From positions 1 to 33,839 of the forward strand of contig SHMW01000046.1 of NCBI GenBank assembly GCA_008080735.1: a stretch of DNA of 33,839 bases, given 5' to 3'. Below the pieces are notes generated by a model, which was not told the DNA's origin, did not search any database, and saw only the letters and a program-made list of their open reading frames with translations. Position numbers and translations under genes: made by a program. Source of the stretch: Promethearchaeota archaeon. GTDB taxonomy: Archaea > Asgardarchaeota > Lokiarchaeia > Sigyniarchaeales > SOKP01. Below, piece after piece: positions 1 to 33,839 of this stretch (position 1 is its first letter; every line of letters starts with the position of its first letter).

Positions 1-74
1 TCGTCTATTGTAAGATGCAGCCCGCCATGACCCTCTAATCGGGTGACCGGCTCAACTTCTATTTCTTTTACCAT
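1..74 (-). CDS. mvhA: [NiFe]-hydrogenase large subunit (MvhA-like, group 3), 5' fragment running off the window edge
   Basis: Manual translation from ATG at 74 gives MVKEIEVEPVTRLEGHGGLHLTID..., containing the PvTRxEGH N-terminal motif of large subunits. It starts 2 nt after the small-subunit stop. Confidence 0.85.
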   Translation of the reverse strand, partial: MVKEIEVEPVTRLEGHGGLHLTID

Positions 75-76
75 TT

Positions 77-1483
77 TTATTCTTCCTCCTCTATTTTTGT
101 ATCATGACGTTTATGTCCTAAAGTACTATCAGCTACAGTAAATCGATTAAATAATCCCGCGGGATCTTTAATCATTTCCATAACTTCTTCAAGATCTCTG
201 TCTGCTGTAAGTGAACCTAAAGTACTAATGAATTTACTTCCTTGCTCTTTAATTCCTGGTGGGGCACCATAACATCCCAAACATGGAGCATTTGCTTTAT
301 TTGGACAAATTGTTCCACAACCAGCTTGAGTTACAGGACCTAAACAAATATATCCTTGCTCTAAGAAGCAATCTTCCATATTAGGGAGTCCTTCATAATC
401 TCGTTTTAGAGCTACGGGCACTTTATCAGCGACATCTCTGTCGCAATGACTACACACTGTTTTTGAACTAAATTTGAAGTTTGGATCATCCTTTAGTAAG
501 AACAATGCGGCACCAATTATCTCATCCATAATATTATCCCCGGTTGGATTTACATCTAAAACTAATTTTGATCCATTCTCAGTTTCGATTTCTTTTGTCT
601 CAAAACTATCGGGTTCATAAGCTAATCTCTGGAGTAGATCTCCTCTAAAATAGAAATTTGTAATGTTGGAAACTCCTAAATACAAATCAAGGAAGTGCTG
701 TAAACTAGCTGCTTGTTCCTCATCAACCAAATCGATGCTTTCAATCAATGCTTTAAGCTGTTCTGCTTTTTCACCTGGTTTAGCCGTTGGTCTAAAACAA
801 CCATAACAATAATCACCATCATTGGGACACATTAAGTCGCACCCAGCTGCGGTGATAGGCCCATAGCAAAGCTCTCCTTTATCTAAGAAACAACCTTCAC
901 TGAATAATTCACAAGAATCACAGACACAACCCTCTTTATTCAATGATTCTGGCCCCTCTCCGGCTAATGTAAGAAGATATGATACCGCTGCAACAATGTT
1001 TTCGGTGCGTGGAGGGCATCCTGGAATGAACACATCCACATCTATTAAATCCTTTACATTAATGATATAATCTTCGAATCCTGGTACATTTTCAGTTGGT
1101 TCTTTAGGATCATCATCAGTTATCGATTCTGCCTCCATAAATTTCCGCTTTATTAAATCTTCAGGATCATATAAGTTTGCTAATCCTTTAACACTCCCAT
1201 AACATGCACAAGCTCCGATTGCGACGATAATTTGGCATTTTTCTCTCATTAATTTGACATGTTCCGTATCCTCTTTCGTGCGTGCTACACCTTCAATGAA
1301 ACCAACTAGAACATCTCCTTTCTCTCTCTCCTTCATCGAATCAATTTTAAAATCCACGACTGCTGGCCAATATACAATATCTAGCTCTGGTAATATTGGC
1401 AATAATCCTAGATGTGCGTTTAAAAGACTCTGATGGCATCCCCAGCACGAAGAAAGCTGCATAAAAGCTACTTTTACTGCCAT
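77..1483 (-). CDS. mvhG: [NiFe]-hydrogenase small subunit, MvhG-like, extended (~468 aa) with a duplicated C-terminal Fe-S domain
   Basis: Proximal-cluster motifs SSCWGC, EG, GACACYG and IPGCPP. Two CxxC..CF..LC/IC.GP.T.AGC...CP..CxGC modules. Likely start is the ATG at 1483 (MAVKVAF), not the TTG at 1558. Confidence 0.88.
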   Translation of the reverse strand: MAVKVAFMQLSSCWGCHQSLLNAHLGLLPILPELDIVYWPAVVDFKIDSMKEREKGDVLVGFIEGVARTKEDTEHVKLMREKCQIIVAIGACACYGSVKGLANLYDPEDLIKRKFMEAESITDDDPKEPTENVPGFEDYIINVKDLIDVDVFIPGCPPRTENIVAAVSYLLTLAGEGPESLNKEGCVCDSCELFSEGCFLDKGELCYGPITAAGCDLMCPNDGDYCYGCFRPTAKPGEKAEQLKALIESIDLVDEEQAASLQHFLDLYLGVSNITNFYFRGDLLQRLAYEPDSFETKEIETENGSKLVLDVNPTGDNIMDEIIGAALFLLKDDPNFKFSSKTVCSHCDRDVADKVPVALKRDYEGLPNMEDCFLEQGYICLGPVTQAGCGTICPNKANAPCLGCYGAPPGIKEQGSKFISTLGSLTADRDLEEVMEMIKDPAGLFNRFTVADSTLGHKRHDTKIEEEE

Positions 1484-1734
1484 AATCTTTTCAATTCTTT
1501 CGTGTAATTTAATTATTATTGATTTTGAAAATTTTAAATAAATTATAAAATTTGTCAAATGAGTTTTTGCGAGAAGTTCTTTCCTATGAGAACTTTCAAC
1601 ACAAAAATGTTCACTTTAGATAAAAGAAATGTAGATCAAAATTAAAAATTATTATTAATCCAGATAAGGAAAGAGTTTAATTTAGTTATTTGAAAATGAG
1701 TTTTTTTTAAAAATCAAAAAACTTCGACCTTTTC

Positions 1735-2592
1735 CTAAACATTATTCTTTAAATTTGCCTTTTTCAAAAGTTTAATAATATACTCTAAGCCCCGATAAGA
1801 ATTTTCCAGATATTCAATCAAGGTTGGATAATTCATCCTTGCATGAAATGTACCTTCTCCCAAGTTAGATATCAAATATTGCATAAAATCCATCCGAAGT
1901 GTATGAAATTCAATTCGAAATTGATTTGTGCGACGATAAAGTATGCATTCTCTTAAAATTTCCAATATTTTCTTTTTAATTATACCTTCCTTTACAAACC
2001 GATTAAGTTGCTTAGCTATCGTTCGAATTGAAGTAGAAGTAAAATTTTGTTCAAAAAAAACAGATAAATAAAAACAGAACTTAAATACCGCTTTTGTTAA
2101 TGCATGTTTACTTATTTCCATATTTTTTTCTCGATATTCCGCTCTATAACTTTGATCTAAATGATACAGACTTCTTTTCAAAATATCATCGAACTCAAAT
2201 TGCAGATCTGAACGTTTAGGAAGATCACTTCTAATATCCTTTCCATATAATAATACTGAATTTTGTGGGTATTTTAAATCCAGAATACTCCACGCATAGT
2301 TTGAAAACGATTCCCGACTAAACAAATCCTTATTGAGCAAGCTCCTCAGAGAATTATATCCAATCCATATATTAAAGCCATCACTTTGTCTTTTTTCAAA
2401 TTTAGCTGTGGTCCAATCTTTTTTTGGGAGCGTTTCAACTGAATTCAAAATCACCACAATATCAATATCCTTTTTTATCCAATCCCCTGGTAGTGTTTTA
2501 TCAAAAAAACTACCAATACCAAAAATAGAAACTATATTTTCATCAAACCGAATCCTGAAATCTTTAATTAAAGAATCTATTAAGGGTTTCAC
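1735..2592 (-). CDS. Pol-beta-superfamily nucleotidyltransferase domain protein with a helical C-terminal region
   Basis: IFGIGSFF...KKDIDIVVIL matches the hG[GS]x9-13DxD signature. AGGAG-type RBS before the GTG. Confidence 0.7.
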   Translation of the reverse strand: MKPLIDSLIKDFRIRFDENIVSIFGIGSFFDKTLPGDWIKKDIDIVVILNSVETLPKKDWTTAKFEKRQSDGFNIWIGYNSLRSLLNKDLFSRESFSNYAWSILDLKYPQNSVLLYGKDIRSDLPKRSDLQFEFDDILKRSLYHLDQSYRAEYREKNMEISKHALTKAVFKFCFYLSVFFEQNFTSTSIRTIAKQLNRFVKEGIIKKKILEILRECILYRRTNQFRIEFHTLRMDFMQYLISNLGEGTFHARMNYPTLIEYLENSYRGLEYIIKLLKKANLKNNV

Positions 2593-2677
2593 TATTTCTC
2601 CCTTTTTACTTAATTTGGCTATAATTCTACTTATTATGGGTATTTTATATGAATATAGATTTCAATTATTAATTGAT

Positions 2678-3343
2678 TCAAATATCATAATACTGACTTG
2701 CAATCATATCCGCGATGTGAATTAATTCACTTAGTCTGTTGGGTTTGAAAGGTTCATAACGTGCCCATTTACCGTGGTGGAATATAATACCTAAAGAAAT
2801 CTCATCATCATAGTCCACTCCATATTGATTCATAACCGCAAATGCTTGGTCAACATGCATATCTTTTCCCGTCAGATCAAATCGCTCACATAACTCTATT
2901 TTAATATTCTCAACTAATTGGCGAGATGTGTAGATTGTTCGATTTTGGAGATTTTTTTTGTAACCGTAATACGGTATTTTTCCAAAATCATGACAAAGTG
3001 CTGTTTGTATTACTTTCGAACCATCTAAGTTTTTATATCCATTAGAGATATTTACCGCCTGACTTTCTAAAAAGGCTTTGAAGCTATTTATGATGCTTGG
3101 ATCCTTCCAAATCTGGTAGGCGTAATTAGTGACTAATAGAGTATGATCGAAAAGACCGCCAATATATTTTCCATGATGGTTTAATGATGCTGGCAATCGT
3201 TTACTTTCCTTTAATATTTCTGCAATGTTTACTTTGAAATCATGCTCAATATCCATTTTGGCAAGAAAGTATTCTAATCCCATGGAAGAGATTGAGAGAG
3301 ATTTAGATATATTCCTATCAATAAAACAATTCATTTCTGTCAT
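2678..3343 (-). CDS. HD-domain phosphohydrolase (YhaM-like HD domain, no OB fold)
   Basis: Motifs PASLNHH..GGLFDH, ALCHDFGK, HHG and IHIADM. Confidence 0.85.
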   Translation of the reverse strand: MTEMNCFIDRNISKSLSISSMGLEYFLAKMDIEHDFKVNIAEILKESKRLPASLNHHGKYIGGLFDHTLLVTNYAYQIWKDPSIINSFKAFLESQAVNISNGYKNLDGSKVIQTALCHDFGKIPYYGYKKNLQNRTIYTSRQLVENIKIELCERFDLTGKDMHVDQAFAVMNQYGVDYDDEISLGIIFHHGKWARYEPFKPNRLSELIHIADMIASQYYDI

Positions 3344-3421
3344 TATAACATAGTAATTTTCTATTTTATTATATTCTAAGAGTGTGGAAATTTTTTATTA
3401 TTTTCATCTATTGCCAATATT

Positions 3422-5956
3422 TTAACCTATCTTTTCCAGCATTTCTGTTAGTAGATTTGGAATTTCCATAATATTCATAATGTGAACAATTTCTCCCTTG
3501 GTGGTTTCTAATATCCATTTTGCATAATTTTTAGAGTATGATCGCGTATTAACACCCAAAAGGAATTGGACTCTTTGATTAACATACTCTTCGAGTTCCT
3601 TCTTAATCATTTCCTCACCTTCTGCAAATTGACAATCTGTTAGAAGAAAGCAAATTTTTCGTTCCGTACGGGTTTTTTCCAATTCTTTTGCGCCCCATTC
3701 TAGAGCTGCTTGGACTTGAGTTCCACCTCTCGCTTTTAGATCAAGTAACTCGTTTGCCACATTTTCCAAATCGCGCGTATCACCGAATTCCTTTACTATG
3801 TGAGTGTTTGATTCAAAAAAGCAGATTGCTACTTCATCTGCTCGTAGACTTCCAATTAATACCATAACAGCTATTGAACATGCTGCAAGTTTCATCCCAC
3901 CCATAGAACCAGATATATCAAGTAAAAAGCAAATTGATACTCTTCCTTTTTCAGTTCTACTAACCAGAAGGTCTTCAGAGGTAATCATCTCTGCTGATTT
4001 ACCTTGCATAATTATATTTTCGATTGTTGCATCAATATCAATCAAATCTATATCATCACCAATAATAAAAGGGCGCAGTTGTGTTGTTGGGATTAGCCCT
4101 TTTTCACCGGATCCCCGTTGATTTGATATAATATTCATCGCAATTTTAATTAACGCATCTTTACATAGATTTTTAACGAAATCCTTTAAATGACTCGGAA
4201 CTCTATTTCGATGATAAAACCATTGTAATAGCAGATTTTCTCCTGAACCCGCACTTAATGATTCTGCTACTTTTTTTTGGGCATTTTTTCCAATTTTTCC
4301 TGATGAATTAAATGCTGTTCCCATATTATAATGAGCCAAAGCGCCCATACCTTGATAATTATTAGATTTATAAGCTAGCTGCATTAGCTCGTCCATTTGG
4401 ATGGCACTTAGCTTGAGTTTCTCTATTATTTTAGTAAGTCTTTCAAAATTTCCTATATTTTGTTCATACATAGCCTTTAATAGCTTATAATTTCCCCCAA
4501 ATATTTCAATAATCGTCTCTTCTTCAATCCCCAATGTTTTACCGATTGTGATTGCATTTGATTGATCAATTGGAACCACACTAGAAACCATAGATTTTAG
4601 CACACTTTTAAATTGGTCCTTTTCATGAGTTGACTTTAACGCTTCCAAACCCACTTTTTTCGCATTTTCTATAAATGAATCATAACATGATTCGAACTTA
4701 GCCTCTGTTGAAAGATTCATCAAATCAATTGCCAAGTCTGCCAGATCATAACTAGCATGTCCGTTAGTATTTAGAAAATCATTTATTTGTTGATTAACAA
4801 ACTGGTTCAGCATATCACCCCATTCGGAAATATTTGTCTGTGCCTGATAAAGCTCTGAGAGAGAGGGAGATGGGTTATTCCTCGCCCATTCTTTAAACAA
4901 TTCATTTGTCAAATTTGAATGGAACTTATTATCTAAGCTGCGAGAAATGTCAAAGGAAGTAAAAGGATCTCTTTTGATACTATTAGAAATGACCTTATCA
5001 TGATTAAATGAAGGGATATAGTTCAAGACATCTGAGATTTCATATAAGTCCATCATATTATCCACTCTATTGACTAACTGATTTGCGAGGTTTTCTATGT
5101 CTTTTATCTGCATACCAACGTCCTTAAGATAATTTAATGCTCTTGCGCTTGTTCCCACTTCACTATTATTCATTACGTTTTGGAGAGACGGTTCAAATTG
5201 GCTCTCATTCATTAAGTATTGTGCCGTGAGAGTTATCCATGGTGTCTTAGATTGCTCTAAGATATCATCTCCCCAATTAAGATTAATGGCTGATTCTATA
5301 TCCTTGGGAGAAAGATCATTGATATCCCTTTGAATAGATTGATGACAGTTGTTTTTTAAGGTTTCCAAATTCCTTATTCCTTGCTCTAAAATATATTTAT
5401 AATCAGAGCGTTGCTCAATAATATCTAGTAAGCTTTTGTATGGCTCAACATTTAAATTTGCTTGATTGTAAAGATCGTCAACAAAATCCATAAGTCCAGT
5501 AAACTCGTCCATTGCCTGTTCAATTAACTCTTCTGTATTTAAGCTGCTTATATCAAGTTCTGCATCGAAAACATCCAATAGATCATCCATAAAGTCTGTT
5601 TTATCATAAGAGGAACTCATGTGAAGCGAAGATTTTTGCGTTCCCGATTTGGAATCTTTTTTATTTTCAAAAATAATATTAAATGCGATTTCTTGAGCAA
5701 TGGACTGGTCTTCGATGGGGGAGGTTATAACTGCAGCCCTAATAAAATCGTCTGGGATGAGATTTAGTTTACGATAATATATTGCTGTAATGAGTTTGGG
5801 AATTGCAATAGCTTGACGAGTACTTGGAATATTTTGCAGCCTTGCCTTATTCCTTCTCATTCTATAGATGAATTCAATAGCAAAGGATATTGGAGTCCAA
5901 TCTAAAACTTTGTTATTAGCATAGTCTCCAATATTTCCTATATCAATTTTTTTCAT
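3422..5956 (-). CDS. Large VWA-domain protein (CoxE/MoxR-partner type)
   Basis: C-terminal MIDAS motif DISGSM, GGT and LLTDC. Preceding 'IDIDATIE' segment is typical of MoxR-associated VWA proteins. Directly downstream of the MoxR gene, with GGAGGGAG RBS. Confidence 0.85.
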   Translation of the reverse strand: MKKIDIGNIGDYANNKVLDWTPISFAIEFIYRMRRNKARLQNIPSTRQAIAIPKLITAIYYRKLNLIPDDFIRAAVITSPIEDQSIAQEIAFNIIFENKKDSKSGTQKSSLHMSSSYDKTDFMDDLLDVFDAELDISSLNTEELIEQAMDEFTGLMDFVDDLYNQANLNVEPYKSLLDIIEQRSDYKYILEQGIRNLETLKNNCHQSIQRDINDLSPKDIESAINLNWGDDILEQSKTPWITLTAQYLMNESQFEPSLQNVMNNSEVGTSARALNYLKDVGMQIKDIENLANQLVNRVDNMMDLYEISDVLNYIPSFNHDKVISNSIKRDPFTSFDISRSLDNKFHSNLTNELFKEWARNNPSPSLSELYQAQTNISEWGDMLNQFVNQQINDFLNTNGHASYDLADLAIDLMNLSTEAKFESCYDSFIENAKKVGLEALKSTHEKDQFKSVLKSMVSSVVPIDQSNAITIGKTLGIEEETIIEIFGGNYKLLKAMYEQNIGNFERLTKIIEKLKLSAIQMDELMQLAYKSNNYQGMGALAHYNMGTAFNSSGKIGKNAQKKVAESLSAGSGENLLLQWFYHRNRVPSHLKDFVKNLCKDALIKIAMNIISNQRGSGEKGLIPTTQLRPFIIGDDIDLIDIDATIENIIMQGKSAEMITSEDLLVSRTEKGRVSICFLLDISGSMGGMKLAACSIAVMVLIGSLRADEVAICFFESNTHIVKEFGDTRDLENVANELLDLKARGGTQVQAALEWGAKELEKTRTERKICFLLTDCQFAEGEEMIKKELEEYVNQRVQFLLGVNTRSYSKNYAKWILETTKGEIVHIMNIMEIPNLLTEMLEKIG

Positions 5957-6002
5957 TAAACGAATTCTCCCTCCTCATTTATTACAGAGAAATAATTTAA
6001 AC

Positions 6003-6914
6003 CTAACTAACACCCACTACTTTTGTTAATATTTTCTTAATAAATTGGTCTATATTCCTCCCTGGACGTAATTCTAAGGAATCTTGGAGAATTAATCTGG
6101 CTGATTCGGCGATCAATTTATTATCAACTTTCGTATTAAGCCTTTGAGCTCTCTGAGACACGAATCGAGCAAGTCCAATACTCGTACGCAAACTCGGGGG
6201 TCGTTCTACCACGGGGTCATTCCTACATTGCACCATTAACTCAATAATCTTTTCTTGGGTTAAGGCTGAAAGGTTATACTCTGGACAATTTGAGACCATA
6301 ATCTTTTGTTCTAATGATTTAGGAGGATAACCCAGATGTATCCAGACCTTGATTCTGTCCTTTATGGCTGATGGTAATTTCCTTGTGCCCTTTAATTCTG
6401 TGGGATTCATAGCTGCAATAACATAAAATTCGTCTTTTGCTCTTAACCAAGTTTTTAGTTGCGGAATGTATAGGCGTCGTTCTTCCATTGCGTCTAACAT
6501 GCTGTTTAAAACATATTCATCCCCTCTATTCAATTCATTTGCAAGAAAAATCCCTCCTTTCAATGCTGCTAAAGAAAAGGGTCCAGGTATATAGGAATCC
6601 GGAGAGAACCCAAATTTAAAAACCAGTGTAGGATCAAAAGATCCAATGAGAGTTGAGGGTCTAACTAAATCACTAAAGGTTACCCAATGGAATTCTCTAT
6701 TCATATCATATGCGAACTTACGACAAAGTGCTGTCTTTCCACATCCTACTGGTCCAACCAATCCTACAAACAATCCTGCGTTGTAGGCGTCCATCATGGC
6801 TTCATAAGCATACTTATATTGTCCCTCTAAAACCAAATTGATTTCTTCTCGAATATCCTCAATTTTGCTTTCGTCTATAAGTTTAGAAAATTCTGTTATT
6901 TCTGATTTTGCCAT
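6003..6914 (-). CDS. MoxR-family AAA+ ATPase
   Basis: Walker A GPVGCGKT, PGP, Walker B-like IFLANELNR, sensor I AAMNP, LPSAIKDR Arg finger, PSLR sensor II. Start is ATG 6914 or GTG 6926. Confidence 0.88.
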   Translation of the reverse strand: MAKSEITEFSKLIDESKIEDIREEINLVLEGQYKYAYEAMMDAYNAGLFVGLVGPVGCGKTALCRKFAYDMNREFHWVTFSDLVRPSTLIGSFDPTLVFKFGFSPDSYIPGPFSLAALKGGIFLANELNRGDEYVLNSMLDAMEERRLYIPQLKTWLRAKDEFYVIAAMNPTELKGTRKLPSAIKDRIKVWIHLGYPPKSLEQKIMVSNCPEYNLSALTQEKIIELMVQCRNDPVVERPPSLRTSIGLARFVSQRAQRLNTKVDNKLIAESARLILQDSLELRPGRNIDQFIKKILTKVVGVS

Positions 6915-6976
6915 TTTGATTTTCACGTAAATATGGTATTTTTTTAAAATTTTATTTTAATTTTTTTAAAAATCGA

Positions 6977-7501
6977 TTAATCGTTAAAAAACTTCTCTGT
7001 TTCTGTAGGTTGCACTACTATGGGTACCTCATATTTCAATTTCTTTATTGCTTTAACGATTTTCTCATATTCTTCTTCCTCTAACACTTTCCTTCTAGAG
7101 TAATCTAATTTATCCATAATGAATTTACCAAAGTAAGTATTTTTCAGGTCTTCAATATAATACTTCTTTCCCTTTTTTTCAACTTGCGAATTTTTCAATT
7201 CTTTTATTCGCTTTAATAATATCAGTTTAGCGAGAGGTTTCCACTTATTATCCTTTTTTAAAGTATTAATTTCGAAATCCCGATGATTTATCACATCCTC
7301 TTTTACTAAATATGTAATTTCTTTCAGCAAATTAATAAAAAACTGTCTTTTGAAATTTTCGACCGAAATTAAATGTTTGAATTGATTATTTAGGTTGGTA
7401 AACAACTTTTCTATTTCCTCATGCTTTTGAACGGAGAAAAATCTATAAAATTCGTCTTTTATTGCTCCAACAATCGAATCATTTTGATTTATATCTTCTA
7501 T
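6977..7501 (-). CDS. Hypothetical protein (~174 aa; probable ATA start)
   Basis: The ORF is open 32 codons upstream of the TTG at 7405, back to ATA at 7501. That ATA lies 6 nt after AGGTG and 12 nt after the Rad50-like stop. No recognisable motif. Confidence 0.65.
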   Translation of the reverse strand: MEDINQNDSIVGAIKDEFYRFFSVQKHEEIEKLFTNLNNQFKHLISVENFKRQFFINLLKEITYLVKEDVINHRDFEINTLKKDNKWKPLAKLILLKRIKELKNSQVEKKGKKYYIEDLKNTYFGKFIMDKLDYSRRKVLEEEEYEKIVKAIKKLKYEVPIVVQPTETEKFFND

Positions 7502-7513
7502 TTTTCACACCTT

Positions 7514-10030
7514 TCATTTTTTTAATTCAATTCTATTATCACATACAATTTTATCTACATCTTGATGAGTTATTAAGAGCACTTGAGTTTTCTCAGCTAT
7601 AGAACAAATATTGGATAAGAGACTTTCTCTGGTATATGCGTCTATAAATTCCGTGGGTTCATCTATAAGCAAGAAGGGTGCTTGACTGATTAGCTCACTA
7701 AGAGAAAACTTATATGAGAGTCCCAAAAGTAATTTATAACCCCCTCCTTCATAAACCCATGCCGGGAAAGATTCTGTTATATCAATACCCTTTGGTGTAA
7801 TTGATAAACTATAGTCTTCATTGTCTATATGAATTTTTTCAAATTCGTCTTCGGGTGATAATAGTTGCTGATATTCCAAAATTTTCTCCTCTAATGCTGT
7901 TGAAACTCCATCTCGTATGATTTGTTGAGTTTCTTTAAAAATTTCTTGAAAATTTCTATATTTTTCACTTAAATCTTTTTTTATCTTGAGAATAGAGACT
8001 TTCTTCTCATTATTAGCAATATTCCTATCCAGCCTTTTGATTTGTTCTTTAATTTCTTCTAAATCGTCAATTATTTGTAGCCGTTGATCTTCCAAGTGTT
8101 TTAAATTCGATGAAATCTCTGATAATTTTGAGATTATTAATTCATTGAAATGATTTTGTAATTTTTTGGCTGAATTAAGCGTTTTTTCCACTTTAAAAAT
8201 TTGTATTTGATCTATTAACTTTTTCAATGATTGAGAGAACGGATCTTCTTTTTCTAAAAGACTTGAATATTTCTCAAGCTTATTGCCGGTTGTTCCTAGT
8301 AATGTTAAAAATTTCTCGTTTAAATCAGCATATTGTTTCTGTTGCTTCGATCGCTGCTCCTCAATTATCTTCAATTTTTCCTTTTGTTTTTTATATTGCT
8401 TATTAATGGAATCTAATTCAGCTAATTTTTTCGTGCTATTTTCCAAGTCTTCCTTTAATTTTTTTAAATTTTCATTTTTTTCATCGAGCTCTTTTGCCAA
8501 TTTATTGATCTTTTGTTCAAGATTCTTAATTTCCTTCCCTAAATCTTTTTCAGATAAGGAAGCCGCTTTTTCTTCGGTTTCGTTGACTTTCTTTAATGTA
8601 TTTTTCAATCGTAGGATTTCTTGATAACAAGTTTTTTCTTCTTCCCTTATGTACTCTATATTATTTACCAGACTATCTTTTTTTTGTTCATTCTCTCCTA
8701 TCTCCTTTGTTATTTCTTTTAATTTTGACTTACAATCCAATATCTCTGATTTAATCTTTTCAGAATCGATAGAAGAGCCACAATATTCACATTTTTGATT
8801 ATCTTTATTTGATTTCCGTCTTTCCAGAATCCCTTTAATGTTCCCCCTTTTTCTTTCGATAGTTCTGAAAAAGTTTTGTATCTCTGTTAGCTTATTTTCC
8901 ATTAAACTTAATTTTTTTTTAATTTCTCCATTCTCATCCTCAAAATCTTTAATTTTTTCCTTGAGCTTTTCCTTAGATCCAAAATCTTTAATTAAAGAAT
9001 CTAAATCCTCTAAAAATCCATCCCTCTGGTTTTTAAGAGTTTTCAACTCAACTTTTTTATTTTCAGCCCGATTTATTTCTTCTTGAAGATTTGAACTTTC
9101 TTTTTCTCTATTTTTAATTGTTTCATTGAATTGATTTACCATATCTTTTTGCTCTATTAAATCCTTTTTAAATGCCTCAAAAGTTTCAAACTTAGTTTCA
9201 AGTTCTTCTAAATCTTTATTAATAAGCTCTATTTTAATATCTGATTCCTTTACGACTTTTTCCGTCTTTTCTAAGGATTTTACATTTTCAGAAATTTTTT
9301 CAGAATATTCTTTAAAATCCTCCAATTGGTGCAAAATGCTTTTTTGATTCTTGATTTCAGACTCAAGGGTTATTTGTTTATTATGTTTTGTATCTAACTT
9401 ATCATGGTATTCTTTTTTTTCTGTTCTTGCTTGACTAATCAGTTCTTCGAAAGTATCAAGCATCTTTACTTCCTTTTCAAATTCAAGTGCTCGATGCCTA
9501 AAAATGTTTGAAAGAGCAGTAGCCGTCTTTATACCGAAAACAATATCTAATTTCTCATCCCCTTTTAATATATTGGAAATATCCCCTTGAGCGAAATGAA
9601 CTCCTGTCTCAAAAAACCGTTTTGAAATTCCCAGTATCTCCAATAATTTCAGAGATAACTCTTCTTCACGATTTCCAAAATCAGAGGCTAAGATGTATTT
9701 TTCCTTATCTTCCATCATTTTTTTTAAGGTGAAATTTCCTTCAGCAGATCGGCTTTTTCCCTTTAATCTATGCATTCTTTGAATTTTATATTTTTCCCCA
9801 TCCTTTCCTTTAAAAATAAGTTCCACTCCGACGATATTTTCCTTAAATCCGGCTAATTGAGCGATTTTTTTAAACCCCCCAACATTTCCAAATAAGCAAT
9901 ATTCTATAGCATAGAAGATAGTGGTTTTTCCTGAGTTATTTCTTCCATGCAATAAATTAAATTTTGAATCTAATTGGAGAGCCAAATCTTTATGCTTTCT
10001 AAAATTCTTAAGCCTTATTGATTCAATCAT
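7514..10030 (-). CDS. Second Rad50/SbcC-like SMC ATPase with a degenerate ABC signature
   Basis: Walker A GRNNSGKTT, Q-loop FAQGD, long coiled coil, central CEYC hook (~aa 414), signature region YEGGGYK, Walker B LLIDEPT, H-loop ITHQ. Confidence 0.88.
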   Translation of the reverse strand: MIESIRLKNFRKHKDLALQLDSKFNLLHGRNNSGKTTIFYAIEYCLFGNVGGFKKIAQLAGFKENIVGVELIFKGKDGEKYKIQRMHRLKGKSRSAEGNFTLKKMMEDKEKYILASDFGNREEELSLKLLEILGISKRFFETGVHFAQGDISNILKGDEKLDIVFGIKTATALSNIFRHRALEFEKEVKMLDTFEELISQARTEKKEYHDKLDTKHNKQITLESEIKNQKSILHQLEDFKEYSEKISENVKSLEKTEKVVKESDIKIELINKDLEELETKFETFEAFKKDLIEQKDMVNQFNETIKNREKESSNLQEEINRAENKKVELKTLKNQRDGFLEDLDSLIKDFGSKEKLKEKIKDFEDENGEIKKKLSLMENKLTEIQNFFRTIERKRGNIKGILERRKSNKDNQKCEYCGSSIDSEKIKSEILDCKSKLKEITKEIGENEQKKDSLVNNIEYIREEEKTCYQEILRLKNTLKKVNETEEKAASLSEKDLGKEIKNLEQKINKLAKELDEKNENLKKLKEDLENSTKKLAELDSINKQYKKQKEKLKIIEEQRSKQQKQYADLNEKFLTLLGTTGNKLEKYSSLLEKEDPFSQSLKKLIDQIQIFKVEKTLNSAKKLQNHFNELIISKLSEISSNLKHLEDQRLQIIDDLEEIKEQIKRLDRNIANNEKKVSILKIKKDLSEKYRNFQEIFKETQQIIRDGVSTALEEKILEYQQLLSPEDEFEKIHIDNEDYSLSITPKGIDITESFPAWVYEGGGYKLLLGLSYKFSLSELISQAPFLLIDEPTEFIDAYTRESLLSNICSIAEKTQVLLITHQDVDKIVCDNRIELKK

Positions 10031-10033
10031 CCT

Positions 10034-10270
10034 TTACTCCTCCATCTCATCTATCGAAGATAATTCTTTTATCTCCATCTCAAACATCTCTATAATCTTT
10101 TCTTCTAATTTCTCTTTACTATTTTTACGAAGTTTAAATGTCTTTGTAAGATTGTCCTCATCATCGTACAAATAATTCGTAAACTCAAATAAGGAGATTA
10201 GATTTTCTTTTTCTCGCTTACTAAGTTCAAATTTATCGAGAATATTTGAAATATTAAATTGAAATTTCAT
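10034..10270 (-). CDS. Small acidic helical hypothetical protein (78 aa)
   Basis: ATG-started ORF between the two Rad50 genes. It ends 3 nt before the second Rad50 ATG, with GGAGGAG embedded in its last codons. Confidence 0.7.
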   Translation of the reverse strand: MKFQFNISNILDKFELSKREKENLISLFEFTNYLYDDEDNLTKTFKLRKNSKEKLEEKIIEMFEMEIKELSSIDEMEE

Positions 10271-10334
10271 TTTGTTTAGTTATTCTTTTTTTTTGTCTTC
10301 TTTTGATATATTATAATTTAACATTTTTAAAATC

Positions 10335-13046
10335 TCAGATATTTGTTAAATAATTTACTTGGGTCCTTTCTTTATTATCCTTTGAGAGCTTTATCACATA
10401 CTCGCTATGACGTTTGAAGGAATCATCATGGGAAATGACAAATAGTTGGCTAAACCCTTCAATATTATTAATGTATTTACTAAGATTATTCCTGGCAATT
10501 TCGTCTAGATTTGTGGTCGGTTCGTCGAATATCGCAAATTTAGCAGAGGTTAATGTCTTTAAAATCGCCAGTCTTATAGCCAATGCAGCGGCCATCTTCT
10601 CTCCTCCTGATAAGCGAATAAATCTTTTAGCACTTCGCGACCTTCTGATTTCAATTTCGTAATCCTCATTCCAAATAAGAGAGCTATTTTGATCTCCGCG
10701 AATATCCCGATAGATTTGACTTGCATATCTGTTAACTTTCTGAATTAATTCTAAACGTATTTTTGGCTTGAATTCCTTCAGCCAAGTTCTCATCTTACTA
10801 ACAAGTTTTTTTTCAGCTCTAAGTTTAAAATCCTGCTTTTTGAAATCATCCAATTCTTTTTCTTTTGACTCCAAATTGCTAATATCTTCATTTATCTCAT
10901 CTAATCGAGCTTGTAGATTTCGTAAATTTTCATTAAATTTAATAATCAATTTCTCATTCTCTTCATACTCTGTCTTAACTTGATGATATTTATCCTCATC
11001 AAATTCTGATTTTAATTTTTCTTTTTCTTGTAATTTTTCCAGATGATGATTTTTCAACTCATCTAATTTTGCTCTTGATGATTTTAAATTCTGTTTTCTC
11101 GTTTCTAATTTATTTGCTTCATTTATGTTCTTTTGGTATTTATTATAAGCGTCCTCTGATTCATTAATCTTTTTGCGGACTTTTGCCAATTGAGCTGGCA
11201 CTTCATTATATTTCTCTATCTCATTTCTGATATTTACTTCCCGAGTTTTTAATAGGGATAATTCTTTCTTCAATGGCCCTACTTTTTCTTGAAGATCATG
11301 AAGTTTCTTTGCATTTTCTTTATTAATTAGATATTCATCATGATAAGATTTTAGTGTCTTTTTCTCAGACTCTAATTCTTTTCTCAACTTGATAAACTCT
11401 GTTTTATGAGAGATTTTTGATTTCAATTCAGATATTTCAATTTTAATATTACTGATTTGCTTTTCAACCTCTTCACTCTTAGCTTTACCTTTTGTTAATT
11501 CATCGAGTTGGTTCTTTATATTACTTTTTTCTTTTAGCTTATCATTAACTTCATCAAGATTTAATTTTTTAGATTTCAATAACTTTTTTTTATGTTTTAT
11601 CTCTGTTTCGAAAATCCCGATATCAAAATCTCCCGCTTGAATATTTTTGCAGACCTGATCTGTAAATGGACATAGCTGTTTTTTGACTTTATTTTGATTA
11701 TTTTGAAAGAAAGAGATATCATTTTTTATTATTGATATATCTAGCCTAATGTTTTCTCGATTTTCTTCAAGCGTTTTAAATTCTTCTAACATTTTCTTGA
11801 TTTTAGGTAAATCATTAGCTTTCTCTTGTAAGTTTTGAAGTTTTTTGGTTAATTCTTTTAACCTCTCAGTGTTTCTATTTAGTCTTTCTTCTTCAGACCT
11901 AATCATGGTAATTTTTTCGTTTATTTCTTTTAGATCTTCATCTAAATGTATATATTTTTGATATTTTGGTTCAATTTCTCCGATTTTTTCAACTGAAATT
12001 TTCGATTCATTGATTTTCTCTTCCAAATTGCTAAGCGTATTGAAAATTGATTGATACTTTCGATGTGCTTCATTGAGCTTATCTTTTAATTCATTTAATT
12101 TATCATTTTTGGGGATTAAATCATTTCTTAAATTGGTTAAAATTATATATTCATTATAGGCTTGTTTTGTTTTTAAGCAAATTTTATTTGCATATTTTGA
12201 CTCATGCAACTGTTTTTGGAGGTTTTCGTAAGATAGTTCAGCATTTTTTCTTTCTATCTCTAGTTGTCTACAATTATTCTCAAGTGCCTCTAACTTCTCT
12301 TTTAATTTAATGAGTTCGTGTAATTTTTCTTCTTTCTTTTCTTTAATTTTTCGGCATTTGTGTATTTCTGAGGATATTTTAGATATGTCTTCATCAAGGT
12401 TTTTTTTTGACGAAAGCAGATTCTCTTTATTCTTAGTCTCTCCAATTAAACCGCTAATCCTTTTCTGAATTTCGACTATTTCTTCTCTGTATTTTCGATT
12501 AATAACACCCAAATTTTCCCAATATTTCTCATATATATCTAATTGGAAAATTTCATCGAAATATTCTTTTCTTTCTTTTGGACTTCGTAAAAATATATTT
12601 ACAATCATTCCTTGAGGAATACCTATTGCGGTATTAAAAAGGGTTTCAAGATTAATATCAAATTTGACACCAAGCTGCTTTTTAATCCACGACCTAAATT
12701 TAGAAATCGTATCTATTGGAGGAGAGAGTGGTTTCCCATTCTGATCACATACCTCAATTTCAGTTCTTCCAATATCTCGCGAAATTTTATAGATCTTCTT
12801 ATCTGTTCCATTTATCCACACCCGTGCTGTGCCATATTTTGGTTTTTCGTTTTCGAAATCTCTCACATAATCTGCTTGATAGGTCTTAGATTTAAGGAAA
12901 TCAAATAAGACAAATCCAATCATTTCAAGAACTGTTGATTTCCCCGCTCCGTTATTTCCATAAAGGATATTCAATCCCTCTTTAAATGATATGGCGGTTT
13001 TTTTATGTGTTTTTACATTTTCAATCTCGATTTTTTTAATAAACAT
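10335..13046 (-). CDS. rad50: Rad50/SbcC DNA double-strand break repair ATPase
   Basis: Walker A GNNGAGKST, Q-loop IPQG, coiled coil, central CPFTDQVC, signature LSGGE, FDEPT, ISHD. ATG 13046 follows a GAGGTG RBS. Adjacent to mre11. Confidence 0.9.
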   Translation of the reverse strand: MFIKKIEIENVKTHKKTAISFKEGLNILYGNNGAGKSTVLEMIGFVLFDFLKSKTYQADYVRDFENEKPKYGTARVWINGTDKKIYKISRDIGRTEIEVCDQNGKPLSPPIDTISKFRSWIKKQLGVKFDINLETLFNTAIGIPQGMIVNIFLRSPKERKEYFDEIFQLDIYEKYWENLGVINRKYREEIVEIQKRISGLIGETKNKENLLSSKKNLDEDISKISSEIHKCRKIKEKKEEKLHELIKLKEKLEALENNCRQLEIERKNAELSYENLQKQLHESKYANKICLKTKQAYNEYIILTNLRNDLIPKNDKLNELKDKLNEAHRKYQSIFNTLSNLEEKINESKISVEKIGEIEPKYQKYIHLDEDLKEINEKITMIRSEEERLNRNTERLKELTKKLQNLQEKANDLPKIKKMLEEFKTLEENRENIRLDISIIKNDISFFQNNQNKVKKQLCPFTDQVCKNIQAGDFDIGIFETEIKHKKKLLKSKKLNLDEVNDKLKEKSNIKNQLDELTKGKAKSEEVEKQISNIKIEISELKSKISHKTEFIKLRKELESEKKTLKSYHDEYLINKENAKKLHDLQEKVGPLKKELSLLKTREVNIRNEIEKYNEVPAQLAKVRKKINESEDAYNKYQKNINEANKLETRKQNLKSSRAKLDELKNHHLEKLQEKEKLKSEFDEDKYHQVKTEYEENEKLIIKFNENLRNLQARLDEINEDISNLESKEKELDDFKKQDFKLRAEKKLVSKMRTWLKEFKPKIRLELIQKVNRYASQIYRDIRGDQNSSLIWNEDYEIEIRRSRSAKRFIRLSGGEKMAAALAIRLAILKTLTSAKFAIFDEPTTNLDEIARNNLSKYINNIEGFSQLFVISHDDSFKRHSEYVIKLSKDNKERTQVNYLTNI

Positions 13047-13056
13047 TATTTCCACC

Positions 13057-14640
13057 TCATAAATCTAATTCACCATCATCGATTATATCATCGATATCTA
13101 AATCATCATCTTCAATATTTAAAATCTCTTTAAATTCTCCGAACTCTTCTGCGAAATCATTCTCATCCCATATCTTATCTATACTAACTTGTTTCGCTTG
13201 TTGTTTCTTTTTATTTCTTTTTTTCATTTGATTTTGTTTTTTAGGTTTCTTTTCGAGTCTGACAATATCCTCAACTTTCTCTAAAATTTCAGGATTCAGT
13301 TCAAACCAGTTATCTAATTCTTTTTTAACAATAATATGATCTGCGGTTTTCGTGAGCTTGTTTTTCAGTTGATTAAGTAATAAGTTAGCAATCTCATTTT
13401 TATGAGCTTTGAAATTTTCTTCCTCTTCTATCGTTGCTAATAAGGCCTCCTCTTCGATCCGTTCAAAACTCCATGATTCATCCACTTCGAGATTATATTC
13501 AGTTTTAGAAAAAACGTGATTGTTTAATTTTAATCCCAAGATATAGAATGTATCAAAAATTAAATTTCTCAGTTCTTTTAAATCAATTTCTAATTCTGAA
13601 TAAGAAATCCTTCCTTTAATTGTTATATATAGAATAGGTACATCCAAATTGGTTAAAGATAAGTTCGTATTATTTCTCTCAGGTACTCCTAATTTTCTGA
13701 GTTTTGTTATCACCATATTTTGTGCTTCTTCAAAAGATTTGGACTCTGAAATGTCGATAGGGTTAAAGGACAAGAATTTTCTATTGGGAATATTGAGAGG
13801 ATCATTGGTATTTCCATTTTCAGATGTTAGAGATTTTACTTGAAAATTATTATTCTCTTCTGGAAAGATATCAACCAAAAATATCCCGCGCTTTTCATTA
13901 TATTCCGTTATCTCATTTATTTCAAGACTACCAGGGTTAAAGATCCATGGGTCCTTCTCAGGCAATTGGTATTGATTATGAAAATGCCCCAGAGCTAAAT
14001 AATCTACGTGTTTATGTAATTCTTTTAGTTCTTTATTTATATCATAGCCTTTTTTTCTCTTATCATAACCTTGGATGCCGAAATGCATCAAAAGTATTAT
14101 AAATTTGTCATTTTTAGGGATTTCCTTCCTTATAAGAGAAAATAATCCCGGAGTAGAGCTTCCAAAGTAGCTCATACCGTATATTACGGAATCTTTGATT
14201 GTTATTTTGCCTCCTTTATGCTCTCTGTAAGAATAATCATTAAAGATAACCCTTTTCGAATCGCTAATAAATTGTCCAGAGAGTAATATAATCAAATTTA
14301 AATCTGCTAAAAGTTCCAACCACGTACGGTCCGAAAAGAATGGAGTCTCATGATTTCCTTCGATGCAAATGATTGGAATTTTGAATCCTAATTCTTCCTC
14401 AGATTTTGACTGAAAGTCTTGTATATTAGTTATTATCTTACTCAAGGTCGATGGATTTATTTTCTGTTCACTATCGATGAAATCTCCGCAAATGAGGACA
14501 AAATCTACTTTTTCGTATATCGCTTTATTTAATAGCCATTCAAAGGCTTTAAAAAAATCTTCATATCTCTGTGGTATACCATACAGTGTTTTTCCTAAAT
14601 GCAAGTCCGCGGTATGAATAAATCGGATTTTATCTTTCAT
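13057..14640 (-). CDS. mre11: Mre11/SbcD metallophosphoesterase nuclease
   Basis: Motifs ADLHLG, CGD, EGNHE, MHFG, LGHFH and NPGSLE. Upstream of rad50. Basic-then-acidic C-terminal tail. Confidence 0.92.
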   Translation of the reverse strand: MKDKIRFIHTADLHLGKTLYGIPQRYEDFFKAFEWLLNKAIYEKVDFVLICGDFIDSEQKINPSTLSKIITNIQDFQSKSEEELGFKIPIICIEGNHETPFFSDRTWLELLADLNLIILLSGQFISDSKRVIFNDYSYREHKGGKITIKDSVIYGMSYFGSSTPGLFSLIRKEIPKNDKFIILLMHFGIQGYDKRKKGYDINKELKELHKHVDYLALGHFHNQYQLPEKDPWIFNPGSLEINEITEYNEKRGIFLVDIFPEENNNFQVKSLTSENGNTNDPLNIPNRKFLSFNPIDISESKSFEEAQNMVITKLRKLGVPERNNTNLSLTNLDVPILYITIKGRISYSELEIDLKELRNLIFDTFYILGLKLNNHVFSKTEYNLEVDESWSFERIEEEALLATIEEEENFKAHKNEIANLLLNQLKNKLTKTADHIIVKKELDNWFELNPEILEKVEDIVRLEKKPKKQNQMKKRNKKKQQAKQVSIDKIWDENDFAEEFGEFKEILNIEDDDLDIDDIIDDGELDL

Positions 14641-14673
14641 ATAATGTTCACTTTTTATTTAGACTCTTCATAT

Positions 14674-17600
14674 TTATTTATATCTAAATCTGACTTTGTA
14701 AAACTTTTCATCCTCTTCACTTTCGATGTTAAGCATAATTTCATTCTTACAATATTCTTTTACAAATCTATAAATTTTTGAGGATTCTTCTAGAATTTCT
14801 CTCTCGTCTGGGATATATTCAACAAACTTGTCACTAGAGACAAATATAAGCTTACTTTTTGCCCTGGAAGTTAATACATTAAATCGATTCAAGTTATATA
14901 TGAACTCATCTTCCATTTGGAGTTTATCCTCATCAGATAATCCAATTGAACATATTATAAGGTCCCTATCAGATCCCTGGAATTTTTCAACCGAATACAC
15001 CGATTCTTTTAAATGTTGCATTAATTGAGATTTAGGAAGGGTTGTAATTATTTCAAATAATTGAAAAATATTTCTGATGACGGTTCGACCTTGAGCGTTA
15101 TGTGGAGCGACCACCCCAACCTTTTCATTCCAAAATCGTTTCTCCTCAGTCTCGTTTTTAGGATTCACCATTAAATAGAATCCCTTTATGATTTCTGCTA
15201 CGATTTGAGCTTCTAAAAGGCTAATACCTATCTCAAATCTTTGCTGATGAATTATTGCGCATGCTACTCTTTGAGGTTCTAAAACCTCCCTAACCCACGA
15301 TTTTTTTATTTTTTCTAAATTTCCCCTTAAAATCCTATTAGCATTCTTTTTATATGCAATTATATTCTCATAAAGACCTAGTTGGGAGGTAAATTCTACA
15401 ATATCTCTATGTGAACGGTAATTTACCTTTAATTGTCTCTTTGAAATATTATGTCCTTCCACATAATATCTAAAAATATTGTCTAAAATCGTTTCCAGAT
15501 TTTTGGGAGGCTTTTTGACTCTGACGGGGGGTAATTGATTGTGATCTCCTACTACAATCACTTTTGTAAGAGAATCTGAGGTTATAGCACTATTTTGCGC
15601 CATTAAATTTTTTACTTCATTCTTAGTCCTTATGAATTGTTTTGGAACCATTAATTCAGGTTTTTTTATTGAGATTTTGGGTTTTTTAATGAATTGCAGA
15701 CTCGACATAAAATAATCTGCGGGTAATTGGCTTGCTTCATCAACACATATTAAATCAAAGCAAAAATTTTCGGAGACTCTACTTGTTAGATGATATAATT
15801 GATGAGCGTTTGCGAAAATAATGAAATTATCTTCTAAAGATTCTTCCAATAGGATAGTTTCCGTTACTGTTCTGGTCTTACCATTCAATTTCCAAGTTTG
15901 TCCGTCTTTCATCAAATCATCAACATTTCTCAAATATCGTTCATTAGGAATGGGATTTTGGGTTCTAGAATGAAAGAAGATCTTCTGAACTTCAGATGAG
16001 GGGGTGGGATTTCCCGAATGGTCTTTACTCTTCCTGATTTTATCAATAATAACTCTTAGAGCAGTATAAGAAAAGGATGTTATCAAAATTTTTGAGTCTT
16101 TATTCTTTCGGGTACGTCTAATAATAAATTCATCAATCAATGCCGCAATGGTTTGAGACTTCCCGGTTCCCGGGGGTCCCAATATAGCAGATATGGTTTT
16201 ACTTAACGAATTAATTATGGCTTCTTTTTGAGAAATATCAGGTGTAGGGTTGATTTGTGAGTATATAGTTTGATTTGAAAGTGCTTTATCATAATATCTC
16301 AAAACCTTTGGAGCAAAAAGATAAATTGAAGGGGTCGAAAAATTCCAATGCTCAGGCCATTTTAATTTAGGTTTATTCCGAATATCCCATAAAAATGCTA
16401 AACGCTCTCCTAACCATGATCGCCCGAAATTATGTCTCTGAAGTAGAGCTGAATGATTATTGTTATATAATTTATTTGACCATGCATCTGAGCTGAAATG
16501 ATATATATACCACGTTTCCGCATTAAAATCTATACTCTCTTCTTCACATGCGTCAAAAACATTATTCGTACTTGGTTTAGTGGTTATATAATGTCCCTTT
16601 ATTTTAGAATTCCATTCTATTGTTTCAATGTCGATAATCCATTTATACACTCTCTTATCCAGTTTTAATCCTCTTTTAGAATTCGGTATCAACAAAACGC
16701 GATCGCCTTCCTTAAGTTTCATATTGCTTGATAACCCCATAAGAAAAAAGGTATATTGTAATGACTTTCCTTGAAGATCTATAATGTTTAAATCACTGAC
16801 TCTTGCGGAAAATAATTTTCCAATACTGAAATCTGGGAACATTGTTCTATAATACTCATCATCTTGCTGTTGGAGAGCAGTATCGAGTCTCGAAAATAAA
16901 TACCATACATGGGCAATATCATGAAATTCAGAAGGTAATATCGCACTTTTATAATCGTGTCGACTAATAGTCCGAGCATTTTCCGATATTGCAAGATTTC
17001 CCTCTTTCTGGAATTGCGCTCGAATACTATCAATAATATGTAATTTGAAGATGATTTGGTGCTTTATGATATTCATTTTTTTCTTTTTTTTGTTTGGATC
17101 TATTTCCCTTAGATATAGTAGCCACGAGGAGAGATCTAAGTAGTTAAAATGTGGAATCCAGTACATTTTTGTATTTATCTCTAAGTTTTTGAATAATTTC
17201 TTGGCAATACCGTGCCATGTATAATTGATTATATCTGGAAATCCCAAACATGACTCTGCGAAACTTTGTATATCAAAAAGTTTCTTATGCTGATAAGGAT
17301 TGCTCACTTCTGTATCTGAGGGTGTAAAATACATCAAGATTTCTTCATATGCGCCTCTCACAAGAGGCTCACTAATGACCTTATTTAAGTTCCTCTGAAT
17401 CATGTCTTGAAGATGTTCGAGCTGATTTCGTGACCAATAGAAAATCCCTGTGTCTGGTCCAATGTAGTACGTTCCATATTTACCGGTTATATCAATAACA
17501 ATATAATCTTCAATAATGTTGCACATTTGTAAAATCCAGTTTAATTTGAGGATTGTTTTAATTGTAAGAATAGCTTCACTTTCAGCGGTTATATCCTTAT

Positions 17601-19161
17601 TTACACTTGCAAATCTGTACATTATACTTGTTCCAGCTAGCGTTTTTTCCCCCTTTAAAGATATTTCGATTTTTTCTAAATTTTTCAAACAATTTAGGAA
17701 AAGAGCTACATGTACCAATGATATTTCTCTCACTAGATAATCATTTAATTCTTTTTGAATTTCTTCTGAGGTCTTCTCCCCTTCCAATGCGTTTTTCCAA
17801 ATTCTCCACCAATTATCAAAAATTCCATGATATTTTAGTTTAGATGGGATAAACATTTTCAAAAGAATTCCAACAGCAAAAATCCGGTCAGTATTTCTGT
17901 CATACTCGACATCAAAATTGATGGAAATAGGAGAATATCTAGGAATTGAATAAGAATAAGTTTGGTGGTTTTTAGGGTAAATTATTCGTTTATTCTTTAT
18001 AGCTCGGGTTTTTAATTTCATAGTAGGTAATTCAGAATATAGAGGTTTGGGAATAGCCCCTACTTTGATTTGATTAATTTTTTTTAAAAGATCACCTATA
18101 TTCTGTATATTTAATTCATTTTTCAGTTGTTGAGCAATCGATTTTGATGTAAAGGGAATTAAATCTATGGCCCAATTTTCTGGGTGTTCTTTATCCTTCA
18201 TACCAAGTGTTTCTTTACAATCTTCTATGAACTGACAATAACCGCAGCCATCATGGATATTAGTTTTTACTTGCGAAATTTGGCAGGGCGCTTTTTTCCA
18301 TAATTCCCTTATAACTCCAACAACACTGCTATAAATTCTTTGCGATTCTTTCCAGCTAATAAAACTAACTAACCCATTATCAAATAAATCGTAAATAGAA
18401 TTTAGTAAATTATATTTATCTTTTTTCCTCAAGGGTAAAATGCCATTATAATTCGCTCTCACATAAAATGTTTTATCCAACCCTAATTCTTTTAGAAAAT
18501 ATGCCAAGGTTCTAAGATAATAAAAAATCTCTAAAAAATGTTTTTTTCCCACATTCTCTTCATTGGTATATTTAATATCAAAAACCGAAATTCCTATTCG
18601 TGCATTTTCCTTCTCTTTTGAAATTAGTTGAATGTTTCCACCAGCATTAATCTCATAAATTTTATCCATATATTTATTAAGTCCATTACCGAGAAATATA
18701 AGATCTGGTCTCTGAGAAGAATAATTCACAGGAACATCATTATTTTTTGCCTTTGGATAAAAAATTTCATAAAAAAATGATTTTGGAATTTTAAATTGGT
18801 GTTCTAATAATAAGCAGAGTGAAGGGGCATTTTCGCCTACAAATTTATCAGCTATTTCATTCAAAATTTTAACACTTAATTTTACTCTCCCGATTATTTC
18901 ATTTCCTGACTCATCTTTAGAAGATTTAAATTCAACATTTTCTAAGTTTTTCAGATATGAATACACAATCTGCTCATATTCCTTCCCCTTTTCTTTTAAG
19001 TATTTAGTTTGAAATATCAATCGCTCGGGAGGAGTAGATGGTATCGGTCTAACGGGATCAAACCATACATCTGGTGAATCTCTACCTAATTCTAAAAATA
19101 ATCTTCTCTTACAGTTGGTTAAAATATAACTCTGAAGTAAAGTCTTATTAAATTTACCCAT
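14674..19161 (-). CDS. DNA2/Upf1-like SF1B helicase fused to an N-terminal RecB/Cas4-like Fe-S PD-(D/E)XK nuclease and an RNase H-like middle domain (TM0106-like architecture)
   Basis: N-terminal CKRR, RPDLI, FDIKY and CGYCQFIEDC. Middle FDVEYD. Helicase motifs GPPGTGKS, DEASQ, GDHNQLPP, NYRSH, VAPHNAQ, SVEKFQGSDRD and NRFNVLTSRAK. Confidence 0.88.
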   Translation of the reverse strand: MGKFNKTLLQSYILTNCKRRLFLELGRDSPDVWFDPVRPIPSTPPERLIFQTKYLKEKGKEYEQIVYSYLKNLENVEFKSSKDESGNEIIGRVKLSVKILNEIADKFVGENAPSLCLLLEHQFKIPKSFFYEIFYPKAKNNDVPVNYSSQRPDLIFLGNGLNKYMDKIYEINAGGNIQLISKEKENARIGISVFDIKYTNEENVGKKHFLEIFYYLRTLAYFLKELGLDKTFYVRANYNGILPLRKKDKYNLLNSIYDLFDNGLVSFISWKESQRIYSSVVGVIRELWKKAPCQISQVKTNIHDGCGYCQFIEDCKETLGMKDKEHPENWAIDLIPFTSKSIAQQLKNELNIQNIGDLLKKINQIKVGAIPKPLYSELPTMKLKTRAIKNKRIIYPKNHQTYSYSIPRYSPISINFDVEYDRNTDRIFAVGILLKMFIPSKLKYHGIFDNWWRIWKNALEGEKTSEEIQKELNDYLVREISLVHVALFLNCLKNLEKIEISLKGEKTLAGTSIMYRFASVNKDITAESEAILTIKTILKLNWILQMCNIIEDYIVIDITGKYGTYYIGPDTGIFYWSRNQLEHLQDMIQRNLNKVISEPLVRGAYEEILMYFTPSDTEVSNPYQHKKLFDIQSFAESCLGFPDIINYTWHGIAKKLFKNLEINTKMYWIPHFNYLDLSSWLLYLREIDPNKKKKKMNIIKHQIIFKLHIIDSIRAQFQKEGNLAISENARTISRHDYKSAILPSEFHDIAHVWYLFSRLDTALQQQDDEYYRTMFPDFSIGKLFSARVSDLNIIDLQGKSLQYTFFLMGLSSNMKLKEGDRVLLIPNSKRGLKLDKRVYKWIIDIETIEWNSKIKGHYITTKPSTNNVFDACEEESIDFNAETWYIYHFSSDAWSNKLYNNNHSALLQRHNFGRSWLGERLAFLWDIRNKPKLKWPEHWNFSTPSIYLFAPKVLRYYDKALSNQTIYSQINPTPDISQKEAIINSLSKTISAILGPPGTGKSQTIAALIDEFIIRRTRKNKDSKILITSFSYTALRVIIDKIRKSKDHSGNPTPSSEVQKIFFHSRTQNPIPNERYLRNVDDLMKDGQTWKLNGKTRTVTETILLEESLEDNFIIFANAHQLYHLTSRVSENFCFDLICVDEASQLPADYFMSSLQFIKKPKISIKKPELMVPKQFIRTKNEVKNLMAQNSAITSDSLTKVIVVGDHNQLPPVRVKKPPKNLETILDNIFRYYVEGHNISKRQLKVNYRSHRDIVEFTSQLGLYENIIAYKKNANRILRGNLEKIKKSWVREVLEPQRVACAIIHQQRFEIGISLLEAQIVAEIIKGFYLMVNPKNETEEKRFWNEKVGVVAPHNAQGRTVIRNIFQLFEIITTLPKSQLMQHLKESVYSVEKFQGSDRDLIICSIGLSDEDKLQMEDEFIYNLNRFNVLTSRAKSKLIFVSSDKFVEYIPDEREILEESSKIYRFVKEYCKNEIMLNIESEEDEKFYKVRFRYK

Positions 19162-19374
19162 AAAATAGACCGAGATTTATAATGAGTATATATATTAATT
19201 TGAGTTTTAATAAATAAGAGACTTTACCAATTTTTTGTTAAAGAAAAAATAAATCTAAATCCAATTTATTCCAAGTAATAATTTGATTTTACTTTTTCAT
19301 GGATACGAAAATCGAAAATTGAAAATTAGAAAATATAAAAAATTATAAATTTAAATTATCGAATTTACTTTATT

Positions 19375-19812
19375 TCATTCTGGTTTTTTTAACTTAAATC
19401 TCCCAATTATGGTCAGTATCACTCCTAAAAATCCAAAACCTCCGTTCAGAGAAACCAGACTTAGCATCCAAGTTAATAATTCAGACGAGAGCGTTCCAGC
19501 ATAAATTCCAGTTATAAGATAAACAATCAGCCCTATTAAACCCATACCCGCACCCAAAGAGATAATGAATTTTCCAATTCCATATTGACCTATAGCTACA
19601 ATAATAGAGCCAATTATAACGCTAGCTCCACCCCCTAAGGCAATATAATTAAAGATTCTCAGAACCAAATTTAAAATAGGTGCTAAATCAGGATTCGCAT
19701 CTTCTAATATTGAAAAGACCATCGCAAAAAAGGTCACATCCCCAACAACAGATCCAATAATCATCAAAATGCCGCCTATTAAACACAATAAAATCCATTT
19801 TTTATTTTCCAT
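19375..19812 (-). CDS. Small integral membrane protein (~4 TM, Gly-rich helices)
   Basis: Four hydrophobic Gly-rich segments. Start is ATG 19812 or GTG 19821. Confidence 0.75.
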   Translation of the reverse strand: MENKKWILLCLIGGILMIIGSVVGDVTFFAMVFSILEDANPDLAPILNLVLRIFNYIALGGGASVIIGSIIVAIGQYGIGKFIISLGAGMGLIGLIVYLITGIYAGTLSSELLTWMLSLVSLNGGFGFLGVILTIIGRFKLKKPE

Positions 19813-19900
19813 TCTTATCACGTTCTAGAAATAATTTTGAAAAAAAGAATTGAATAATTACTAAAATATATTTGGGTTATTTTTTAGCAATGGGAATTTA

Positions 19901-20707
19901 TTAAACAATCCTGAAAGGATGAGTATAAATATTCATTCTATTTTTTCGGACAAATCCTATTAATGTGGTTCCATAAACATCAGCTAATCTGATCCCCGAA
20001 TCAATGGCCGTGGAAACTGATGCAACTATAGGAATCTCAGCCCGAACTGCTTTTAATACTGTATCTCCTGTCAAACGTCCGGTAGAGCAGAGTATGACGT
20101 TCTTTAAGGGATGTTTTTTAGCAATTAGATCGCCTATCGCTTTATCGATCGCATTATGTCGTCCAATATCCTCCATTAGTGTTAACAATTTTCCATTTTT
20201 AGCATATATAGCACATCCATGACATCCACCCGTTTGTCTGAATAGAGTTGTTTCCGATTGCATCTTAGCGATAAAATTTGAGAGGGTATCTGCGCCAATT
20301 TTTAATCGATTCTGTAGTATAGGAGCAATTCTATTAGAATCCAGATGTTTTTCAATCATTCTTCTCCAAGGAGGTGAGATTCCACTTGTTGTATCCACTA
20401 CTCGCCCTAATGGATTTAATGCGAATGCTTCTTGAGGAATGCGGTTTTTCTCTTTTAAGATTATATTGATTTCAGAATTGTTTTCATTTATTTCTAATTC
20501 CTTAACATCGTCTATAGTTTTAATAATCTCGGTAAAATAAAGAAACCCTATAGCTAATTCTTTTACATTTTTAGGTAAACAGATAATCGTCGCGAATGGT
20601 TTTGAGTTAATGGTAATTTCGATGGGTACTTCAATTAAAACTATATCATCGATAATTTTTCTATCATTGCCCGTTATTTGAGTTATTTTTATTTTTCTTT
20701 TAAAAAT
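19901..20707 (-). CDS. fdhD: FdhD/NarQ-family formate dehydrogenase accessory sulfurtransferase (probable ATT start)
   Basis: C-terminal motifs QTGGCH, EDIGRHNAIDKAIG, STGRL and GFVR. The frame stays open upstream of the annotated GTG and encodes the conserved N-terminal half (EVPIEITIN..TIICLP..KELAIGFL). The best start is ATT 20707 (or 20713), after GGAGGCGAT. Confidence 0.88.
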   Translation of the reverse strand: MFKRKIKITQITGNDRKIIDDIVLIEVPIEITINSKPFATIICLPKNVKELAIGFLYFTEIIKTIDDVKELEINENNSEINIILKEKNRIPQEAFALNPLGRVVDTTSGISPPWRRMIEKHLDSNRIAPILQNRLKIGADTLSNFIAKMQSETTLFRQTGGCHGCAIYAKNGKLLTLMEDIGRHNAIDKAIGDLIAKKHPLKNVILCSTGRLTGDTVLKAVRAEIPIVASVSTAIDSGIRLADVYGTTLIGFVRKNRMNIYTHPFRIV

Positions 20708-20877
20708 TGAAATCGCCTCCTTCTAAGCTATTTTTATAAATCTATAGAAATAGCAATTTTAGTCTAAAAAAATTTACTATTTAACAGAATCAAGTTTTAT
20801 CTTAGTTATACTATTCTTAAGCGGTCATATAAAAAATGACAAATTTTATGGCTTAATAAAAATTCAAAAGGTTAGTT

Positions 20878-22320
20878 ATGTTGAAAAAGGAAAAGCTAGA
20901 AGATGGTGAACACACTAATTTTACTTCAATTGTAAAAAAATCGTGGCCTTGCCTTGCCTCCTACCTTACGATGGCCTTTACACTTGCATTTTTATATATA
21001 AATGTTTTAATCATATCTAACATAATATGGCCAGGAGAGGATTTTCGTTCTACTGAAATCGGATTATTATTTGGAATTTCGACATATATAATGGCTTTTT
21101 CCGGACTGTTATTTGGAAACTTAGCCGATAGAATTTCAAGAATCAAATTGTTTTCAATCTGTACTTTTCTATTTGGATTAGGATTTATCATTAATGGATT
21201 TGCTCCCGAAGGCTTGGGGCTTATCACTTATTCGTTCTTTATCTTTTGTGTTTTTATAAGGGGTTTTTTTAGTGGAGGTTTTTGGCCGTTAATAAACTCA
21301 TATATAACTGATAGCTCCCTGGAAGATGAACGTTCGCACTTCTTTGGGATTTTAAATACATTATTTCAACTATTTCAATTAGCGGGGATGATTTTAGCTG
21401 CATTTATGTTCCAATCTGGACTCTGGAGATATTATTTCTGGATGATTGGCTCAGCTATTTGTGTAGTAGGTATTTTTATTTTAAGAGGGGAAGAACCAAA
21501 ACGTGCTTCTAAAAGAGAAGAACTAAAAGAGATTATGCATGATACAAATATTTATTATGAATATCGATTAAATATAGAGAGTATTAAAGGAACCATCTTT
21601 AAGCCAACAAATTTAATCGCTTTTGGCGAAGGAATTTTTACCACTATTTTACTTTCAGTCCCAGATTTCCTTCTGGTCGCTTATATTCAATCATCTCCCT
21701 ATAATTTTTCACCCATTACCTCAAGTTTGTTTATGATAGTGTTTGGAGTTCCAGGAACGATTATCGGTTCAATAGTTTTTGCCAAACTTTCTGATAAATT
21801 ATCTAAAAGAGATATCAAAAATCGTATTTATCTCATTGTCTTCTCTCTAATAGGAATATTTACGACTTTTATGATCGTTTTCTTACTCCCGCTCCAGCAT
21901 TTTACTGTAAGTCAAGGAAATAATTTGATTATTGTGTTGTCGTTTCCTATTATGTGGATTTTAGGACTTGTAGCTTTAGCAGCACGCTCGATTTTAGGTC
22001 TCTATAGTATAAATCAACCACCCTTAATTCAGAAGATCAATTTACCGGAAGCACAAGGTTTTATTAGTTCTACAAACCAATTTCTTGAGAGCATTGGATA
22101 TGGTACGGGTCCAATCTTAGCAGGATTTTTACTTGAAATTTTTAGCCAAAACTATCAGATTACAGTAACTCTTACAATGAGTATTGGAATCGTTGGCGCC
22201 TTTTTATGGTTGATCGCGACGAAATGGATTGATCGGGATGCAGCGCGAATCTCTAGAATATTATCTGAGCGAAAGGATGAGTTGAATAGCAAAAGTAAAG
22301 GGATGAAAAGTCCTAAATAA
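20878..22320 (+). CDS. MFS transporter
   Basis: About 12 TM segments. Motif A GNLADRISR and a second AKLSDKL. Confidence 0.9.
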   Translation: MLKKEKLEDGEHTNFTSIVKKSWPCLASYLTMAFTLAFLYINVLIISNIIWPGEDFRSTEIGLLFGISTYIMAFSGLLFGNLADRISRIKLFSICTFLFGLGFIINGFAPEGLGLITYSFFIFCVFIRGFFSGGFWPLINSYITDSSLEDERSHFFGILNTLFQLFQLAGMILAAFMFQSGLWRYYFWMIGSAICVVGIFILRGEEPKRASKREELKEIMHDTNIYYEYRLNIESIKGTIFKPTNLIAFGEGIFTTILLSVPDFLLVAYIQSSPYNFSPITSSLFMIVFGVPGTIIGSIVFAKLSDKLSKRDIKNRIYLIVFSLIGIFTTFMIVFLLPLQHFTVSQGNNLIIVLSFPIMWILGLVALAARSILGLYSINQPPLIQKINLPEAQGFISSTNQFLESIGYGTGPILAGFLLEIFSQNYQITVTLTMSIGIVGAFLWLIATKWIDRDAARISRILSERKDELNSKSKGMKSPK

Positions 22321-22382
22321 ATTATACAACCAATTTTTATATATGCCTCTCTGTTATAAATCAATAAATCGGTGAAAATAAT

Positions 22383-23072
22383 ATGTCTGAAGAAAAAACA
22401 AGTGAAGAAAAAAAGTCGGAACTAACACCAGAAGAACAGGTTATTATACGCTCCTATTCAAAAGTTATATTCTTTTATCCGCTATTCATAACTTCTTTAG
22501 TTCTTGGCGTTATTCAGTTATTCTACGATGAAACATTAGCGACCCTCGGATTTATATGGATGATTGTATTCTTTATCAATCTATTTGTGACTGCGTTTAA
22601 CATATCCAGCACTAAATTCTTTGTTTTAGTTCTTTCGATTATCATTGTTGTATTGCTCTTGGTGTTTTTCGTACTTCCCAATGTCGCTTTTACAGTATTC
22701 ATTCCACCTGGGGAATTTAACATAGAAATGACTATGCAATTCTATTTTATCAGCGCTGCTATTTTAGGATTTATGCTCTTACTCGCTTTTCTGGAAACAA
22801 GGATAAATTTTTGGAAACTGGAACGAAATGAACTCTATCACGAACAAGGGATTTTTGCGGAAGCTGATCGATATCCCGTACGCGATTTAAGGTTCAAAAA
22901 AGAGATTCCCGACGTGTTTGAATATCTTATATTAAGAGCTGGGAGTATAACCCTTCAAACTGGGGAAGAAACTTTCCATCTGGATACGGTGCCAAATGTT
23001 ACAGATAAGGAAGATAAAATTGACCGCCTTCTAAGTCATTTAAGCGTTGAAGTTGACGAAATTGATAAATAA
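22383..23072 (+). CDS. Membrane protein with a C-terminal bacterial PH-like (bPH_2) domain
   Basis: Four TM segments, then 'ELYHEQGIF...RAGSITL...LDTVPN' resembling bPH_2. GGTGA RBS. Confidence 0.6.
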   Translation: MSEEKTSEEKKSELTPEEQVIIRSYSKVIFFYPLFITSLVLGVIQLFYDETLATLGFIWMIVFFINLFVTAFNISSTKFFVLVLSIIIVVLLLVFFVLPNVAFTVFIPPGEFNIEMTMQFYFISAAILGFMLLLAFLETRINFWKLERNELYHEQGIFAEADRYPVRDLRFKKEIPDVFEYLILRAGSITLQTGEETFHLDTVPNVTDKEDKIDRLLSHLSVEVDEIDK

Positions 23073-23137
23073 AGTATTCAAATTTTTTATAGCTTTTTTT
23101 TCATATTAGAATAAAAAATAAAAGTGAGATTTTATAC
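23073..23137. terminator. Probable bidirectional oligo-T terminator region between convergent genes
   Basis: T6 and T8 tracts on the + strand and A-tracts (T-tracts on -) in a 65-bp gap between convergent stops. Confidence 0.45.
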
Positions 23138-23851
23138 TCATTCACCCCAACAGAACATATTATATGTTGGTTTTTCGCTTAATTGTCCATCTTTAATCCA
23201 TATATTTGTACCCAATGGATGTTCTGCCACTGCTTGAGCGATTCTTGGATCATGAGTGACGATTACAACGGTTTTTTCGTTTTCCGCAAGCTTAAGTAAG
23301 AGTTCGACAATTGATTTTCCTGTTTCTGAATCTAAATTACCAGTCGGTTCATCAGCTAGAATTACTTTCGGATCATTAATTAAAGCACGGGCAATAGCAA
23401 TTCTCTGAGATTCTCCACCTGATAATTTCCCCACCTTGCTTTCTCCCCGATTTCCTAAACCCACTAAATCAAGCAATTCTTGAGCCCTTTTTCTATTACC
23501 AGATTTTATCCCATATGGGATTAGAGGGATCAGTATATTATCCATCACGTTTAGATTCGGTAAAAGGTAAAAGGTTTGGAATACGAATCCTACTGTTTCC
23601 TTTCGATAAGAAGACAACTTCCTTTCTGGAAGAGAACCTATATCCCTCCCCCCAACTATAATTTTACCAGAGGTTGGACTGTCCATTGCACCTAAGAGAT
23701 TGAGTAAAGTGCTTTTTCCACTTCCAGAAGGACCCATAATGGTAATAATCTTTCCCTTCTCAATTTCAAGGTTCACATTATCAAGGGCTCTAATTTCCGT
23801 TCTCTCTTCACCATAAATTTTGCTTACGTTTTTCAAACTGATTAATGACAT
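23138..23851 (-). CDS. ABC transporter ATP-binding protein (LolD/MacB/FtsE type)
   Basis: GPSGSGKST, GFVFQ, LSGGESQR, ADEPTGNLD, VTHD. Confidence 0.93.
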   Translation of the reverse strand: MSLISLKNVSKIYGEERTEIRALDNVNLEIEKGKIITIMGPSGSGKSTLLNLLGAMDSPTSGKIIVGGRDIGSLPERKLSSYRKETVGFVFQTFYLLPNLNVMDNILIPLIPYGIKSGNRKRAQELLDLVGLGNRGESKVGKLSGGESQRIAIARALINDPKVILADEPTGNLDSETGKSIVELLLKLAENEKTVVIVTHDPRIAQAVAEHPLGTNIWIKDGQLSEKPTYNMFCWGE

Positions 23852-23867
23852 TTATTTTATCATCTCC

Positions 23868-25103
23868 CTATTCTCCTTTTAATACTCTTACTGGACGTAC
23901 TCTTGCCGCTTTCAATCCAGGATAGAGACCACCCAAAATCCCAAGACCCAAAGCGTATAGTAAGACTTCTATTATACCCTCGTAAGTAATAATCGCAGAA
24001 ATACCTCCAAATGGGCTAGCCCCGCTACTTAAAAAATATATAAAAAAACTCCCAATTCCCATCCCGATTAAAGCTCCAACAATACCTAAAGTCAACGATT
24101 CGAAAATCACGTTTTCAAATATATGACGGTTTTTCCACCCCGTGGCCTTTAAAATTGCGAATTCCTTCATTCTGGAACTTACCGAAAGTAGCTGAGTTAC
24201 TATTATTGCCATTCCCCCAGCAAGAACGGTGATTAAACCAATTACACCCGCAAAGCTGTCGAATATTTCAAAAGTTTCTTGAAATGACTGGAAAAACGCA
24301 GCTTCTGAAAAAGCTTCGACCTGGACGTCCGTGTATCCATCATTGTCAGAATAATCATTGATTTTATCCACAAATGAGTTTGTTTCTTCAATAGATGTTA
24401 CATCAAATCGCAATATAATTGAAGTATAGTAAACACTTTGTGTTTGTCCCGATAGATTTAATAAATTCCAGAGTGTTTCCATATCTGTATAAATATAATA
24501 CTGTCTTGGTACAAACGATGGTGCCCCTAAGTCTTCTTGATTATAAATCCCGGTAATCTCTAAACTGACATTAATTCCCCCTCCAAGGTCTATTTCTAAT
24601 TTATCTCCAATGGAAGTATTAAATGTTGCCGCAGAGGGTAATCTGGAATCGATTATAGTTTCATTTGCCTCAATATTGAATAATCTTCCACTTGTAATTT
24701 TGGTGGATACACCCTCCCACTCTCCATCAATAGATTTATTAATCCCTACTAGAGTCAAGGAATCACCCGTGTTAGGTAATTGGGAATTATATCCATCAGT
24801 AAAACCACTTGGCGCTGCCGTTTCTACATTATAAGAAATAATTGAGGAACCAACATCTGGTGTTTCAAAAATTTCATCAACCGTACCTATAGGTAATCTA
24901 CTTAAGGATTCTAGTTGGGCTCCTTCTTCTTGTATTTCTATAATTCCTATGGATCTCGTCAAATTATCTTGAAATGTGGCATTAACTCCTGCGGTGAAAG
25001 CTCCAATGACAAATACAAGCATTAAACCAAATCCTACTCCAACGCTCGCCAAAATCGCGATTAGTTTCTTTCTGAACGCGTTTTTAATACTGAATTTAAG
25101 CAT
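23868..25103 (-). CDS. ABC transporter permease (MacB/FtsX type)
   Basis: N-terminal TM, large extracytoplasmic domain, RMKEFAILKATGW, three C-terminal TMs ending YPGLKAAR.P. Confidence 0.9.
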   Translation of the reverse strand: MLKFSIKNAFRKKLIAILASVGVGFGLMLVFVIGAFTAGVNATFQDNLTRSIGIIEIQEEGAQLESLSRLPIGTVDEIFETPDVGSSIISYNVETAAPSGFTDGYNSQLPNTGDSLTLVGINKSIDGEWEGVSTKITSGRLFNIEANETIIDSRLPSAATFNTSIGDKLEIDLGGGINVSLEITGIYNQEDLGAPSFVPRQYYIYTDMETLWNLLNLSGQTQSVYYTSIILRFDVTSIEETNSFVDKINDYSDNDGYTDVQVEAFSEAAFFQSFQETFEIFDSFAGVIGLITVLAGGMAIIVTQLLSVSSRMKEFAILKATGWKNRHIFENVIFESLTLGIVGALIGMGIGSFFIYFLSSGASPFGGISAIITYEGIIEVLLYALGLGILGGLYPGLKAARVRPVRVLKGE

Positions 25104-25253
25104 TTACATCATTTTAATTGAATTTTGACAAATCTATTATTTAAATTTCAATTTTTCTTTGAGATTTCTAAAAATCAGATTTCTATATTTTTAAAAGAAG
25201 AAAATTTAATATTCATTCACATTATAAAACAAAAAAAAATCACAATAAAGTAA

Positions 25254-25556
25254 CGAGCACTGGTTCTTTCTATAAACATCTGCATAGACATAGGTGCTCA
25301 TATACTAACCGCAAACAATATCAACAAACCTGAAACCTACAAAGAAATTTTTGCAGATTTATCGAAAAATAATGTTATTAGCAAAAACTTATCAGAATCT
25401 CTAACTGAATTTGTAGGATTAAGAAATCTTCTAGGACATGTCTGTTTGGAAATTAATAACGAGAGAATTTATGAAATAATTCAGAATGAACTGGATATGT
25501 TTCGAAATTTTCAAAACCAAGTCCTGAAAAAGTTTAAAAATCAATTGAGAAATTAG
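25254..25556 (+). pseudogene. HEPN/DUF86 (HepT-like) RNase toxin remnant
   Basis: Manual translation: *RALVLSINICIDIGAHIL..KPETYKEIFADL..VISKNLSESLTEFVGLRNLLGHVCLEINNERIYEIIQNEL..*. It has the Rx4H motif, an in-frame TAA at 25251, no N-terminus and no adjacent MNT gene. Confidence 0.8.
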
Positions 25557-25583
25557 AATAAAGAAAATAATAAAATTATAAAA

Positions 25584-26393
25584 TTAGGCAGCTATATATA
25601 ACCGTCCGTTAGTTTCTTTTTTTACGGAATGGTCTCCACTGTATTCAATAAATTTACCCTTGATTTTTTCTCCGTTGGGTAATTCTACCTCGCTAACTTC
25701 TCCAACTTTTTTATAGGAAGGAAGTTTTCGAGACACACTACCTTTAATCACGATTGTCCCCCAAGCTTGGTCTGCTCCAGCGCATCTATCTACATCACCA
25801 TCAACCACAATAGTACCTCCATGATTGTGGATTCCTAAGAATGCGCCTGCTCCGCCACAATACAGTGTGGGCCATTTATTTGCCCCTTTAGAATTTCTTG
25901 CCCAGAGCATTGCTTCATTACCAATTTTACCGCTGACTTTAATAACACCATCTTTCATACCTTTCCAGAAACCTCTATATGCGGCTCCGACGTAATTACC
26001 AGCATTTCCATTAATTAATAATTCTCCTCCCTCAAGCATAGCTCCAGCCCAATCGTCAGTATTTCCATTCACAGTAATCTTTCCTCCTGTCATGCGGTTT
26101 CCGACATGCATTCCAACATCTCCGTTTATTACAATCTCTCCAGCACTCATTTTTTCACCAATACGCTTAACATTGGACAAATCACCATCAATAACAATCT
26201 TTAAATCTTTGGTTTCGCCGCTTTTTCCTTTAATCTCGAAGTAGTCTCCTAATTTAACAGTTTTATTCCCAAGGTATAAGTCTAAGTCTTTGATCTCGGT
26301 TTGTGTCTTCCCCGCTAATATATCAGGAGAAATCAGGTCTGCTTCAAGGGGAAATTCGGGTTGTTTTTTAAGTGTAAGATTAATTTCGGCCAT
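25584..26393 (-). CDS. fwdC: Formylmethanofuran dehydrogenase subunit C
   Basis: PLEADLISPD, KRIGEKMSAGEI, GAAYRG and GXGXG beta-helix repeats. Confidence 0.93.
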   Translation of the reverse strand: MAEINLTLKKQPEFPLEADLISPDILAGKTQTEIKDLDLYLGNKTVKLGDYFEIKGKSGETKDLKIVIDGDLSNVKRIGEKMSAGEIVINGDVGMHVGNRMTGGKITVNGNTDDWAGAMLEGGELLINGNAGNYVGAAYRGFWKGMKDGVIKVSGKIGNEAMLWARNSKGANKWPTLYCGGAGAFLGIHNHGGTIVVDGDVDRCAGADQAWGTIVIKGSVSRKLPSYKKVGEVSEVELPNGEKIKGKFIEYSGDHSVKKETNGRLYIAA

Positions 26394-26398
26394 TTGTT

Positions 26399-27727
26399 TT
26401 ATTCACCAATTTTCTCTTTTACTTTTTCGATTATACGCTCAAGGATTTCTAAGTCAGTTAAACATTCTCCCGGAGCGTCTTTTACTTTACGTAGGCGTAA
26501 TGGAACATGATCCATACGATACGCAGTCCCTTCGCATTCAATTCCCGCAATAGCAGGCGGTAATACCACATCAGCGAAGGCGGACGTTGGAGTTTCGTGA
26601 GGTTCAATGGCAATTAATGGATATTTAAACATATTCTTTACGGATTCCGCGGGAAAATTACTTGCAGGGTCTGATGCTACGATCAGTGAAGCATCAATCT
26701 CATCCCGCATCAATAAATCGACAGATGAAAACTCACCTGGATTATAGCGTGGATATCCCCGTGAGAAATCTATTGAATATGCATATCCCGTATTCCATGT
26801 GAATACCGTATTCGCACCAGAGACATTATAGTGTCCCCTCATAGGGGTGATTAAAAATTTCGTGTGATCATTCAATTCTCGAGTAAGACAAATGGCGGTG
26901 TCAATATTTCTGTGATGAGCTAATGATTGAGTCAGTCCCATTCCGAAAAAGATCACCCCATAGTTGCACCCTTTGATAATCTCTACTAGCTTTTTAATAT
27001 CTTCCAGAGGAACTCCGGCAATCTCCTCTTCATCTGGTTCTACACCCCTCAATAATGCGCGAATTCCGTTGATTAATTCATAATCCTCATTTGGATTAAC
27101 TTGGATATACAAATCCGCGATTTGAGCAGTATGGGTATTACGAGGGTCAATGACAACCACAAATCTGTCATTACGACCATCCTTTTTGAAATAACCTCTG
27201 ACAAATTCACTATATCTGCCTAGATGTCTTGGATGAGCATGAACAGGATTTGATCCCCAGAAGATTACGAGGTCTGCTCGATTCTTATATTCTCCTAAAG
27301 TTGATGATGGCACCCCTACATCTTGCTCCGCAAGTAAGGTAGGTCCGTGGCAAACCGATGCGGTATTATCTAAAATACTCCCAAGGATTTCTGCTAATTC
27401 CACGCCTTTTCCTTGAGCTTCGCATTCGGTACTTGAGAACCCATACAAAAGAGGTCGAGTGGCATTTACTAATATATCGGCTGTTTTATCGATTGCCTCA
27501 TCCCATGAGACTTCCACCAACTCTCCGTCCTTTCGTACTAAAGGTTTTTCGTAGCGGTGTTTACTCGGATTTGAAGAATAAAATTTTGCAGTGCCTATTT
27601 GACACGCATTTCTTATTTCTATTACTTCTTGAGAACCTATATTAACATCTACTTCTAGGTCATCACATAATGTCCCACAAAATGGACAAATTACGTCATA
27701 AACTGTTTTAAATTTTCTTTCTACCAT
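26399..27727 (-). CDS. fwdB: Formylmethanofuran dehydrogenase subunit B (Cys form)
   Basis: CPFCGTLCDD, TASVCHGP, KNRAD, HAHPRH, PMRGHYNV, YRMD. Confidence 0.95.
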   Translation of the reverse strand: MVERKFKTVYDVICPFCGTLCDDLEVDVNIGSQEVIEIRNACQIGTAKFYSSNPSKHRYEKPLVRKDGELVEVSWDEAIDKTADILVNATRPLLYGFSSTECEAQGKGVELAEILGSILDNTASVCHGPTLLAEQDVGVPSSTLGEYKNRADLVIFWGSNPVHAHPRHLGRYSEFVRGYFKKDGRNDRFVVVIDPRNTHTAQIADLYIQVNPNEDYELINGIRALLRGVEPDEEEIAGVPLEDIKKLVEIIKGCNYGVIFFGMGLTQSLAHHRNIDTAICLTRELNDHTKFLITPMRGHYNVSGANTVFTWNTGYAYSIDFSRGYPRYNPGEFSSVDLLMRDEIDASLIVASDPASNFPAESVKNMFKYPLIAIEPHETPTSAFADVVLPPAIAGIECEGTAYRMDHVPLRLRKVKDAPGECLTDLEILERIIEKVKEKIGE

Positions 27728-27729
27728 TT

Positions 27730-28125
27730 TTATGCCTCCTTTAGAGTTTTTATTAATGCTAATGCGTCTAATACTTTGGCACCTTCAGCAACTTCTGCTT
27801 GGGCTTTCATACCTTTGTAGGTCGGAGTACCGCACGATTGAGAATCTGGATTTACCACCTGATTGGCCCAAGGCCCCATTGGAATGAAAATAATTCCGGG
27901 GTGAGGACCCTCATCAGAAATAGTAGAATATACGGTGACCTCTCCAAAATCCGTAGTGACCTTGACGGGAGTTCCAACCAAACAGCCTAATTTTTTAAAA
28001 TCATCCTTATCGAACGCGCAAATCGCAGCAGCCCGTACGTTTTCCTTAGTCGTCTTCCCACCCTCCAAGGCAATTCCTTGGTTAATGGTTCGACACGTGA
28101 TTAATCGTAAATCGTTTAAACTCAT
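27730..28125 (-). CDS. fwdD: Formylmethanofuran dehydrogenase subunit D
   Basis: TCRTINQG, FIPMGPWAN and GTPTYKG. TAATG coupling with the upstream gene. Confidence 0.93.
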   Translation of the reverse strand: MSLNDLRLITCRTINQGIALEGGKTTKENVRAAAICAFDKDDFKKLGCLVGTPVKVTTDFGEVTVYSTISDEGPHPGIIFIPMGPWANQVVNPDSQSCGTPTYKGMKAQAEVAEGAKVLDALALIKTLKEA

Positions 28126-28850
28126 TATTCGGCAACCTCCTCTTCTTCACTCCATCTTAATGTTTTTATTCGTTCAATTAATGGCTCCCAAAAAATTTCA
28201 TTAAAGTCCCCAGAATAGTTCACATCCGTGATCTTCAATTTTACGGCTCCCGTGGGACATGCATTGTCACACGCACCGCAAAATACGCATTGTTCCTCAT
28301 CTACAACAACATTGGGTACGGATTCCCATCCTTTCTTCGACTTCTCGGGTACTGTAATCGCTCCACTGGGACATACGTCCGCACAAGTATCACAACCTCC
28401 CGCACATTCCTCGTCAATAATTTCAATCTGTCCTTTTGTGTATTGCTTAACAACTCGTTCGGTACCTTCGGTACTTTTAATCTTTTTTGCTTCGAAATCA
28501 ATTTTTGGAACTGCTCCCTCAGAGATTAGTTTTAATTCGTCTAAGGGGACTTCTTTTCCGTTTTTTTTAAGTGTAAGTGCTCCAAATGGACACATATATA
28601 CACAAGTACCACAAAACACGCATTTTTCGGGATCATATACTTCTGGAATAATATCCTCTCTTGTAGGAAATTTTCGAGACGCGCCCACTGGTCCACGACT
28701 TATAGCTTCTTTTGGACATACTCTCGCACATGTGCCGCAACCAGTACATTTATTTCTGTTTAAGATTAGCTCATAATCCTCAGTCAAGTACTTGATTTGT
28801 ACTCGTTCTTGATCTTTGGAAATTTCTCTTGATATTTTTGGAAATGACAT
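28125..28850 (-). CDS. fwdF: Polyferredoxin with four [4Fe-4S] motifs, FwdF-like (short)
   Basis: Four CxxCxxCxxxCP-type motifs (one CAGGCDTC variant). Located in the fwd operon. Likely ATG at 28850. Confidence 0.75.
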   Translation of the reverse strand: MSFPKISREISKDQERVQIKYLTEDYELILNRNKCTGCGTCARVCPKEAISRGPVGASRKFPTREDIIPEVYDPEKCVFCGTCVYMCPFGALTLKKNGKEVPLDELKLISEGAVPKIDFEAKKIKSTEGTERVVKQYTKGQIEIIDEECAGGCDTCADVCPSGAITVPEKSKKGWESVPNVVVDEEQCVFCGACDNACPTGAVKLKITDVNYSGDFNEIFWEPLIERIKTLRWSEEEEVAE

Positions 28851-28857
28851 TTTTCTC

Positions 28858-29115
28858 TCATTCCACCTCAATTATCTCTAATTCGATCGCATCTTGGGGG
28901 CATGCTTCTATACACACTCCGCACCCATCACAATTAACTTTTCTCTCATCGTCGTATACAGAAATAGCAATTCCATTCTTCACCAAAATTACGGCATTTT
29001 TGTCCGTAAGCTTTCCTTCCTTCTTTAATTTGTTAAAATTGATAGGACAGCTCACAACACATACATTACAGCCTGTACATAGGTTATGATTAATCCTTAT
29101 TCTATATATTTGCAT
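28858..29115 (-). CDS. fwdG: 2x[4Fe-4S] ferredoxin, FwdG-like
   Basis: CTGCNVCVVSCP and CDGCGVCIEACP, 85 aa, in the fwd operon. Confidence 0.75.
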   Translation of the reverse strand: MQIYRIRINHNLCTGCNVCVVSCPINFNKLKKEGKLTDKNAVILVKNGIAISVYDDERKVNCDGCGVCIEACPQDAIELEIIEVE

Positions 29116-29119
29116 TTTT

Positions 29120-29545
29120 TCACTCCTCCACTCTTAATGGGTTTGGTCCTAATTCTTTTAATTCTTGTACAAATTCCTGCACAATTTCCGTTAACTCTGC
29201 TCCTTCTGATGCCGATACATATGTATATTTCACACGTTTAGGATTAATGCCGTATTGTTCAAGATAACGAAGTAGCAGAGGCATTTTCCTAATCGTTTTA
29301 TAATTCCCCTCCACATAATGGCAATCTCCTGGATGACAATGTGATACAAGTACTCCATCGACGCCATTTGTGAGTGCATCTAAGACAAATTGCGGATCAA
29401 CACGACCACCACACATAACTCGCATGATACGTAAGTTTGCAGGTCTCTGCATTCTTGAAGTACCTGCTTGATCCGCGCCCGCATAAGTACACCAGTTACA
29501 ACATATTCCCAAGATGTACGGGTCAAAATCTTTACTTTCCGTCAT
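29120..29545 (-). CDS. mvhD: MvhD [2Fe-2S] hydrogenase/Hdr iron-sulfur subunit (Cys form)
   Basis: CCNWCTYAGAD, RVMCGGRVDP, CHPGDCHY, SASEG and LGPNP. Likely ATG at 29545. Confidence 0.93.
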   Translation of the reverse strand: MTESKDFDPYILGICCNWCTYAGADQAGTSRMQRPANLRIMRVMCGGRVDPQFVLDALTNGVDGVLVSHCHPGDCHYVEGNYKTIRKMPLLLRYLEQYGINPKRVKYTYVSASEGAELTEIVQEFVQELKELGPNPLRVEE

Positions 29546-30065
29546 GATTTTCAGTTTAAGTAATTTTAAGATTAGGTTTAATTTAATTGGTAAAATATTC
29601 AATCCCAATTAAATCATTATAAACTATATAGTGGAATTGTATGTTTTATAAAAAATTTATTAAAGGAATTGTTAAGCAAGTAGTTTAAAAGAGCCTAAGG
29701 CGAAATATCTCGCTATACATAACGGAGATTTTTCTTCAATACCTTTTAATAGAATCTTTTTGGATTATAATTATGTTTCAATCTTCTGGGAGATATCAGA
29801 TAAATTTGTTGTAAATCACATTATTATCATGTTTAAAATTTAATTGGTCTTTCAGATTTTCACGTTTCTTTTTAATGTCTAAAGGTATTTGAATTGAGAT
29901 GGTGTAAAAAAGTGTGGACTGATTATAAATTGGTGAATAGTACTAAAATTCCATTGAGCTAAAACTAATAAAATTGTTACCAATAGTTATATAGAAGCTC
30001 TATTTCATAAATTTAAAATGGAATATTTAAAACCATAAGGAATTTGAGGATACTAACCTATTGTA

Positions 30066-30926
30066 TTACACGAATCCACTCGTCTTTAACCCGTTAATAA
30101 CCCATTCCATCACCAATTCAAAACCCATTATATTTTCTTTTGTATGCACTGTGGAGTCCGGGATAAATGTTTCGTGATATTTTTCTGCGATATATTTTGC
30201 CGATGGATTTTCTTGATACCACTTAATAATTGCGTCCTTGGTAGTAAAATGAAGTTCTTCTGCACTTTCAATTAATTCATGGCAATCATCACCTTTCCAT
30301 ACCCCAAAATGATTCAAACATATAGAATCTAACTCATCCTTCAAATTTTTAACTTTCTCGATCGTTTTTAAAAGTTCATGCTCATCAAAATTGGGTGGCA
30401 TTAATATCGGTTGATGGGTGTTTCTATCAATTTTAGACGCAAAGGCATCTCCCGTAAAAATCGTGTTATTTGTCCAATCAATCAGACCAATGGAATCTTG
30501 AGTGTGTCCAAATAAATTTATTACTTCTAATTCAAGTCCTTGCAAATTTATTATATCACCTTCCTTTAGGGGGGCGGCATCTTCAATGGGATCTACATTG
30601 TATTCGAAGATATCATTTAGACGTTCGGGATTCCTAAGGTTTTCCAGAGCAGACTCGGCGGCGTAAACTTCAAAATCAGGCATATATTTCCGAAGTTTTG
30701 TATATCCTTGCGTATGATCCCAATGAGAATGCGTGGGAAATATATCCAATTCTTTCAATTTATTGACTACTTTTCTTGCGGAAACGGCAACCCCCGTATC
30801 AATCATTAGCCGTTCGCCACCATTTTCAACGACATAGACCGATAGTTGTTTGGGTAAACGGAAAATTAATCCATCAATTAAATAACTATTTTCATTAAAT
30901 TTTCCCTCTTCATTGATAAAAACCAT
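30066..30926 (-). CDS. MBL-fold metallo-hydrolase
   Basis: IDTG, THSHWDH, GHTQDS, FTGD and NHFG. AGGAGG RBS. Confidence 0.9.
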   Translation of the reverse strand: MVFINEEGKFNENSYLIDGLIFRLPKQLSVYVVENGGERLMIDTGVAVSARKVVNKLKELDIFPTHSHWDHTQGYTKLRKYMPDFEVYAAESALENLRNPERLNDIFEYNVDPIEDAAPLKEGDIINLQGLELEVINLFGHTQDSIGLIDWTNNTIFTGDAFASKIDRNTHQPILMPPNFDEHELLKTIEKVKNLKDELDSICLNHFGVWKGDDCHELIESAEELHFTTKDAIIKWYQENPSAKYIAEKYHETFIPDSTVHTKENIMGFELVMEWVINGLKTSGFV

Positions 30927-30966
30927 TTTTTCCTCCTTCTATTTAGTTCATTTATTGATTAATTAC

Positions 30967-30989
30967 TAGTGTCACTATTAAATATTTAA
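30967..30989 (-). promoter_or_regulatory. Putative TATA box plus adjacent palindromic operator of the MBL gene
   Basis: On the minus strand, TTAAATATTTAA is followed directly by the perfect inverted repeat TAGTG-A-CACTA, about 40 nt upstream of the ATG. Confidence 0.35.
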
Positions 30990-31202
30990 CAATTATGATA
31001 AGATTTTTTTGTTTTTTTATAAAATTCATTTCTAAAAATGCCACTCCGGGGTGATATTTAAGTTTTTTTAATAGTTATGATTTCTTACAGAGATAACTTG
31101 AATTATTCAAAAAGATGGAAAAAAGAGATTTATACTCTCTCTTTAGTTGTTATATACACATTTTTATTAATAATTAGATCAAAAAAATCTAATTAAAGCT
31201 AA

Positions 31203-31622
31203 TTAAATATCTTCAATAAATCTAATTTCAGCTTCATTCGTTAATTTTTCTAATTTCTCTTTAAGCTCTTTTTCTTTTTTAAAAATTACCGGAATTGAAT
31301 TCAAGGTGGCGATTGAAATAGAATAGCAAACCGCTAATGAAATTGGGTATAAACATTTTAATCTGCTAGCTTCATTTCTCAATTCGGATTCTGGATATAT
31401 GTAAAAATCCTTTAGAAAATCATCAATCATTAATATAGCTTCATCGATCCCCAATTTTCGGCAAAAAAAGTATTTTAACTCTGTCTCGACGAGCGGACTC
31501 ACCAAATAATGATAAATATCAGAATTATCTAATAGAAATTGTTCAAATTTAGTTCCTAATTCACTACCTTCCAAAAATTCTATAAAAACACCAGTATCAA
31601 TTACTATCGAATTGTTTTTCAA
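31203..31622 (-). CDS. vapC: PIN-domain (VapC-like) protein, probably catalytically impaired
   Basis: VIDTGVF, ETELKY, and ISLAVC in place of the usual SLAD. Overlaps the upstream antitoxin gene. Confidence 0.8.
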   Translation of the reverse strand: MKNNSIVIDTGVFIEFLEGSELGTKFEQFLLDNSDIYHYLVSPLVETELKYFFCRKLGIDEAILMIDDFLKDFYIYPESELRNEASRLKCLYPISLAVCYSISIATLNSIPVIFKKEKELKEKLEKLTNEAEIRFIEDI

Positions 31623-31878
31623 GTCGCTCCTCCCTCTTACGTTCTTTCTTCCTTAAGTCTTCATAAAGCTCTCTAGCTTCTCCTTTCTTCAATATACCTT
31701 TATATTTTGAAATATTATCGATAAAATCTTTTTTCTCAACTACGAGTTTCCTATTTTTAAGAAGATATTGAATTGCATCATCATATGTGACTCGTTTATT
31801 CCATATATGTTCTAATTGATTTATTAGTCCAAAAAGTTTTTTTTTGGTTGCATCCGATATTTGAATTGTGGTTGCCAT
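31597..31878 (-). CDS. vapB: VapB-like antitoxin (RHH-type N-terminus)
   Basis: MATTIQISDATKKKL...TYDDAIQYLL. Small gene upstream of and overlapping the PIN gene. Confidence 0.75.
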   Translation of the reverse strand: MATTIQISDATKKKLFGLINQLEHIWNKRVTYDDAIQYLLKNRKLVVEKKDFIDNISKYKGILKKGEARELYEDLRKKERKREERLEKQFDSN

Positions 31879-32034
31879 AGAAGTCTATAATAATAGATAA
31901 TTTAATTATAATCACTATAGTAATTATAGTTATAATATTTTTTCTTTAATAAAATCATATTTGATAAATCATCTGATTAAAATCGCTATGAGCTAAATAA
32001 TAATATAACGAGGATATTTATTGTTATACTTGGA

Positions 32035-33723
32035 TTATAAAACATCCATCCAAGATGGATCTATTTTATCCAAGGCATTTTCCACAGCTTTTCTGATTTC
32101 CCAATTAGTCTCACCCATTTGTCCAATCAAAGAGGAAAGGGCTCTTTTATCTCCTATTTTCCCAAGGGATTCAATGGCTGAAAGCTTAATTCTCTCATCT
32201 TCAGCCTCTAATAGAGCAATGATGGGTTCGATATTTTCAAGATCTTTTAGCCTACCAATGGCTTGTAAAACCCAGTTTCTAATATAAAAATCCTCATCAT
32301 CAGTAAATTCGAGCAACAATTTCAAAGTTTCTTCACCTCCCTTTTTGGTAAGTAATCGGATGCATGAGCGTCGGATTTTCCAATTAGAAGTTCTTTCTAA
32401 AATATCTCTTACTCTTTCAACAATTGCGGGGTTATTGAGTTTTGAAAGAAGATTTACGGCTTTCCGCCTCACATTGCTTTTAGGATCTTCCAATAAACTG
32501 AGTAAGTGAGTAATGAGTGCGTCCTGGTTATTATCACTCATTTTTTTAAAGAGGATTTTAGCACACCATTTCCGAATCTGCCATTTTTTCGAGCTAAGAC
32601 CTTGGACAATCTTCTCTAGAGAATCACCTTCAATGATTTTTAATAATGCTCGATAGGAATCCCTTCGAATTTTTGCGTTTTGACTATTTAAGGAGTTTAA
32701 TAGAAGATCGATTGAATCTTCATCATTTAGCATCCCAAGTAATTTGATCGCTGCTTGGCGTTCAATGATATTGCGACTCCTTATAAGATTCTGCACGCGT
32801 TTATAGGATGTAGAATTTTTTAATAGTTTTGCTAATGCCTTGACTGTTAAATTTCGCGTCCGTGGATTTTTATATTTTAGCAATTTAAGTAAAGGATAGG
32901 TGGCTTGTTTATTGCCGATGATTCCTAATGCTCGTATTATCGCGTGTTTAACGTTTGAATTTTCAGTTGTTAATTCTTGAACTAGAATATCAATATTTGT
33001 ATCTTTTGCGGATTTTAGAATCCTCGCTAATGTATTTATCGAATTTATTTGTGTTAAAGGGTCGCTATCTTTTGCAAGATCTTTCAAAAAGTCTATTGAA
33101 GAGGGACTACCAACCTTTTTTAATATTAGCGGAATATTCCGTCTTATATGGAAGTTTCCAGTTTCTGCATAACCCTCAAGAAGCTCCACCCCTGAATTCT
33201 TGATAATTCCGCTGATGGCATCGATTAAAACCGTTTTATATTTTTTATTACCATATTTTAGAAGCTCGATCAGTGGCTCTAAAGCTCTTGGGTCTTTCGT
33301 GGAACCTAAATGGAAGATTGAAATTTTCTTTATCTTTTGGTTAGCATCTTTTAAGCTTTCTACAAAAAAATCTAAATGATGAGAATTAGATACATTCTGG
33401 ACTGCTTTTACGATCTGTTTTCGAACTTTCCAATCTTTTTCAGTTTTGTATTGCGTTTTGAGAAATTCTATTCCTTGGATATGATAAATATTTGAAAGAA
33501 GTTCAATGAAACTAATTTTTACCGAGGAGTGCGTCTCATTTAAATACGCACTTTTTATTTCCTGGTAATGGCCATCATCTTCGATTTCAATAAGTTTCTT
33601 AATCGCCCTCTCACGCCTTTTTGGCGGATTTGAGGTTAATAAAATGGAGAGAATCAATTCAGATGCTTTTTCTGGTTCCATACAATTAAATTTTTCAAAA
33701 AGGATTTCATCATTAAAACTCAT
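32035..33723 (-). CDS. HEAT/PBS-lyase-like repeat protein
   Basis: Many ~31-aa repeats of the type 'VR..A..ALG.IG...A..PL..LL.D'. Confidence 0.9.
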   Translation of the reverse strand: MSFNDEILFEKFNCMEPEKASELILSILLTSNPPKRRERAIKKLIEIEDDGHYQEIKSAYLNETHSSVKISFIELLSNIYHIQGIEFLKTQYKTEKDWKVRKQIVKAVQNVSNSHHLDFFVESLKDANQKIKKISIFHLGSTKDPRALEPLIELLKYGNKKYKTVLIDAISGIIKNSGVELLEGYAETGNFHIRRNIPLILKKVGSPSSIDFLKDLAKDSDPLTQINSINTLARILKSAKDTNIDILVQELTTENSNVKHAIIRALGIIGNKQATYPLLKLLKYKNPRTRNLTVKALAKLLKNSTSYKRVQNLIRSRNIIERQAAIKLLGMLNDEDSIDLLLNSLNSQNAKIRRDSYRALLKIIEGDSLEKIVQGLSSKKWQIRKWCAKILFKKMSDNNQDALITHLLSLLEDPKSNVRRKAVNLLSKLNNPAIVERVRDILERTSNWKIRRSCIRLLTKKGGEETLKLLLEFTDDEDFYIRNWVLQAIGRLKDLENIEPIIALLEAEDERIKLSAIESLGKIGDKRALSSLIGQMGETNWEIRKAVENALDKIDPSWMDVL

Positions 33724-33839
33724 ACAATTTAACCCAACCCATTGTTAAATGATATTATATATCCAAAAAAGTCTAACTATTAGGAATATGATAAAAGATT
33801 TTATATTTATATTTGAGTTAAAAAAGCATTACAATTGAA

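Follow-up and report, generated by a model that had tools for sequence, protein, structure and literature searches.

Genes for two Rad50-like ATPases lie together with genes for Mre11 and a nuclease-helicase in the 33,839-nt stretch of DNA from a Promethearchaeota archaeon of the Lokiarchaeia analysed here (the window). The question is whether these genes make up one system for DNA-end processing or defence, as a preliminary description proposed, or more than one. We are confident that the run consists of two independent cassettes that are often neighbours. The locus is probably the junction of a resection cassette (M1) and a cassette in which a second Rad50-like protein, Rad50B, is coupled to a MoxR ATPase (M2).

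Gene content of the minus-strand run

The six open reading frames recognised previously between positions 6977 and 19161 were confirmed, all on the minus strand, and the gaps of 33, 10, 64, 3 and 12 nt are correct given a rad50A start at ATG 13046 and a start of the last gene at ATA 7501. The domain assignments also hold, namely an SF1B helicase (AAA_11/12), a Metallophos/Mre11 nuclease and two Rad50/SbcC-type ATPases. The extent of the run was underestimated, as genes for a MoxR-type ATPase and a vWA protein, both linked to rad50B, follow in the same direction after gaps of about 50 and 46 nt. The run therefore includes eight genes, three in M1 and five in M2. Promoter and terminator scans, which used a bacterial model, gave results at chance level.

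The nuclease-helicase, Mre11 and Rad50A cassette

The first gene of M1 (positions 14674 to 19161, minus strand) encodes a 1495-aa protein predicted to include an iron-staple PD-(D/E)xK nuclease, an RNase H-like region and an SF1B helicase. This prediction follows from four invariant cysteines in a 1+3 pattern together with nuclease and helicase motifs. Residues C17, C306, C309, C315, P152-D153, D195-x-K197 and Y215 are invariant in 54 relatives, and the C-terminal part matches AAA_11/12; conservation does not extend to the first acidic position of the RNase H-like motif. A model of residues 1–954 (pLDDT 90.8) matched TM0106/RNase_H_2 clusters over 420–490 residues (TM 0.74–0.81 by target). The same residues gave no NCBIfam match, that of the TM0106 family (TIGR03491) included, and the likeness is structural only. 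The family is compact, with 153 representatives.

Dna2 is the top PDB sequence match of the helicase part (E 6e-15), limited to residues 1197–1450. For the N-terminal 954 residues, where a TM0106-type RNase H-like insertion lies, the resemblance to Dna2 is weak (Foldseek E 0.079, TM 0.13), and full-length Dna2 identity was rejected on the limited match and the insertion. As judged from the model, the predicted architecture is TM0106/Bad-like and not that of Dna2. Bad, a DNA2-like enzyme of Geobacillus, is an iron-staple nuclease-SF1B protein with 5'-3' helicase and ssDNA endonuclease activities (PMC7430649). The M1 enzyme shares with Bad and the TM0106-family fusions a four-Cys iron-staple RecB-family nuclease and a C-terminal SF1B helicase, but is coupled to mre11-rad50 and falls under all named HMM cut-offs. 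With eukaryotic Dna2 and MRN/MRX it has in common a predicted iron-staple nuclease and SF1B motor adjoining Mre11-Rad50.

The second gene (13057 to 14640, minus strand) encodes a 527-aa Mre11/SbcD nuclease (Metallophos, E 1e-17; Mre11 models, E 8e-27, under the cut-off), the metal-binding motifs of which are kept in 12 orthologues. It lies directly before rad50A (10335 to 13046, minus strand), and the 903-aa product from the ATG has Walker A, Q-loop, Walker B and H-loop motifs, a canonical LSGGE signature and a CP-x5-C hook. An intact Mre11 immediately before a Rad50 with canonical ABC motifs is the arrangement of Mre11-Rad50/SbcCD. A phylogeny of the two ATPases (without LmuB sequences) placed Rad50A inside bacterial SbcC, among Chloroflexota, Acidobacteriota and Melainabacteria, and not with archaeal Rad50, a grouping that the AU test (43 subsampled rows; SMC and one long-branch Rad50 excluded) rejects (p=0.0019); Rad50B formed a separate clade. 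From sequence, Mre11-Rad50A is best described as a horizontally acquired, bacteria-derived SbcCD pair. The bacterial SbcCD relatives of Rad50A are not accompanied by a nuclease-helicase gene.

M1 differs from the archaeal herA-nurA-mre11-rad50 operon: its Rad50 is an SbcC of bacterial type bearing a CP-x5-C hook, and a large nuclease-helicase heads the operon; neither herA nor nurA was found in the window. It had been suggested that a Dna2-like enzyme replaces HerA/NurA. A predicted iron-staple nuclease/SF1B protein does occupy the usual herA/nurA slot; the rest of the suggestion fares less well, as the enzyme is TM0106/Bad-like, NurA is present in 57 of 61 relatives, and one genome holds the helicase, herA, mre11, rad50A and nurA in a single run. 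A few relatives do carry herA/nurA within the rad50A operon. Many have another herA-mre11-rad50 operon (Rad50 of ~700 aa) and the distribution of M1 is patchy, hence M1 may be accessory. A separate nurA-herA-mre11-rad50 operon, the possibility of which had been raised, is present in the same assembly on contigs C58/C117. Because its GC content is 41–44% compared with 33.6%, it lies at contig ends, and a close match was found in only 1 of 60 relatives, the operon was either imported recently or placed in this assembly by faulty binning. This weakens the idea that a canonical operon renders M1 redundant.

On balance, M1 is probably a resection/repair operon. Mre11-Rad50A would detect and nick DNA ends, and the TM0106/Bad-like Fe-S nuclease with its 5'-3' SF1B motor would prolong resection, the job performed elsewhere by HerA-NurA.

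The Rad50B, MoxR and vWA cassette

Rad50B, an 838-aa zinc-hook SbcC-like ATPase (7514 to 10030, minus strand), has a CxxC hook and intact Walker A, Q-loop, Walker B and H-loop motifs that are invariant in 37 sequences. Its ABC signature is (Q/E)GGG instead of LSGG, with Ser replaced by Gly in 34 of 34 heads. The Rad50B clade has 100/100 support, includes Myxococcota and Planctomycetota sequences, and sits on a branch of 2.65. The AU test rejects Rad50A and Rad50B as sisters (p=0.0023), and in-place duplication was rejected on this result. A Rad50A/Rad50B heterodimer, raised in the preliminary description, is unlikely given that the families differ and each is found without the other. Rad50B stands apart from Mre11-Rad50/SbcCD, since the signature Ser is absent and it has no nuclease partner: outside the clade in which the cassettes are joined, no Mre11 match was found beside it in the loci examined. 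That Rad50B binds DNA is presumed from the family to which it belongs.

The 78-aa helical protein is encoded directly upstream of rad50B in every M2 locus (10034 to 10270, minus strand, in the window). A model of its complex with Rad50B scored 0.71, compared with 0.00 for the best of three controls. Among solved complexes 58 of 80 attain the score mark used, and among mismatched pairs 2 of 110 do. Separate runs shared 94% of contacts, and the pLDDT of the partner was 79. The modelled contact involves residues 159–180 and 676–712 of Rad50B, in the head-proximal coiled coil. In Mre11-Rad50, a helix-loop-helix of Mre11 attaches to Rad50 adjoining the ATPase domains (PMC7752040), and the 78-aa protein is predicted to sit at the equivalent site of Rad50B. 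The score may, however, reflect solved Mre11-Rad50 complexes that the structure predictor has learnt. When the profile of the 78-aa family was compared with the Mre11 of the window, no similarity emerged.

The third M2 gene (6977 to 7501, minus strand) encodes a 174-aa protein with a probable ATA start. This start is plausible from sequence: it is closely preceded by a GGTG Shine-Dalgarno-like motif, and at the same position two other strains have ATA-GAA and a third has TTG-GAA. A homopolymer frameshift was considered and dropped, given identical bases in another strain and the conserved ATA position. The protein is homologous to the C-terminal domain that the third gene of paralogous moxR-vWA operons encodes (hhalign 94.5–95.3%, E 2e-8 to 7e-8; E 2e-10 when the family HMM was searched against its own proteome) and has a conserved C-terminal tail, P-x-x-x-x-P-T-x-T-E-x-F-F. 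The MoxR-type AAA+ ATPase (6003 to 6926, minus strand; AAA_5/AAA_3, GvpN model) is 55–90% identical across Asgard and bacterial copies. The vWA gene, which comes after moxR in M2 loci (3422 to 5956, minus strand), encodes 844 aa (VWA_2, E 1e-12) with an intact DxSxS MIDAS motif in a C-terminal vWA domain (residues 675–844). Both genes always accompany rad50B. M2 thereby resembles known MoxR-vWA systems (RavA-ViaA, NorQ-NorD and ternary conflict systems) in having MoxR followed by vWA, an intact MIDAS and a conserved third gene before them.

Other archaeal zinc-hook SMC-like proteins without Mre11 are ASRP (ClsN/Sph) and arcadin-4. Rad50B differs from these, scoring 67.5 bits where the ASRP cut-off is 300 and 56.9 where that of arcadin-4 is 860, and is common in bacteria, with M2 in 19 complete bacterial loci and not restricted to archaea. 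In the literature consulted, mainly open-access, neither cassette is described, nor is any SMC/Rad50-family protein coupled to a MoxR-vWA motor, and the five-gene M2 unit is apparently undescribed.

Distribution and possible roles of the two cassettes

The preliminary description expected conserved six-gene synteny, which largely failed: the rad50B cassette is separable from mre11, rad50A and the helicase gene in relatives, and a single six-gene system was rejected on synteny. Matches of the rad50A type, used as the M1 marker, were found in 29 of 61 relatives and rad50B in 8; 21 of the 29 show no rad50B. In the complete genome of L. ossiferum, 3.4 Mb separates M1 (1.16 Mb) from M2 (4.58 Mb). 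M1 is present and rad50B was not found in P. syntrophicum MK-D1 and H. repetitus, and the reverse, M2 with M1 not found, applies to two Thorarchaeia and one other Asgard genome. M2 occurs in 10 of 301 Asgard genomes and is patchy across domains, with the five-gene order kept in Loki-, Thor- and Kariarchaea and in the complete bacterial loci, mostly from Myxococcota and Planctomycetota. No Mre11 or helicase match was found in the flanks examined of the bacterial and Thor-/Kariarchaea loci. A single-protein search of genome contigs with Rad50B gave no match, and alignments were required.

The cassettes adjoin in five of the eight sampled genomes that carry rad50B. Three layouts occur, M1 then M2 (window clade, L363, L364), M2 then M1 (L366, L367) and convergent (L144, L227); genes other than M2 follow rad50A in 16 M1 loci retrieved. 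This neighbourhood in three layouts is hinting at a shared DNA-end pathway. In Promethearchaeales, where M1 accompanies M2 in all eight sampled genomes, linkage exceeds that under full independence, with about four independent lineages and a chance of only about 0.07. A putative ligase trio also clusters at M1/M2 neighbourhoods, and one relative (L148) has a decayed M2 copy.

The mechanism outlined here builds on gene content, cassette independence, family origins and motifs as observed and on the modelled 78-aa/Rad50B contact, from which we infer all activities. M2 may be a MoxR-remodelled DNA clamp, a reading held tentatively. Rad50B, its ATPase cycle weakened, would most likely form a zinc-hook homodimer that clamps DNA, the 78-aa protein would fill its Mre11-binding site, the 174-aa protein would connect the complex to the vWA adaptor, and MoxR would spend ATP to load, release or remodel the complex. 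In Lokiarchaeia, M1 and M2 repeatedly adjoin, probably since both act on DNA ends.

M2 could instead defend against viruses or plasmids, having evolved from SbcCD independently of Lamassu but along a parallel path. Rad50B would then sense foreign DNA ends, and MoxR/vWA would set the threshold at which an effector acts, this effector being concealed within either the 174-aa protein or the N-terminal ~650 aa of the vWA protein. This defence reading is unlikely, though a co-opted SbcC-derived sensor with small partners, as previously suggested, is the closest of the earlier options: an SbcC-like ATPase and small partners are present, but the ATPase is coupled to a MoxR/vWA motor and not to an effector of the Lamassu kind. 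Like Lamassu (LmuABC), M2 has an SbcC-like ATPase without nuclease partner and a small upstream protein at a predicted SbcD-binding site; the position and site of the 78-aa protein resemble those of long LmuC, the small M2 proteins matching no LmuC model. Rad50B matches LmuB partially (107 bits, residues 2–297), and so does Rad50A. M2 differs in lacking LmuA and in having MoxR-vWA as part of the unit. The patchy cross-domain distribution, variable flanks and decayed L148 copy fit defence, as do ternary conflict systems, which are likewise arranged third gene-MoxR-vWA and are found among myxobacteria and planctomycetes (PMC7159879); that paper does not mention SMC, Rad50 or SbcC. Those systems swap effectors (PMC7159879), whereas M2 content is constant and MoxR well conserved, nothing follows the vWA domain where a C-terminal effector would lie, and the third gene gave no VMAP, iSTAND, FtsH or beta-propeller match above the Pfam cut-off or by other searches. 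PADLOC found no system at the locus, and PADLOC and Pfam no effector domain, LmuA-type or other, in the 78-aa, 174-aa or vWA proteins. Of 20 sampled M2 neighbours most are housekeeping genes and four, all bacterial, are conflict-like (HipA, STAND, SUKH, A2M). Plasmids and viral contigs gave no M2 and only short Walker A matches to Rad50B.

Less likely still is a single DNA-break machine in Lokiarchaeia, in which M2 would tether ends or strip Mre11-Rad50A via the MoxR motor, with the A/B heterodimer as a special case. Adjacency in three arrangements, the ligase trio in the same clusters and rad50A in all eight sampled Promethearchaeales genomes with M2 speak for it. Against this, the genes of the two cassettes never interleave, M1 and M2 are each found alone in the genomes described above, the hooks differ (CP-x5-C and CxxC) between distant families, and the Mre11 site of Rad50B is apparently occupied, according to the model, by the 78-aa protein. 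Clients of known MoxR-vWA systems are often metabolic enzymes, and the paralogous moxR-vWA operons of this genome have no SMC-like gene. M2 might be a chaperone for a metabolic or structural client, unrelated to DNA, with Rad50B a repurposed coiled-coil scaffold like Sph or arcadin-4, for which derivation from Rad50 has been proposed (PMC9389158). The missing signature Ser would agree with this, but the invariant ATPase motifs and zinc hook and the repeated clustering of M2 with DNA-end genes in Lokiarchaeia make it very improbable.

On a further and doubtful reading, M2 could represent an SMC-like machine of a new class, descended from SbcC. Its nuclease would have been lost and a separate Mre11/SbcD-like docking protein retained, while the ATPase signature weakened and loading or release passed to MoxR-vWA. 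In Lokiarchaeia, the closest relatives of eukaryotes, it would act together with M1, and in some cases with a ligase module, as an island for handling DNA ends. With its order kept from myxobacteria to Asgard archaea, M2 would be a second route, besides Lamassu, to a new output of the SbcCD scaffold. M1 bears on how resection shifted from HerA-NurA to Exo1/Dna2-type enzymes, listed as an open question in a 2026 review (PMC13748450), as in Lokiarchaeia, among them the cultured P. syntrophicum and L. ossiferum, Mre11-Rad50 is paired with a predicted Fe-S nuclease-helicase. The parts of M1 seem to be borrowed or to have converged, and not to be ancestors of MRN-Dna2, in itself a useful caution.

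Two separable cassettes in the gene run

The window contains all six open reading frames proposed in the preliminary description as a single DNA end-processing or defence system (nuclease-helicase, mre11, rad50A, 78-aa gene, rad50B and ~174-aa gene), with gaps of 33, 10, 64, 3 and 12 nt. The co-directional run extends past the 174-aa gene to two further genes on the same strand, moxR for a MoxR AAA+ protein (6003-6926) and a gene for an 844-aa vWA protein (3422-5956). ATG, GTG and TTG are all absent near the start of the 174-aa gene (6977-7501). An ATA at 7501, preceded by a GGTG motif, is its probable start codon; at the corresponding position two other strains also have ATA, and a third has TTG. 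Homologue names affiliate the genome with Promethearchaeota/Lokiarchaeia. An uncharacterised 285-aa gene lies downstream of the block (1735-2592), and a homologue (39% identical) is found a few genes upstream of the second cassette in loci L366 and L367.

The six genes drawn as one system do not form a unit, since the cassettes M1 (nuclease-helicase, mre11, rad50A) and M2 (78-aa gene, rad50B, 174-aa gene, moxR, vWA gene) each occur without the other. Among 61 genomes (the window's and 60 relatives), rad50A-type matches (E < 1e-45) were present in 29 and rad50B in 8; the 174-aa gene was found in the same 8 genomes, each time immediately 3' of rad50B. In 16 fetched loci, M1 gives way to unrelated genes downstream. 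The M2 gene order is intact in all eight carriers, joined to M1 in five and located elsewhere in three. In Ca. Lokiarchaeum ossiferum, whose genome is complete, the positions are 1.16 Mb for M1 and 4.58 Mb for M2. P. syntrophicum MK-D1 and H. repetitus both carry M1, and rad50B had no match in either. M2 was detected in 10 of 301 sampled Asgard genomes, among them members of Thorarchaeia and Kariarchaeota as well as of other Asgard families. Searches for rad50A and the helicase found neither gene in three of these genomes, with completeness of 80, 81 and 99%. A MoxR-seeded search revealed the five M2 genes in order at 19 bacterial loci, mostly in Myxococcota and Planctomycetota, the fetched flanks of which gave no Mre11, helicase or rad50A match. 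The clade with joined cassettes, to which the window belongs, is a single branch for rad50A and likewise for rad50B; hence, this layout arose once. A decayed M2 in a genome of the same genus (L148, 11224-14464) retains an N-terminally truncated moxR and an intact vWA gene, the three genes upstream of moxR being missing.

M1 and its relation to HerA-NurA

M1 represents a new form of SbcCD/Mre11-Rad50. A head-domain tree of 82 sequences, excluding LmuB, places lokiarchaeial Rad50A (support 100/99) among SbcC of Chloroflexota, Acidobacteriota and Melainabacteria, and its CP-x5-C hook is common to most of the bacterial SbcC neighbours. Grouping of Rad50A with archaeal Rad50 was rejected by the AU test (p=0.0019). 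The two Rad50 proteins, previously described as paralogs, fall in separate clades, and the test also rejected their grouping (p=0.0023).

The nuclease-helicase has four invariant cysteines around PD and DxK motifs in the same 1+3 iron-staple pattern as AddB, Dna2, Cas4 and Bad (PMC7430649), together with a full SF1B helicase. The designation Dna2-like holds for these features but not for the predicted fold: the model of residues 1-954 (pLDDT 90.8) resembles TM0106/RNase_H_2 clusters, at TM 0.74-0.81 depending on the target, and RecB-nuclease/helicase fusions, at TM 0.58-0.65, its match to Dna2 being weak (E 0.079). With 153 representatives, the family is small; members are also found as solitary genes in other Asgard groups and as paralogues. 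Stand-alone paralogues of 1470-1620 aa with no adjoining mre11 were seen in Lokiarchaeia and other Asgard families (L105-L107, L308-L310, L320, L322-L324). A distant bacterial relative (L318 8001-12359, E 2e-4) neighbours a type I restriction system, a methylase and an integrase. Bacterial rad50A relatives have their own SbcD adjoining and lack the nuclease-helicase; thus, its coupling to SbcCD looks lokiarchaeial.

The suggestion that this enzyme replaces HerA/NurA stands in part. M1 is the sole mre11-rad50 pair matched by the queries in the complete genomes of MK-D1, H. repetitus and L. ossiferum, which favours a repair role, but NurA was found in 57 of the 61 genomes. The window's genome also has a separate nurA-herA-mre11-rad50 block, split across two contig ends (C58 22318-27438, L296; C117 1-1596, L297). 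With 41-44% GC in a 33.6% GC genome and a close match in only one of 60 relatives (G056, another family), it would be a recent horizontal import or a binning artefact. Another operon, herA-mre11-rad50 (~700 aa), occurs in many family-level relatives, some of which also have M1. Many relatives have operons that combine herA, a nurA-like gene and mre11 with a gene for a short Rad50 (about 630-710 aa), arranged in two or more gene orders (L330 9185-15350; L368 4018-10380; similarly L327-L343 and L370-L372); no operon of this type was detected in the window's genome. In one genome (G051, L103), helicase, herA, mre11, rad50A and nurA form a single run, and rad50A-type operons including, or then followed by, nurA and herA were also seen in L307 (G053), L345 and L346. 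A stand-alone gene elsewhere in the window's genome (C10 51205-52371) encodes a 388-aa Mre11-like protein that shares 33% identity with the Mre11 of M1; no rad50 adjoins it.

Components and possible role of M2

Rad50B and the bacterial M2 proteins form a clade of their own (100/100), the position of which is unsure because of its long branch (2.65). Walker A, Q-loop, CxxC hook, Walker B and H-loop are kept in 37 sequences. The signature is (Q/E)GGG, glycine replacing the ATP-contacting serine in 34 of 34 heads. In ABC-ATPases generally, such a replacement should weaken or alter head engagement, and the same would be expected of Rad50B.

Family searches with the 78-aa protein gave no match. Its modelled complex with full-length Rad50B scored 0.71 (best control 0.00; 58 of 80 solved complexes attained the mark, as did 2 of 110 mismatched pairs), with 94% contact agreement between runs and a partner pLDDT of 79. 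The predicted interface comprises Rad50B residues 159-180 and 676-712 in the head-proximal coiled coil, the same site at which the Mre11 helix-loop-helix docks on Rad50 (PMC7752040). The score may reflect memory of solved Mre11-Rad50 structures; no sequence link was found between the 78-aa family and the window's Mre11.

The 174-aa protein (model pLDDT 87.6, no clear match in the PDB) shares homology with the C-terminal ~120 residues of a protein of ~785 aa (hhalign 95%, HMM E 2e-10), the third gene product of a paralogous moxR-vWA operon on contig C27 of the window's genome, and is therefore tied to the MoxR-vWA pair and not to Mre11. The ~785-aa protein begins with a SWIM-like H-x-C...C-x-H motif, read by eye and matched by none of the profiles in an HMM search. 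Two such operons are present (C27 23916-29712, L311; C28 37468-43682, L312), both with a third gene (~790 aa) opening with the SWIM-like motif; the C27 type ends in the 174-aa domain. In all three MoxR paralogues N replaces D in Walker B (LANE). Sister-type moxR-vWA operons of Heimdall-, Hermod- and Jordarchaeal genomes (L205 6891, L209 6745, L211 2541) have an upstream gene of 350-400 aa containing the 174-aa domain and lack Rad50B.

M2 is patchily distributed, has been transferred across domains and shares the host range of MoxR ternary conflict systems (PMC7159879), as a defence system might. Such a role is nevertheless rather unlikely: PADLOC gave only partial ATPase and helicase matches in the window and none to Mre11, to either small protein or to vWA, the genes flanking the run in the window serve metabolism and transport, the neighbours of M2 are of various kinds and for the most part housekeeping genes, and rad50B was not found on plasmids or viral contigs. 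M2 joins an SbcC-like ATPase to a predicted MoxR-vWA motor, a pairing that is apparently undescribed.

Recurrent adjacency of M1 and M2

Three arrangements bring M1 and M2 side by side: M1 followed by M2 (window, four relatives, L363, L364), M2 followed by M1 (L366, L367) and convergent (L144, L227). M1 is present in all eight sampled Promethearchaeales genomes carrying M2, with a nominal chance of 0.003, or about 0.07 for four independent lineages. A three-gene group with an ATP-dependent ligase-like last gene lies between or beside M1 and M2 in L144 and L364. This group, the last gene of which encodes a putative NHEJ-like DNA ligase, adjoins rad50A or the vWA gene (L144 2840-5719; L364 14218-17848; L247; L256; L089) and was not found in the window's genome. 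Without implying one complex, the repeated adjacency of M1 and M2 hints at a pathway common to both or at a DNA-end island that has been shuffled.
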